Below, one piece after another: positions 1 through 64,000 of a stretch of 64,000 nt of DNA. Made by a program: the position numbers and the translations under genes. Location: positions 145,776-209,775 of the forward strand of contig JAPPAR010000011.1 in the NCBI GenBank assembly GCA_026705445.1, read 5' to 3'. This DNA is from Candidatus Dadabacteria bacterium. Its GTDB lineage: Bacteria > Desulfobacterota_D > UBA1144 > Nemesobacterales > Nemesobacteraceae. The notes under the pieces are model-generated. The model saw only the letters and a list, made by a program, of their open reading frames with translations. It did no database searches and was not told the DNA's origin. The number at the start of each line of letters is the position of its first letter. Within the stretch, counting starts at the first letter, position 1.

Positions 1-54
1 CGGATTTTCTCTCCAAAGGGGTTAGCGCAATAATAGTTTAAAGCCCTGATTTTG

Positions 55-513
55 TCAACCAGCCTGCGTGTGCGCGGTAACGATACTTTTAAGCGGCTCT
101 ATCTCCCCTTGGGTCATCTCCGCCGTGATCGCGCAATGCGCATCGTCGCAGAGAAAAATAAGGGAGAATACCCCGAGTCTTGCTAGGGTGGAGAGAAAAA
201 AAACCTCTTCCGAAGACTCAGTGAGGAAAAAGTATTCGTACTTCAGTTTCAGGTTCTTGCCCGTCGTTATCCTTATTTCCATGGCGACTGAGGGAAATTC
301 TTCTTTTTCAACCTCAAAAAACCGAGTTGATATTCCCCGGATATCACCAAGCACGGCGACTTTTTCCGGGCTTTCCTTGAAAATCATCACGCACTCTTCT
401 CCCGTTGCGTGCGGTACGCAGCCGTAGAGAATCTGCGAGAGCGCTATCTGCAGTTCTGTATCCTGCTCAAGCGTGTCATATGTTGTTTGAGGCGTTGAAA
501 AGATGCTTGACAT
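55..513 (-). CDS. hypothetical protein (152 aa)
   Basis: Intact ORF in the track. I recognised no motif. It is divergent from the small membrane protein gene at 622. Confidence 0.4.
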   Translation of the reverse strand: MSSIFSTPQTTYDTLEQDTELQIALSQILYGCVPHATGEECVMIFKESPEKVAVLGDIRGISTRFFEVEKEEFPSVAMEIRITTGKNLKLKYEYFFLTESSEEVFFLSTLARLGVFSLIFLCDDAHCAITAEMTQGEIEPLKSIVTAHTQAG

Positions 514-621
514 ATTGTTTCATGAATCAGTATCATTAAATGTAGGATTAAGGTTTTTGCGGACTCAGGTTCGTGGGCTTGGCATAGTAGTATAAAGAGT
601 ATCAGGAGGATAGATAGTCTC

Positions 622-870
622 ATGACAATACAAGGCAATGAGTTAGTGCTGTTAGCTATCGTAATTCTTATCATAGGGATAGTCCTTATGTTAAACGAAG
701 GAGGAGGAGGTGGGCAGCAGGCTGCCGAACCACCCGCTCCGCCTGAACCCCAGGAGCCCCAGAGCGATGCGGATCCTTTTCAGTCCGCCCAGGGAGCGCC
801 TCAGGAGGCTAGCGCCGCAGCTCCCGCAGCCCCCTCAGGAGATGCGGATCCCTTCCAGGCCCCGCAATAA
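622..870 (+). CDS. small single-pass membrane protein with a Pro/Ala/Gln-rich tail carrying DADPFQ repeats
   Basis: AGGAGG lies 10 nt upstream of the ATG. An N-terminal hydrophobic helix (LVLLAIVILIIGIVLML) is followed by a GGGGG stretch and a PAPPEPQEP low-complexity tail. SDADPFQ and GDADPFQ occur twice. Confidence 0.5.
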   Translation: MTIQGNELVLLAIVILIIGIVLMLNEGGGGGQQAAEPPAPPEPQEPQSDADPFQSAQGAPQEASAAAPAAPSGDADPFQAPQ

Positions 871-966
871 CCGAAAAAAGCCTGCAGATGGAAATGATTT
901 TTCACGTTTAGAACCGGGCTTGCCCTCGGTCGTTGCGTGAGTATGTGTGGGTTGCACTCCCGGCAG
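845..966. repeat. copy A of an ~125-bp direct repeat (3' end of the small ORF plus a conserved downstream block GAAATGATTTTTCACGTT...TCGGTCGTTGCG)
   Basis: I aligned it by eye to 1044..1171. Shared blocks are GAyCCyTTyCAGGCyCCG, GAAATGATTTTTCACGTT, TCGGTCGTTGCG and a terminal CCGsCAG. Confidence 0.55.
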
Positions 967-1043
967 TTCAGTGTTTTTGACCATGGGACTGTTTGTTATG
1001 TCGAATGGAAGTTTCTTCAGATTCCGATGCTGCCCCGCCTGAA

Positions 1044-1171
1044 GCGGACCTTTTTCAGGCTCCGAACTCTTAGCCGAGAAAGGTCTGAAGGTAGAAATGA
1101 TTTTTCACGTTCAGCACTGAATTATCCTTCGGTCGTTGCGGGAATATATCGGAGTGTATTATCCCCGCCAG
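1044..1171. repeat. copy B of the ~125-bp direct repeat; it overlaps the 3' end of the BtuF-like ORF on the opposite strand
   Basis: Same conserved blocks as copy A. Upstream it is preceded by a 22-codon remnant ORF ending ...PEADLFQAPNS* that parallels ...SGDADPFQAPQ* of the ORF at 622-870. Confidence 0.55.
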
Positions 1172-2020
1172 CAGTTCAATTCCGTCAACAACCCTTGGGG
1201 ATGATCTGCTGAAGTAAGAGTTGGCGTCCACTATGTAGCAATGACCTTTTTTTACTGCGCGCAGAGCGTGCCACTGCCTTACCCCGCCGGTCACTTCCTC
1301 TATTCTGTCAAGCGTTTCCTCTATGTCGAATCCGCAGGGCATCAGGATCAGATAGTCAGGCGATGATTCGAGTATTTCATCCCAGGTTGTCTTGAACGAA
1401 GGTTCTCCCACCTTTGAGATCAGCGGTTCTCCTCCCGCTATCTTTACCATCTCCGGCACCCAGTGTCCTGCCGCGTAAGGAGGCTCAAGCCACTCAAGGC
1501 AGAAGACCCCGGGGCGGCATCTTTCATTTAGGAGTTTCTTCTCGACAGCCTCGATTCTTCTGTTAAGACTGTCTGCCAGGGTCGTGGCCCTCTCCGCGGT
1601 TCCGGTGATTTCTCCGAGAAGCAGAATAGAGTCTATTATTTCCCCTACGGTTGCAGGATCAAGAGAAATTATTTCGGGGCTGTTCTCAAGAACTTCGCAT
1701 ACCTCCGTCACCTCGTTTTCCGCCACGGCGCATACATCGCAAAGCCCCTGGGTTATGATAAGGTCCGGCTTTATCTCCCTGAGGCGCTCTGAGTCTATCA
1801 GGTATACGCTTTTTCCCTCGGCGCGGCTTCTGCTTATAACTTCGTCTATTTGAGCACTTGAGGGTTTTTCCTTCCCTTCGAGAACGCTGTTTACGACCAC
1901 GGGTTTTCCGCGAACACCGGGCGGATAGTCGCATTCGTGGGTTACAGCAACCAGATCATCCTCAAGCCCGAGGGCAAACACTATCTCAGTTGAACTCGGA
2001 AGAAGCGAACATATTCTCAT
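1070..2020 (-). CDS. periplasmic-binding-protein fold, cobalamin/Fe3+-siderophore (BtuF-like) substrate-binding protein; no obvious signal peptide
   Basis: The N-terminus has the family-typical IVFALGLEDDLVAVTHECDYPPGV... pattern. It also has ...DLIITQGLCDVCA... and a C-terminal ...RVVDGIELLAGIIH. The last ~20 aa are encoded by repeat copy B. Confidence 0.65.
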   Translation of the reverse strand: MRICSLLPSSTEIVFALGLEDDLVAVTHECDYPPGVRGKPVVVNSVLEGKEKPSSAQIDEVISRSRAEGKSVYLIDSERLREIKPDLIITQGLCDVCAVAENEVTEVCEVLENSPEIISLDPATVGEIIDSILLLGEITGTAERATTLADSLNRRIEAVEKKLLNERCRPGVFCLEWLEPPYAAGHWVPEMVKIAGGEPLISKVGEPSFKTTWDEILESSPDYLILMPCGFDIEETLDRIEEVTGGVRQWHALRAVKKGHCYIVDANSYFSRSSPRVVDGIELLAGIIHSDIFPQRPKDNSVLNVKNHFYLQTFLG

Positions 2021-2303
2021 GGAGCTTATTATACAGTCTGCCGGAGCGTACTCCAGAACCGCTGTGAGGCAGTTGCTTAACTGAGTATGTCCATACAGGG
2101 CAAGGGATAGCTATCTATATGCCCGCTGAATGGGATTCTGCGGGGTTTAACGCTGGGTTTATCTGTCCGAATGGAGAGATTCCGGCTTGCAACGTGCCAG
2201 TGTACACGTACCGGGAAATTTGCAAACCGTTTTTTTCTGATGTAGAATAGCAAGCTAGAATCCGCAGTTTACCGAGATTTTTCCTTAAGATTCACGCGAG
2301 AGA

Positions 2304-2313
2304 GGGGGGGGGG
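2304..2313. repeat. homopolymeric G10 tract upstream of the giant surface-protein gene
   Basis: Direct read: agaGGGGGGGGGGtgaaatc. Confidence 0.9.
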
Positions 2314-2394
2314 TGAAATCATGAACAGCAAGGAATCTCAAAGAGGTTTTCAGCCAGTTAATGAGCCATCCTTGATTTCCCCAGGCAGAAAATT

Positions 2395-2403
2395 GGGGGG
2401 GGG
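2395..2403. repeat. homopolymeric G9 tract ~105 nt upstream of the giant-gene start, inside a 41-codon uORF
   Basis: Direct read: aaattGGGGGGGGGtaggcgc. The uORF is ATG at 2320 to TGA at ~2445. Confidence 0.9.
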
Positions 2404-2507
2404 TAGGCGCATGGGAAGACCGTTTACCGCCGTCCCGCTCTTCTGACCCATCCTGTCCGCATATCCTCAGGTGTTTTGCTTCCTGGTTACAGCATTTATT
2501 TCTTTGT

Positions 2508-5500
2508 TTGTTCTCGAGAGTGGGTGTCCGTCCTTACGCCTGCCGTCTGCGGCGCGGATTGTTTTCGGTCCTGCTCTCAATACCCGTTCTCGCCGGTTTC
2601 ACGGGTGAGGCCCAGGCCCAGGTTTCGCCGGCAACCGTCACCCCCAACTTCGTCTGCCAGGGCGAGACAAAGGATCTGGCTATCAGTGGGACGGCCCCAT
2701 TTTCAATTGTTAATTACAGTGTAGGTAGTAACTCAGCTGGTACCAGGGGAACCGATTGGAAGGCCCTGAATTCCGACGGAACTGAAAGAACCCAGAATAA
2801 TATTATCAGGCTAACCGGGCTAAGCGGGACGTATAGCACAACCCTCCGAGTGCAGAATATTTCGGCAGACGGAACGATAACGCTGACAGCATTCAATGCC
2901 AGCACCATTACGATCTATTTCCGCTCTTCCACCCATGCCGATTGTGCCGCCACCGACGGCGTGACGGTTTCGGAGACTACGCTGGCCCTGACGGAACTTG
3001 GGACTTCAAGCACGATTAAGAAGACCTATACTATGAAGTTGGACACAGATCCGGGCGCCGACGTGACGATCACGGTGAGCAACGGTGACGCCACCGCGGT
3101 TGAAGTGGACACGGATTCCGGCATGGCGGGCAACCAGAACACGCTGACATTCACCCACGGCAATGCGGGCAACTGGGGCACCACGCAGACGGTCACTGTA
3201 AGGGCGCTTAACGACGGCGATGCGGCGAACGAGACGGTCACCCTCACCCACGCGGCAACGGTCACGAACACCAGCAACCCCTACCACGGGATCGCGATCA
3301 GCGACGTCACGGTTACCACCGCCGACGCCGGCCACGGCGTGATCGTGTCCGAGGTGAGTCTGTCGGTGGCGGAGAACGACGATACCGGAACCTACATGTT
3401 GAGGTTAAAGAGCCAACCCGGCGGCACGGTGACGATCACGGCGACATCAAGCATGACGTCGAAGGCCACGGTGAACGGCCCGTTCAGCTTCAATAACAGT
3501 AACTGGGACACCGACAAGACGGTGACGGTCACCGGCAAGGACGACGGTTCGTCCACGATCAGCCACCGGGTGACCGGTCCCACGGCGAACTACCCGACGA
3601 GCACGACCATCCCCTCGGTGTCGGTCACGGTGACCGCGGTTAACAACGTCCCGACGGTGGCCAATGCGATCCCGGACCAGACGGCGACGGTGGGCACGAT
3701 GTTCAGCTACCAGTTCCCGACCAGTACCTTCAACGACGCGGATAACGATTCCCTTACCTACAGTGCGCTTAAATCAGACGGCAGTGCGCTTCCGACCTGG
3801 CTGACTTTCGCCCCGAACAACCGGACCTTCTCGGGCACGCCGCAGTCTACCGAAACGGTCTCTGTGAAGGTTACTGCCGATGACAGCAATGGCGGCAGTG
3901 TCAGCGACACCTTTGACATCGTGGTGTCGGCGGCGCCTACGCTCCCTGTCATCACCATTGCGCCGAAGTCAAACGCGGCGATAACGGAGGGCGGCAACGC
4001 GGTGTTTACAGTGACGGCGGACACGGCGCCGTCCTCAAACCTCGCGGTGAAGCTGACGGTGGAGGACGCGCCGAACTCGGATTTCGTGTCCTCGGCCAAC
4101 GAGGGCACCGGCAAGACCGTCACCATCACCTCTGGGAGCACAACGGCGGACTTCACTGTGGCGACGGTGGGCGACTCGGCGGACGAGCCGAACGGTCCGG
4201 TGAAGGTGACGGTGACCAACGGCACCGACTACACCGTGGGCAGCCCGTCCTCAGCCTCTATCACGGTAAACGATAACGACGCGACCTCGGTTACCCTGAC
4301 GGGCAACACGGACGCGGTGAACGAGGGGGCGACCAAGACCTTCACGGTCGCCATCGGTCGCGGCCTCTACAACGGCGAGAAGCTGGCGATCCCGCTGAGC
4401 TTCGCGGGCCAGGCGACGCGGGGCACAAGCGGCGACTACACGCTTGCCTGCGCGAGCACAACAGGCGTCACCTGCGCCAGCATGAACAGTGGCACGGCAA
4501 CGGTGACCTTCACCGGGCCGAACACAGGCCAGTCCGCGACCAGCGTCACCATAACGCTTACGGCGCGCTCGGACGGTACGACGGAGAGCGGCGGCGAGAC
4601 GGTTGATATCGGTCTCGGCTCGGTGACCGCAACCGGCACCACGGCGACGACTACGGACAGCTTCGGGCAGTTCACCATCAACGACCCGCCTGCTGCCCCG
4701 GTGGTGCAGTTCGCCGCCGCATCCTCGAACCCGGCGGAGAGTGCGGGGACGTCCAATGTGATGGTGAACCTCAACCCGGCTGCCCCAGTGGGCGGGCTGA
4801 CGCTGACCTACAATGTCACCGGCACTGCGACAGCGGGCAGCGGAAATGACTTCACCATCCAGAGCTCGGGCACGCTGTCGGTCTCTGTTGGAGATACCAC
4901 GGCAATGATTCCGGTAGTAATTAATGACGACAGTGTGGACGATGATGACGAGACGGTGGTGCTGACGCTCACCCCCGGCACGGGGTATACGCTGGGCTCT
5001 ACGACTGTACACACGCTGACCATAGCTGACAATGACGACCCGCCTGCTACCCCGACCCTCTCGGTCAGTATCTCCCCCACCTCCGCGAACGAAGGTAACT
5101 CGGGCAGCGCTTACGCCACGGTGACCATCACCCTGAGCGAGTCGCGCAGCCAGACCACGGAGTTCAAGGCATGTCTTGGGGCGAGCAGCACGGCTACCCG
5201 CGGCGCTACGGCGGACTACCAGTTAGTGAACTTCGGTAACGACGACCCACTTTCGCTGACAAACGGGTGTCACGACTACACCATCAGTGCCACTAAGACG
5301 CAAAGCCAGGTGAGGCTGCTGATCCGGGGCGACACCGACGTTGAGTCGAACGAGACCATAGTGGTCGAACTCCGGGATCCGCCGCAAGGGGTGCTCATCT
5401 CCTCTACGGACGGCTCGGCGACCTACACGATTCTCAACGACGATACCGGCACGACGCCACCCACGACACCGGTTGTGCAGTTTGCCTCAAACTCATCGAG

Positions 5501-7778
5501 TTTCAATGAGAGTGCCGGCACGTCCAATATAAGGGTGAATCTAAATCCGGCGGCGCCTTCAGGCGGACTCACGCTTAGTTACACTGTTACCGGCAGCGCG
5601 ACAGCGGGCAGCGATTATACCATCCAGAGCTCGGGCTCGGTATCGGTCCCCGCCAACGCGGCCAGCGTGAACATCCCGGTGGTCATCATCGACGACAACA
5701 TGGACGAGAATAACGAGACGGTAATCCTGACGCTCACAGACAACGCCGACTACGACCTTGGCAGCACAACCATCCACACGCTGACCATCATTGACAATGA
5801 CGATACACCAACAACTCCCTCTTCGGGTGGAGGAGGTGGCGGTTCTTCTCCCTCCTCAGCGCCAGTACCGGTAATAAACATAAGCGGAGGGGAAGGTGTA
5901 GATGAAGGAGAGACCCTTGTATTCACCATAAGAACTGAAACATCCGTAACCCAAGATACACAGGTAAAAATAACAGTAGAGCAGACAGGAGAGTACACGG
6001 AAACAGGAGAGAGAACGGTAACGATAAAGGCAGGGGATAAAGAAGCAGTCTATGAAGCAGCAACAACAGACGACAGCATAGATGAACAGGACGGAGAAGT
6101 AACGGTAACAGTACTCTCAGGCACAGGGTATGAAGTGGGTGAGGCAAGCAGCGTATCTTTAGAAGTAAGAGATAACGACCAAGCGGGTGTAAAGGTATCT
6201 GAAGTATCGGTAAAGGCCCACGTGGGAGGCAGCGTGAGTTACGGTGTTGCGCTTACCTCAGAGCCAATCTCTGAAGTAAGAATCAAACCAGTTCCAAACA
6301 ACAGTAATGTAGTGAAAGCAAGTGAAGTACTGGTTTTCACAGAGAAGAACTGGAATGAAGAACAAAGAGTAACTCTGACAGGGTATGAGCATGGCAGTAC
6401 AAAAATAGAGCATGAAGTAACCTCAGAAGACAGTATGTACGCAGCTCTTGAGCCTATGCCCGAAGTAGAGGTTGATGTGGAAGACACAGAGATGATAAGG
6501 GGAGCGGGACAGTGGCTTGGCAGGTTCGGCAGAACAGTTGCGGAGAGAGTGGTTGAAGCGGTGAGCACAAGGATGGAAGGCGGAAGAGAAGGAGGAGTAG
6601 AGATAGCGGGAGGGTATCCCGTTAAGAAAAGATCTGAAGGTATATGGGAAGAACAGGAGCAAAGAAGCACAGAAGTAGAAGATGTACTGCTTGGAAGTTT
6701 GTTTGAAGTTGGAAGAAGAGACTCTGCAGTGTTCTGGGCAAATGCACAAAGAAGCAGTTTTTCAGGAAACAACGCAAGTTTCACAGGAGATGGAGAGATA
6801 ACAATGGGAATGGGAGGAGTTGACTGGGAGGGGGAGAGTTTCCTTTTGGGGATAATGATAATAAGAGCCAATGGAGATGGGGAGTACGGAAGCAATGAAG
6901 TGGAGAGCTATCTTACCGCAGCGGTTCCTTACGCCGGGGGCAGGATAACGGATAATCTCTCAGTGTGGGGAGCAGCGGGAGCGGGAGTGGGGGAGATGAG
7001 AGTGAAGACGGAAGGAAGTAGCAGATGGAGTACGGACATAGGGTGGAAGATGGCATCCGGGGGGATAAGGGGAGATATAGTAAAAAGAGAAAGACTCGGG
7101 CTTGCGCTTGTGTCTGATGTGCTCTGGGCAAGGAGTGAATCAGAAGATCTTATAGACGATGTAAGCGTAAGCAGGATAAGGGCGGGAGTGGAAGGTACGT
7201 GGAAAGCAAGACTGGGAGAGAATGCGTTATTCATACCAAGAGTGGAAGCAGGGATGAGAAGGGACGGGGGAGACGCAGAGAGAGGATTCGGAGCAGAGCT
7301 TGGCGGAGGAGTTAAGTTAACTCACACGGATATAGGATTAACGCTTGATATAGGTGGCAGGGGAGTTGTATCACATGAGGACGGAGGGTTCGAGAGCAGA
7401 GGAATATCAGCTTCACTTGAGTGGGAGAAGGAGATGGGAGGCAATGGACCATCTTTGGCACTGAGACAGCAGTGGGGAGAGCCTGAATCAGGAGGGATAG
7501 AGTCACTTTTTTATGACGGAGGATTTGAGGAAACCGAGATATCATCGTATGCAAGCAGATTAAGCGCGGAAGCGGAGTATGGATTTACGGGTGAAGGCAT
7601 GAGGCAGTCTCCGTATGTGGATTACGGGCAGTGGGAAGAGGGAAGGGACTATGCATTGGGGTGGAGGGTATCTACGTTAAGCGAGGATGTGTCGGTTGAC
7701 GTAAACGCGACCAGAAGGGAAAGCGAACAGACAGATACTGAGCATGGAGTCGGAGTAAGGCTTGATGTGCGGTGGTAG
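2508..7778 (+). CDS. giant modular surface protein (1756 aa) with signal peptide, cadherin-like (He_PIG/dystroglycan-type) domain, repeated Calx-beta modules and an autotransporter-like C-terminal beta-barrel
   Basis: The start is TTG/GTG. The signal peptide is RLRRGLFSVLLSIPVLAGFTGEAQA|Q. The IPDQTATVGTMFSYQFP...DADNDSLTYSA...LPTWLTF...RTFSGTP motif is a cadherin-like repeat. Two ~75 %-similar Calx-beta-type modules occur (VQFAAASSNPAESAGTSNV... at ~4690 and VQFASNSSSFNESAGTSNI... at ~5470), each ending ...HTLTI(A/I)DNDD, with a third Calx-like module at ~5870-6180. The C-terminal ~430 aa are Gly/Arg/Glu-rich with alternating patterns and end ...HGVGVRLDVRW, an aromatic terminal residue typical of a type V beta domain. 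Confidence 0.8.
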   Translation: MFSRVGVRPYACRLRRGLFSVLLSIPVLAGFTGEAQAQVSPATVTPNFVCQGETKDLAISGTAPFSIVNYSVGSNSAGTRGTDWKALNSDGTERTQNNIIRLTGLSGTYSTTLRVQNISADGTITLTAFNASTITIYFRSSTHADCAATDGVTVSETTLALTELGTSSTIKKTYTMKLDTDPGADVTITVSNGDATAVEVDTDSGMAGNQNTLTFTHGNAGNWGTTQTVTVRALNDGDAANETVTLTHAATVTNTSNPYHGIAISDVTVTTADAGHGVIVSEVSLSVAENDDTGTYMLRLKSQPGGTVTITATSSMTSKATVNGPFSFNNSNWDTDKTVTVTGKDDGSSTISHRVTGPTANYPTSTTIPSVSVTVTAVNNVPTVANAIPDQTATVGTMFSYQFPTSTFNDADNDSLTYSALKSDGSALPTWLTFAPNNRTFSGTPQSTETVSVKVTADDSNGGSVSDTFDIVVSAAPTLPVITIAPKSNAAITEGGNAVFTVTADTAPSSNLAVKLTVEDAPNSDFVSSANEGTGKTVTITSGSTTADFTVATVGDSADEPNGPVKVTVTNGTDYTVGSPSSASITVNDNDATSVTLTGNTDAVNEGATKTFTVAIGRGLYNGEKLAIPLSFAGQATRGTSGDYTLACASTTGVTCASMNSGTATVTFTGPNTGQSATSVTITLTARSDGTTESGGETVDIGLGSVTATGTTATTTDSFGQFTINDPPAAPVVQFAAASSNPAESAGTSNVMVNLNPAAPVGGLTLTYNVTGTATAGSGNDFTIQSSGTLSVSVGDTTAMIPVVINDDSVDDDDETVVLTLTPGTGYTLGSTTVHTLTIADNDDPPATPTLSVSISPTSANEGNSGSAYATVTITLSESRSQTTEFKACLGASSTATRGATADYQLVNFGNDDPLSLTNGCHDYTISATKTQSQVRLLIRGDTDVESNETIVVELRDPPQGVLISSTDGSATYTILNDDTGTTPPTTPVVQFASNSSSFNESAGTSNIRVNLNPAAPSGGLTLSYTVTGSATAGSDYTIQSSGSVSVPANAASVNIPVVIIDDNMDENNETVILTLTDNADYDLGSTTIHTLTIIDNDDTPTTPSSGGGGGGSSPSSAPVPVINISGGEGVDEGETLVFTIRTETSVTQDTQVKITVEQTGEYTETGERTVTIKAGDKEAVYEAATTDDSIDEQDGEVTVTVLSGTGYEVGEASSVSLEVRDNDQAGVKVSEVSVKAHVGGSVSYGVALTSEPISEVRIKPVPNNSNVVKASEVLVFTEKNWNEEQRVTLTGYEHGSTKIEHEVTSEDSMYAALEPMPEVEVDVEDTEMIRGAGQWLGRFGRTVAERVVEAVSTRMEGGREGGVEIAGGYPVKKRSEGIWEEQEQRSTEVEDVLLGSLFEVGRRDSAVFWANAQRSSFSGNNASFTGDGEITMGMGGVDWEGESFLLGIMIIRANGDGEYGSNEVESYLTAAVPYAGGRITDNLSVWGAAGAGVGEMRVKTEGSSRWSTDIGWKMASGGIRGDIVKRERLGLALVSDVLWARSESEDLIDDVSVSRIRAGVEGTWKARLGENALFIPRVEAGMRRDGGDAERGFGAELGGGVKLTHTDIGLTLDIGGRGVVSHEDGGFESRGISASLEWEKEMGGNGPSLALRQQWGEPESGGIESLFYDGGFEETEISSYASRLSAEAEYGFTGEGMRQSPYVDYGQWEEGRDYALGWRVSTLSEDVSVDVNATRRESEQTDTEHGVGVRLDVRW

Positions 7779-7873
7779 CTTAAAAACAGGCTTTCATTCT
7801 GCGGAGCAAAAGCCCCGGCAATGCAGATCTTAACTCTGTGTGGTTTCTCCGCGGGACTATATGGGAATTATTC

Positions 7874-7951
7874 TGGCGTCCCCGAGGGGATTTGAACCCC
7901 TGTTACCGGCGTGAAAGGCCGATGTTTTAGGCCTGACTAGACGACGGGGAC
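7874..7951 (-). tRNA. tRNA-Glu (anticodon UUC)
   Basis: The minus-strand read GTCCCCGTCGTCTAGTCAGGCCTAAAACATCGGCCTTTCACGCCGGTAACAGGGGTTCAAATCCCCTCGGGGACGCCA folds as a cloverleaf. The anticodon stem is TCGGC/GCCGG, the loop is CTTTCAC and a CCA end is encoded. The gene sits just upstream of gltX. Confidence 0.8.
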
Positions 7952-7960
7952 GGCAAGAAT

Positions 7961-8028
7961 TGAGCCGTACAGGATTCGAACCTGTGACCCTTAAAAGGCA
8001 GTTGCTCTACCAGCTGATCTAACGGCTG
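7961..8028 (-). pseudogene. degenerate tRNA-Lys(UUU)-like element lacking the 3' strand of the anticodon stem
   Basis: The minus-strand read is CAGCCGTTAGATCAGCTGGTAGAGCAACTGCCTTTTAAGGGTCACAGGTTCGAATCCTGTACGGCTCA. The D arm, T arm (ACAGG-TTCGAAT-CCTGT), CTTTTAA anticodon loop and GGGTC variable loop match tRNA-Lys. The 5 nt that should pair with ACTGC are absent, position 1 mispairs (C:C), and there is no CCA. Total length is 68 nt. Confidence 0.4.
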
Positions 8029-8080
8029 AGGGAATGGCAGCATTTCTTTTTTTGACGCTTCGGCGTGTAGAATAGTCTCC

Positions 8081-9484
8081 ATGAAAATCGTGACAAGATT
8101 TGCCCCCAGTCCCACGGGCGCTCTTCATGTTGGAGCAGCGCGCACAGCCATTTTCAACTGGCTTTTCTCCGCGAGTCTCGGAGGAGATTTCCTGCTCAGA
8201 ATCGAGGATACCGACCGGGCACGCTCAGAGGAGAAATTCGAGCGGCAGATCATTGAATCGCTTAAGTGGCTCGGCCTTGAGTGGCATGGGGAAATCATCC
8301 GGCAGTCAGAGCGCCTTGCCGATTACGCCCGGCTTGCCGAGCGGCTCATTGACGAGGACAAGGCGTACAGGTGCTACGTTACTGCCGAAGAGCTCGGGAG
8401 GAGAAGGGAAGAAGCCCGGGATAAAGGAGAGGTTTTCAGGTACAGAAAAGAGTGGTCGCATATCGGTGCGGCTCCCGGGAAACCTTACGTGGTAAGGTTT
8501 TCCGTAACTCCGGGAGAGAAGATTTCCGTTGATGACCTTGTCCGCGGCGGGATAGTTTTTGACTCTTCTGAAATAGAAGACTTCGTGATACTGAAAGCCG
8601 ACGGATTTCCGACCTATAACTTCGCCGCGGCGGTTGATGACGCGCAGATGGATATATCTCACGTCATAAGAGGCGATGACCACATAATAAACGCCCCGAG
8701 ACAGATACTGATAGCCGAGGCGCTCGGCTTCTCAAAGCCGAAGCTTGCCCATGTTCCTATGATACTCGGTGAGGACGGGAAAAAACTCTCAAAGCGCCAT
8801 GGCGCGGAATCCGTTACGGAGTACCGACTGCGCGGATATCTCCCAGAAGCGGTGCTTAACTATCTGGTGAGGCTCGGCTGGTCTTTCGGGGATCAGGAGA
8901 TATTCGCAAAACAGGAGCTTGTTGAAAAATTCAGCCTGAAAGGCATCGGAAAATCTCCCTCGGTGTTTGACCCCAAGAAATTTCTCTGGCTAAACGGAAA
9001 GTACTTAAGAGATCTCCCCGAAGAGAGCATATCGGAGAAAATAGTTCCTCTCATCACCCAAAAGGGTTTCCCCCGGCCGTCTTCAGAGCGACTTTGTAAA
9101 ATAGTCGCGCAGATGCGGGAGCGCGCAGAGACTCTTAACGCAATAGTGGATCAGTCCCTTTACTTTTTCACCGATGATTTCGAGTACGACGAAAAGGCGG
9201 CGGAGAAGTTTCTGGTGGAGAGAAACAGTGAGATTTTCGGGCTCCTAGCGGAGGAGTTCTCCAGGGTGGAGGATTTTTCCCATGATAATATTCACGGGGG
9301 TTTCGAGCGCGTGATGCAGCGAACGGGCCTCGGGCTCGGGAAAATAGCTCAGCCTGCAAGGGTTGCGCTTACCGGCTCTACCAAGAGTCCCGGGATCTTT
9401 GATGTTGTAGAGATACTGGGCAAAGACACCGTAGCGCAGCGCCTGGAGAGGGCGATTGACTTTATAAACTCCCGCAGCGCCTGA
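8081..9484 (+). CDS. gltX: glutamyl-tRNA synthetase
   Basis: The HIGH-type motif is PSPTGALHVGAAR and the KMSKS-type motif is KLSKR. Length and pattern are class I GluRS. Confidence 0.95.
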   Translation: MKIVTRFAPSPTGALHVGAARTAIFNWLFSASLGGDFLLRIEDTDRARSEEKFERQIIESLKWLGLEWHGEIIRQSERLADYARLAERLIDEDKAYRCYVTAEELGRRREEARDKGEVFRYRKEWSHIGAAPGKPYVVRFSVTPGEKISVDDLVRGGIVFDSSEIEDFVILKADGFPTYNFAAAVDDAQMDISHVIRGDDHIINAPRQILIAEALGFSKPKLAHVPMILGEDGKKLSKRHGAESVTEYRLRGYLPEAVLNYLVRLGWSFGDQEIFAKQELVEKFSLKGIGKSPSVFDPKKFLWLNGKYLRDLPEESISEKIVPLITQKGFPRPSSERLCKIVAQMRERAETLNAIVDQSLYFFTDDFEYDEKAAEKFLVERNSEIFGLLAEEFSRVEDFSHDNIHGGFERVMQRTGLGLGKIAQPARVALTGSTKSPGIFDVVEILGKDTVAQRLERAIDFINSRSA

Positions 9485-9486
9485 AG

Positions 9487-10089
9487 ATGAAAATATACGG
9501 GCTTACAGGAAATATAGGTTCGGGCAAATCGACTGTGGCGGGAATGTTGCGCGAGTTCGGGGCGTTCACAGTGGATGCCGACGAGGTGGCGAGGGAAATC
9601 GTGCGGCCCGGGGAGCCTGCGCTTTCGGAAATCGTTGACTGTTTCGGCCGGGAGGTTCTCTGCGCGGACGGGACGCTTGACCGCGCGGCTCTTGCCGAAA
9701 TAGTGTTTGTAGACGAGGGGGAACGAAAGCGGCTCAACGACATAACCCATCCAAGGATTCTTGAGCGGATAAAGGAGAAGATATACGCCCGAGACGGCGA
9801 ACCGATCGTGTTTGTCGAGGCGTCGCTTATAGACCGCGGAAGCGGCGGTCTTGATGAATTAATCGACGGTCTTGTGGTGGTTACGTGTCCCGAGGAATTG
9901 AGGGAGCGCAGGGTGGCTTCCCGTGACGGCATGTCGCCTGAGGAAATACGCAGCCGCGTGGCCTCCCAGATGCCAGAAGAGGAAAAGGCCGCTCAGGCCG
10001 ATTTTCTCATAAAAAACTCCTCCGACACGCAGAGTCTGCGCGTCCGGGTCCATGCTCTGTTCGAGGCTCTCTGCGCCGCGGAACCTTGA
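9487..10089 (+). CDS. coaE: dephospho-CoA kinase
   Basis: The P-loop is GLTGNIGSGKST. The protein is ~200 aa, and DITHP is typical of CoaE. Confidence 0.9.
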   Translation: MKIYGLTGNIGSGKSTVAGMLREFGAFTVDADEVAREIVRPGEPALSEIVDCFGREVLCADGTLDRAALAEIVFVDEGERKRLNDITHPRILERIKEKIYARDGEPIVFVEASLIDRGSGGLDELIDGLVVVTCPEELRERRVASRDGMSPEEIRSRVASQMPEEEKAAQADFLIKNSSDTQSLRVRVHALFEALCAAEP

Positions 10090-10157
10090 AACGGCGCCTC
10101 TGCGTGTTATGATTCACTGATCCGTTTTTAACTGTGAATGGGTCTGGAGTACATCCG

Positions 10158-11702
10158 ATGAAAGAAAAAGTCAGAATTCTTGAAGATAAGGAAAAAGAAG
10201 CAAATCTGGGCGGCGGGGAAGCCAGAATCAAAAAGCAGCATGACTCGGGCAAGTACACGGCCCGAGAACGAATAGCCGAACTTCTTGACAGGGATACCTT
10301 CGTTGAACTTGACAAGTTTGTCCTGCACGGCTGCACGGACTTCGGCATGGAGAAAAGGAGAATTCTCGGCGACGGCGTGGTTACGGGCTACGGAAAGATT
10401 GAAGGACGCCAGGTGTTTGTCTACGCTCAGGACTTTACGGTTTTCGGCGGTTCCCTGGGTCTTGAACAGGGAAACAAGATATGCAAGATAATGGATCTGG
10501 CTCTTTCAACCGGGGCGCCCATCATCGGGCTTAACGATTCCGGCGGGGCGAGAATCCAGGAAGGGGTAAAGAGTCTCGGCGCGTACGGAGAGATATTTCT
10601 TCGGAACGTGATCTCCTCGGGAGTCATACCTCAGATATCCGCGATCATGGGTCCGTGCGCCGGGGGAGCGGTTTACTCCCCGGTAATGAACGATTTTACG
10701 ATCATGTCGAAAAACACAAGCTACATGTTCGTTACGGGTCCCGACGTGATAAAGACAGTTACCCATGAAGAGGTGTCCTCAGAAGAGCTCGGCGGCGCCA
10801 TGGTTCACAATTCCGTAAGCGGCGTCGCGCATTTCGCCTCGGAGGATGACGACGATTCAATAGAGATAATAAAGGAACTCCTCGGTTTTCTTCCCTCAAA
10901 CAACATGGAGGATCCTCCGGTGATCCCCTGCGATGACCCCCCGGACAGAAAAGAGACTAGCCTTCGCGGGCTTATCCCCGATAATCCCAACAAGCCTTAT
11001 GACATACTGGATGTGATTCGGCCTATAGTCGATCATTCGTATTTTTTCGAGGTGCAGGAGCACTACGCGAAGAACATAGTGGTAGGGTTTGCGAGGATGA
11101 ACGGACAGCCGGTCGGCGTGGTTGGAAATCAGCCCAAAGTGCTTGCGGGATGTCTTGATATAGACGCTTCGGTCAAGGCTGCCAGGTTCGCAAGGTTCTG
11201 CGACGCCTTCAATATCCCTCTGCTTACCTTTGTAGACGTGCCGGGTTTTCTCCCGGGAACCTCGCAGGAATGGGGAGGAATCATACGTCACGGCGCGAAA
11301 CTGCTTTACGCATACTGCGAGGCGACGGTTCCGAGGATTACCGTGATAACCAGAAAAGCCTACGGAGGCGCTTACGACGTCATGTCCTCAAAACATATAA
11401 GAGGAGACGTGAACCTTGCCTATCCCACCGCGGAAATCGCGGTCATGGGGCCTGACGGGGCCGTGAACATAATCTCCCGGGGGGAGATAGCCGCCGCGGA
11501 CGACCCGGACACGGAGAGAATCAGACTCATTGAGGAGTACAAGAAGAATTTCGCGAATCCTTACCGCGCCGCGAGCCTGGGTTATATAGACGAGGTCATA
11601 AAACCCGAGGACACGAGACCGAGAGTGATAGCGGCGCTTGAGATGCTTAACGGAAAAAGGCAGACGCTTCCGCCGAAAAAGCACGGAAACATTCCCCTCT
11701 GA
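10158..11702 (+). CDS. acyl-CoA carboxylase carboxyltransferase (beta) subunit (propionyl-/methylmalonyl-CoA carboxyltransferase family)
   Basis: It carries the carboxyltransferase family motifs [17 protein letters not shown] and [12 protein letters not shown] chose the internal ATG with a GGAG Shine-Dalgarno. Confidence 0.85.
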
Positions 11703-11718
11703 TCGGCCGGGTGAGAAG

Positions 11719-13215
11719 ATGTTTAAAAAAATACTGATAGCAAACAGGGGAGAGATAGCGGTAAGAATCATCAGGGCGTGCCGGGAGCTCGGAGTTGCCA
11801 CGGTGGCGGTTTATTCGGATGCCGACAGGAACGCTCTTCACGTTATGCTCGCGGACGAGGCCTATCATATAGGACCGTCGAAACCCTCTGAGAGCTACCT
11901 GGTCGGGGAGAAGATAGTTGCGGCCGCCAAGGAATCCGGGGCCGAAGCCATACATCCGGGGTTCGGGTTTCTTTCCGAAAACGATTCCTTCGCCGAGCTG
12001 TGCGAGAAAGAGGGAGTGGTTTTCATAGGGCCTTCCCCAGAAGCGATAAGGCTTATGGGGGACAAGGTAACCGCGAGAAAGATAGCCAGAGATGCGAACT
12101 TGCCCCTTGTTCCGGGATCCGAGGGAGCCGTATCCGATGTTGAAGCCTCAAGAGTGGCGAAGAAAATCGGATACCCGGTGATGATAAAGGCTTCTGCAGG
12201 CGGGGGCGGAAAGGGAATGAGACTCGTTAATTCCAGAGAGGAGTTTGAATCGTCCCTTCGTATGGCCAGAAGCGAGGCGTTTTCCTCTTTCGGAGACGAT
12301 TCGGTATTCATAGAAAAGTTCATTCAGACCCCGAGGCACGTCGAAGTCCAGGTTCTCGGAGACAGGCACGGAAATCTCCTGCACCTTTTTGAGCGCGAGT
12401 GCTCGATACAAAGACGCCACCAGAAGGTGATAGAGGAAGCTCCATCGGGATTCATAAGCCAGAAGACGAGAAAAAACATGTGCGAAGTTGCGCTTCGCAT
12501 AGCGAAGGCGGTTGATTATTCCGGGGCCGGAACGGTCGAGTTCATAATGGACCAGCAAGAAAATTTCTACTTTCTTGAGATGAATACCAGGGTGCAGGTC
12601 GAGCACCCGGTTACGGAAATGATTACGGGACTCGATATAGTGAAATGGATGATAAGGATAGCTTCGGGGGAAAAACTGCCTTTTAGGCAGTCTGCCATAA
12701 AAATGCAGGGCCATGCCCTTGAATGCAGGGTTTACGCGGAGGATCCCGCCACCAATTTTCTGCCCTCGCCCGGCCCCCTTCACTACGTGCGCGCTCCAAG
12801 CGGTCCGGGAGTGAGAGACGACTCGTCCGTTTACAGCGGCTGCGAGATAACGTCTTTTTACGATCCGATGCTCTCAAAGCTTGTCGTCTGGGGAAATTCC
12901 CGGGAGGACGCGGTAGACAGGATGCTCTCCGCCCTGAGGGAATACGTGGTTCTGGGAGTCAGGACCAACCTTGGATTTCTGATAAGGATGATGCGGGATC
13001 CTGAGTTCCGCAAGGCGCAGATTGACACGGGTTTTATAGAAAGGCATCCGGAACTTCTTGTGCCCGAGGAGTCCGATCCAGGTGCTATACTCATGGCCGC
13101 CGCCGTCGCCATAAACGGCGGCTCAAACCAGGTTGTGCAGGGGAAAACCGCCGCTTCTTCGGGCTGGAAGCTTTTTGCCAGAAGGGCAGGCGTATCCGGG
13201 AATCCGTTGTTATGA
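11719..13215 (+). CDS. accC: biotin carboxylase (acyl-CoA carboxylase alpha subunit, no fused BCCP)
   Basis: The N-terminus KILIANRGEIAVRIIRAC is typical of biotin carboxylases. The ATP-grasp signatures and ~499 aa length fit the family. Confidence 0.9.
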   Translation: MFKKILIANRGEIAVRIIRACRELGVATVAVYSDADRNALHVMLADEAYHIGPSKPSESYLVGEKIVAAAKESGAEAIHPGFGFLSENDSFAELCEKEGVVFIGPSPEAIRLMGDKVTARKIARDANLPLVPGSEGAVSDVEASRVAKKIGYPVMIKASAGGGGKGMRLVNSREEFESSLRMARSEAFSSFGDDSVFIEKFIQTPRHVEVQVLGDRHGNLLHLFERECSIQRRHQKVIEEAPSGFISQKTRKNMCEVALRIAKAVDYSGAGTVEFIMDQQENFYFLEMNTRVQVEHPVTEMITGLDIVKWMIRIASGEKLPFRQSAIKMQGHALECRVYAEDPATNFLPSPGPLHYVRAPSGPGVRDDSSVYSGCEITSFYDPMLSKLVVWGNSREDAVDRMLSALREYVVLGVRTNLGFLIRMMRDPEFRKAQIDTGFIERHPELLVPEESDPGAILMAAAVAINGGSNQVVQGKTAASSGWKLFARRAGVSGNPLL

Positions 13216-13703
13216 CTTATACTTTCAAGCTGGGAAACAAAACCTACAAGGTAGACTTCGAAGAGAAGGAAGGACTGAGCCTTTTCAGTATAGACGGTGA
13301 GCAGAAGGAAATAGAATTTCTGCGTATAGACGAAAGTGTCTATTCAATCCTGGTTGACAACCAGAGCATTACCGTAGGGATATACAGGGAAGGGAAGAAA
13401 ATACAGGTTTTCCACGAGGGCGATCTCTACGAGCTCGAGGCCATCTCCGGAAGGGACGCTTCCCAGACAGAAGGCCCGGGAAGTCTTAACATAACGGCGC
13501 CTATGCACAGCAGGGTGGTGAAAATTCTTAAAAAACAGGGAGAAAGCGTCGAGGTGGGAGACAGCGTGGTAGTGGTTGAGGCCATGAAGATGGAAAGCGA
13601 GCTTAAGGCATCCGCTTCTGGGACCATAAAAGAGATAAGGGTCAAGGAGGGGGAAACGGTTGAGAAGGACTCTGTTCTGGTTGCCCTCTCCGATAGCGAA
13701 TAA
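13212..13703 (+). CDS. biotin carboxyl carrier protein with an extra N-terminal domain
   Basis: The C-terminal biotinyl domain carries EAMKME, with the biotinylated Lys in the AMKM motif. Its start overlaps the accC stop by 4 nt (ATGA), indicating translational coupling. Confidence 0.85.
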   Translation: MTYTFKLGNKTYKVDFEEKEGLSLFSIDGEQKEIEFLRIDESVYSILVDNQSITVGIYREGKKIQVFHEGDLYELEAISGRDASQTEGPGSLNITAPMHSRVVKILKKQGESVEVGDSVVVVEAMKMESELKASASGTIKEIRVKEGETVEKDSVLVALSDSE

Positions 13704-13729
13704 CCATTGAAAAGACGGGGTGTTTTAAA

Positions 13730-14881
13730 GTGAAAAAAACAGCTGCGCTTTTACTTTTTGCTGTTATGGCTGCGGTCCTCGGTTTTGTTTCCTGCGGTGA
13801 GAACGGTGCCGACGGTGCCGAGGAGATTCTCGTCGGCGTCGTTGTTCCTCTCACGGGTGAGCTTGAATCGACGGGTCTTACGATGAAAAACGGCATGGAG
13901 CTTGCCCTTGGAGAAATTAACGGATCGTCGCTTCTTGGGGGAAAACAGATCAGATTCGTTACAGAGGATTCGGAGAGTACCGTGGAGGGCGTCCGGGAGG
14001 CGTACCGAAAGGTCATTGAAGAGGACGGCGTGGCAGCCGTATTCGGTCCCTTTACCTCAAATTCGACCAGAGAAGTTATTCCTATAGCTCACGAAAACAA
14101 AGTCGTATGCTTCAGTCCCACCTCAGCCGCAAGCGGTCTCAGCGCCTTAAGCGAATTTGCTTTCCGTGCTTCGCTTACAGTAGAGCATCTGGTGCCTGAG
14201 GGAGTGAGCGTCACCAAGGAACATCTTCGCTACAGCAGGGTGGCTACGATAACAAATTCTCTCGACACTTTTTCCCAAAGCAATTTCGAGCAGTTAAAAC
14301 GGGCGTTTGACAGTCAGGGGGTCACAATTGTAAGCGAGCAGAGCTATGTCCGTCCCCAAGAGGAACAGGTTCCCGACTTGACCGACCAGCTGACTGCGAT
14401 AAAGAACGCAAATCCCGACGCTGTTTTCATCTCCGCCCTGCCTCCCGGTCGCACAGGGGTTCTCGTTCAGGCGCACCGACTGGGTATAGAAGTTCCCTTG
14501 ATAGCAACCCTGCTCACGATAGCCGATGTAAGCAAGGCGAACGATCAGTCTGCGGGTGCGGGCGCGGGCGCGATCACCTTTACTAACTGGCTTGCCGCCG
14601 TCGACACGCCGGAGAATCGAGCCTTTCTTAGAAATTACCGGAGAAAATACGGACAGGAACCCAACGCCTTCGCCGCGCGGTCATACGGAGCTGTTCATAT
14701 CTTGGCTCAGGCTGTCGCCGATTCGGACTCAAGCTCTCCGCAGGCAATTCGCGACGCGATGGCCGATGTGAGGGTCGAGAACACTGTCTTCGGCGATTTC
14801 TATTTTGACCGCAATGGGGATGCGGTTTACGAACCGATTGTGGGGATAGTAGAAGACGGCCGTTTTGAAGTTCTCGAATAA
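13730..14881 (+). CDS. ABC transporter substrate-binding lipoprotein, branched-chain amino acid (LivK/type I PBP) family
   Basis: The signal peptide has a lipobox (GFVSC). ILVGVVVPLTGELESTG...AAVFGPFTS is the LivK-like fold pattern. Confidence 0.8.
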   Translation: MKKTAALLLFAVMAAVLGFVSCGENGADGAEEILVGVVVPLTGELESTGLTMKNGMELALGEINGSSLLGGKQIRFVTEDSESTVEGVREAYRKVIEEDGVAAVFGPFTSNSTREVIPIAHENKVVCFSPTSAASGLSALSEFAFRASLTVEHLVPEGVSVTKEHLRYSRVATITNSLDTFSQSNFEQLKRAFDSQGVTIVSEQSYVRPQEEQVPDLTDQLTAIKNANPDAVFISALPPGRTGVLVQAHRLGIEVPLIATLLTIADVSKANDQSAGAGAGAITFTNWLAAVDTPENRAFLRNYRRKYGQEPNAFAARSYGAVHILAQAVADSDSSSPQAIRDAMADVRVENTVFGDFYFDRNGDAVYEPIVGIVEDGRFEVLE

Positions 14882-14980
14882 CACCAGGTCAGGTATCGAG
14901 CCTGGTTATTTGGGCCTGGAAACAGTTCTTATGAAACAATCCGCAGGTATCGGGGTTTTCAAATTATTGCTGCGAAAACA

Positions 14981-16588
14981 TTGAAAAATCTTCTTTCGGC
15001 ACTCTGCTTTCTGCTTTTTATCTCCTGCGGTTCCGGAAACAAGGCCCCGGATGCCGCGGATATTTCCCGCAAGGACACGCTTAACATAAATATCGGCACC
15101 GAGCCTCCCACGCTTGACTGGTCTCTCGCCACCGATGTCACATCTTTTACGATCATAGAGAACATAATGGACGGCCTTGCGGCGTTTGATGAAAAATACG
15201 AGCCCGTGCCCGCTCTCGCGCGAAGCTGGCGGGTAAGCGGGGACGGAAGAACCTATACATTCAGAATAAGGAAAGAAGTCTTCTGGACAGACGGAGTGGG
15301 GCTTCGAGCCGGGGATTTCCTTTATTCATGGAAAAGGATTCTTAACCCCGAAACTGCCGGAAGCTATGCCTACTTCCTTTTTGACATAAAAAACGCCAGA
15401 AAGTTCAACTCAGGAGAGATAAAGGATTTCAGCGAAGTCGGGGTAAAGGCCCCGGATGATCATACTCTTGTTGTCACCCTTGAGAGGCCGCGGGCCTATT
15501 TTCTCAGTCTGGTTACTTTTATGTCCACTTTTCCGATGAGAAAGGATATTGTTGAGAAATACGGAACCAGGTGGACGGAAGCCGCAAACATAGTAACCCT
15601 GGGACCTTACAGATTAAAAGAATGGAAGCATCATAAGGAAGTTCTTATCGAGGAGTACGGGGACTACTGGGGAGAGAAACCCAAAAGCGCCAAGAAGGTA
15701 AAAATGATAATGAACGAGAATCCGGTATCCACCCTTGCACTTTATGAAAGCGGAGAACTCGATTTTCTTGACAGCAAGGGAATTCCCCTGCTTGAGATTC
15801 CAAGGGTTAAGAAGCTTCGGGATTTCAGGCAGAGCGTGGTTTTCAGAAACAACTACATAGGGTTTAATACAAAGAAGCCCCCGTTTGACAATCCCTTGGT
15901 GAGAAAAGCTTTCGCGAGTTCAATAGACAGGAAAAGCCTCGCGGGACTTCTCCAGGGGGCTGGAGAGCCCGTGACTTCATGGATACCGATTGACATGCTT
16001 GCCCACAATCCCCGGATTGGCATTTCGTTTGACGCGCAGAAGGCGAGGAAATTTCTTGAGATGGCCGGCTATCCGGGCGGAGAGAATTTTCCGAAGACCG
16101 CTTTTCTTTATCCGGATACCGGAAACAACAGAATTGTAGCCGAGGCGTTCCAGGGCATGTGGAAGGAGCATCTCGGCATCGAGGTGAAGCTTGTGAACCA
16201 GGAATGGACCGTCTATCTGAGCACGCTCAGAACGGATCCTCCGCCAGTATTCAGAGCCGGATGGCAGGCGGATTTTCCAGATCCTCACAATTTCATGAAT
16301 CTCTTTGAGTGCGGAAGCGGGAATAACCGTACCGGGTGGTGCGATCCGCAGTACGATCGATTAGTGGAGAAGGCGGCCGGGATTCTCGACCGCGGGCTAA
16401 GAACGGATCTTTACAACAGCGCCCAGAGAATCCTTGTGGAAACCGGCGTGCCGATAGTTCCTTATCTAAACTCGGTTCAGCAGAACATGATCAAGCCGTA
16501 CGTAAAAGGTCTTGAACCTGACCGCCTTAATTTTCTTTACTTCAGCAGAGTCGAGTTTGTGAACCATTCCAAATCCGGCGAGCGCTGA
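14981..16588 (+). CDS. ABC transporter substrate-binding lipoprotein, family 5 (oligopeptide/dipeptide/nickel type)
   Basis: The lipobox is LFISCGS. At 535 aa it has typical SBP_bac_5 length and pattern. Confidence 0.8.
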   Translation: MKNLLSALCFLLFISCGSGNKAPDAADISRKDTLNINIGTEPPTLDWSLATDVTSFTIIENIMDGLAAFDEKYEPVPALARSWRVSGDGRTYTFRIRKEVFWTDGVGLRAGDFLYSWKRILNPETAGSYAYFLFDIKNARKFNSGEIKDFSEVGVKAPDDHTLVVTLERPRAYFLSLVTFMSTFPMRKDIVEKYGTRWTEAANIVTLGPYRLKEWKHHKEVLIEEYGDYWGEKPKSAKKVKMIMNENPVSTLALYESGELDFLDSKGIPLLEIPRVKKLRDFRQSVVFRNNYIGFNTKKPPFDNPLVRKAFASSIDRKSLAGLLQGAGEPVTSWIPIDMLAHNPRIGISFDAQKARKFLEMAGYPGGENFPKTAFLYPDTGNNRIVAEAFQGMWKEHLGIEVKLVNQEWTVYLSTLRTDPPPVFRAGWQADFPDPHNFMNLFECGSGNNRTGWCDPQYDRLVEKAAGILDRGLRTDLYNSAQRILVETGVPIVPYLNSVQQNMIKPYVKGLEPDRLNFLYFSRVEFVNHSKSGER

Positions 16589-16874
16589 GGACCCGGGGTT
16601 AGATGAGAATGTCTCCGCGGATTAAAAAATAACGCATATTCTGGAAGTTGTTTTTTTCGTGTTTCTTGTCGTCGGTATGATTGGCCCGTCATTGCAGCTG
16701 CAGCATCAAAGCGAGATTCAAACACCCCAATGATTTTGTCAAACCCAACGCTTGCCCATCAGGGACAAGCCTGCCCAAATTGTTCCCAGGCATCTGAATG
16801 CGTACTCCGACTGAACATCGCTCCTTCCGTTTGGGAACCATCCCCGGAGTACCATCTTGATTGACGCGGTAGAC

Positions 16875-17930
16875 TTACTTGAAGTAAGGAATTATCTCTT
16901 TTGAGTAAGTTTCAAGCGCCAGATCCGGATCGGGGCTGAATCTGTAGAAAAGCACGAAATTCCTTACACCGGCATCTATGAACTTCTCGATTTTCTCTAT
17001 GCAGTCTTTTTTTGATCCCGTAATGGTGAAATCAAGTATGGCTTCTCTCGGGAAAAGCTGCCCGAGCTGTCTGAACCTCTGTCTCCCCTCTTCATCCGTC
17101 GGCACTATGTTGAAATAGTTAAGGCCGTGGTATTCCTCGGGTATCTCGACGTCGTAGCCCGCCTTGAGCAGCTGGTCCTGCATGACCAGCACGTACTTGA
17201 AGGGTTCAAGAGTCTCGTAGGCTGCGTCAACGCTTTCTCCAAGAGAGGTGAATACCCAAAGCGCCGGGTCAAAACCGTCGTCAATCGATCTTCCCACGTT
17301 ATCCGCCGCCGCCTTTATATCCCCGAGGTAACCCGAATAGAGATCGGGATTCAAGTCTATCGGCAGCCATCCGTCGCACTTTTCTCCCGTAAGCTGAAGT
17401 CCCTTGGGCGTGTGGGTGGCCATGTAAAACGGTATCTTGTTTCTCTCGTAGGGTTTTATCTGCAGAAACGCGTTCTCAAGTTTGTAGAACTGTCCGTCAA
17501 AATCCACGGGCTCGTCAGTTTCCCAGAGAAGCTCCATGACTTCTATTGATTCTCTTAGTTTCGAAAGGGGTTTTCCCCACTCGATTCCGAATGCGTCGAG
17601 ATTCATCGATTCCCCGACTCCGAGGGTTAGCACTACCCTGCCCTTTGAAAGCTGGTCAACGGTCGCGAGTCTCTGGGCGAAAACAGCGGGATGCATTCTG
17701 TGGGGATCAGAAACCGTCCCCAAAGCTATGTTTTCCGTTTTCATAGCTGCCGCCGCCGCCACGGTCCACGCCTCGGGAGCAATGGCTTCCGGCGCCACGA
17801 AAAGCAGATGGTCGGGGTACCATATGGTGTCGAATCCAAGCTGATCGGCTTTTATCGAGAAATTTACGAGTCCGTCAACGTCAGCTCCCGGCATCGGAGC
17901 GGAAAGTCCAAATTTTATTTCTTTTCCCAC
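16875..17930 (-). CDS. LLM-class (luciferase-like) flavin/F420-dependent oxidoreductase
   Basis: The N-terminus FGLSAPMPG...ADQLGFDTIWYPDHL and TLGVGES match the LLM family. Confidence 0.8.
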   Translation of the reverse strand: MGKEIKFGLSAPMPGADVDGLVNFSIKADQLGFDTIWYPDHLLFVAPEAIAPEAWTVAAAAAMKTENIALGTVSDPHRMHPAVFAQRLATVDQLSKGRVVLTLGVGESMNLDAFGIEWGKPLSKLRESIEVMELLWETDEPVDFDGQFYKLENAFLQIKPYERNKIPFYMATHTPKGLQLTGEKCDGWLPIDLNPDLYSGYLGDIKAAADNVGRSIDDGFDPALWVFTSLGESVDAAYETLEPFKYVLVMQDQLLKAGYDVEIPEEYHGLNYFNIVPTDEEGRQRFRQLGQLFPREAILDFTITGSKKDCIEKIEKFIDAGVRNFVLFYRFSPDPDLALETYSKEIIPYFK

Positions 17931-18039
17931 TGTATGGCACCTCGATTATGGTTTTGGAAGTAGATAACGATCACGGTAGAATTATGGTTGATTTGCCGTT
18001 TAAACGCAAATAACCAAACTTATATCCCGGAGGCATCAA

Positions 18040-19062
18040 ATGAGATTCGGCATCGGACTCTTCAGTATGCAGACCCACAAGGATCTTGACTACAGTCATG
18101 TGGATCTTTACAGAAATTCCCTGGACCACGTGAGACTTGCCGAAACGGTGGATTTCGATTCGGTATGGCTTTCCGAGCATCATTTTCTTGAGGATGGATA
18201 CTGCTCTTCCCCTCTTGGGATGGCCGCCGCGATGGCCGCTGTGACCGAGAGAGTGAGAATAGGCACGGGAGCCCTGATACTCACGCTTCATAACCCGGTG
18301 AGAGTGGCCGAAGACGCCGCCACGGTCGATCTCATTTCCGGCGGAAGATTCGATCTGGGAGTCGCGATAGGATACAGAAAAGAGGAATTCGAGGGGTTCG
18401 GAGTCCCGATGACGCAAAGACCCTCGAGAATCGAGGAAGGAATAGAGATAATCGAGAAATGCTGGGAAGAAGGGTCTTTTTCCTATGAAGGCAAGAGGTT
18501 CAGCTTTCGGGACATAGACGTTACCCCCAAACCCGTGCAGAGACCCATACCCATATACATAGGAGCTTTCGAGGAACCCGCCGTGCGGCGGGCCGGGCGC
18601 CTCGGGTACCCACTTCTTATCGGCCCCGGCAGGACGGTTCCCATGATAATGGATACCCTCGGGTGGTATAACGACGAGGCGGAAAAAGCCGGACGCGATC
18701 CGTCAGGAGCGGAGCACATACTGCTTCGGGAAACTTACGTGCGTGAAACCATGGAAGAAGCCACTGCGGGCGGAACCGAATACATAATAAACATGTACAG
18801 GTTCTACCTGAGCCTTGGGGTCAAGATAGTGATACGGGGAAAAAACATAACCGATCCTGACGACCCGTTTTTTGAATACATGGCGGAAGACCGTTTTATG
18901 ATCGGCACCCCCGGGCACTGCGTCGAAGAAGTGAGAAAGTACGCTGAGAAAACCGGAATACAAAACATAATGTGCAGGATGGTGTTTCCCCAGGCCTCCG
19001 CGGAAGTTATAGCGCATTCAATCGAGCTTTTCGGAAACCAGGTGATTCCCGAATTCAGATGA
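18040..19062 (+). CDS. LLM-class (luciferase-like) flavin/F420-dependent oxidoreductase, paralogue
   Basis: Pattern is FGIGLFS...AETVDFDSVWLSEHHF. It is divergent from the LLM gene at 16875. Confidence 0.8.
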   Translation: MRFGIGLFSMQTHKDLDYSHVDLYRNSLDHVRLAETVDFDSVWLSEHHFLEDGYCSSPLGMAAAMAAVTERVRIGTGALILTLHNPVRVAEDAATVDLISGGRFDLGVAIGYRKEEFEGFGVPMTQRPSRIEEGIEIIEKCWEEGSFSYEGKRFSFRDIDVTPKPVQRPIPIYIGAFEEPAVRRAGRLGYPLLIGPGRTVPMIMDTLGWYNDEAEKAGRDPSGAEHILLRETYVRETMEEATAGGTEYIINMYRFYLSLGVKIVIRGKNITDPDDPFFEYMAEDRFMIGTPGHCVEEVRKYAEKTGIQNIMCRMVFPQASAEVIAHSIELFGNQVIPEFR

Positions 19063-19176
19063 CGGATGCTCCGGCATGATAGGAAGCTGCCCGCTTACCC
19101 GAATCGCCGCCCCGGCAGGCTTGACTGAGCCTCGATTTTTTGCGTAAAGACAGCTTCCTGAAATCCGCCGGATCTG

Positions 19177-21114
19177 CTAACGAACCGCAGATATTCCGGA
19201 AATCATGCTGAACCCCGGAGATGAAAAACCGAAAACATTTTCGTAATCCTTGTTGAACAGGTTGTTTACCCTTGAAAACAGCCTGATTTTTTCAACAAAC
19301 CTTTTCACGCTGATTTCGTAGGAAGCCGCGGCGTCAACAATGAAAAAAGAATCGTTTCTGACTCTGGTACCTGGAAACATGCTCCAGTTGACATCCTCCC
19401 TGCTGCCTACGTAGTTTCCCGAAAGGCTGAGGTCAAAAACATTTTTTGAATATCCCGCGTTAAACGAGAACGAATGCTCGGGTATACGTATGAGTTTTTC
19501 TCCCTTCGAAAAAGCCGCGGACCCTGCTCCGCCGTCGTCAGTTACCTCCGCGTCGGTGTACGTATAGCCGGCACTGAGGGTCAGGCAGTCGTTCGGATAC
19601 AAGCTGATTACGCCCTCGACTCCCTTTGACTCCGTGCGGTTTATGTTTTCGTAGTTGGTTCCGTTTTCAAACGGGGTGCCGTTGTAGGCGATCATGTTTT
19701 TGAACTTGTTGCGGAAAAAGGAAAGATCAAGTTCGACCGCACCGTCAAGAAGACGCTGCCTTGCGCCTATTTCCGTGGTTAATGTTTCTTCGGGTTTGAG
19801 ATCGGGGTTTGGTATCGTGAAACCGCCAAAATCGCTGAAATTCTCATGGAAAGTGGCTTCCTTGATTCCCCCGCTTGCCCCTCCCCTTATCTCGGTTCCG
19901 CTCTGCCCGATTTTCCATCTGGCGAAAACACTCGGACTCCACTTGCCTCCGAAGGCTTCGTTATCGTCATACCTTACGCCTGTTGTGACAAAGAGGGTCC
20001 TCAGCAGATCAAGGTGGGTCTGAGTGTAGAAAGCGTAATTTTCTCTTGATTTGTCAAGAGGGTCTGCCTCAAAGTTCTCCTTTTCGTATTCAACTCCGCC
20101 TGAGGTTATGGTTGAGAGCTGGTCAAAGTCAACAAAAAAGCTGGAGCTGTATTCAAACGATACCCTTTTGTCGAGAGTCTCGGATGGGGATGCCCCGAAT
20201 GATCCCTCGGGTTCCGCGGGTCCGTCATAGTTCTCCCTGTCAAGCCTTGTGTAACCGATCTTAACAGAGTTTTCCCACCACTCGGTTGCGGAGAACAAGA
20301 TGTCAAAACCCGTAACGAGCGATTTGCTCCTTGTGCCGCTGTCCGGGTCAACCGGATCAAACCTGTCTCCCGCACTTCCGGTCGGAAATTCAAAATCGGA
20401 ATCCCTGTATATGGAGAAAAACGAGAGATCGAGATTGTCGGCTGCCTCAAGGTTCAGGTTTGCCGTGAAGCTGCGGTTTTTGTAATCGTTGTTTACCTCC
20501 AGAATTCCCTCATCGATGATTCTCTGGTGAGAAAGGAAATAGTCAAGCTTTTCAAGGCTGCCGGATAAGCTTGAGGAATGCTCAAGGATCATCGCGTCTT
20601 CGGCGCGGAATCCCAGTGCAACGGAATTTGTTTTTCTTGCTTTTCCGCTTCCGCGCTTCGTTATTATGTTTATAACGGAAGCCGCGGCGTCAGAACCGTA
20701 AAGAGACGAGTGCGCTCCCTTTATTATTTCTATTCTCTCTATGTTCTCGGTGGTAAGGGAAGAGATGTCAAAACCTCCCCCGGCCTGGTTTATCTGGACG
20801 CCGTTAATCATAACGAGGTTATGATCCGACTGTCCTCCTCTGGCGAAAATAGATGTGACGCCGCCGCGACTTCCCGAGCGCACCACTTTTAACCCAGGAA
20901 CCCTCGAAAATATTGACGCAATGTCCTTCTCGCCGCTTCTCTCAATTTCTTTCCTGTCGATAATGGTAACGGTGGAACCGAGACGGTCAGCGTCAATCCC
21001 GGTTTTTGTTCCCGTAACTATAATTTTCTCTAGTTCGGTTTCCTCCGAAAAACCCGCGGAAGGAAACAGAACCAGGATCAAAACAAAAGCGAAAAACATC
21101 CTAAGTCTGTTCAT
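19177..21114 (-). CDS. TonB-dependent outer-membrane receptor, probable corrinoid (BtuB-like) transporter
   Basis: It has a signal peptide and a plug domain (IIVTGTK...VPGLKVV...GGQSDHNLVMINGV). The start is an ATG behind GGAGG at 21114, and the cobalamin riboswitch lies immediately upstream. Confidence 0.85.
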   Translation of the reverse strand: MNRLRMFFAFVLILVLFPSAGFSEETELEKIIVTGTKTGIDADRLGSTVTIIDRKEIERSGEKDIASIFSRVPGLKVVRSGSRGGVTSIFARGGQSDHNLVMINGVQINQAGGGFDISSLTTENIERIEIIKGAHSSLYGSDAAASVINIITKRGSGKARKTNSVALGFRAEDAMILEHSSSLSGSLEKLDYFLSHQRIIDEGILEVNNDYKNRSFTANLNLEAADNLDLSFFSIYRDSDFEFPTGSAGDRFDPVDPDSGTRSKSLVTGFDILFSATEWWENSVKIGYTRLDRENYDGPAEPEGSFGASPSETLDKRVSFEYSSSFFVDFDQLSTITSGGVEYEKENFEADPLDKSRENYAFYTQTHLDLLRTLFVTTGVRYDDNEAFGGKWSPSVFARWKIGQSGTEIRGGASGGIKEATFHENFSDFGGFTIPNPDLKPEETLTTEIGARQRLLDGAVELDLSFFRNKFKNMIAYNGTPFENGTNYENINRTESKGVEGVISLYPNDCLTLSAGYTYTDAEVTDDGGAGSAAFSKGEKLIRIPEHSFSFNAGYSKNVFDLSLSGNYVGSREDVNWSMFPGTRVRNDSFFIVDAAASYEISVKRFVEKIRLFSRVNNLFNKDYENVFGFSSPGFSMISGISAVR

Positions 21115-21269
21115 TACTAGCTCCTCCAAGTGCTGGCAGACAGCTTTCCCCGAAAGAGCGGTTAAATGAATGAGTACATAGGGCGGAAAACGAAAACTGC
21201 GCGAACGCGCCGGAAAGAAAAAATATGTTTTTAATCGCCATACGCCTAACTCCCGAGGCAAAGCCACTA

Positions 21270-21475
21270 TAGATTGACGCAGGCAGGTCTTCCGACTTAA
21301 AGGGCTGCCTGTTATTGAAACAGAGCGACTTTTCCGGATACGGTCTTCCCGGCTGTGTTGAAGCCAGTGACCCGAAACGCAAGCACGCTTCGCATGGGCA
21401 CCGAAAAAACCCCTTATTACGGCTGCGGGAACAGTTCGGGACTCTCACCCGATTCCCTTAACCTGAATCTAAATA
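21270..21475 (-). promoter_or_regulatory. cobalamin (B12) riboswitch in the 5' leader of the TonB-dependent receptor
   Basis: The minus-strand RNA reads ...GGUUAAGGGAAUCGGGUGAGAGUCCCGAACUGUUCCCGCAGCCGUAA...GGUCACUGGC...AAGUCGGAAGACCUGCC. These are the conserved GGGAA/GGUG..UCC/CCCGC..GUAA core and the B12 box (AGYCMGGAAGRCCUGCC). Confidence 0.8.
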
Positions 21476-21533
21476 TAACTATACAACTTAGTAGTGGGGG
21501 TGTCAAAAGCCCCAAGTCAGCGGGAAGGCGTAA

Positions 21534-21806
21534 TCAGGAATCGCCTTGTGCTTGGGAAGCAAGCATGCGGTCAAGTTCCCCTGAGTGCTCAAGGGCCGCC
21601 AGATCGTCGTAGCCGCCTATGAACTGCTTGCCGACGAAGATCATGGGTACGGTTCTCCAGTTAAGTCTCTTGATAAGCTCCTCTCTTTTTTCCGGATTCT
21701 CGTCAAGCCTGATCTCTTCGTAATCCACCTGTTTTTTGTCAAGGAGTCTTTTTGCCCTTGCGCAGTAAGTGCAGTAAAAGCTTGTGTATATCGTTACTGA
21801 ACTCAA
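21534..21806 (-). CDS. glutaredoxin (Grx3-like) with a CTYC active site
   Basis: VTIYTSFYCTYCARAKRLL...TVPMIFVGKQFIGGYDDL is the glutaredoxin fold pattern. The start is probably TTG; the track ORF extends further upstream. Confidence 0.75.
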   Translation of the reverse strand: MSSVTIYTSFYCTYCARAKRLLDKKQVDYEEIRLDENPEKREELIKRLNWRTVPMIFVGKQFIGGYDDLAALEHSGELDRMLASQAQGDS

Positions 21807-21922
21807 TATCCTACCTCGGTTTGTTTTCAGATCAGATCCTATGATCCTTGGTTTTTGGCATGTATTCAAGTACTTTAAGCGGTTATATACGTCTCCCAGT
21901 CAAGCCGGGGAGTTATTGTCTT

Positions 21923-22474
21923 ATGCGCAAAGAGGCCTTGTTTTTCATAGCGTTTTCGCTGATTTTTCTTGTGAGTTCGTGTTCCGCGACAAGATTTCTG
22001 ATGAACTATGCGTCGGGGGATGACAGGAAGACAGGAAAGATGAAGGACTGGGTCTATACCACCGATCTTAACAGTTACCGTGTCGCGCCCCTTTCGCGGG
22101 ACTGGGAAAGGATACCGCTAGAAGGGGGAGACATGGCTTTTTACAACCCGAAGAGCGATCTCGTGTTGACGGTAAGTTCACTCTGCGCGGACCGGGATTA
22201 CGATCTTCAGACGCTCTCGGACTCTCTGGTCGTCGGCCTGGGCAAAAAGCGTGTCAGACTGCGAAAGGATATCGAGATTGACGGCGCCGCGGGGCTTTAC
22301 ACCGAGTACGAGGCGTCGCTTGGTGATGACAGCTTCTCCCTTGCGACGGTCGTGCACAAGTCTCCTGAATGCGATTACGATTTTAGCTATTCGGCGGCCC
22401 TGGACGGCTTCGAGGCGAATCTCGGAGAATTCATTGATTTCGTTTCAGGTTTCGAGGAACTCTGGGCCAGATGA
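21923..22474 (+). CDS. hypothetical lipoprotein
   Basis: The signal peptide has a lipobox (LVSSC). I recognised no motif. Confidence 0.45.
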   Translation: MRKEALFFIAFSLIFLVSSCSATRFLMNYASGDDRKTGKMKDWVYTTDLNSYRVAPLSRDWERIPLEGGDMAFYNPKSDLVLTVSSLCADRDYDLQTLSDSLVVGLGKKRVRLRKDIEIDGAAGLYTEYEASLGDDSFSLATVVHKSPECDYDFSYSAALDGFEANLGEFIDFVSGFEELWAR

Positions 22475-23259
22475 ACAGGTTCGCATCCGAAGTTATAACC
22501 AGTCTCGTTAACTTTGTTCTCGGCGTGGGAGAGGTCTGCTTTTTCTTCTGGAATTCAGTCGTAGCCACCGTTACCCCTCCCTACGATTACGGTCTTCTTA
22601 CTGTCCAGATATACGATATAGGCTATCGTTCCGTGTCGATAGTAGTGGTCTCCGCCATGGCTATCGGAATGGTGATGGTGGTGCAGATGGCGTGGGGATT
22701 CGCGTGGTTCGGGGCTAAGGGGCTCGTAGGTCCCGTGGTTACTCTCTCGTTTGTGAGGGAGCTCGGTCCCATAATAACCTCTCTTCTTGTGGGCGGCAGG
22801 GTAGGTTCCGGCATCACGGCCGAGATAAGCTCGATGAAGGTGACAGAGCAGATAGACGCCATAAAGACCCTTGGAGCCGATCCGATCAGAAAACTTGTCT
22901 CTCCAAGACTCATGGCGTGCATCATCTCTTTTCCGCTGCTTGCGGTAATATCGAACCTGGCGGGCATAGGAGGGGCGATGATCATCTCTCAGATGGAACT
23001 TAACGTGAAACCCACTCTTTTCATTGAAAGCATAAGGGGCTGGGTTTCCCTTGAAGACCTGATGACCGGTATTTCCAAGACGCTGTTTTTCGGAATCATA
23101 GTGGCGATCACGGGTTGCTATGTGGGAATGAAGGCCGAGGGGGGAACGCGCGGGGTCGGAAACGCCACCACTAAAACTGTTGTGATCTCGCTTTTTCTGA
23201 TAATACTTTTCGACTTCATTCTCTCGAAAATATTCGTTATTGCTTTTTATGACTTCTAA
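22471..23259 (+). CDS. MlaE/YrbE-family ABC transporter permease
   Basis: It is a multi-TM protein. The conserved ...EQIDAIKTLGADPIRKLVSPRL... signature belongs to the MlaE permease family. Confidence 0.8.
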   Translation: MNRFASEVITSLVNFVLGVGEVCFFFWNSVVATVTPPYDYGLLTVQIYDIGYRSVSIVVVSAMAIGMVMVVQMAWGFAWFGAKGLVGPVVTLSFVRELGPIITSLLVGGRVGSGITAEISSMKVTEQIDAIKTLGADPIRKLVSPRLMACIISFPLLAVISNLAGIGGAMIISQMELNVKPTLFIESIRGWVSLEDLMTGISKTLFFGIIVAITGCYVGMKAEGGTRGVGNATTKTVVISLFLIILFDFILSKIFVIAFYDF

Positions 23260-23347
23260 TCTTTTGTCCGGCCCGCTTAAATTTCTTTGACTTTGAGCTT
23301 ACATTCGGTAGAATCGATACCCTTAATTTATCCGAAGAGAGAATATT

Positions 23348-23776
23348 ATGAAGTCATACATGGCCAGAAACGACGATTTTGAAAAAAAGTGGTACCTGAT
23401 CGACGCTCGGGGAAAACCCGTCGGAAGGCTTGCAACCAAGGTGGTTTCGATTCTTAGGGGCAAGAACAAACCGCAGTTTGCTCCTCATTCGGATATCGGA
23501 GATTTCGTCGTTATAGTCAACGCCGACAAAGCCACGTTCTCTGGCAGGAAGTGGGAGCAGAAAACCTACTACAGCCATTCCCACTATCCCGGGGGACTTA
23601 AATCCGTTACTGCGCAAGAACTGGCTGAGAAAAAGCCGGGAGAGATAATCCGCAAGGCCGTCTGGGGGATGCTTCCCAAAAACAGGTGGCAGAAGAAACT
23701 CATACAGCGGATGAAAATCTATGTCGGAGACAAGCATCCGCACATGGCCCAAAATCCCGAGGTTCTGGAGGTCTGA
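23348..23776 (+). CDS. rplM: 50S ribosomal protein L13
   Basis: The sequence pattern WYLIDARGKPVGRLA...YYSHSHYPGG is characteristic. Confidence 0.95.
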   Translation: MKSYMARNDDFEKKWYLIDARGKPVGRLATKVVSILRGKNKPQFAPHSDIGDFVVIVNADKATFSGRKWEQKTYYSHSHYPGGLKSVTAQELAEKKPGEIIRKAVWGMLPKNRWQKKLIQRMKIYVGDKHPHMAQNPEVLEV

Positions 23777-23782
23777 TTCATT

Positions 23783-24178
23783 ATGCCTGAAACCGTTATT
23801 TACAATGGCACGGGGAGAAGAAAAACGTCAATCGCAAGAGTCTGGCTCAGGAGAGGCAGCGGTTCCATTACCGTGAACAAAAAATCCGTGGAAGAGTACT
23901 TTCCCAGAGAAGTATGGCAGATAAAGGCCCGTGAGCCGCTCAGCGTCACCGATACTTCCATGGAATATGACGTGATGGTCAGGGTGAAGGGAGGAGGACT
24001 TACCGGCCAGGCGGGAGCCATGAGCCACGGACTTGCCAGAGCCCTTCTCAAGGCCAACGAGTCGCTTCGCAAGAAACTCAAGGTTTCCGGACTGCTGAAA
24101 CGCGATCCCAGGATGGTTGAGAGCAAAAAGTACGGGAAACGCAAGGCGAGAAGGGGACAGCAGTTCTCCAAAAGGTAA
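23783..24178 (+). CDS. rpsI: 30S ribosomal protein S9
   Basis: The GGGLTGQAGAMSHGLARAL...KYGKRKARRGQQFSKR C-terminus is characteristic. Confidence 0.95.
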   Translation: MPETVIYNGTGRRKTSIARVWLRRGSGSITVNKKSVEEYFPREVWQIKAREPLSVTDTSMEYDVMVRVKGGGLTGQAGAMSHGLARALLKANESLRKKLKVSGLLKRDPRMVESKKYGKRKARRGQQFSKR

Positions 24179-24180
24179 TT

Positions 24181-25529
24181 CATACTTGACCGATCCAAAC
24201 CAGAAGTTCCAGAGAAAATTCGACATCCGCCCGGCCAAGGGAAAGCTAGGGGTGCTGATCCCCGGGATGAGCGGGGCGGTAAGCACAACTTTCATAGCGG
24301 GCTTAAAGGCGGTGGTAAAGGGAGTGGGAAGGCCCATCGGCTCCCTGACGCAGATGGGGAAAATCAGGCTCGGCAAAAGAACCGAGAAGAATTTTCCTCT
24401 CATAAAAGATTTGGTTCCGCTGGCCGAAATCCAGGACATGGTGTTTGCCGGATGGGACATACACGATGAAGACTGCCACGCCTCGGCGCTTCGGGCCGGA
24501 GTGCTCAGTCCCGAACTTCTCGGGAAGATAAGACGGGATCTTGAAAAAGAGTCTCCTATGCGGGCTGTTTTCGATAACAGGTACGTCCGTAATCTCAAGG
24601 GTTCCTACGTAAAGAAGGGCAAGACGAAGATGCATCTTGCCGAGGCCCTGATCAGGGACATAAAGAGATTCCAGAGGGAAAACGATATCGAAAGGCTGGT
24701 AATGCTCTGGTGCGGGAGTACCGAGGTATATCTTGAGCCGTCGGAAGTTCATGAAACCATAGAGGGTTTCGAGAAGGGGCTAAGGGAAAATCACGACGAT
24801 ATTCCCCCGAGCATGATCTACGCCTACGCGGCCATAAAATGCGGTGCCTCCTACGGAAACGGAGCCCCTAATCTGTCCGTGGACATCCCCGCGCTTCAGC
24901 AGCTCGCGATTGAAAACGAGGTTCCAATAGCCGGTAAAGACTTCAAAACCGGCCAGACACTCATGAAGACTATCTTGGCTCCGGGTCTTAAAAGCAGGAT
25001 GCTCGGGCTCAACGGGTGGTTTTCAACCAATATACTGGGTAACCGGGACGGAGAGGTGCTTGATGATCCCGGTTCTTTTAAAACCAAGGAAGAAAGCAAG
25101 CTGGGTGCGCTTGAGTACATATTTCAGCCCGAGATAAATCCTGAGCTTTACTCGGATTACTACCACAAGGTAAGAATAAACTACTACCCGCCGCGCGGAG
25201 ACGAAAAAGAGGCGTGGGACAATATAGACGTTTTCGGATGGCTTGATTATCCAATGCAGATAAAGGTCAATTTTCTCTGCCGCGACAGCATACTTGCCGC
25301 ACCGGTGGTTCTTGATCTCGTGCTGTTCCTAGATCTTGCGCATCGCGCTGGTATCTACGGGGTCCAAGAGTGGCTTTCCTTTTATTTCAAAAGCCCCATG
25401 GTCGATAAGAAGCTCTACCCCGAGCACGATCTTTTCGTTCAGTTCGCCAAGCTGCAGAACACGCTTCGCTACCTGCAGGGCGAGGAACTGATAAGCCATC
25501 TGGGGATTGATTACTACGGTTTCGGCTAA
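24181..25529 (+). CDS. myo-inositol-1-phosphate synthase (inositol-3-phosphate synthase)
   Basis: It carries the MIPS family pattern (LGVLIPGMSGAVSTTFIAGL, LWCGSTE, NGAPN...). The track ORF starts inside rpsI, so the real start is probably the TTG right after the rpsI stop. That start is uncertain. Confidence 0.75.
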
Positions 25530-25547
25530 ACGGGCCGCGTTTCTGCT

Positions 25548-26693
25548 CTACTGCTTGAGGAAGCTTTCCAGATCTTTTCTCACGCCGGAACTTGCGAGTT
25601 TCCCGAGGGCTGCCTTTTCTATCTGCCTTATTCTTTCCCTGGTCAGATTGAACCTCTTGCCGATCTCATCAAGAGTGTAGGTGCTCTGGCGTCCTATGCC
25701 GAAACGAAGCCTTATGATTTCCTCTTCTCTTTGATTCAGAAGAGTAAGAGCTTCCTTCAGCTTTTCTGCGAGAGACATCTTCGCTATTATCGTGTCGGGG
25801 ATTTTAGCTTCCTTATCCGCGACCGAATCAAGAAGCGTGGTCTTCTCCCCGTCGAGAACCGGCGTGTCGAGGCTTATGGCGTCGTTTGTGGAATTGAGAA
25901 TCCTGTTTATAACCTCTGCCGAGATTCCCGAGGCCTCCGCTATTTCCTTGGGCGTCGGCTTTCTTCCCATTTCCTTGCTAAGCTTCGCACTCGTCTTGTA
26001 AACCCTGTTTGCCTGCTCCAGCAGGTAGACAGGGACCTTTATAGTTCTGGTCTGTCCCTGAAGGGCCCTGAGTATGGCCTGGTGTATCCACCATGAGGCG
26101 TAGGTGGAGAACTTGTAGCCCTTTGTGTAATCAAATCTTTCAACCGCGCGCATTAGACCGAGGTTCCCTTCCTGGATGAGATCCGGAAGCGGCAGCCCCC
26201 TGCTCATGTATCTTCTCGAAATCGTTATTACGAGTCTCAGGTTGGCTTTTACGAACTTCTGCTTGAGTTTGAGCGCCCAGTCGACATAAATTTTCTCCAT
26301 AGCGCGCAGGACCGCTATTCTGTGTGCTATCGCACGCGCCTTGGCCGAGTTTTTTCTTGTGCGGATTTTCTCGTATTTTTCAATGCTCTTAGGAACCTTG
26401 GCCATCCTGATTTCGCACATCTTGATTCTCGCAGATATCTCGACTTCCTGCTTCGCGGCGAAAAGAGGCTCAACTGCCATGTCCTTAAAGTAGACGTAAA
26501 GAAGCCGGAGCTGTTCATCGGGGATCCACTTGTCCTTCTCTTTGTCCTTCCCCCTGGGTTTCAGTTCCTCTTCGTCCGAGCTGTCAAAACTCTCTTCGGT
26601 TTCGTTTTCCTCAATGTCGTCGTCAACATCATAGGATTCAAACCCGGAGTCATGTTCCGCATTATCCTGAAAACCTTTATATTTAATGTCCAT
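25548..26693 (-). CDS. RNA polymerase sigma-70 family factor (RpoD/SigA-like, short form)
   Basis: Regions 2-4 are present: LRLVITISRRYMSRGLPLPDLIQEGNLGLMRAVERFDYTKGYKFSTYASWWI, ...LDEIGKRFNLTRERIRQIE. The N-terminus is acidic. Confidence 0.85.
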   Translation of the reverse strand: MDIKYKGFQDNAEHDSGFESYDVDDDIEENETEESFDSSDEEELKPRGKDKEKDKWIPDEQLRLLYVYFKDMAVEPLFAAKQEVEISARIKMCEIRMAKVPKSIEKYEKIRTRKNSAKARAIAHRIAVLRAMEKIYVDWALKLKQKFVKANLRLVITISRRYMSRGLPLPDLIQEGNLGLMRAVERFDYTKGYKFSTYASWWIHQAILRALQGQTRTIKVPVYLLEQANRVYKTSAKLSKEMGRKPTPKEIAEASGISAEVINRILNSTNDAISLDTPVLDGEKTTLLDSVADKEAKIPDTIIAKMSLAEKLKEALTLLNQREEEIIRLRFGIGRQSTYTLDEIGKRFNLTRERIRQIEKAALGKLASSGVRKDLESFLKQ

Positions 26694-26857
26694 CTTGCTT
26701 TTTCACCAATTCCCTGATTGAAAAACGGAGGCAACAAAAAAGGTTTTCAAAACCCAAGCGGGCAATGAAAATTAGCACCTTCCGTCCCTAATAAGGGATT
26801 ATAAGATTTTTCGGACTAAAATGTAAGCGTTTTTTTCCGGGTGTGGTTTTGTGGGAA

Positions 26858-27469
26858 TTACTTCGCCCCGGTGAAGTTCTCCGAAACCTGTTCCCAGTTC
26901 ACCACATTCCACCACGCCTTCACGTAGTCGGGCCTTCTGTTCTGGTAGTTCAGATAATATGCATGCTCCCAGACGTCGAGACCCAGAATGGGCTTCAGTC
27001 CCTCGGAAACCGGGTTATCCTGGTTTGGGGTGGATGTTACCACGAGCCCTCCGCCCTCGTCCACGCAAAGCCACGCCCAGCCGCTTCCGAATCTGGTGGC
27101 GGCTGCCTTGGAGAATGCCTCGGCGAAAGCGTCGAAGCTTCCGAACGCGGAATCTATGGCATCGGCAAGCTCACCCGAAGGCGTTCCTCCGGAACCGGGA
27201 GCCATGCACGGCCAGAAAAGGCTGTGGTTCGCGTGCCCTCCGCCGTTGTTTCTTACCGCGGTTCTTATGTCTTCGGGAACGGAGTCAAGATCGCCGAGCA
27301 GTTCCTCAAGCGATTTGTCCGCCAACTCCGGATGTTTCTCCAGCGCTGCGTTTAAGTTGTTTACGTACCCTTGATGATGCTTTGAATGATGTATTCTCAT
27401 CGTTTCCGCGTCTATATGCGGCTCCAAAGCGTCATGATCATAAGGAAGATCAGGTAATTCGTGCGCCAT
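26858..27469 (-). CDS. Fe/Mn superoxide dismutase
   Basis: The pattern is [32 protein letters not shown]...DVWEHAYY. Confidence 0.95.
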
Positions 27470-28108
27470 TTTCCTCTCCTTTTAATCTCTCGAAATAAAA
27501 AGCCAAGTCTGGGATTATATATACAACTGCGGACAGTTGCAAGTAGAGTATACCAGAATGTCAGGGTAATCCTATGCTTGTTAGCGAATTCCGAAGCATA
27601 CCAGGCCGGGGAGTCCACAAACCCTGAACACGGGAGTTTCTACCGCAAGGCCGCTCTTTTTGCCCGTTTCGTCAGTGCGCGCGACCCTCACGACAACCTC
27701 CCGCGCATTGAACTCCGGACACCCGGCCTTTGAGGCTGGCAGTACGAAACCCGTGTTTACTGTTTATACCGGCTTCGGAGGGAAAAAGTCAGTGATTCTT
27801 TTTAACTCCCTGTGAATTTACGATTAAATCACTGACCAAGCCTAGCGTGGGATCGCCCTGACCAGAAGAGTACTGGAAATAAATTGAATTGACCGCCGTT
27901 TTGCAATGAATATAGATACGGTTCCATTCAGCCTGATTCAGGCTCTCTCAGCAACCCTGCACTTGTCTCTATGTACGTAAAAATGGTGGCAACATGTCTT
28001 CAACCGTAAGCCAAGAAGCGGTCGAAAAGATGGAACAGATAAAATGGGACCGCCGGAATTAACCGTCTTTCTTACGGAATCAGAGAGACTCTAGCCGGGA
28101 AATTCGCT

Positions 28109-29347
28109 TTACTTCCTTGACCGGTCTCTCCACCAAAACGCAATACAGATTGAGAACACTACCAAAAACAGGTTGAAAACAGCGCTCCAAGGCTTGCTGT
28201 TCGTCCCCGCAACAGCACATCCGTCGTCACCGTCACTACCCATTTCGCCAGCGCCATCCGGCTCGAACGGTTCATAAGTTCCGGAACCAAAAATGAAAAC
28301 TGTTCGCGGCCGGTGGTCAAATGTCACCGCTTCAACATAACTGGTCTTAAGCGATCTTCCGGGTGATCTCCCCTCCATATCAACATCGTCTTCTTCTATA
28401 GTCGGATTGTCCCATTTATACCTGACAAAACCCGACTCCCCGTGTTCTCCCGCAACTTTAAGAATCTCGGCCCCGACGTCAACCCCATCCTCGTCAAGGA
28501 TGTCTACAAAAGAATTCCCCGTGAATTCCGGGTTGTTTCCGTTAAGGATCACTAAGGGAGCTCTATTCCCTATTTTAGCCATGATAAAGAGGTATATGGA
28601 GCCTTCCTTCCAATGTCCTTTTCCGAGACATGCCGCCTTATTAAGGGCATCTTGGAGCCCCTGCGTACCTTGTGGTTCCTGCTTTAGCAAACCATCAATT
28701 CTCTTGATCGCCTCCTTTACAAAGTCCCTCAAGTCTTCGTCTGCTCCACTCTCGTTTACCTGTTGGGCCGTTACAGCGGGTTCGTAATCTGGACAGTCAG
28801 GGGGTGTTATAGCCGGGTCGTCCTTTGCATGATCAAAACCACCGATTAAGACACCCTTTATCTCTCGATTTACAGTGTCATATTGAACAGCGCAACTCCA
28901 CCTATCCATATCTCCGTACTGGACACAAGTTGCTTCCCCCGGAGCGACTTGTTCAAGCTTGGCAAGGAGCTCTCGTACAGTCTCAAGACCGGCTATGGAG
29001 TTCCCAAACAAGTCCTTGGTATAGATTCCATGATTTACTATGGCTCCACCGCTTTTGCCAATTGTAATGAGGTATACAGAATCATGGTTCCATGTTTCTT
29101 GTGTTCTCATTTGCCTGTTGAAAGCCGAAAGCGTGTCACGTCCTCCCCCAACGGCCTCATCCATGTGCTGCTTTGCGTGCAACACAAAGCTTTTCATTGT
29201 AGCTTCATCATTAGCAGAAGCCGCCTCGCTAGCCGTTGTTTGAGGATCGTCATGGGACCCATCGGCAAAAGCGGAAATGCCTGGGAAAAAAGTTATCGTA
29301 GCAAACATCACGCCTAACGTGATTACAAAACCTCGAAAACCCTTCAT
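28109..29347 (-). CDS. secreted tandem Cache-like (PDC-fold) sensor-type protein, C-terminally membrane-anchored, with no output domain
   Basis: The N-terminal signal peptide is present. Two modules carry YL(I/F)...G...H..(I/L)...G...GFVRYKWDNP-type signatures. The C-terminus is Cys + hydrophobic helix + WWRDRSRK. Confidence 0.55.
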   Translation of the reverse strand: MKGFRGFVITLGVMFATITFFPGISAFADGSHDDPQTTASEAASANDEATMKSFVLHAKQHMDEAVGGGRDTLSAFNRQMRTQETWNHDSVYLITIGKSGGAIVNHGIYTKDLFGNSIAGLETVRELLAKLEQVAPGEATCVQYGDMDRWSCAVQYDTVNREIKGVLIGGFDHAKDDPAITPPDCPDYEPAVTAQQVNESGADEDLRDFVKEAIKRIDGLLKQEPQGTQGLQDALNKAACLGKGHWKEGSIYLFIMAKIGNRAPLVILNGNNPEFTGNSFVDILDEDGVDVGAEILKVAGEHGESGFVRYKWDNPTIEEDDVDMEGRSPGRSLKTSYVEAVTFDHRPRTVFIFGSGTYEPFEPDGAGEMGSDGDDGCAVAGTNSKPWSAVFNLFLVVFSICIAFWWRDRSRK

Positions 29348-29602
29348 AATATCTCCTCCTGAATTACAATTCTGAAGCAGGTTGTGCCTTTATAAAAGCA
29401 ATTGAGGCTGTAAAAGAATAATCTGGAATCTCTTTGGACAAGTCCAGCGAAACCAGTTCCCGCATTCCCCCACTGCCTTCTTGGGTCTGGAAGCTTCGCC
29501 GGATAATGCAAAACCCCGGAATATCTCCACAGTCTCATATAACTTACTCTCTATATCCCATTTTTACATACAGTTACGATAAAGTAAACTCCTGAGGTTC
29601 CC

Positions 29603-30340
29603 ATGTCGGAAAACATAATCGAAATGACGGATGTGTGTAAGTCCTTTGACGGAAAGATTGTTCACAGGGGAATAAATCTTTCCGTAAGAAGCGGAGAGAT
29701 CATTACCGTCTTGGGGGAGAGCGGAGTCGGGAAAAGCGTTTTGCTAAAAGAGATAAACGGTCTCGTTAAACCCGACAGCGGAAAGGTCGTGGTTCTGGGA
29801 GAGGATACGGTGCAGATGGACGAGAAGCAGCTTGTCAAAATAAGAAAGGAGACGGGCATGCTGTTTCAGGGCTCCGCCCTTTTTGACTCGCTTACCGTAG
29901 AGGAGAATATAGCTTATCCCCTGATTGAAAATTCAGATCTTTCCCCCGAGGAGATAAAAAAAGCGGTCGCACGAAACCTTGAACTGGTCGATCTTCCGGG
30001 AATCGAAGACAAGTACCCTGGGGAACTGAGCGGAGGGATGAAAAAAAGGGTGGCTCTTGCAAGAGCGATCGCCACCCGCCCGAGGATTCTTCTCTACGAC
30101 GAGCCCACGACCGGTCTTGATCCTCCCAATATAAAAAGGATCGCCAAACTGATAAAGAACATGAGAGACCGGCTCAGGATAACCGGGGTCGTAATTACCC
30201 ACGACATAGGCACCGCCTACGAGGTTTCTGACAGGATAGCGTTTCTTTACGAGGGAGAAATTGTGTTCACGGGAACTGTGCCCGAGGCCCGCGAGAGCAA
30301 CATTTCCACATTCAGGAATTTTCTCGATAGCAAGATGTAG
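29603..30340 (+). CDS. ABC transporter ATP-binding protein (MlaF-like)
   Basis: Walker A is GESGVGKS, the ABC signature is LSGGMKKRV and Walker B is LLYDEPTTGLD. Confidence 0.85.
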   Translation: MSENIIEMTDVCKSFDGKIVHRGINLSVRSGEIITVLGESGVGKSVLLKEINGLVKPDSGKVVVLGEDTVQMDEKQLVKIRKETGMLFQGSALFDSLTVEENIAYPLIENSDLSPEEIKKAVARNLELVDLPGIEDKYPGELSGGMKKRVALARAIATRPRILLYDEPTTGLDPPNIKRIAKLIKNMRDRLRITGVVITHDIGTAYEVSDRIAFLYEGEIVFTGTVPEARESNISTFRNFLDSKM

Positions 30341-30419
30341 AGGCATTAAAACCGGATTCGATCGGAGTAACTGCACCAACTCTTGAGTTCCAAGAGCGGA
30401 AAGGAGCTTTTCCAAAGAA

Positions 30420-30908
30420 TTATGGTTTCGGTGGATCCGGGCTTAGGCACGCTGAAGCCATGGCTGCTATACCTTCTTTTCTTCCTGTAAAACCCAAGCC
30501 TTCGGCCGAAGTTCCCTTTACGTTTATGGCATCGCTCGAAATTCCCAGGGCATCGGCGATTTTCTCCTCCATAGCGGATGAGTGAGGAGAAATTCTTGGC
30601 TCCTCGCACACCACCGTGCAATCAATATTTTCTATGCGGTAGCCCTTGCCTGCCATCATCCGGGCGACTCGGGAGAGAATTGAGAGGCTTGAAGCATCCT
30701 TGTATTTTGGGTCGTTCGGCGGAAAATGTTTTCCTAGGTCTCCCTCGCCGATAGCTCCCAAAATAGCGTCAGCAACCGCGTGGGAAAGCACGTCAGCGTC
30801 GGAATGACCGGCAAGCCCCCGGCAGCCCTGAATCTCAACGCCGCCCAGTATGAGCGCTCTTTCCTCGCAAAACGCGTGCGCGTCAAACCCCGTTCCTATT
30901 CTGTACAT
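30420..30908 (-). CDS. ispF: 2-C-methyl-D-erythritol 2,4-cyclodiphosphate synthase
   Basis: The pattern is RIGTGFDAHAF...GHSDADVLSHA. Confidence 0.9.
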   Translation of the reverse strand: MYRIGTGFDAHAFCEERALILGGVEIQGCRGLAGHSDADVLSHAVADAILGAIGEGDLGKHFPPNDPKYKDASSLSILSRVARMMAGKGYRIENIDCTVVCEEPRISPHSSAMEEKIADALGISSDAINVKGTSAEGLGFTGRKEGIAAMASACLSPDPPKP

Positions 30909-31611
30909 TGACCACTTCTCCTTTGCTTACGATAAGCTGAGCTATTTTGAAATCGGCTGCGGTTGTGATTTTTATGTTAAGGTCGTCTCCCGCTGCCACG
31001 CTTACCCTTATTCCCTTCGCTTCGGCAAGCGCCGATTCGTCGGTCGCGTCAAGATCTGCGATGCCGTCTGAGCAATAGATTTCCGCGAGTATCTCCCGGC
31101 GAAAAGCCTGCGGAGTCTGGGCTCTCCAGAGTTTCTCCCTTGGAACCGTTTCCGAAATAAACGGTCCGGGCTCATGCGCCCGCTTCAACGTGTCCGTAAC
31201 GGGAACGGCGCATATGCAAGCGCCTGTGCGGGCGCAGCCCTCTATGACTCTTTTGATCGTGTCATTATCAACGAAAGGTCTCGCAGCGTCGTGAATTAGC
31301 ACCATGTCACTGTCCGGGGGTGTGGCGCGAAAACCGTTTCTTACGGATACATGCCTTTTTTCGCCCCCGGCGACTACCGAGGTGATTTTTTCAAACCCGA
31401 AGCTCTCGAGCAGTTCCCTTGAGCGCGAAATTTCGTCCTCGGGCACTACGACCACTACGCTTGTTATGAGTCCGCTCGACTCGAAAGTCGAAAGGCAGTA
31501 GGTAAGAAGAGGTTTTCCGCCGAGTGCGGCGAACTGCTTTTTCCCATGAGTGGAGAATCTTTTAGAAAGACCGGCGGCCGCCACTATGGCTGAGACTTTT
31601 GGGGTACTCAC
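30883..31611 (-). CDS. ispD: 2-C-methyl-D-erythritol 4-phosphate cytidylyltransferase
   Basis: The N-terminus is VSAIVAAAGLSKRF. It overlaps ispF by 26 nt. Confidence 0.9.
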   Translation of the reverse strand: MSTPKVSAIVAAAGLSKRFSTHGKKQFAALGGKPLLTYCLSTFESSGLITSVVVVVPEDEISRSRELLESFGFEKITSVVAGGEKRHVSVRNGFRATPPDSDMVLIHDAARPFVDNDTIKRVIEGCARTGACICAVPVTDTLKRAHEPGPFISETVPREKLWRAQTPQAFRREILAEIYCSDGIADLDATDESALAEAKGIRVSVAAGDDLNIKITTAADFKIAQLIVSKGEVVNVQNRNGV

Positions 31612-31615
31612 GGGG

Positions 31616-32602
31616 TCAGCCCTCTTTTTTCAGTTTTGCGAAAACTATCCTTCCGGTCGGTGTCTGAACCATGCTTCTCACTGAAACGTCCACGTCTTTT
31701 CCTATCTGTCTTGAGGCGTTGTCCGTTACCACCATTGTTCCGTCGTCGAGATAGCCGACCGCCTGATGCTGTTCCTTTCCGGGTTTTACGAGGCTTATTT
31801 TTATTGTCTGCCCCTGTTCCACAACAGGTCTCAGAGCGTGGTTCAGGTTGTTTATGTTAAGCACGGTGATTTTCTCGAGATCGGCGATCTTCTTTAGGTT
31901 ATAGTCGTTGGTGACCAGTATACCGTTCAATTTCTTCGAGAGCTCAATGAGTTTTATGTCCGCGTCTTTTATGTGTTCGAAATCATGATCGGTGATGCTG
32001 ACGCTTATCGAGGGGACGTCGTTTTGCATCCTGTTTATAATGTCAAGCCCCCTTCTGCCGCGAGTTTTCCTTGCGGGGTCCGAGGAATCCGCTATGTACT
32101 GAAGTTCCTGGATGATGAATTTGGGTATTATCAGTTCTCCTTGGAGAAATCCCGTTTCGGCGATGTCGGCGATGCGCCCGTCTATTATGACGCTCGTGTC
32201 AAGTATTTTCGGGGCAAGCGCCTCCGGCTGCCTGAAAAACGAATCGGATGCTGTCGTGGCAAGGGATGTTTTGTCAAAACCTATTACCGCGCCCACGCAA
32301 ACGAGAAGCAAGAAGATTCCCGCTTTTACATGGGGAAGCAGGGGCCCGGCTAGCGGAAAGCTGTTAAGGATAGTGAGCAGCGCGAGGTATATGAAAGTGG
32401 CTGTGAGCATTCCGACTGACATTCCGAGTGCCTGGCGAAGCGAGATTTTCCTGAAAAGCATCCGGAAACCCGCAAGAACCACAAAAGCGAATATTCCGCA
32501 GCCGACGGCCGTGAGAACCGAGCGGGAAAGTGAAAGGTAGTCGGGACCGAGGGCAAACGCAGCAAGTGCAAACGCTATGGAAAGTGTAATAGAGAGTCTC
32601 AT
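31616..32602 (-). CDS. PIN/TRAM-domain membrane protein (YacL-like)
   Basis: N-terminal TM helices are followed by a PIN-like domain (ILDTSVIIDGRI) and a C-terminal TRAM-like beta domain. The yacL-ispD-ispF gene order is conserved elsewhere. Confidence 0.7.
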   Translation of the reverse strand: MRLSITLSIAFALAAFALGPDYLSLSRSVLTAVGCGIFAFVVLAGFRMLFRKISLRQALGMSVGMLTATFIYLALLTILNSFPLAGPLLPHVKAGIFLLLVCVGAVIGFDKTSLATTASDSFFRQPEALAPKILDTSVIIDGRIADIAETGFLQGELIIPKFIIQELQYIADSSDPARKTRGRRGLDIINRMQNDVPSISVSITDHDFEHIKDADIKLIELSKKLNGILVTNDYNLKKIADLEKITVLNINNLNHALRPVVEQGQTIKISLVKPGKEQHQAVGYLDDGTMVVTDNASRQIGKDVDVSVRSMVQTPTGRIVFAKLKKEG

Positions 32603-32800
32603 TAATAATCCGGCCCTTCCGAGGGAACAGCTATAGAATATATGAAAGCTTGGGTTTTAACAAGTTCTCCGTTTCGGGCTCGGGGAGACGGTCGGTGGTT
32701 TTTCACCGATTTCTACTGGTCAGTTATAATTACTGCATTCCGGGCGAAATGCACCGTTTTTTTGATTTTCCACACAGCCGGGTTTTCGCGTGGACGAAAC

Positions 32801-33619
32801 ATGATGAAATTCTGCACTCTTGCCAGCGGCAGTTCTGGCAACTCGCTTTATCTTGAGTCGAAATACTCAAAAATACTGATTGACGCGGGGATTAGCTTCC
32901 GAAGGATCTCGCGGAGTCTCGGGGATATGGGTATAGCCGTGACCGATCTTGACGCTGTGGTGCTTTCGCACGAGCACGAGGACCACTCAAGATCTGTCGG
33001 GAGAATGTCCGCAGTGCCTGTTTACGTGTCGGGTGAAACCGTTGGTTTCTGGGAAGGAAAAAGAAACGGACGCAATAACGGAAACGGCGCCAAGGCTTCA
33101 CGTTTGCCCAATGGCGGGATAGAGGAACTGAGGGAATTTGACTCAGAAGAACCGTTTCGTATTAACGATCTTACCCTTACTCCCTTCTCGGTGGCGCACG
33201 ACGCCATCGACCCGGTCGGTTTCACCGTAACCGATGGCCGCGTCAAAGTAGGCATAGTTACCGACATAGGGAAACCCACGGCGCTTGTGAGGGAGAGCCT
33301 TAAAAACTGCGACGCCCTCGTTCTCGAATCGAATCATGACAGGGAAATGCTTTTCTCGGGTTCCTACCCGCCGTACCTCAAGCAGAGAATAAGCGGAGGG
33401 CACGGGCACCTGTCGAATGATCAGTCAGCATCCCTTCTGGGCGATGTTCTGCACGACGGGTTAAAATACGTTCTGCTGGCGCACCTAAGCGCGAGTAACA
33501 ACACTCCCGAGATGGCGCTTGGATGCTCGCTTGAAATTCTGCGCCGAAGAGGCGCTGAAGGCCGTGTCGATTTGGCCGTGGCTCCGCGGAGCGCGGCCGG
33601 GGAGGTTATAACGATTTGA
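32801..33619 (+). CDS. MBL-fold metallo-hydrolase
   Basis: The metal-binding motif HEHEDH is present. I chose the internal ATG at 32801. Confidence 0.75.
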   Translation: MMKFCTLASGSSGNSLYLESKYSKILIDAGISFRRISRSLGDMGIAVTDLDAVVLSHEHEDHSRSVGRMSAVPVYVSGETVGFWEGKRNGRNNGNGAKASRLPNGGIEELREFDSEEPFRINDLTLTPFSVAHDAIDPVGFTVTDGRVKVGIVTDIGKPTALVRESLKNCDALVLESNHDREMLFSGSYPPYLKQRISGGHGHLSNDQSASLLGDVLHDGLKYVLLAHLSASNNTPEMALGCSLEILRRRGAEGRVDLAVAPRSAAGEVITI

Positions 33620-34914
33620 TCTCAAGGTACTCCAGAGAGGAAATGTCGCAGATATGGTCGGATGAGAACCGCTACCGCATCTGGCTCGAAGTGGAGCTCG
33701 CCGTGTGCGAAGCGTGGGCGCACTACGGGGAGATTCCTGACGACTCTTTATCCAGCATAAAGGAAAAAGCCGCCTTTGACGTAGAAAGAATTGCCGAGCT
33801 TGAAAGGGGACTTAAGCACGACGTTCTGGCTTTTCTCACCTGCGTTTCCGAGTACGTAGGAGATGATTCGAGGTTCATTCACCTCGGAATGACTTCTTCA
33901 GATGTTCTTGACACCGCTTTTTCTATACAGCTTCGCAATGCGGGAGGACTGATAGTCGGGGGTCTTGAGAAGTTGCTCGGGATTCTCCGCAAAAAGGCGT
34001 TTGACTACAAGGATACTCAGATGATCGGGCGCTCCCACGGCATACACGCCGAACCCAGAACTCTGGGCTTGGTGTTTGCCCTGTGGTATGACGAGATGAG
34101 AAGGAACCTTGAGAGAATGAATTCAGCGCGGGACGCCGTGAGCGTGGGGATGATGTCGGGCGCCGTCGGCACTTACGCCAACATAACTCCGGAGGTTGAG
34201 CGTTACGCGTGCGAGCTGCTTGGGCTCCGTCCTGCGGGGATATCGACGCAGGTGATACAAAGAGACATTTACGCGCAGTATTTTCTCTGTCTTTCTCTCA
34301 TGGCGGCTTCGGTGGAGAAAATTGCTACCGAGATAAGACATTACCAGAGAACCGAGGTAGGAGAGATGGAAGAACCTTTTACCGAGGGGCAGAAAGGGTC
34401 TTCCGCAATGCCGCACAAGAGAAACCCTGTGCTTTCGGAAAACCTCTGCGGACTCTCAAGGATAGTAAGGTCCCACTCTGCCGCGGCTCTTGAAAACATA
34501 GCCCTCTGGCACGAAAGGGACATAAGTCACTCCTCCGTCGAGAGGGTCATAGGTCCCGACGGAACAATACTTGTTGATTTCATGCTTGAGAGGCTCTGCG
34601 GCCTGATCGAGGGCCTGCGGGTCTATCCCGACAAGCTCGAGAGCAACATCTGGATTACCCAGGGACTTGTTTTTTCCCAGAAGGTTCTCCTTAAGCTTGT
34701 AAAAGAGGGTCTTTCAAGGGAGGAGGCCTACTTGCTTGTGCAGCGAAACGCCATGGAGTGCTGGGAGGGAAAAAAGGATTTCCGGGATTTGCTGAAAACC
34801 GACTTGCAGATAACGGGTATCCTTTCGGATGAAGAGATCGATTCGTGTTTTGAACTTGAAGAAGATCTAAAAAACATAGACCATATCTTCGCCACCGTTT
34901 TCGGCGAATCATAA
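33616..34914 (+). CDS. purB: adenylosuccinate lyase
   Basis: It has fumarate-lyase family signatures and a typical PurB N-terminus (RYSREEMSQIWSDENRY). Confidence 0.95.
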   Translation: MISRYSREEMSQIWSDENRYRIWLEVELAVCEAWAHYGEIPDDSLSSIKEKAAFDVERIAELERGLKHDVLAFLTCVSEYVGDDSRFIHLGMTSSDVLDTAFSIQLRNAGGLIVGGLEKLLGILRKKAFDYKDTQMIGRSHGIHAEPRTLGLVFALWYDEMRRNLERMNSARDAVSVGMMSGAVGTYANITPEVERYACELLGLRPAGISTQVIQRDIYAQYFLCLSLMAASVEKIATEIRHYQRTEVGEMEEPFTEGQKGSSAMPHKRNPVLSENLCGLSRIVRSHSAAALENIALWHERDISHSSVERVIGPDGTILVDFMLERLCGLIEGLRVYPDKLESNIWITQGLVFSQKVLLKLVKEGLSREEAYLLVQRNAMECWEGKKDFRDLLKTDLQITGILSDEEIDSCFELEEDLKNIDHIFATVFGES

Positions 34915-34935
34915 CTGGCAAGGAGCTTCCACAAT

Positions 34936-35979
34936 ATGAGAAAAGAAGTATTCTCCCGAAAGGCGAGAGAATCTGTTTTTGCGACGGCTGTTTTAGCGAT
35001 CCTGGCAGCGGTTTTTCTTTCCCCCACGAGTCTATTCGCACTCGATAACATTGACCCCGGGAAACTCGAGTACCACTTCAAGAACCGCTATGGGGTTTAT
35101 CTTCCAGCTGGCTTTACGGTAAAGGCGGTTAAGGGGGAAGATTCTGAGATGAAGGGATTCAAGAAGGGCAAATACGAAGTCGGATTTTCTGACGGCAAAA
35201 ACCGGAGCTTCCCGTTTCTTGTAAGTCGTGACGGGAATTTTTTGATAATGGGCAACGTGTCCATCGTAAAGGTGAATGAGATGAAGGAGACGGGTGTTCC
35301 GGGAGTCAGGCAAGGGTTTATTGCCTCGGAAGGCGGACAGGTTCCCATCCTGGTTTCAGGAGACCGCAAAACAATAATGGTCGGCAGGCTTGAAAATCTC
35401 GACAAAGATCCAGCAGCCGAGGCAGCCCAGAAGATCTCTCTTGAGAATGTTCCTTCAAAAGGAAATCCTGATGCCCCGATAACCGTGGTTGAGTACTCGG
35501 ATTTTCAATGTGGCTACTGTGCCAGGGCAGCAACCGAGGTCGAAGACTTTCTCAAGGACTACCAGGGCAAAGTCAGATTGTTTTACAAGCAGTTCCCGCT
35601 TTCGTTTCACAAGTGGGCCGAGGATGCCTCAATCGCCTCTCTTTGCGTGTACGACCAGGCAAACGACAAATTCTGGGAGCTCCATGACACCATTTTCGAA
35701 AAGCAGGGTGAAATAAAGGTTGCCGACGCCAAAGAGACCTTTGCGGAGATGGCGCGCAAACTCGGTGTCGATATGAAAAAATACAATCAGTGCGTTGAAT
35801 CCGAGGAAACCAAGCGAAGGGTCGCTTCGGAAATGGATGAGGGCAAATCGATCGGGGTAAGCGGCACTCCGACATTCGTGGTTGACGGCTTCGTGATTTC
35901 GGGAGGGGCCAACATGAAAGCGATTAGAAACGCCGTGGATTATCGACTTTCCCTGAAGTCTGAAAGTTCTGGGATGTAG
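34936..35979 (+). CDS. DsbA-family thiol:disulfide oxidoreductase with an N-terminal extra domain
   Basis: A signal peptide is present. The thioredoxin-fold CxxC is VVEYSDFQCGYCA. Confidence 0.8.
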   Translation: MRKEVFSRKARESVFATAVLAILAAVFLSPTSLFALDNIDPGKLEYHFKNRYGVYLPAGFTVKAVKGEDSEMKGFKKGKYEVGFSDGKNRSFPFLVSRDGNFLIMGNVSIVKVNEMKETGVPGVRQGFIASEGGQVPILVSGDRKTIMVGRLENLDKDPAAEAAQKISLENVPSKGNPDAPITVVEYSDFQCGYCARAATEVEDFLKDYQGKVRLFYKQFPLSFHKWAEDASIASLCVYDQANDKFWELHDTIFEKQGEIKVADAKETFAEMARKLGVDMKKYNQCVESEETKRRVASEMDEGKSIGVSGTPTFVVDGFVISGGANMKAIRNAVDYRLSLKSESSGM

Positions 35980-35998
35980 CTTCGGCGGGGTTCCCACC

Positions 35999-36787
35999 AT
36001 GAAATGTCCTGAGTGCGGCTACACGAGCTTTGATTATCTTGAGGAGTGCAAGAAATGCGGGGCCGCCCTGTCTCCCGTACCTATTTTCAAGTATCTCTAT
36101 GAAGACGAGTTGAGCACGGAGGTGGTTATTGACAGGAGCGTGCAGCCCGTTGCCGACGATGTTCTAGCCGGGGTCAAGACAGTTGGGGCGACATTTGAAC
36201 TCAGCCCTGCGAGCGATCATCAATACGAAGGGTTGCCCGAGGGCGAACTTGAGGATTTTCTTGTCTTTGAAAGAGATCTGGGCGAGGAGACCGCGGAACA
36301 AGAAGAGCAGCAGGAGCAGGAAGAGCAAATAGAAAAAGAGAGTCCACCGTCCCTGCCCCAAGGGATGGTTCCCGCGGCCTTCGGGGAGAGACTTTTCGCA
36401 TTTTCCGTCGATCTCCTGTTTACTCTTTGCGTTGCCGCAGCCGCGCTCTTCTCGGGGGCGAATCTCATCGGAGAAACTTTTTTCCCGGGCTTCGGAGAAT
36501 TTGTTTCCATATGGGGGTGGATATGTCTTTCTGCTTACGTGCTGGCGACCACATATTTCATTTTTCTTCCCTCCTGGTGCGGGACGACTCTTGGAAACTC
36601 GGTTGCGGGTATCCGCGTGGTGATGCGGGACGGCTCTGCTGCCGGGTTTCAGACGAATTTGCTCAGGTGGGTCGGCTGGATTTTTTCTGTGGCTACTGTT
36701 TTCGCGGGTTTTGCGCTCTCAATACTTGACCCGCAACGTAAGACTTTCAGCGACCGTCTCTGCGGAACTTTCGTCGTGAAGGCCTGA
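35999..36787 (+). CDS. RDD-family membrane protein with an N-terminal zinc ribbon
   Basis: The N-terminus is CPECGY...CKKCG. An acidic linker is followed by C-terminal TM helices of RDD type. Confidence 0.65.
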   Translation: MKCPECGYTSFDYLEECKKCGAALSPVPIFKYLYEDELSTEVVIDRSVQPVADDVLAGVKTVGATFELSPASDHQYEGLPEGELEDFLVFERDLGEETAEQEEQQEQEEQIEKESPPSLPQGMVPAAFGERLFAFSVDLLFTLCVAAAALFSGANLIGETFFPGFGEFVSIWGWICLSAYVLATTYFIFLPSWCGTTLGNSVAGIRVVMRDGSAAGFQTNLLRWVGWIFSVATVFAGFALSILDPQRKTFSDRLCGTFVVKA

Positions 36788-36798
36788 TCTGGCGTACG

Positions 36799-38019
36799 AT
36801 GCTTATAGAGCAGCTTGAAAGAAATATCGCTAGCAAACGCGGGGAGATTTCCCGCTGGATAGAGTTCCATTGCGAAAAGGTCATGGTACCGCTTTACAGT
36901 TCCGTTGACCTGCGTTTCTCCGAGCATAAGATTGCCCCTATAGACACCAATGTTTTTCCCGCAGGCTTTAACAACCTTTCTGCGGGATTCAGGAAAAATG
37001 CGGGAAAGCTCTTCAGGGAATATCTTTTTTCCAGGTACCCGAGTGCCGAAAAAATCCTTTTGGTTCCCGAGCTCAATACCAAAAACGCCTATTACTGGGA
37101 AAATGTCTGGGTAATAAAGTCCGTTTTGGAGGATGTGGGCTACGAGGTGTGCGTCGGCATTGCGAACGAGGAATTTCGAAGGGAAACTGTCTCGTTCAGT
37201 TCGGCAAGCGGTCAGGTAATCGAGGCGAAGCGGGTTTTTCAGGAAGAGGGCTCGGCGATGATAGATGGATTCGTGCCCGATATCATAATGATAAACAACG
37301 ATTTTTCGGAGAAGTGTCCGAAAACCCTGCACAATTTGCGCCAGCCCGTCTTACCGCCCGTTGAAATAGGGTGGCATGCGAGAAAAAAGGACGTGCATTT
37401 TGAGTTCTATAACCGTCTCTGCAGCGAACTTGCCGACATACTGGAAGTGGACCCCTGGGTGATGTCGGTTGAAACTGTTTTGGAAACCGGAGTGGATTTT
37501 GATTTCCCCGAGGACAGGGAGCGGGTTTCCCAGAAAGCCGGAGAAATTCTCTCAAGGGTTAGAGAAGAATATTCGAAAAGAGACATAGACCACGAACCCT
37601 CGCTTTTCGTCAAGAGCAATTCAGGCACCTACGGCATGGCAGTTTCGAGCTTCAGCGACCCGCGGAGCATAGCGGAGATGAACTCGCGCGACCGCAAGAG
37701 GATGCGGGTTTCGAAGGGAGGAGTGCCGGTTAGGGACGTGGTAATACAGGAGTGTGTACCGACCTCGCTTCGCGTCGGGGAAGATTTTGTCGGTGAACCG
37801 GTTGTTTACCTTGTTCAGTCCCAAGTGGCAGGGATGTTCTACAGGGTTAACCCCATTCGAGGCGAACTTGAAAATCTTAACTCAAAGGGGATGGAATTTC
37901 TTCCGTACGATGACTCCTTAGCAAACGGCATCTCTCCGGCATTTGATCTTGTCTGCAAGGTTGCTACTATCGCCGCGGGCTACGAGATAGAAAAAGTGCT
38001 TAGGGACGTGGATTGCTGA
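36799..38019 (+). CDS. putative glutamate-cysteine ligase-like / ATP-grasp-like enzyme
   Basis: The LYSSVDLRFSEHKIAPIDTNVFPAGFNNL and FVKSNSGTYGMAV motifs resemble the GshA-type family from memory. I cannot verify this without a search. Confidence 0.4.
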   Translation: MLIEQLERNIASKRGEISRWIEFHCEKVMVPLYSSVDLRFSEHKIAPIDTNVFPAGFNNLSAGFRKNAGKLFREYLFSRYPSAEKILLVPELNTKNAYYWENVWVIKSVLEDVGYEVCVGIANEEFRRETVSFSSASGQVIEAKRVFQEEGSAMIDGFVPDIIMINNDFSEKCPKTLHNLRQPVLPPVEIGWHARKKDVHFEFYNRLCSELADILEVDPWVMSVETVLETGVDFDFPEDRERVSQKAGEILSRVREEYSKRDIDHEPSLFVKSNSGTYGMAVSSFSDPRSIAEMNSRDRKRMRVSKGGVPVRDVVIQECVPTSLRVGEDFVGEPVVYLVQSQVAGMFYRVNPIRGELENLNSKGMEFLPYDDSLANGISPAFDLVCKVATIAAGYEIEKVLRDVDC

Positions 38020-38049
38020 GATGTGCGGTTATGCTTTAAGCGGGGAAGG

Positions 38050-38433
38050 TTAAAGTGCTGGGTCCAATATATGTTGTTTTAAAGAAACATCAACAGAATT
38101 TTTATCCTTCTTCGATAAACATCCTAGTCGTCTGATAATCATCGATTTTTCTAACGTAAAGAGTTTTAAGCGCACTACCGACGGCACTGCTAAATTGGCG
38201 TCGGCGGGGTCTTTGAGTTTGATATCGCTTTGCCAAGAACTACGCTTGGCGGTTGTGACCATCGCTAAAATCAATTGATCGTGGTTTTCATTGAACTCTT
38301 CGGATGATATAACCAAAGCGGGCCTGCGCTTTTTAACAGAAGAATCGGTAAAGGGGAAAGAAACAACTACAATATCATGGGGTTTAAAGGTTACGCCATG
38401 CATCTTCATCCTCATCTGATAGCCATTCCTCAA
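38050..38433 (-). CDS. MazF/PemK-family toxin (mRNA interferase)
   Basis: The pattern DIVVVSFPFTDSSVKKRRPALVIS matches PemK/MazF. The true start is probably one of the internal Met (M7/M9/M11), and it overlaps the upstream antitoxin. Confidence 0.7.
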   Translation of the reverse strand: MRNGYQMRMKMHGVTFKPHDIVVVSFPFTDSSVKKRRPALVISSEEFNENHDQLILAMVTTAKRSSWQSDIKLKDPADANLAVPSVVRLKLFTLEKSMIIRRLGCLSKKDKNSVDVSLKQHILDPAL

Positions 38434-38608
38434 GGTTTGAAGAAATGCTATCCAAATAAGTGTCTTTAGTGGGCTTGAGCTTGGTTACAATAACACGGTC
38501 TCCGTCTAACTCGAAAACAAGCTTGTCACCTGTTTTAAAGTGTGCGGCCTTACGCAATCCATGAGGAATAGTGACTTGGCCTTTCGAAGTGATTTTGGAA
38601 ATTTCCAC
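38384..38608 (-). CDS. AbrB/MazE/SpoVT-family antitoxin
   Basis: The start is GTG behind GGAGG. The ISKITSKGQVTIPHGLRKAAHFKTGDKLVFELDGDRVIV stretch is a swapped-hairpin (SpoVT/AbrB) domain. The acidic C-terminus is typical of antitoxins. Confidence 0.7.
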   Translation of the reverse strand: MEISKITSKGQVTIPHGLRKAAHFKTGDKLVFELDGDRVIVTKLKPTKDTYLDSISSNLEEWLSDEDEDAWRNL

Positions 38609-38720
38609 AACAACGTACCTCCTTACATGTAAGGATAACAAGGAAGCGAAAATATGCAAGGACATCGAAAACAGTACGACACTACTGAAATGGTAGCAGC
38701 AGTCTCGCCTCCAAGGCTGG

Positions 38721-40127
38721 TTACGCTATATCTCTCAGTTGGATTGAGTCTATGCCGGCGGTAGTTATAACGTCCGATACCAGCACTACAAGATCACCCT
38801 GTTCCAGCACCTGCTTTTCTTTCAGCAGCCCGAAAGCATCCTGTATTCTCTGTTCGGGATCTTCGGATTTCTCCATGAGATGCGCGGTTACGGACCTGTT
38901 CAAACAGAGCTGCCGTTTTATTCCGCTGTCGAAAGTTACCGCATGAATAGGTGTTTTGGCAGGCCTGCAGTTTGTTGTCAATTGAGCCATCAGTCCTTTC
39001 TTCGTTATTACAACAAGACATTTGGCGTTGACAGATTCGGCGAGTTCAACCGCCGAAGCCGCTATATGCTGCTTGAGATCTTGTTTAACAAGGAGCCTGC
39101 CCATCTGCAGACTCCTGAGGCTTTCCGCCTTTAAGGCTATCTTGTCGAGATGTTCTATTGATTTTACGGGATGTTTTCCGGTTGTCGTCTCGCCCGAGAG
39201 CATAAGGGCGTCGACTTCCTCATAGACCGCGTTTGAAACGTCAGTTACTTCCGCCCGGGTAGGAATCGGGTTGTCGATCATCGATTCAAGAAGATGGGTG
39301 GCGACTATTACTCTTTTGCCTTTCTCCTGGCATTTGCCGACTATCACTCTTTGCACATCCGGCAGTTCCTCAATGCTTATCTCGATGCCGAGATCTCCTC
39401 TCGCAACCATAACAGCGTCCGATGCCTCAACGATTTCCTCAACGTTTCGCACCCCTTCCTGATCCTCAATCTTTGAGATGATTTTTATTTTCTCCCCATC
39501 AACTCCCAGCAGTTCCCTGAGTTTAAAAACGTCCTGTGCTTCCCTGACGAAGGAAAGGGCTATGTAATCCACTCCGTTTCTTGCTCCGAACTCTATGTCC
39601 GCCTTGTCCTTGTCCGTTATTGAAGGGAGATTGACTTTTACCCCGGGCAGATTGACATGGCGCTTGCTTTTCATGGTTCCGCCGTCGATAACTCTGCATT
39701 TCATGGTTCCGTGGTCCTTCTTGAGCACTTCAAGGTTTATGAGACCGTTGTCCACGGTTATTTTCTCGCCTACCTGCACTTCGTTGATAATGTCCTCGTA
39801 ATTTATATGAATCGAGGACTCTTCGACGTCATCGGGTCTTACGGAAACCGTAATCACGTCTCCCTCGCTTATATGCAGGTCGCTTTGCAGAACCCCGGTT
39901 CTGATTTCCGGTCCCTGAGTGTCGAGTATAAGGGCGATTGAATCCCCAACTTCCCTGTTGATCGATTTCACCGTTTCGATTACTCCAAGGTGGCTTTCGT
40001 GAGTGCCGTGCGACATGTTGAGGCGCACGGCGTTCATTCCCGCCTCGTACATTTTCATCAACATTTCGTACGAACTTGTGGAGGGGCCGGCGGTGCAGAT
40101 TATTTTCGTTTTTCTAAATGGTTTCAT
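38721..40127 (-). CDS. pyk: pyruvate kinase
   Basis: The pattern is KTKIICTAGPST...RLNMSHG...DTQGPEIR. Confidence 0.95.
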   Translation of the reverse strand: MKPFRKTKIICTAGPSTSSYEMLMKMYEAGMNAVRLNMSHGTHESHLGVIETVKSINREVGDSIALILDTQGPEIRTGVLQSDLHISEGDVITVSVRPDDVEESSIHINYEDIINEVQVGEKITVDNGLINLEVLKKDHGTMKCRVIDGGTMKSKRHVNLPGVKVNLPSITDKDKADIEFGARNGVDYIALSFVREAQDVFKLRELLGVDGEKIKIISKIEDQEGVRNVEEIVEASDAVMVARGDLGIEISIEELPDVQRVIVGKCQEKGKRVIVATHLLESMIDNPIPTRAEVTDVSNAVYEEVDALMLSGETTTGKHPVKSIEHLDKIALKAESLRSLQMGRLLVKQDLKQHIAASAVELAESVNAKCLVVITKKGLMAQLTTNCRPAKTPIHAVTFDSGIKRQLCLNRSVTAHLMEKSEDPEQRIQDAFGLLKEKQVLEQGDLVVLVSDVITTAGIDSIQLRDIA

Positions 40128-40337
40128 AGGCGGGGAAATATGTCGGGAAATTTAAAAAATGCAAAATCTTGTTAATCAAAAACTAATAATATGGAGACAG
40201 GACAAAGCGATTCCATTTAAATTCTAGAAATTATACTTTGAATTTGCAAGACTAGTTCGGTGATATTAAATCAAAAGGAAGTTTGCGCTAAGTGGTTATG
40301 AAACAAAAGAGCTTCGTGGTTGTAAAATGCCGAAAGC

Positions 40338-41090
40338 CTAAGTTCGCAAAGGCTGATGAGCACAAACTTTTTTCCTTGAGTTTTTCTTTTTCAGTATTTG
40401 TTGTATCTGTTTTGCGAGTTCTTCCGGCACCTTTTCTTCTTTTCCGAGTGAAAGAAGCAACCTGAAAAAATCATTCTTTAGGGTGTCTTTTGAGTGATGT
40501 CTATGAAGTTGCAACAAAACTTCACTGTGACATTCTCGAACCTTCAATCTGCTTTTGCAAGGGCAGGGAAGATGGCCACGGTAGCCATACTCGAAAAGAA
40601 AAGCGAGCATTGTTAATATGTTGACATGACTACCTAAGCCCAGATCATCTCTGTAATACTCAATAATTCCCTCAACACCATGTGCACGCTCGCCAAAAGG
40701 GTGCTGGCCGTACTTTTTCCAATAGCAGTAACCGTATAAATATGGAATAACTAGATGATTTACGAACCCGAGTAAGGACTCTTGTTCTAGGAAAAACAAG
40801 CGTTTCTCAATTGGGGTAGCCAGACAGAGGGTCCCATCTTGATTCAGGTGTTCATAGTTTTGGTCGATTTTTCCACCTATTTCTCTTACAACCGGAAGAA
40901 CTTCTGGGTAAGCACTGGGAATAGCAAGTTCGATGTCAAAGCAGTCTGTAATCACTGGGAACCCATCGAAGGACGCTTCAAACGAAAGAGGACCTTTTAT
41001 AACTGTTTTCCGGTTCTGAAGAGATATATCTGTAAGGCCTCTATGAGTTTTTTTTAATTCGCAAATTTGGCTTCCGACCTTATTCTTCAT
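40338..41090 (-). CDS. E2 (UBC-fold)-like protein, Cap2-short-type CBASS accessory, with a Cys/His-rich C-terminal extension
   Basis: The UBC-like pattern is ...GPLSFEASFDGFPVITDCFDIELAIPSAYPEVLP...YEHLNQDGTLCLATP (compare HPN...G.ICL). The extra ~90 aa carry CPCKSRLKVRECH...HRHH. The low-GC context is shared with the two upstream genes. Confidence 0.55.
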   Translation of the reverse strand: MKNKVGSQICELKKTHRGLTDISLQNRKTVIKGPLSFEASFDGFPVITDCFDIELAIPSAYPEVLPVVREIGGKIDQNYEHLNQDGTLCLATPIEKRLFFLEQESLLGFVNHLVIPYLYGYCYWKKYGQHPFGERAHGVEGIIEYYRDDLGLGSHVNILTMLAFLFEYGYRGHLPCPCKSRLKVRECHSEVLLQLHRHHSKDTLKNDFFRLLLSLGKEEKVPEELAKQIQQILKKKNSRKKVCAHQPLRT

Positions 41091-41094
41091 TCAT

Positions 41095-42294
41095 TTAGTT
41101 TCTCCATGGCTTTCGTGGTCTGGAAATATGAATCTTCGGTGGGCTTTCGATTTCTCTAGGTGGTACTATCTGTTCCAAATTTCCCAGCACGGGTACACTG
41201 CCTAAAGCAGAAGTAAGAGTTCTTTGGACTTCATTTCGGTTATCTTTACCCAATATATCAACCAGATCTTCTTGTAGACACCTTAACCACATGAAGAAAG
41301 CCTCCGCTCTAGCATGATTATCTTCGTGCCACCTGTCTGCAAAGTTTTCCTCTGGATTAACCGGATTGCCTATATACCACTTCCCATCGGGAGTCCTCTT
41401 TATGGGGCTAATTGACTCTAGGGTTGGTTCAAGTGCTCGACCCTCAAACAGCGCTACGTGTGCACTTAAACTGGCCACGATGTTCTTCAGAGCGGAGTAA
41501 ACATCTGATTCATTTCGATAAAAATATGCGGAGAGGGTTGTAATAATTATTGAGATTGGAGCATAGTCAACACGCTCTGCATTATTGAACTTAATATCAC
41601 GGTGACGCTTCATAATTTGAATCGTGCGTTGAAGAGGGGTACGTACCAACTGATCTGGTACATCTTCAATTTTTGCATATATCTCGGGCACTCGATTTTG
41701 AATAAATTTCTTCTGCTCAGCATATACGAGGTCGAACGCAGGCTTGTTCCGGCCATCAAACCATAGACCATACCCTTTAGGGTCGCTTATTGACCATCTA
41801 TAGAGGGAAAGAAATTTATTTGTTATTGCAATTGCTGTATTCAGATAGCCTTTTGGATAAGGGACTGATGGCAGAACATCTAAGTGAAAACCTACATTGT
41901 CTTCCTCAGAGTATATTAGAGTCCAGCACCTCTTGCCTTCCTCATCTAGCATTCTCTTATACCTGTCATGTTCTTTTAGCCTGTCACCGACTAACTGCTT
42001 TACGTACTCAGGCTTGGCCCACTCTTTTAGCAAGGGGATTTCGCACACAAGATCAATGTCATAATCTGCTTCAATACCGTTCCTTATTGGTCTTGTGACT
42101 GTGCCTAACCGAAATGAACCTTGTGGATAGATGTCTAACCCAGAATCACAAGATCCGGGGTAATCTCCGCCTTCCAGCCATTTTGCAACAGCTTGGTAGC
42201 GCTCGACAGCATCTTTGTACTTGACCGGGGAAATATCTAGGTCCCCTGCAACTTCGTTTAAAAAGTTAGAATATCTAGCTTCATCAATTCTCAT
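41095..42294 (-). CDS. cGAS/DncV-like nucleotidyltransferase (CD-NTase)
   Basis: The Pol-beta-type NTase motif is GSFRLGTVTRPIRNGIEADYDIDLV (GS...[DE]x[DE]). At ~400 aa the length is typical, and it is sandwiched between a patatin and an E2-like gene. Confidence 0.75.
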   Translation of the reverse strand: MRIDEARYSNFLNEVAGDLDISPVKYKDAVERYQAVAKWLEGGDYPGSCDSGLDIYPQGSFRLGTVTRPIRNGIEADYDIDLVCEIPLLKEWAKPEYVKQLVGDRLKEHDRYKRMLDEEGKRCWTLIYSEEDNVGFHLDVLPSVPYPKGYLNTAIAITNKFLSLYRWSISDPKGYGLWFDGRNKPAFDLVYAEQKKFIQNRVPEIYAKIEDVPDQLVRTPLQRTIQIMKRHRDIKFNNAERVDYAPISIIITTLSAYFYRNESDVYSALKNIVASLSAHVALFEGRALEPTLESISPIKRTPDGKWYIGNPVNPEENFADRWHEDNHARAEAFFMWLRCLQEDLVDILGKDNRNEVQRTLTSALGSVPVLGNLEQIVPPREIESPPKIHISRPRKPWRN

Positions 42295-42296
42295 TC

Positions 42297-43304
42297 TTAA
42301 TCCTCCAACTTATAATATGGTTTGAAAGCTTCTACTGGTTTGTCGAAAAATATAGCTTCGAGGCTGGGTTGCCAGCTTCGCCCCTCGGAGTGGCCGAGTC
42401 CTTTTAAGTCTTGTATGGTCTTTGTGTCGTCCATTTTATAGGTGTTATATGGAACCGTCTGATTTACTCTGTATATAGCGGTACGTTCATGTTCATGACC
42501 CGTTAACAGTTTTGCGATACCCATAGCCCCCTGGGACTGTCCGTCCATGAATAGGTTAATAATTCTTGAGTTAAGCGTTCCGAGACCAGCGCGTTTTGGT
42601 ATATTGTACGCCTCCTGCAGACACCCTAGACTTAAGACGCGAAGCGACTCTCTTGGCCAGTTCAGCAGGGAGATGGCCTCAACAACAGCAATCGCTACAG
42701 GATTGTTTGCCCATATACCGCCGTCAATGAGGGCGACACCATGCTGTGTAACGTGTTGCTTGAAATAGGAAGGAGCTGCTGATGTCGCCATAGCTACATC
42801 AACTGCGCTTGATTTGTAATCTGTTTTTAGCCGAGGATGATGTGCTGTTTTATAGATATAGACGGAATTAGCAACCGGATTCCAAGCTGGAATAAGTAAC
42901 CGGGTTTTTGCTTCACCGATGCGTTTTTCCCCAAGCACATCATGAAGAACAGCTCGGAGAGGTTCAGAATTATACTTTCTTAGAAAACACCATTTAACTG
43001 CTCGGATTTTCCTGAGGAGAAAATTCAGAAACGGTCCATTATTTTTACCAAATACCTCATAACTTCTGTTTTCGTAAAAATTCAATAGTTGCGATGCTGA
43101 AACTCCCATGCTGAGACCAAGCGCAATGATTCCTCCTGTGGAACTTCCCGCAATTAGGTCGAAATACTTTCCAATAGGGTGATCAAGGTGTTTTTCCAGT
43201 TCAGCAAGAAATGCCGCAGGAAAAGTACCGAGGACTCCCCCTCCGTCAATACATAGGATTCGTTTTTTTGCTATTCCGGTATTTTCTTTCTTAACCCTGT
43301 TCAA
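42297..43304 (-). CDS. patatin-like phospholipase (CapV-like CBASS effector)
   Basis: The oxyanion motif is DGGGVLG, the nucleophile elbow is GSSTGG (GxSxG), and the catalytic Asp lies in ...IDGG... Confidence 0.85.
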   Translation of the reverse strand: MNRVKKENTGIAKKRILCIDGGGVLGTFPAAFLAELEKHLDHPIGKYFDLIAGSSTGGIIALGLSMGVSASQLLNFYENRSYEVFGKNNGPFLNFLLRKIRAVKWCFLRKYNSEPLRAVLHDVLGEKRIGEAKTRLLIPAWNPVANSVYIYKTAHHPRLKTDYKSSAVDVAMATSAAPSYFKQHVTQHGVALIDGGIWANNPVAIAVVEAISLLNWPRESLRVLSLGCLQEAYNIPKRAGLGTLNSRIINLFMDGQSQGAMGIAKLLTGHEHERTAIYRVNQTVPYNTYKMDDTKTIQDLKGLGHSEGRSWQPSLEAIFFDKPVEAFKPYYKLED

Positions 43305-43526
43305 TTTTTCTTCTTGCGATCTTTGTTATTAGGTGCAACAGTAAAAAATACTTGAAAAAGGTCCCTGTTTCTTTTATAATGTTGACTGTTACAAGCTACA
43401 TATTTTATTCTAAGGAAGTTATTTTTTTATTTTGTTTTAGCAAGCTAGCGCAGCATGTTGCCTAGTACAGACAACAGAATAATTGATCTTTTTTGCTTGT
43501 CAAGAATTTTCTCAAAATAATATAGA

Positions 43527-43910
43527 ATGTCTTTTGGTTATGCTTTGAAAAAGTTTCGTGAAGGGCGTGGTTTAACCCTTCGAGAGCTTGGGAAACTGTG
43601 TGGAATAGACCATACCTATATCCATCGATTGGAAAAAGAAGAAAGGACTTCCCCATCGGAAGAAACTGTCGACTCTCTCATTAATACACTCAAGCTCCGT
43701 GGACGCAAGGCTCGCCTGTTGCGTTTTCTTGTTGGACAGACAGTCAGTGACCAGCTTGTTGAAGTCTTTCTAGAGGATGAAGAACGCCCCATAGAAATTT
43801 TTGAGTCTTTGGCCTTCATGAGCTTCAGAGGAAAACAACCTAAAACTAAAGAAGAATGGCGCAAGTGGGCTGAACGGCTGGAAGAGTTTATGAAGAATGA
43901 GCAAAGATAA
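43527..43910 (+). CDS. XRE-family HTH transcriptional regulator (CapH-like)
   Basis: The helix-turn-helix is LTLRELGKLCGIDHTYIHRLE. It is divergent from the CBASS operon and overlaps the downstream peptidase gene. Confidence 0.7.
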   Translation: MSFGYALKKFREGRGLTLRELGKLCGIDHTYIHRLEKEERTSPSEETVDSLINTLKLRGRKARLLRFLVGQTVSDQLVEVFLEDEERPIEIFESLAFMSFRGKQPKTKEEWRKWAERLEEFMKNEQR

Positions 43911-44802
43911 AGCAAAAGAGCTTGAAATTGTTTTAAAGGCTCGCGATTTCATTAGAGAATCTGGAATAAATTCCGTGCCTGTTGATCTTAAGCGTTACTG
44001 TGCGGTTGCTAAGGCTAAAATTAAGGTTCGCTATGATCTCGATGATGAAGAATCAGGCCAGACTTTTCCCTTGAACAGTAAAAATATTATCACTGTTAAC
44101 GGTAATCATACGGAAGAAAGGCAACGATTTACAGTTCTGCACGAGATTGGTCATATTATTCTGGAACTACCCTCAAGGCATCAAAATGGTTGTATAAAAA
44201 CAACTGATTTGATCAGTTACAGGCAACGCCCAGAAGAAGAGGTCCTATGCGATATTTTTGCGGCGGAATGCCTCTTGCCGTATGATTTTTTCGAGAAGGA
44301 TATTGAAGATGTTGACATATGTCTCGATACGATAAAGAACCTGTCAAAACGTTACAAAGCTTCTATACACTCTACAGGTTCCAGGTTTGCTGCTAATTGT
44401 GAAGGGCTTTGTTCTTTTGTTCTTATTGAAGAAGGTAAAATTCGCTATGTATCCAGTTCAAAATCTCTGCGTGAACTTAAGGGCTGGATTGACATCGGTG
44501 TGCCAGTTCCTCAAAACAGCGCAGCTTTTCAACTGATCAAAAATCGATCTGAGACTGAGCATTACGATGATGAAATTCCTACTGAGATTTGGTTCAACAA
44601 TGGTATCGGAAATTACGATATGTTGTGTGAGGAAGCAATCTTTATAAAAGAATGGAATCAATGTCTTTCCATTCTTTGGTTTGATGAAAACTTGAGACCT
44701 GCAGGTGAAATCGAACCTTACGATGTTGATTATGGGGAATCGTCATTACCCAGAGAATTTGATGGAGTATTGACGTGGCCATCAAGAAGTCGGAGGAGAT
44801 AA
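43897..44802 (+). CDS. ImmA/IrrE-family zinc metallopeptidase (CapP-like)
   Basis: The HEIGH motif (VLHEIGHIILE) is followed by a downstream Glu/Cys-rich region. It is paired with the XRE HTH. Confidence 0.75.
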   Translation: MSKDKAKELEIVLKARDFIRESGINSVPVDLKRYCAVAKAKIKVRYDLDDEESGQTFPLNSKNIITVNGNHTEERQRFTVLHEIGHIILELPSRHQNGCIKTTDLISYRQRPEEEVLCDIFAAECLLPYDFFEKDIEDVDICLDTIKNLSKRYKASIHSTGSRFAANCEGLCSFVLIEEGKIRYVSSSKSLRELKGWIDIGVPVPQNSAAFQLIKNRSETEHYDDEIPTEIWFNNGIGNYDMLCEEAIFIKEWNQCLSILWFDENLRPAGEIEPYDVDYGESSLPREFDGVLTWPSRSRRR

Positions 44803-44868
44803 GCAGAGTTAAAAACTAGCTGTTTTACTTATTACGCCTAACAACTAAAGACATACTAAAAAAGAAAA

Positions 44869-45942
44869 ATGTATACAGACTATACTGTTTCAGAAACAGA
44901 CTCCCAAAATTGTCCTGATAACGGAAGACACTTCTGTAGATATTTTCAACTCCAAAACAGACGGTATTTAGGAAACAAATACAAGTTACTTGGATTTATT
45001 GAGAATGTAATTTCTCAAAAGTGCGAGTCGGTAGCCTCTTTGTGTGATATTTTTGCCGGTACCGGTGCAGTTTCTGAAAGATTCAATAGTTTGGAAGTTA
45101 AAATTATTTCCAATGATCTTCTTTTTGCTAACTATGTTTGCTTGAATGCGTTTTTAGGAATTGCCGGCTACCAGTTAGCAAATATTTTTGAAAAAATAGA
45201 ATATCTTAATAGTCTGCCGAGCGATGAAGAAAACTATTTTTCGAAACACTTTGGTGGAACGTATTTCTCAGACGAGAACGCAAGGAAAATTGGAGCGGTA
45301 CGCGAGGAAATAGAAAAAATCGCGGAAAATGAGGAGGAAAGAAACGTCCTGATTTGTTCGTTGCTTTATGCGGCGGATAAGGTTGCCAATACAGTGGGTC
45401 ACTACGACGCTTTCCGTAAGAAGTTGGACATGCTACAGCCGGTAACTCTTCTGATTCCTTCTATTGACTATTCACGTAATTTGAACAACGAGATTTACAA
45501 GGAGGATGCAAACGTGCTGATTGAAAAGATTTCTTGCGATGTCTTGTATGTCGATCCACCATATAATTCACGTCAATACTCTGACGCATATCATCTTTTG
45601 GAAAATCTTGCGGAATGGAAGAAGCCCGAGGTTATTGGTGTAGGCAAGAAAATGGACCGTTCTCATATAAAGAGTGCCTATTGTCTCAAGGATGCAGCGA
45701 CCGCGTTTGCAGACTTGGTCGAAAAGGCGAACTGTAACCATATTCTGCTTTCTTATAACAATACTGGTGATTCAAAGGATGGGCGCTCAAATGCAAGAAT
45801 GAGTGATGATGAGATTCTCCAAATTCTGGATGATAAAGGAGAAATTGAAGTTTTTGAAAAGGATTACAAACCCTTTACAACGGGAAAGAGTAATGGAGAG
45901 AGCAACGCGGAACGAATTTTCTATTGCAGAGTAACGAAATAA
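44869..45942 (+). CDS. D12-class (Dam-like) N6-adenine DNA methyltransferase
   Basis: The N-terminus RYLGNKYKLL, the AdoMet motif DIFAGTGAVS and the catalytic DPPY (YVDPPYNS) are present. Confidence 0.8.
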   Translation: MYTDYTVSETDSQNCPDNGRHFCRYFQLQNRRYLGNKYKLLGFIENVISQKCESVASLCDIFAGTGAVSERFNSLEVKIISNDLLFANYVCLNAFLGIAGYQLANIFEKIEYLNSLPSDEENYFSKHFGGTYFSDENARKIGAVREEIEKIAENEEERNVLICSLLYAADKVANTVGHYDAFRKKLDMLQPVTLLIPSIDYSRNLNNEIYKEDANVLIEKISCDVLYVDPPYNSRQYSDAYHLLENLAEWKKPEVIGVGKKMDRSHIKSAYCLKDAATAFADLVEKANCNHILLSYNNTGDSKDGRSNARMSDDEILQILDDKGEIEVFEKDYKPFTTGKSNGESNAERIFYCRVTK

Positions 45943-47759
45943 TGACGAAAAAACCTTGGTCGGTTACAACAACGGTACGAAACCCCGACAGATTAAGAGG
46001 CTTTTTGGCCGTTTTGCAAGAGCTTGAAGGCTCGGATTGGAACCATGAGAATCAGAAAAAGTATCAAATTCTTCTGATTCAATCTAGGCTATACGGTTAC
46101 GGAAAACAGCAGTTTTACAACGGACTTACGGACGAACAAATTGAATTAATTGATAACCCGTCAACGGAGATTTCTTTTGAACAAGCAGAGGAGATTTTCG
46201 ATGAGAAAAATTACGAAGATCCTCCAATGCGTGGAAGACAATCATTAAACCCTTTGAAAAAGTTCGGATTTGCTGTAATCAAAAATAGAAAAATATTTAT
46301 TACGGACTTGGGAAGGTTGTTTTTACAGGATGATTTTAAAGATAATCTTGGAGAAATTTTTCTTAAAAGTTTCCTAAAGTGGCAATTACCGAATCCTGAT
46401 AGTCAAGACTATCCAAAGGACACATATTACGATGTCAAGCCCTTTGTTGCCACGCTTCATTTAATTAACAAAGTAAATCAAAAAGAAATCGATTGTGACA
46501 ACAAACCAAAAGGGCTCAGCAAACAGGAATTCTCTCTTTTTGTTCCAACACTACTGCACTACAAAGATATAGCTTTCTATGCCCAAAGAATCGTTGACTT
46601 GAGACGAGAAGGAACAACAAGAAGTGGGGTTGTTTCAGAAAGCTACAAAAAACAGTTTGCAGAGAAATTCCTGGAAACTGATAACCCCGAGGAAGTAGAT
46701 AAGCTCCTAAAAAACCTGAAGGACTATGGGGATAATACCATTCGTTATTTTCGGTTAATTCCATATGTTTACATTCATGGTGGTGACTTCTATGTTGACT
46801 TGGAGCCGAGAAGAAAAATTGAAATCGAATCACTGCTCAATCATAACAACGCGCAGACAAAAAGCTTTGAGTCAAAAGAAGAATATTTTGCATATATATC
46901 TGATATTTCTAGACCACAGCTTCCTTGGGAGACTTTTGAGAAACGTATTGAGATTATTAAAGAGCTTATTGAGAAAGTACATCAATGCGAAAGAGTTTTG
47001 CAGAAGGAAAATATAGAGATCAGGAACTACTTGAAGATGCAAAATGATGAGTTGGGAGATTACATAACGGAATTAAGGAATTACAGACGATCATTGCTGG
47101 AAGAGAAAAATCGCAAAAAATCTCAATCAGTTGAACAAATTAAGTCTTGTATTAAAAACCTGAAAAATATTCATCATTCTGAAGGCGATCGCCCGATACT
47201 ACTTGAGAAACTGGCTACACTCGGTTTACATGCACTTGATGACGCAAGGGAAATAAAACCCAATTAACCAGTCGGGGATGACAATGAACCGACTTTTACG
47301 GCCCCGGGAGATGTTCCAGACATTGAATGTTTTTATAAAAGCTTCAATGCAATTTGCGAAGTTACGATGTTAACCGGTCGGAATCAATGGTACTACGAAG
47401 GGCAGCCGGTGATGAGGCATTTCAGGGATTTTGAAGATGAGCACAAAGACAAACTATCTTACTGCGTGTTTATTGCCCCAAAGTTGCATAGAGATACCAT
47501 CAATACTTTTTGGAATGCGGTAAAGTATGGATACGAAGGGCAACGGCAAAAAATAATTCCACTTTCAATTAGTAACTTTGTTTCTATTTTAAAATCCTTG
47601 CTTGATATGAAAACGAAACAAAAATCTTTGAGGCATGAAAATCTTTCTTCGCTGTATGACCAGATATTGTCCTCTACTAATTCTTTTAGTGATTCAAATG
47701 AATGGTTGGGAAGTATCAGAGCTACTATTTCCTCGTGGCAGAAAGACATCGCTTCGTAA
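45924..47759 (+). pseudogene. large Type IIS-like restriction endonuclease gene (possibly AlwI/BstNBI family) interrupted by one in-frame TAA at 47265-47267
   Basis: The track ORFs 45924..47267 and 47367..47759 are in the same frame. Translating across the gap gives ...REIKPN*PVGDDNEPTFTAPGDVPDIECFYKSFNAICEVTMLTGRNQWYYEG..., a PD-x(n)-E-x-(K/T)-like nuclease core downstream of the stop. It is flanked by two methyltransferases. Confidence 0.5.
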
Positions 47760-47773
47760 ATGCGAGGGCAGAT

Positions 47774-48544
47774 ATGAGAACGGGGATTATATACAATGGT
47801 GATTGCGTCAAAGTGATGAGAGAGAAAATCGATGAAAAATCCATCGATTTAATTTTCGCTGACCCTCCTTACAATCTTTCTGGAAGTGGCTTAAAATGGG
47901 AAGGAAACAAAACCGGCGGCAACTGGTACATGATCAATGAAAATTGGGACAAAATGACAGCTCCTGAGTATATGCAATTTACGAGACAGTGGATCAGTTC
48001 TTGTCATAGGGTTTTGAAGGATAACGGGTCAATTTACATTGCATGCAGTTATCACAATATAAGCGAGGTGATGATTGTATTAAAACAACTTGATTTCAAA
48101 ATCAATAACGTTATTACTTGGCGCAAGACAAACGCGATGCCGAATATGACAAAAAGAGTTTTCACGCACTCAACGGAGTTTATAGTTTGGGCGGTAAAAG
48201 GAAGAGGTTGGACATTCAATTATGAAGAAATAAAGGAAATAAATCCCGAAAAACAAAAGGACGGAAGCCCCAAACAGATGCGCGACTTTTGGGAATTGCC
48301 GCTTGTACAAGGGCGAGAAAGATTGCGGGGTGAAGATAACCGTGCTTTGCACCCTACACAAAAACCGGAAGAAATGCTTAAAAGAATCATATTAGCAAGT
48401 TCTAATGAAGGCGAAGTAGTTCTTGACCCTTTTCTTGGGAGTGGGACAACGACTTATGTGGCAAGAAAATACGGTCGTAAGTGGATTGGAATTGAGCAGA
48501 ATAGTGAGTATGTAGGAATTGCTAAGAAAAGAATGAAAAAGTAA
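47774..48544 (+). CDS. beta-class N6/N4 DNA methyltransferase
   Basis: The catalytic motif is DPPYN. HPTQKP...DPFLGSGTT is the AdoMet motif in the order typical of beta-class enzymes. Confidence 0.85.
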   Translation: MRTGIIYNGDCVKVMREKIDEKSIDLIFADPPYNLSGSGLKWEGNKTGGNWYMINENWDKMTAPEYMQFTRQWISSCHRVLKDNGSIYIACSYHNISEVMIVLKQLDFKINNVITWRKTNAMPNMTKRVFTHSTEFIVWAVKGRGWTFNYEEIKEINPEKQKDGSPKQMRDFWELPLVQGRERLRGEDNRALHPTQKPEEMLKRIILASSNEGEVVLDPFLGSGTTTYVARKYGRKWIGIEQNSEYVGIAKKRMKK

Positions 48545-48739
48545 TTGAAAGCACGAACTAAATTACTCGTAATTCCTTGCCGATTTGCTCAATTGTATAA
48601 TTTCGATTTTTTGTTTCTGATTTGATAAACTCCCATAATTTTCTAATCAACCATAAGCTTTTTTGACAGCACTCCCGTTTTGTGATAGTAAACTGCTTTT
48701 TAATCTAACAAGAACCCCCAAGTTCCCCAAGACGAGACA

Positions 48740-50017
48740 ATGGAATACGTACAGCATTTATCAGTAGAAAAATTCATTCTTTATCTTCTGATAATCCTTG
48801 TTTTCGCCAAGGCCTTCGGCCGGCTGGCAGAAAAAATCGGGCAGCCCTCGGTTCTCGGGGAGCTTCTGGCCGGAGTTGTTCTCAGCGCAAGCGTTCTGGC
48901 GCTTGTTCCGTCCACCGAAGGGATGGTCGGATACGACATATTTCACCTGCTTGCGGAAATAGGGGTCGTTCTTCTTCTTTTCGAAATAGGCCTTGAAACC
49001 AGACTTGCTGACCTCATAAAAGTGGGGCCGGTCTCGGCGCTCGTAGCGGTAGTCGGGGTGGTTCTGCCTTTTGCGCTGGGGTATTTCTGCGTAATTTATT
49101 TCCAGAAGTTCGCGATACTCAATCTTGAAGCCAACATGGTCGGGCTTGTGGCCATAGTAATGGGTGCAACGCTCACCGCCACGAGCGTCGGAATCACGGC
49201 CAGGGTTCTGGCTGACCTTGACAGGCTCCAGACAAAAGAGGCCAGAATAGTTCTTACCGCCGCCATAATCGACGACGTCATCGGGCTTATTATTCTCGGG
49301 GTCGTAAGCGGCATAGCGAGTTCTTTTCAATCGGGAGGCGGAACAGAGCAGTTGACCCTCTCTTCGATCTCATTTATAACAGCTAAGGCCTTCGGTTTTC
49401 TCGCCGTTTCCATAGTTGTCGGCAGGATTGTCGCTCCCAGGATTTTCGGGTTTTTCGCCCGGATCGACAGAAGCAATCTCGTCTGGATCATGGCGATAGC
49501 CTTCTGCTTTGTCTATGCGTACTGTTCAAATCTTTTTTCTCTCGCTCCCATAGTGGGGGCGTTCGCGGCCGGTCTGGTTCTTCGCGAAACGGAGCAGTTC
49601 AAGACTATTGAGGCGAGCATAAAGCCCGTTTCTCACTTTTTCGCCCCGATATTTTTCGTGATGGTAGGGGCGGCCGTGGATGTTTCTGTATTTAACCCCT
49701 TTGTATCTGAAAATATTATGGTAATATCAATCGCTTTAATTCTTTTCGCGGTGGCGGTTATAGGTAAGTACGCGAGCGGTTACGTAGTCTATGAAAAAGG
49801 CGTAAGAAAAAGCATAATTGGCATCGGAATGATCCCGCGAGGCGAGGTCGGGCTTATTTTCGCGAAGATCGGTCTTGCGTACGGCGTTTTCAAAACCGAT
49901 CTTTTCTCCGCCGTCACTGCTATGGTCATACTGACAACATTTATAGTGCCCCCGCTTTTAAAATGGATGTTTGAAAGGGAGGACAAGGAGCGCAAGCTGG
50001 CCGAAAGTGCGGTCTAG
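48740..50017 (+). CDS. monovalent cation:proton antiporter (Na+/H+ exchanger family)
   Basis: At 425 aa it is a multi-TM protein. LGELLAGVVL...GLE and the overall pattern fit CPA-type exchangers. Confidence 0.8.
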   Translation: MEYVQHLSVEKFILYLLIILVFAKAFGRLAEKIGQPSVLGELLAGVVLSASVLALVPSTEGMVGYDIFHLLAEIGVVLLLFEIGLETRLADLIKVGPVSALVAVVGVVLPFALGYFCVIYFQKFAILNLEANMVGLVAIVMGATLTATSVGITARVLADLDRLQTKEARIVLTAAIIDDVIGLIILGVVSGIASSFQSGGGTEQLTLSSISFITAKAFGFLAVSIVVGRIVAPRIFGFFARIDRSNLVWIMAIAFCFVYAYCSNLFSLAPIVGAFAAGLVLRETEQFKTIEASIKPVSHFFAPIFFVMVGAAVDVSVFNPFVSENIMVISIALILFAVAVIGKYASGYVVYEKGVRKSIIGIGMIPRGEVGLIFAKIGLAYGVFKTDLFSAVTAMVILTTFIVPPLLKWMFEREDKERKLAESAV

Positions 50018-50043
50018 CGAATAACCTTGAAGCTAGGTTAATC

Positions 50044-50553
50044 ATGAGATTCTACGGTCTTAGGACATTTCTGCATGCTGCGATTTTTGCCTTGGCGCTC
50101 ACTCCCTCGGCAAATGCCGCCGAGAACATGCTGAGCGTCGATAAGACGCTTGTGGTTCAGCTTGTTATTTTCCTGGTAGGACTTTTTCTGCTGAACCGCC
50201 TCGTGTTCCGCCCGCTTATCGGGGTCTGGGACAGGAGGGAGGAACTAACCGCGGGCACGATCAGAAAAGCCGAGGAAATGACCCGCAAGGCCGAGGGTGC
50301 CATCGCCGAGTACAACGAGAAAATTGCCGAGGCTAGGGCCCAGGCCACCGAGACAAGAAACGAACTCCGCCAGCAGGGACAGGGCGAATCTTCAAGGATG
50401 CTTCTTTCGGCGAGAGAAGCCGCCCAGGCGGACCTTGAGGGCGCGAGAGGGACTCTTGAGAGTGAGGTCACAAAGATAAGGGCGGACCTTGAGAGCGAGG
50501 TAGAGTCGCTTGCGGCGGAGATAAGTGACCGTGTCCTGAGGAAGGGGGTGTAG
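50044..50553 (+). CDS. F0F1 ATP synthase subunit b'
   Basis: It is a b-type subunit with a signal/anchor helix followed by a long Ala/Glu/Arg-rich helix. It is the first gene of the atp cluster. Confidence 0.65.
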   Translation: MRFYGLRTFLHAAIFALALTPSANAAENMLSVDKTLVVQLVIFLVGLFLLNRLVFRPLIGVWDRREELTAGTIRKAEEMTRKAEGAIAEYNEKIAEARAQATETRNELRQQGQGESSRMLLSAREAAQADLEGARGTLESEVTKIRADLESEVESLAAEISDRVLRKGV

Positions 50554-50598
50554 TGCTGATGGCTGCTGCGGATTTTAATTTTCCGGGGGAAACCGAGA

Positions 50599-51108
50599 TT
50601 GGATAGTCATTTCAACTGGGCGTTTGTAATAAAATACGCTGTTAATCTGGGTCTTCTTCTGGCCCTTCTCATATACCTTATCAGAAAACCTTTCCTGTCT
50701 TTTCTCAAAAACAGGAAGGAAAGGCTCCGCTCGGAGGTTGACCGCGCCGCGGCGGCGGCCGAGCAGGCAAAAATGACGCTTGAGCAATACTCGGCGAAAC
50801 TTGACGCGGTAGCCTCGGAAATAGCTTCTCTTCAGGAAAACATAAGAAAACAGGGTGAGAATGAAAGGGACGAGCTTGTCTCCGCGGCGGAGAAAAGCTG
50901 CGAGATGATAAAAAAAGAGGTTGAGGACACGATTCGTCTTGAGACCACCAAGGCGGTCTCAGAGATACAGTCCGAAGTGGTCTCTTCGGCGCTTGCGCTT
51001 GCCGAGGAGATGATAAAGGAACGGGTGGACGCGGATTTTACGACCGATTCGGTCGACGATTTCGTAAAAATGATTGAGGAAGGAAAATGGCAACAGTTGC
51101 GACACTGA
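50599..51108 (+). CDS. atpF: F0F1 ATP synthase subunit b
   Basis: It is a b-type subunit with an N-terminal TM helix and a long charged helix. Confidence 0.7.
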   Translation: MDSHFNWAFVIKYAVNLGLLLALLIYLIRKPFLSFLKNRKERLRSEVDRAAAAAEQAKMTLEQYSAKLDAVASEIASLQENIRKQGENERDELVSAAEKSCEMIKKEVEDTIRLETTKAVSEIQSEVVSSALALAEEMIKERVDADFTTDSVDDFVKMIEEGKWQQLRH

Positions 51109-51629
51109 GAGATCTCGTCTCGGCGCTTGTGGATTCCGCGGCAGATGAAAGTGAACTTTCGGGGGTAAGATCCGATATGGAGAGTTTCTTTGAGCGGGTT
51201 GCCGATTCGGGCGAGCTTCGGGATGTTCTTTTAAGCGCGGTGTTTTCGATGGAGGAGAAAAAGTCGGTCCTTGGGGATTTTCTCGAGGCGGCGTCTTCTC
51301 TTGAAATTACGAGAAGATTTCTTCTGCTGGTTGTGGAGATGGAGAAGGTCGCGGCGCTTCTTGGCTCAAGGGAAGCCGTGCTCGCGAGACTTGACGAAGC
51401 GGTTGGAAAAATAACGGCTGAAATTACCTCGGCCAGAGATCTTAGCCAAAACGACGTCGAGAGGCTCAGCGCGGCGCTTCGTGCGGCGACCGGAAAAACG
51501 GTTGAGGTGTCGCTTAAGGTTGATCCTTCCATGATAGGCGGAATAAAAGCCCAGGTGGGTGACAAGGTTTACGATAACAGCGTCAGGACGCAGCTTGAGA
51601 GAATAAGAGGCGTTCTTTCTCCGTCCTGA
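51087..51629 (+). CDS. atpH: F0F1 ATP synthase subunit delta (OSCP)
   Basis: It has OSCP family length and pattern and sits between b and alpha. Confidence 0.8.
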
Positions 51630-51655
51630 CCCGAATAATTCCAAAGGAGCTAGTA

Positions 51656-53173
51656 ATGCAGGAACTAAGAGCAGAGAGTATAGGCGAGATTCTGAGAAAC
51701 AGGATAAAGGGCTATGAACGGAAAGTTGATACCGAAGAAGTCGGGACGGTTATTTCCGTCGGCGACGGTATCGCTAGGGTTTACGGTCTTGATCAGGCGG
51801 TAGCGGGAGAGCTCGTCGAGTTTGACGGCGGAATCACCGGACTTGTTCTTAACCTTGAAGAGGATAATGTCGGTGTCGCTCTTTTCGGAGAGGATTCCCA
51901 CCTGAGCGAAGGAGGAATGGTAAAGCGAACGGGACGCATCGCCGAGGTGCCTGTCGGAGACGCTCTCGGCGGAAGGGTGGTCGATGCTCTCGGAAGACCG
52001 ATTGACGGTCTCGGAGAAATAGCCGCCGCTGAAACAAGGCAGATCGAGGTGAAGGCCCCCGGAGTTATTTACCGCCAGTCGGTAAACGAGCCCCTTCAGA
52101 CGGGACTTAAGGCCGTTGATTCCATGATACCGATAGGAAGAGGCCAGAGAGAACTTATTCTGGGAGACCGTCAGGTCGGAAAGACCGCTATCGCGATCGA
52201 TACGATAATAAACCAAAAAGAAGAGAATGTTCACTGCATATACGTTGCCGTAGGACAGAAACAGTCAACCGTGGCCCAGGTAGTCGATAAGCTCAAGGAG
52301 CACGACGCCATGAAGTACACGACAATAGTTTCCGCCACGGCCAGCACCCCGGCTCCTTTTCAGTTCCTTGCTCCTTTTTCCGGCTGTGCCATGGGGGAAT
52401 ATTTCAGAGACACCGGCCGACACGCGCTCATAATATACGATGATCTGACGAAACACGCGTGGTCCTACCGCCAGCTTTCTCTTCTTCTAAAGAGACCGCC
52501 GGGACGCGAGGCTTACCCTGGAGATGTTTTCTATCTTCACTCAAGGCTCCTTGAGCGCGCCGCCAAAATGAGAGACGAGGACGGAGGCGGCTCCCTTACG
52601 GCGCTTCCTATAATCGAAACCCAGGCTGGTGACGTGTCCGCCTACATTCCCACGAACGTGATTTCCATCACCGACGGGCAGATATACCTTGAGAGCGATC
52701 TTTTCTACTCGGGTGTGCGACCCGCCATTAACGTCGGTCTTTCGGTTTCAAGGGTGGGAGGGAGCGCTCAGATAAAGGCGATGAAAAACATCGCCGGAAC
52801 ACTGAGGCTTGAGCTTGCCCAGTACAGGGAAGTCGAGGCGTTTGCGCAGTTCGCTTCCGACCTTGACAGGGTAACACAGAACCAGCTTGCCCGCGGAAGC
52901 AGGCTTGTCGAGGCCCTCAAACAGGATCAGTACGAACCACAGGCGGTTGAAAAGCAGATCCTGATCATATTTGCAGTTACAAACGGCTATGTTGACGACT
53001 ATCCGGTATCCGCAGTGAGAAAATACGAGAGGGAGCTTTCTTCTTTCATGGAATCGAAGTATCCTCAGTATCTTGCGGAGATAAAAGAGAAGAAAGTTGT
53101 TTCGGACGAACTTGAGGAAAAGCTCGCAGCAGCGCTTGACGAGCTTAAAAACCAGTTGGGCGAGCTTGCCTGA
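51656..53173 (+). CDS. atpA: F0F1 ATP synthase subunit alpha
   Basis: The P-loop is GDRQVGKT. Typical alpha-subunit signatures are present. Confidence 0.95.
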
Positions 53174-53193
53174 TATAGCAGCGGGAAAGGATA

Positions 53194-55553
<2,360 letters not shown>

Positions 55554-55568
55554 CGGGAGATCTGAAAA

Positions 55569-55970
55569 TTGGCTGAAAAACTGCGACTCAAAATAATAAC
55601 CCCCGAGAGGCTCGTGTTTGACGGCGAGGTCGAGGAACTGGTAGCCCCCGGCCAGATGGGGGAATTCGGTGTTTTGCCGGGTCACGTGCCTTTTCTTTCT
55701 GTGCTTTTTCCGGGGAGACTCAGGTTCAAAACCGAGGAGTCGGGAGAAAGCACTCTCATAATCCATGGTGGCCTCGCGGACGTAAAGGATGACACCATCA
55801 GTATTCTTACCGACCAGCCGGAGAATCCCGAAGAGGTTGACGTCGCGGCCGCCAGAAAAGACGCCGAGGTCTTTCAGAAGGAAATTGATGAGCTTCAGGA
55901 CACAGAAGCTTCGGAAAGAGAGGAGCTTGATAGGAAGCTCAGGATAGCACGCGCTCGAACTGGAGAATAA
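55569..55970 (+). CDS. atpC: F0F1 ATP synthase subunit epsilon
   Basis: Length and pattern fit the epsilon subunit. It is the last gene of the cluster. Confidence 0.85.
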   Translation: MAEKLRLKIITPERLVFDGEVEELVAPGQMGEFGVLPGHVPFLSVLFPGRLRFKTEESGESTLIIHGGLADVKDDTISILTDQPENPEEVDVAAARKDAEVFQKEIDELQDTEASEREELDRKLRIARARTGE

Positions 55971-56009
55971 CCTTTCTTTGGAACTTGCCTTAACTGCGCT
56001 AACAGCGGT

Positions 56010-58487
56010 CTAGCTGCACTTTGAGAACCCGCATCCCCTACAGGTAACACAGCCGGATTCAAATGCAAGAGCCTTGCTTCCGCAGTCCGGGCACTGCTCA
56101 AGCATAAGATCCGTTGAAACCTTCTGGGTGCCGCCGTTTGCCTCCGCGACAGGATTGGCTTCGTCGCTGGCTTTCTCTTTTGTTACGAAGTGGCTTCTCA
56201 GCACCTTCGCTATGGCGTCGGGGACGGACATTATGACCCTTCCCCCTGAAAAAACTGGCGAGGAACCTCCAATGGCCTCCAGCTGTTCCACGACATCTCT
56301 GACATCGACCCCAGACCTCAGAGACAGAGATATCAGCCTTCCAGTTGCCTCGGCATCCGCCATCGTGGTAAATCCAGATTTTCCAATCTGGACAAAAACT
56401 TCAAACGGCTTGCCTTCGTAACTGTTGACAGTCACGTAGAGATTCCCGTACCCAGTTTTTATCGCCTCGGTAAAACCTTCCAAGACTGTTGGTCTCGTGA
56501 CAGGTTTTACCGCTTCTTTTTGAGTGGGATGAGGGGATGGTGTGAGGTTGGAGTGGGTGGTTGACATCCCTTCATCCCGGGGTGGAGAGTTTGTTTTGTC
56601 TTTCGCTTGTTCTTCCGTTATCAGTATTCCTTCCCTGGAACCTTCCCTGTAGACGGTTACTCCCTTGCAGCCGAGTTTCCAGGAGAGGAAATATATCTTC
56701 TCGACCTCTTCGAGGCTTATGTCCCTGGGGAGATTAACGGTGCTTGATATGCATGAATCTATGTGCTTCTGAATAGCGGCCTGCATGCGGACCCGCTGTT
56801 CCGGCTTTATCTCATGTGAGGTAACGAACGTATCCGGAAGGTCTGCCTCGTCATCCAGCCCGAATTTCTCCATGTACTCAGATACCAGAGGGTGGTAGAC
56901 CTTGAATTCCTCTTCCGACAGGGATTCTGAGCGCCTGAGATAGGACAGGGCGAACATGGGCTCAACACCGCTTGTGGTTCCCGCGAGAACCGAGCCGCTT
57001 CCGACGGGCGGAACCGTGAGTATGCACGCGTTTCTGAGGCCCTGCTTCTTTATTTTGTTCATCACGTTATCGCGCATGGTTTTTACGAACGGATTCGCGA
57101 TATGGGTTTCCAGGTCAAACACGGGAAAGGTGCCCTTCTCATTGGCAAGGTCTGAGCTGGCTTCATAGACTATGTTCTTTATATGCTCAAAAAGCTCGTC
57201 AGTGAATTTTATGCCTTCAGCCGTGTCGTATTTTATGTTGAGCTTGGCAAGCATGTCCCCCAGGCCGGTGAATCCGACCCCTATTCTCCTCGACCTCGAA
57301 GACGCTTTTGTCTGGAAGCTCAGGGGATGCTTTTCAATGTTGTAATCCAGTATGTCGTCAAGGAACCTGACGCTGTATTGAAAAGCCTTTTCAAGCTCTT
57401 CCCATTCTATTGCGGCGGTTTCTTCGAAAGCGTTTTTGACGAACATGGAGAGATTCACGTTCCCGAGGCAACAGTTGCCGTAGTCCTCAAGCGCCTGCTC
57501 GCTGCAGGGGTTCACGCCATTTACTTCCATGTTGGCGTATTCGGTCGGGGAATATCTTTTAACTGTGTCCCAGAATATAAGTCCAGGCTCGGCCGAGGAC
57601 CATGCTGACTGAACGAGCTTGTCCCATATCTTGCGGGCCCGCACGGTTCTTTTTATTTCGGTTTTCTCGTTTGAGAAGCTGAGTTCGTAGTCAGTGTCTT
57701 TTTCCACGGCTTCCATGAACTTGTCATCAACCTTCACCGAGATATTGGCAAACTGTACCTTTGATCTTGCCTCATCGTTCTTTATGTCGAGGAAGTCCAT
57801 TATGTCGGGGTGATCGACTTTCATGGTTATCATGAGGGCCCCTCTTCTTCCCGCCTGTCCTATGGTTCCGGTAGTTGTGGAGAGAAGATCCATGAACGAT
57901 ACCGCTCCCGTTGAGTATATGGCCGAATTGTTCACCGGCGAGCCTTTCGGTCTCAGGATAGATATATCGGTTCCGACTCCTCCGCCGAAAGAGTAAGTCC
58001 TGGCGGCCTCCTTGCACCACTCGAATATTCCCTCTATGGAATCTTCCTTTATCGGCATGTAGTAGCAGTTAAGGAGTGTGGCCCTTCTGTTCTGGCCGGC
58101 ACCGAACAGTATTCTCCCGCCGGGTATGAACTTGAAATCGGAGAGGAGCCAGTAGAAGTTTTCCTCCCACTGCTTTCTCAGTTCCTTTTTTTCCTCGGGG
58201 GACGCTATTTCCCTGGCCACCCTTCGCCACATCTGCTCCGGAGTTTTCTCTGTTATTTCTCCTTTTTCGTTGCGAAGAGCGTATTTCTCGTAGAAAACGC
58301 GCGCCCTGAGTGTGTCTCCGCCGAAGGCGTCGATGGTTTTCGCGGGAATTTCTATGGTGTCGCTTGGAGCTTTGACATGCTCCAGAGAGGGTTCCTGAGT
58401 CTGGGTTTCTTGTTCATCGACGGCTGCAGTTTTAAGATCGGATGTTCCATTCGCAACGATTTCAGGGTGGTTTTTATCTCCAGGCAC
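56010..58487 (-). CDS. nrdJ: adenosylcobalamin-dependent class II ribonucleotide reductase
   Basis: RNR core signatures are present (...IPGGRILFGAG..., NPCSEQAL..., active-site Cys region). The C-terminal CPDCGS...CVTCRGCG zinc ribbon is typical of NrdJ. Confidence 0.9.
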   Translation of the reverse strand: MPGDKNHPEIVANGTSDLKTAAVDEQETQTQEPSLEHVKAPSDTIEIPAKTIDAFGGDTLRARVFYEKYALRNEKGEITEKTPEQMWRRVAREIASPEEKKELRKQWEENFYWLLSDFKFIPGGRILFGAGQNRRATLLNCYYMPIKEDSIEGIFEWCKEAARTYSFGGGVGTDISILRPKGSPVNNSAIYSTGAVSFMDLLSTTTGTIGQAGRRGALMITMKVDHPDIMDFLDIKNDEARSKVQFANISVKVDDKFMEAVEKDTDYELSFSNEKTEIKRTVRARKIWDKLVQSAWSSAEPGLIFWDTVKRYSPTEYANMEVNGVNPCSEQALEDYGNCCLGNVNLSMFVKNAFEETAAIEWEELEKAFQYSVRFLDDILDYNIEKHPLSFQTKASSRSRRIGVGFTGLGDMLAKLNIKYDTAEGIKFTDELFEHIKNIVYEASSDLANEKGTFPVFDLETHIANPFVKTMRDNVMNKIKKQGLRNACILTVPPVGSGSVLAGTTSGVEPMFALSYLRRSESLSEEEFKVYHPLVSEYMEKFGLDDEADLPDTFVTSHEIKPEQRVRMQAAIQKHIDSCISSTVNLPRDISLEEVEKIYFLSWKLGCKGVTVYREGSREGILITEEQAKDKTNSPPRDEGMSTTHSNLTPSPHPTQKEAVKPVTRPTVLEGFTEAIKTGYGNLYVTVNSYEGKPFEVFVQIGKSGFTTMADAEATGRLISLSLRSGVDVRDVVEQLEAIGGSSPVFSGGRVIMSVPDAIAKVLRSHFVTKEKASDEANPVAEANGGTQKVSTDLMLEQCPDCGSKALAFESGCVTCRGCGFSKCS

Positions 58488-58534
58488 ACTTTCCTCCTTT
58501 TCTGTTCCTTATAAACACTTCCTTCCGGTCTATG

Positions 58535-58591
58535 CACAAGATGTATTGCTTATCTTGTGCGTGGATTTTATTTAAACACAATATATTGATA
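58535..58591. promoter_or_regulatory. two palindromic operator-like sites upstream of nrdJ, possibly NrdR boxes
   Basis: CACAAGAT-N9-ATCTTGTG is a perfect 8-bp inverted repeat at 58535-58559. ACACAATATATTGATA at 58576-58591 resembles the NrdR box consensus acaCaAtATaTtGtgt. Confidence 0.35.
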
Positions 58592-58807
58592 CTTGTCAAG
58601 GAACTATTTTGTTTTCGTTAAGATAAAATTAAAAGGGTTTTTGCAAAGAGAGATCATCGGACCCTGAAATTCAAGTGAGATCAGGTGCTTGCCTCTTCAC
58701 CCTGAAAGTTTTTCGGCAGCTATGAAACGATAAAATTTTTCTTCACAAGTGCGGAGGGGAAGATTCAGGGTCGGATGGTACGGCTCTTGTGAGAGCCCTG
58801 TTTCCCT

Positions 58808-59464
58808 GTGTTATACTCTCAGGATATGAGAAAGGAAGAAGTTTTTGCCGCGGGGGGAACCGAAGCAGTCTCCGAGGTGCTGGATTTCTGGTTCGGCGAG
58901 CTGCGCGAGGGAGAGCTGCCGGATAAAGAGAAGCAGATGACCTGGTGGGCGAAATCGGAGGAGTTCGACGATCTCGTAAGGCGGAGGTTCGAGAAATATG
59001 TCCTGTTTGCCGAAAAAGGAGAACTTTCCCGCTGGCTCGAAACCCCCTTGGGCACAGTGGCGTTTATAGTCGTCGTCGATCAGTTTCCAAGGAACATCTA
59101 CCGCGACACACCGGGAGCGTTTTCAACGGACTCGCTGGCTCTTCGCGCCTGTCTTCGGGGCATTGAGAAGGGATTTGACAGGGACCTTCACCCGGCGCAC
59201 AGGACGTTTTTCTACCTGCCGCTTATGCACTCGGAGGACCTTGAGATCCAGGAGATGAGTGTTCTTAAGTACTCCGCTCTTGAAAACGAGTATGCCTCGC
59301 ACCCCCAAATCAAGGAAACCCTTGCCTGTTCAACGGATTTTGCGGGACGGCACTCTGACATAATAAAGAAATTCGGAAGATATCCCCACAGAAACGCGGC
59401 TTTGGGAAGAGAATCCACCCCGGAAGAAACCGAGTTTCTAAAAGAGCCTGGAAGCTCTTTCTGA
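58808..59464 (+). CDS. DUF924-family protein
   Basis: The pattern is ...VLDFWFG...QFPRNIYR... Confidence 0.65.
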   Translation: MLYSQDMRKEEVFAAGGTEAVSEVLDFWFGELREGELPDKEKQMTWWAKSEEFDDLVRRRFEKYVLFAEKGELSRWLETPLGTVAFIVVVDQFPRNIYRDTPGAFSTDSLALRACLRGIEKGFDRDLHPAHRTFFYLPLMHSEDLEIQEMSVLKYSALENEYASHPQIKETLACSTDFAGRHSDIIKKFGRYPHRNAALGRESTPEETEFLKEPGSSF

Positions 59465-59569
59465 ATTCTTTCCACTGACTTTTTTTGTTGTTTAAGGTTA
59501 TTCAAGCGGGTATTTATATGATGGCCGTAGCGCAGGGCGGGCGTATTTTGTATCAGGGAGAACGTTTGA

Positions 59570-60661
59570 TTGAACATCGAGGAAATATTTAGCCGGACTT
59601 ACTTGGGCAATCCCACCGAATCGTGGCTCTGGGCTCTGGGGGCGGCGATTGTTTTAGCCTTAGTTTTTAACTTCATTCTGAAAAGGTTCGTAAGGGGGTT
59701 TGCCAATCTTGCCGAGAAGACCGAGACAGATCTCGACGATCTGGTTTCAACACTCTTAGGAAAAACCAGCATAGTGCTGATCATAATTTTTTCGGTCTAC
59801 GTGGCTACCTTCTTCCTTGACCTCACCCAGCAGGTAAGGGAATTCCGGAAAAGCGTGGTGATTATCTGTCTTCTCCTTCAGATCGGTTTATGGGGAGGAG
59901 GTTTCATCGACTACTACGTAGCGAAAAAGCTCTCGAAAATCGGCTCCGGTTCCGGCGCCTCCATAACGCACATAAGGAGTCTGGGTTTTTTCGCAAAATC
60001 GGTCCTCTGGATAATTCTCGTAATTCTAACGATCGACAACCTAGGTTTTGATCCGACTACGATAATCGCCGGGCTCGGCGTGGGCGGTATAGCAGTGGCG
60101 CTTGCTCTCCAGAATGTTCTGGGCGACCTGATAGCTTCGCTTTCCATTATTTTTGACAAGCCTTTTGAAGTCGGGGATTTCATAGTAGTAGACGATATAA
60201 GGGGGGATGTCGAGCACATAGGGCTTAAGACCACGCGCCTCAGGAGTCTTTCCGGCGAGCAGCTTGTTTTATCGAATAACGACCTGCTTCAAAGCCGCAT
60301 AAAAAACTACAAGAGGATGGATTCCCGCAGGATTAATTTTTCTCTGGGCGTGATTTACGAGACATCCTACGATAACGTTGAGAGAATCCCCGGGCTGATA
60401 AAAGATATAATAGAGTCGGAAGAGAAAGCGAGGTTCGTCAGAGCGCATTTCAGCAGTTACGGTGATTTTTCCCTTAACTACGACATAGTCTACTTTGTTC
60501 TTAGTCCTTTATTTGATGATTATATGGATATACAGCAGAGGATTAATCTGAAGATATTCAAAAAGTTCTCCGATGAGGGAATAGAGTTTGCCTATCCCAC
60601 ACGCAAGATCTTTCTTGATTCGGTAGAAACTGCGTCGACCGGCGCAGGGGCGGGAGACTGA
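59570..60661 (+). CDS. mechanosensitive ion channel (MscS family)
   Basis: It has TM helices. FEVGDFIVVDDIRGDVEHIGLKTTRLRS is the MscS beta-domain signature. Confidence 0.8.
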   Translation: MNIEEIFSRTYLGNPTESWLWALGAAIVLALVFNFILKRFVRGFANLAEKTETDLDDLVSTLLGKTSIVLIIIFSVYVATFFLDLTQQVREFRKSVVIICLLLQIGLWGGGFIDYYVAKKLSKIGSGSGASITHIRSLGFFAKSVLWIILVILTIDNLGFDPTTIIAGLGVGGIAVALALQNVLGDLIASLSIIFDKPFEVGDFIVVDDIRGDVEHIGLKTTRLRSLSGEQLVLSNNDLLQSRIKNYKRMDSRRINFSLGVIYETSYDNVERIPGLIKDIIESEEKARFVRAHFSSYGDFSLNYDIVYFVLSPLFDDYMDIQQRINLKIFKKFSDEGIEFAYPTRKIFLDSVETASTGAGAGD

Positions 60662-60662
60662 A

Positions 60663-62048
60663 TTGGCCAAAAAAGCGTGGGGAGGCCGCTTTGCTTCCCA
60701 GACACACAATATCGCCGAGAAGTTCTCAGAATCGGTAAGTTTCGACAGGCGTCTTTACAAAGAAGACATAAGGGGAAGTATCGCCCACGTGAAGATGCTT
60801 CGCGAGACCGGGATTATTTCCCGTAAAGACGCATCCCGAATAACCAAGGGTCTTCGGGAGATCGAAAAGGAAATAGACCGCGGGGAGTTTGCCTTCAGCG
60901 AGAGCTACGAGGATATCCATCTCAACATAGAAAAAAGGCTTATCGAGAAAACGGGGTCTTCGGGTGCCATGGTACACACCGCAAGGAGCAGGAACGACCA
61001 AGTTCTAACCGACACGAGGCTTTACCTGAGGGGGGAGACAGAAGAGATAATTTCACTTGTGTGCGCCTTGGCGGAGCAGTTCGTTGAACTTTCCGCAAGG
61101 AACTTGGGGGTGGTCATACCTCTCTACACCCACATGCAGCGTGCACAGCCGGTGCTTCTGTCCCACCATCTTCTGGCTTACTACGAAATGCTAAAGCGCG
61201 ACCGCGAGAGGTTTATTAACTGCCTTGCAAGGGTGAATGTGAGCCCGCTTGGAAGCTGTGCCGGGGCGGGAACCTCGTTTCCGATAGACAGAGAGATGAC
61301 CGCTGAGGATCTGGGGTTTAAATCAGTTTCCAGAAACAGCATTGACGCTGTGAGCGACCGTGATTTCTGCGCGGAGTTCGTATTCTGCTGCTCGATTCTG
61401 ATGATGCACCTGAGCAGGCTTTCCGAGGAACTTGTTTTGTGGAGTGCAAAGGAGTTTGACTTCGTTGACCTCGGGGACGGGTTCACCACGGGTTCTAGCA
61501 TAATGCCCCAGAAAAAGAATCCCGACATGTCGGAACTCACCCGGGGAAAAACCGCTAGGGTCTACGGAAACCTGAGTGCACTTCTGACTTTGATGAAAGG
61601 ACTTCCGCTTTCCTACAACAGGGACATGCAGGAGGATAAAGAGCCTCTTTTCGATACGGTTGACACGGTAAAGCTTTGCCTTCGGGTTAATGTCGAGATG
61701 CTGAAGACGCTTGAATTCAAGGAAGAGAACATGAAGAAGGCCCTTGAGGGAGGCTTCGTTACCGCGACCGATGTGGCGGACTACCTGGCCCGCAAGGGTG
61801 TCCCGTTCCGTTCGGCCCACGAAACCGTGGGGAAGATAGTTTCTTACGCCGAGCGGGGGGGGAAGGAGCTTTCAGATCTTAAGCTTTCCGAATTCCGCAG
61901 ATTTTCCAGAAAAATCGACGAGGACATTTTCAAGGTGATAACGTTCTCGGGTTCCGTTGAGAGCAGGAATTCCCTGGGCGGCACTTCAACCTCGAACGTG
62001 AGAAAAGAAATAGCAAGTGCCAGAAGGTTCCTCAAAAGATGCATGTAG
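60663..62048 (+). CDS. argH: argininosuccinate lyase
   Basis: The fumarate-lyase signature is GSS.MP.K.NPD. The ArgH N-terminus is WGGRF. Confidence 0.95.
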   Translation: MAKKAWGGRFASQTHNIAEKFSESVSFDRRLYKEDIRGSIAHVKMLRETGIISRKDASRITKGLREIEKEIDRGEFAFSESYEDIHLNIEKRLIEKTGSSGAMVHTARSRNDQVLTDTRLYLRGETEEIISLVCALAEQFVELSARNLGVVIPLYTHMQRAQPVLLSHHLLAYYEMLKRDRERFINCLARVNVSPLGSCAGAGTSFPIDREMTAEDLGFKSVSRNSIDAVSDRDFCAEFVFCCSILMMHLSRLSEELVLWSAKEFDFVDLGDGFTTGSSIMPQKKNPDMSELTRGKTARVYGNLSALLTLMKGLPLSYNRDMQEDKEPLFDTVDTVKLCLRVNVEMLKTLEFKEENMKKALEGGFVTATDVADYLARKGVPFRSAHETVGKIVSYAERGGKELSDLKLSEFRRFSRKIDEDIFKVITFSGSVESRNSLGGTSTSNVRKEIASARRFLKRCM

Positions 62049-62087
62049 CCGTTTTTCCGGAAGAGTCGGCAATGATTTTCATTCTGT

Positions 62088-62741
62088 TTGCGGTGCGCCA
62101 TGGGTTTTAAGCTCGGGGGACTTTACGTGATTACCGACGAGGGGCTGATTCCGCGCGGTTCTTTCTGCGAAACAGTTGAGAAATCGTTGGCGGGAGGAGC
62201 TGACATCGTTCAGTTAAGGGACAAAACTTCTCCGCGCTCGGAAGTCGTCGCCTTGGGCAGGGAACTTCTCGGTATTACGAAGAGGTACGGCGTGCCGCTT
62301 ATAATAAACGACTCCCCGGAACTCATGATGGAAATAAAGGCCGACGGGGTGCATCTGGGGGAGAATGACCCGAACATAATACCCACGAGAAAAAAACTGG
62401 GTAACGGCGCTATCATAGGCGTTTCCTGTTACGGTTCTCTTCCAAGAGGTATACACGCCGAGAGAATGGGTGCCGATTACGTTGTTTTCGGAACTCCCTG
62501 GGCTACTCCGACAAAACCCGGCAGAATCCCCACCCCTTTTGAGACTCTGGTTGAGGCGAGGACCGCTATCACGGGGATTCCGATATTTGCCATAGGGGGA
62601 ATATTCTCCCATAATGCGGCACAGGTGCTTGCTACCGGGGTGGACGGTGTAGCAGTCATAACGAGCGTTTTTGGGTCAGATGATCCGGAAGGTGCTTCGA
62701 GGGACCTTCGCTCCGTTCTTAAGGGTCACCCGGCTGTGTGA
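62088..62741 (+). CDS. thiE: thiamine-phosphate synthase
   Basis: The pattern is LYVITDE...ADIVQLRDK...GVHLG... Confidence 0.9.
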   Translation: MRCAMGFKLGGLYVITDEGLIPRGSFCETVEKSLAGGADIVQLRDKTSPRSEVVALGRELLGITKRYGVPLIINDSPELMMEIKADGVHLGENDPNIIPTRKKLGNGAIIGVSCYGSLPRGIHAERMGADYVVFGTPWATPTKPGRIPTPFETLVEARTAITGIPIFAIGGIFSHNAAQVLATGVDGVAVITSVFGSDDPEGASRDLRSVLKGHPAV

Positions 62742-62756
62742 CCATACGGGGAAACC

Positions 62757-63572
62757 CTATTCGGGCTTTGAGCATATGACGAGATGATTTGAGGCTCTTC
62801 CCTCGTCAACCAGCCCCAGATACGTATCGAAATACTCAATGTGATAGCGGGTGTTTTCCTCGCCCTGCTCTTCGGCAATCACGGCGGAATGCTTTTTGTA
62901 AGCGTCTCCCCAGTTTTTAACCTGAACCCGGAAATCCGCCACGTACTCGGTTATTTCCTCGATACGAAATCCGGCCGATTCAAGCTTTTCCCTGTAACTT
63001 TGAAGCGAGTCGTAATATTGCGGGATAAGATAGCCCCTGGCCATCTTCTCTTTTGTTTCCTCGTCACCGGATATCTCGAAGGTGCCGCTTAGAAACGCCC
63101 ACGTTCCGGAAGGCTTAAGCACCCTGAGAACTTCCCTGAAAAGACCCGTCTTGTCAGAAAACACGTTCATCACGTTAAGACTTATTGCCAAGTCAAATGT
63201 GTTTTCTGTAAACGGCATTTCCATCGCGTCGCCCAGATAAAATTCCGTTTGTTCCTCAAGCCCGGAGTTTTTCGCGAGTTTTCCTGATACGTCGACTCCC
63301 ACTTCGTTAATTTCTATTCCGGATACCCTGCATCCGGTCCTGTCGGCTATGTATATCGCGGGACCGCCCGCTCCGCTTCCCACGTCAAGAACATGCGTTG
63401 TTTTCTCTATGCAGAACCTGGGGATCAACTGATCAAGATAACGGGGAGTAATGAACGACTGCTGTCCTATGTCATCCTCTATTCCCCATATGGATTCTCT
63501 TATGAGCCTGTTTGCGGGACTGTCGAGCTGGTGAAGCTCGGAATAATCTACCCCTATCCGTTTTTCGTTCAT
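62757..63572 (-). CDS. class I SAM-dependent methyltransferase
   Basis: The AdoMet motif I is VLDVGSGAGGP. Motif post-I is EI (acidic) and motif II is KPSG. Confidence 0.75.
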   Translation of the reverse strand: MNEKRIGVDYSELHQLDSPANRLIRESIWGIEDDIGQQSFITPRYLDQLIPRFCIEKTTHVLDVGSGAGGPAIYIADRTGCRVSGIEINEVGVDVSGKLAKNSGLEEQTEFYLGDAMEMPFTENTFDLAISLNVMNVFSDKTGLFREVLRVLKPSGTWAFLSGTFEISGDEETKEKMARGYLIPQYYDSLQSYREKLESAGFRIEEITEYVADFRVQVKNWGDAYKKHSAVIAEEQGEENTRYHIEYFDTYLGLVDEGRASNHLVICSKPE

Positions 63573-64000
63573 CCGCAGTATGGTGCCTCCGATTGAATTT
63601 CAGGAATTTTCGTAATTGAATCTACACTCTAACTGGCTAAACGCAATAAGCGATCCTTGAGCAGAGCGTCATTTGCTGCTGAGTGCGCAATGGGACTGAA
63701 TTCTGAGACGCTGCGACGTGTTTCGGCCGGACCGGCATCTCATCACTAATATGCGAACCGCTCATTTGGCCGGATGTTCGATTTTTCCGCCAAAACGGCG
63801 GAGAACTCTCTTTAGGTGGGCACGGAAAAGAATTTTCGGAATTGACCGACGGCGGGGTGAAAAAAAAGAGGAGGTACTAAAAAGAACCTTTCGGATTCCC
63901 TTCAAGTACCTCCCCAATTAAATTGATCAAAACGCTAAAGACTCTAAAACAGCAAACCGAAGTCCGACAGACTCCTAGAATATCTGAACGTCAAAGTCAT

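What the first reader, a model, noticed from the sequence alone, without database searches (positions are those of the whole stretch)
44869..48544. Two-methyltransferase restriction-modification module whose endonuclease gene is split by a single in-frame TAA
The gene order is D12 Dam-like MTase, then a large ORF, then a beta-class N6/N4 MTase. The large ORF (45924-47267, 447 aa) and the next track ORF (47367-47759) are in the same reading frame, separated only by TAA at 47265-47267. Translation through it gives a continuous ~610-aa protein whose C-terminal part contains a PD...E-x-(K/T)-like nuclease core (GDVPDIECFYKSFNAICEVTM). A two-MTase system with a ~600-aa enzyme is typical of Type IIS systems (AlwI/BstNBI-like), though I cannot verify the family here. 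One reading is that the REase is inactivated by a nonsense mutation, leaving two orphan MTases. Another is that a separately translated C-terminal catalytic subunit from the ATG at 47367 gives a heterodimeric or nicking arrangement. A read error is also possible.
Basis: seen in the sequence. Interest (0 to 1): 0.6.

Follow-up and report, generated by a model that had tools for sequence, protein, structure and literature searches.

The report
Restriction enzyme gene killed by nonsense mutation
This is an ordinary AlwI-family restriction-modification gene cluster in which a single Tyr-to-stop base change has inactivated the DNA-cutting enzyme and left its two protective methyltransferase genes intact, a common way for such systems to decay.

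Summary
The gene order is a D12-class methyltransferase (44869-45942), an AlwI-family endonuclease ORF (45942-47759) interrupted by one in-frame TAA at 47265-47267, and a CcrM/HinfI-like beta-class methyltransferase (47774-48544).

- **Homologues are single genes.** All 117 full-length homologues are uninterrupted proteins of about 605 aa. 115 have Tyr and 2 have His at the stop column.
- **The ancestral codon is TAT.** Four orthologous loci in sibling species, with the same flanking genes, carry TAT at this position.
- **The stop is not a read error.** TAA is present in seven same-species contigs from different assemblies, representing four haplotypes. One haplotype has a second nonsense codon. 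Another loses the 3' part of the gene.
- **The stop splits the active site.** The equivalent of Nt.BspD6I E418 (E422) lies upstream of the stop. The equivalents of D456 and E469 (D460, E473) lie downstream.
- **No catalytic C-terminal subunit can be made.** The first in-frame start after the stop (M476, 47367) lies beyond both acidic residues.

The best reading is a fixed, fairly recent nonsense pseudogene with two retained, probably orphan, methyltransferases. The family is known and the event is ordinary, so interest is low.

The parts
44869..45942 (+). M1: D12-class N6-adenine DNA methyltransferase, 357 aa, intact, with a DPPY motif
   Evidence: PF02086 E 4.4e-34. PADLOC Type II MTase model PDLC03373 E 2.8e-114. 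Orthologues are 80-93% identical. Pairwise dN/dS is 0.12-0.16.
45942..47267 (+). Endonuclease N-terminal fragment: 441 codons plus the premature TAA. It covers the DNA-recognition region, the linker and the first catalytic Glu (E422).
   Evidence: RE_AlwI profile 3-325 of 441. PADLOC 'Type II nicking endonuclease' model E 4.3e-70. E422 aligns with Nt.BspD6I E418. The ATG overlaps the M1 stop as TAATG.
47265..47267 (+). Premature stop TAA, from ancestral TAT (Tyr442); the changed base is 47267
   Evidence: All four orthologous genes have TAT here. 115 of 117 homologues have Tyr and 2 have His. TAA is present in L001-L004 and L026-L028.
47268..47759 (+). Endonuclease C-terminal remnant: 163 codons plus the original stop. 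It carries the PD...E-V-T core (D460, E473, T475) and is presumably untranslated.
   Evidence: RE_AlwI profile 332-441 of 441, E 3.4e-37. D460 aligns with Nt.BspD6I D456. There is no in-frame start codon before 47367.
47367..47759 (+). 130-codon ORF starting at M476. It lies entirely downstream of the catalytic acidic residues and is not a plausible catalytic subunit.
   Evidence: No Shine-Dalgarno-like sequence is visible upstream.
47774..48544 (+). M2: beta-class N6-adenine methyltransferase of the CcrM/HinfI type, 256 aa, intact, with a DPPY motif
   Evidence: PF01555 E 1.3e-63. NCBIfam CcrM model E 3e-78, below its full-length cutoff. PDB 6PBD CcrM E 8e-63. The start is supported by a GAGGG Shine-Dalgarno sequence and by relatives.

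Best explanation
This is a chromosomal M1-R-M2 Type IIS restriction-modification operon of the AlwI family. It was inherited at the same position in a group of sibling species, probably uncultivated Thermodesulfobacteriota or Dadabacteria-like bacteria.

In this lineage one T-to-A change turned the invariant Tyr442 codon TAT into TAA. Translation now ends after 441 residues. That product keeps the DNA-recognition region and one catalytic Glu, but lacks the PD...E-x-T part of the active site. The downstream 163 codons have no usable start codon ahead of those residues, so no cleavage-competent protein is made.

Losing R is harmless to a cell that still methylates its DNA, so the allele could become fixed. 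The two methyltransferase genes remain intact and presumably still methylate the site as orphan enzymes. The site is inferred to be GAGTC or GANTC, because M2 resembles CcrM/HinfI.

Shown here: the stop, its ancestral state, its presence in several haplotypes, the position of the catalytic residues, and the intact methyltransferase ORFs. Inferred: loss of cleavage activity, continued methylation, and the recognition sequence.
For: - Both halves belong to one RE_AlwI domain.
- The top 120 homologues listed include only one truncated entry, which is this same allele. All 117 homologues of 595-615 aa are uninterrupted, with Tyr at the stop column in 115 and His in 2.
- Orthologous loci share the gene order pyruvate kinase, defence cassette, CapH/CapP, M1, R, M2, Na+/H+ exchanger, ATP synthase. 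They carry intact R genes of 604-606 aa with TAT at this codon. Their flanking proteins are 88-98% identical to the window's.
- TAA is present in seven same-species contigs from different assemblies.
- There is further decay within the population. L026 has a second nonsense codon, L102 TTA to TGA. L027 and L028 lose homology after window position 47533.
- Four of the six within-population SNPs fall in the R gene, which is 24% of the compared bases. A binomial test by hand gives P of about 0.03.
- In the alignment to Nt.BspD6I (2EWF/6QNZ), E422 matches E418 and D460 matches D456. The E418A and D456A variants are catalytically deficient (PMC6261011).
- dN/dS of the C part against the nearest orthologue is 0.38, compared with 0.10-0.19 among intact genes. 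The window deviates at 3 of 80 highly conserved C-part columns, which is within the top 3% of homologues.
- TAA is an ordinary stop codon in this window, ending 14 of 42 long ORFs.
Against: - Apart from the TAA, the ORF in the main haplotype is undamaged, with no frameshift.
- Branch-specific tests for relaxed selection are not significant. The mutation is therefore recent, or the evidence for decay in this haplotype is weak.
- Low-level read-through cannot be excluded from sequence alone.
- Methyltransferase activity and the recognition site were not measured. GAGTC is not depleted in the window (observed/expected 1.0).
Confidence: 0.9

Rival explanations
1. The split is functional. The 441-aa N-terminal product and a separately translated C-terminal product act together as a heterodimeric or nicking enzyme, as Nt.BspD6I does with its small subunit.
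For: There is a precedent in the family. R.BspD6I is a large nickase plus a separately encoded small catalytic subunit, and that small subunit (2P14) aligns with residues 434-593 of this protein. The ORF after the stop is otherwise intact in the main haplotype.
Against: - There is no in-frame ATG, GTG or TTG between the stop and 47367. The 130-aa ORF begins at M476, after D460 and E473.
- The catalytic centre itself is split, with E422 upstream of the stop.
- The BspD6I small subunit extends about 33 residues N-terminal to the equivalent of residue 434 and includes the whole motif.
- No orthologue or close homologue is split here.
- Sister haplotypes carry a further nonsense codon and a 3' truncation.
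Confidence: 0.03
2. The TAA is a sequencing or assembly error and the real gene is intact.
For: A single-base substitution is the simplest kind of consensus error.
Against: The same TAA is found in seven contigs from different ENA and Logan assemblies, from at least three studies. These fall into four haplotypes that differ elsewhere. No intact allele closer than 85% identity appears among 5.8 billion protein clusters.
Confidence: 0.02
3. The stop is decoded by programmed read-through, a suppressor tRNA or codon reassignment, so that some or all ribosomes make the full-length enzyme.
For: The downstream frame is still open and well conserved.
Against: - TAA ends 14 of 42 long ORFs in the window.
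- The orthologues have a sense codon, TAT, so the stop is not a conserved feature.
- The only tRNA gene in the window is tRNA-Glu. This covers 64 kb, not the whole genome.
- Another haplotype adds a TGA at codon 102.
Confidence: 0.03

Closest known systems
Nt.BspD6I / R.BspD6I large subunit (PDB 2EWF, 6QNZ) and its close relative N.BstNBI; AlwI family, recognition site GAGTC
   Same: - Same Pfam family, RE_AlwI.
- Alignable over residues 97-581, E 8e-30.
- Same length class, about 605 aa.
- Same catalytic residues: E418/D456/E469-V-T471 correspond to E422/D460/E473-V-T475.
- The best PADLOC model is 'Type II nicking endonuclease'.
   Different: - The relationship is distant: the full-length match scores only about 107 bits.
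- There is no small-subunit gene in this module or in its intact orthologues, whose gene order is M1-R-M2.
- The window's copy is interrupted by a stop between E422 and D460.
- Whether the intact orthologues nick or cut both strands is unknown.
Type IIS enzymes AlwI, PleI and MlyI (AlwI family), which cut both strands as dimers (from my own knowledge of the family)
   Same: Same family. Each is a single polypeptide of about 600 aa with an N-terminal recognition domain and a C-terminal FokI-like cleavage domain, accompanied by adenine methyltransferase activity for both strands of an asymmetric site.
   Different: I had no sequences of these enzymes to compare, so specificity and dimerisation could not be tested. 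The copy in the window is a pseudogene.
CcrM / M.HinfI-type beta-class m6A methyltransferases (GANTC)
   Same: M2 aligns with the CcrM catalytic domain over its whole length: 6PBD E 8e-63 and NCBIfam NF050803 E 3e-78.
   Different: M2 lacks the CcrM C-terminal domain (256 aa against 350-366 aa) and scores far below the equivalog cutoff (263 bits against 830). It is a relative, not CcrM itself. Its target site is only inferred.
Orphan methyltransferases left by decay of a restriction-modification system (for example in Helicobacter pylori; from my own knowledge, and see the review PMC12707154 on lineage-specific solitary methyltransferases)
   Same: The R gene is disabled by a point mutation while the neighbouring M genes stay intact.
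   Different: This is an early stage of the process. The R pseudogene is still almost full length, and the orthologous R genes in sibling species are intact.

Membership tests
AlwI-family Type IIS restriction endonuclease (Pfam PF09491 RE_AlwI) | Significant match to the family profile over its whole length | tested here: met
   The N part matches profile 3-325 at 117 bits. The C part matches profile 332-441 at 128.9 bits. The cutoff is 23.1 bits.
AlwI-family Type IIS restriction endonuclease (Pfam PF09491 RE_AlwI) | C-terminal cleavage domain with the catalytic residues E...PD...E-x-T (Nt.BspD6I E418, D456, E469) | tested here: met
   In the conceptual read-through, E422, D460 and E473-V-T475 align with the BspD6I residues. 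E418A and D456A are catalytically deficient (PMC6261011).
AlwI-family Type IIS restriction endonuclease (Pfam PF09491 RE_AlwI) | One uninterrupted polypeptide of about 600 aa that carries both the recognition and the cleavage domain | tested here: not met
   TAA at codon 442. All 117 full-length homologues are uninterrupted. The gene is therefore a pseudogene derived from a family member, not a functional member.
AlwI-family Type IIS restriction endonuclease (Pfam PF09491 RE_AlwI) | Recognition of an asymmetric site with cleavage or nicking at a fixed distance outside it | not testable with these tools
   This needs biochemistry. Site-avoidance statistics in 64 kb were uninformative: GAGTC observed/expected 1.0 and GGATC 0.81.
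AlwI-family Type IIS restriction endonuclease (Pfam PF09491 RE_AlwI) | Adjacent methyltransferase gene or genes able to protect both strands | tested here: met
   Two intact adenine methyltransferase ORFs flank R, one D12-class and one CcrM-like beta-class. Their activity was not tested.
Heterodimeric R.BspD6I-type enzyme (large nickase plus separately encoded small catalytic subunit) | A small-subunit gene with its own start codon upstream of a complete catalytic motif | tested here: not met
   The first in-frame start after the stop is M476, downstream of D460 and E473. ss.BspD6I (2P14) residues 34-182 align with residues 434-593, so it covers the whole motif.
Heterodimeric R.BspD6I-type enzyme (large nickase plus separately encoded small catalytic subunit) | A large subunit that retains a complete catalytic domain | tested here: not met
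   The 441-aa product ends before the PD...E-x-T motif.
Heterodimeric R.BspD6I-type enzyme (large nickase plus separately encoded small catalytic subunit) | A two-gene arrangement conserved in orthologues | tested here: not met
   The orthologous loci L005, L007-L011 encode single R genes of 604-606 aa with no extra small ORF.
Orphan methyltransferases derived from a degraded restriction-modification system | Intact methyltransferase ORFs with catalytic motifs next to a disabled R gene | tested here: met
   M1 has ...VDPPYN... and M2 has ...ADPPYN.... Both are full length relative to orthologues, with dN/dS of 0.06-0.16.
Orphan methyltransferases derived from a degraded restriction-modification system | Methylation of the genome continues without restriction | not testable with these tools
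   This needs SMRT or nanopore methylome data from the source samples.

The most novel reading that the evidence does not exclude
The 441-aa N-terminal fragment is retained as a cleavage-dead, sequence-specific DNA-binding protein. It might work with the two methyltransferases, or as a site-specific blocker or regulator. Alternatively, rare read-through of the TAA might provide an attenuated, low-toxicity level of restriction. The evidence does not strictly exclude either. The N part is intact in three of four haplotypes, and its dN/dS on this branch is still low, roughly 0.2 by my own estimate from the counts. However, one haplotype already carries a second stop at codon 102.
Probability: 0.05. 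Interest if true: 0.45.

Novelty: new member of a known kind. Interest (0 to 1): 0.12.

Why it matters
The finding matters little beyond annotation.

- The gene should be annotated as a pseudogene of an AlwI-family endonuclease, not as two genes or as a novel heterodimeric enzyme.
- The two methyltransferases should be treated as probable orphans.
- It is a clear, datable example of the first step of restriction-modification decay. The R gene is lost by a single nonsense mutation while both M genes are kept, inside a defence island of an uncultivated lineage.
- The intact orthologues in sibling species could be a source of a new AlwI-family enzyme or nickase if anyone wants one.

Tried and rejected
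- **Selection tests.** Pairwise dN/dS of the C part is raised against the nearest orthologue (0.38). Branch-specific counts with outgroups are small and mostly non-significant. I treat relaxed constraint as suggestive only.
- **Recognition site from k-mer avoidance.** GAGTC has observed/expected 1.0. GGATC has 0.81 and ranks 24th of 512. This is uninformative.
- **Organism identification from the R protein.** A scan of GTDB species genomes found relatives only up to 65% identity. ATP synthase beta gave only 'Thermodesulfobacteriota' and 'Candidatus Dadabacteria' names at 85-86% identity.
- **Unrelated DNA in L027/L028.** I tried to identify the GC-rich DNA that replaces the gene after 47533. 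There was no match in the window, in the fetched loci or in the JGI metagenome contigs.
- **M1 against solved structures.** No hit.
- **Codon reassignment or suppressor tRNA.** Rejected on stop-codon usage and on the sense codon in orthologues.
- **Phase variation.** Rejected. The lesion is a base substitution with no repeat tract at the site.
- **Structure prediction.** Not run. The sequence alignment to 2EWF already places the catalytic residues.
Full report
**Observation.**
- A D12-class methyltransferase gene (M1) lies at 44869-45942.
- A large ORF ends at TAA 47265-47267.
- A 130-codon ORF at 47367-47759 is in the same frame.
- An N6_N4 methyltransferase gene (M2) ends at 48544.
- Translating 45924-47762 in one frame gives a single internal stop.
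- The large ORF most likely starts at the ATG at 45942, which overlaps the M1 stop as TAATG. That gives 441 aa before the stop and 605 codons in all.
- M2 most likely starts at the ATG at 47774, which follows a GAGGG Shine-Dalgarno sequence 15 nt after the R stop. In relatives, the frame upstream of the equivalent ATG is closed.

**What the split ORF is.** Pfam assigns both pieces to one RE_AlwI domain (PF09491). The N piece covers profile positions 3-325 of 441 and the piece after the stop covers 332-441, both far above the cutoff. PADLOC's best model for the N piece is 'Type II nicking endonuclease' (E 4.3e-70). Against solved structures, the conceptual full-length protein aligns with Nt.BspD6I (2EWF, 6QNZ) over residues 97-581 (E about 1e-29). 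The BspD6I small subunit (2P14) aligns with residues 434-593.

**Is the split natural?** No.
- A search of 5.8 billion protein clusters returned 2601 relatives. Among the top 120 listed, the only truncated entry is the 441-aa product of this same allele.
- In an alignment of 117 homologues of 595-615 aa, the column of the stop is Tyr in 115 and His in 2.
- Contigs encoding the closest intact homologues (P0001, P0003, P0004; 83-85% identity) come from orthologous loci. Their gene order is pyruvate kinase, a defence cassette, CapH/CapP, M1, R, M2, Na+/H+ exchanger, ATP synthase.
- Their flanking proteins are 88-98% identical to the window's.
- Each has a single R gene of 604-606 aa. The codon at the stop column is TAT in all four DNA sequences compared.
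- The lesion is therefore TAT to TAA, with the changed base at 47267, in this lineage only.

**Is it an error?** No.
- The truncated protein cluster (P0011, P0121, P0122, P0123) maps to seven contigs from different ENA and Logan assemblies.
- L003 and L004 are identical to the window over 13.3 kb. L001 and L002 differ at two positions.
- L026, L027 and L028 differ at two positions each.
- None differs at 47265-47267. Four haplotypes therefore share the TAA, and no intact allele closer than 85% identity is on record.

**Signs of continuing decay.**
- L026 carries a second nonsense mutation, L102 TTA to TGA, at window position 46246.
- L027 and L028, from two different studies, follow the window up to 47533 and then continue into unrelated GC-rich DNA. 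In that haplotype the 3' end of the R remnant is gone.
- Of the six SNPs that separate these haplotypes from the window, four lie in the R gene. One is nonsense, two are missense and one is synonymous. The R gene makes up 24% of the compared bases, which gives a binomial P of about 0.03. This is my own calculation, and the numbers are small.
- In the main haplotype the evidence for relaxed constraint is only suggestive. dN/dS of the C part against its nearest orthologue is 0.38, compared with 0.10-0.19 among intact genes.
- The window deviates at 3 of 80 highly conserved C-part columns (N457D, L494F, F562S). Only 3 of 117 homologues deviate that often.
- Branch-specific counts are not significant. 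The nonsense mutation is therefore fixed but fairly recent.

**Can either fragment cut DNA?** In the alignment, the correspondences with Nt.BspD6I (native numbering) are:
- E422 to E418
- the stop (residue 442) to F438
- D460 to D456
- E473-V-T475 to E469-V-T471

The E418A and D456A variants of Nt.BspD6I are catalytically deficient (PMC6261011). The stop therefore falls inside the catalytic domain and splits the active site. The 441-aa product has E422 but no PD...E-x-T motif.

After the stop there is no in-frame ATG, GTG or TTG until the ATG at 47367. That codon encodes M476, which lies beyond D460 and E473. The 130-aa ORF cannot be a catalytic subunit. For comparison, the real BspD6I small subunit extends about 33 residues upstream of the equivalent of residue 434 and contains the whole motif.

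Codon reassignment is unlikely. TAA ends 14 of 42 long ORFs in the window, and the only tRNA gene in the window is tRNA-Glu.

**The methyltransferases.**
- Both ORFs are intact and carry DPPY motifs.
- They are 80-93% identical to their orthologues, with pairwise dN/dS of 0.06-0.16.
- M2 is a close relative of the CcrM/HinfI catalytic domain (6PBD E 8e-63; NCBIfam CcrM model E 3e-78, below the equivalog cutoff). M1 matches a PADLOC Type II MTase model (E 2.8e-114).
- CcrM/HinfI-type enzymes methylate GANTC, and the BspD6I, BstNBI, PleI and MlyI branch of the family recognises GAGTC. Both statements are from my own knowledge. On that basis I infer GAGTC as the likely site.
- That inference is untested, and k-mer statistics give no support for it.

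**Mechanism, most likely reading (confidence 0.9).** An M1-R-M2 Type IIS module was inherited vertically at this locus. A single Tyr442-to-stop mutation abolished the endonuclease. The loss was harmless because methylation continued, so the allele became fixed. The methyltransferases persist as probable orphans while the R remnant starts to accumulate further lesions.

**Context.**
- The module lies in a low-GC island (36-45% GC against 50-54% in the flanks) between pyruvate kinase and a Na+/H+ exchanger.
- To its left is a CBASS system with E2, an oligonucleotide cyclase and a patatin effector, plus the regulators CapH and CapP.
- The organism is probably an uncultivated member of Thermodesulfobacteriota or Candidatus Dadabacteria. 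The only evidence is the nearest named ATP synthase beta sequences, at 85-86% identity.

**Verdict.** The heterodimer and read-error readings are rejected. This is a new, pseudogenised member of a well-known family and an ordinary event.

Noticed in passing
window 40338-44802; L005 2703-6860; L011 2706-6856: A CBASS operon lies on the minus strand: E2 at 40338-41090, oligonucleotide cyclase at 41095-42294 and a patatin effector at 42297-43304. It sits next to a divergent CapH (43527-43910) and CapP (43897-44802) regulator pair. In sibling species the same CapH/CapP pair sits next to a different cassette containing a BilD_N/ThiF E1-like protein and three small proteins. The effector cassette appears to have been swapped at a fixed hotspot while the regulators were kept.
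   Followed up: partly
L027 2400-2493; L028 1869-1923 (junction at window 47533): Two contigs from different studies follow the window up to 47533, inside the R remnant, and then continue into unrelated GC-rich DNA. That DNA is absent from the window, from the fetched loci and from the JGI metagenome contigs. It could be a deletion, an insertion or a rearrangement, and it is unexplained. Whether M2 survives in that haplotype is unknown.
   Followed up: partly
L026 51 and 381 (window 45916/45917 and 46246): One haplotype has an extra nonsense codon in the R gene (L102 TTA to TGA). It also has a 1-nt insertion near the 3' end of M1, 50 nt from the contig end, which may be an assembly artefact.
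   Followed up: partly
window 44869-48544 compared with L005, L007 and L011: Similarity along the module is mosaic. M1 is 91-95% identical in DNA to L005 but only 62-83% to L007. From about 47100 onward (the R C part and M2) the window is 91-96% identical to L007 and 77-91% to L005. This indicates recombination within the module between sibling lineages. The switch lies about 100-150 nt upstream of the stop and does not coincide with it.
   Followed up: partly
L005 10734-12131: In one sibling genome a Transposase_mut family transposase gene is inserted between M2 and the Na+/H+ exchanger gene.
   Followed up: no
window 40100-48700: The defence island has 36-45% GC, against 50-54% in the flanking housekeeping genes. 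This is consistent with an origin by horizontal transfer, although the island is now syntenic across sibling species.
   Followed up: no
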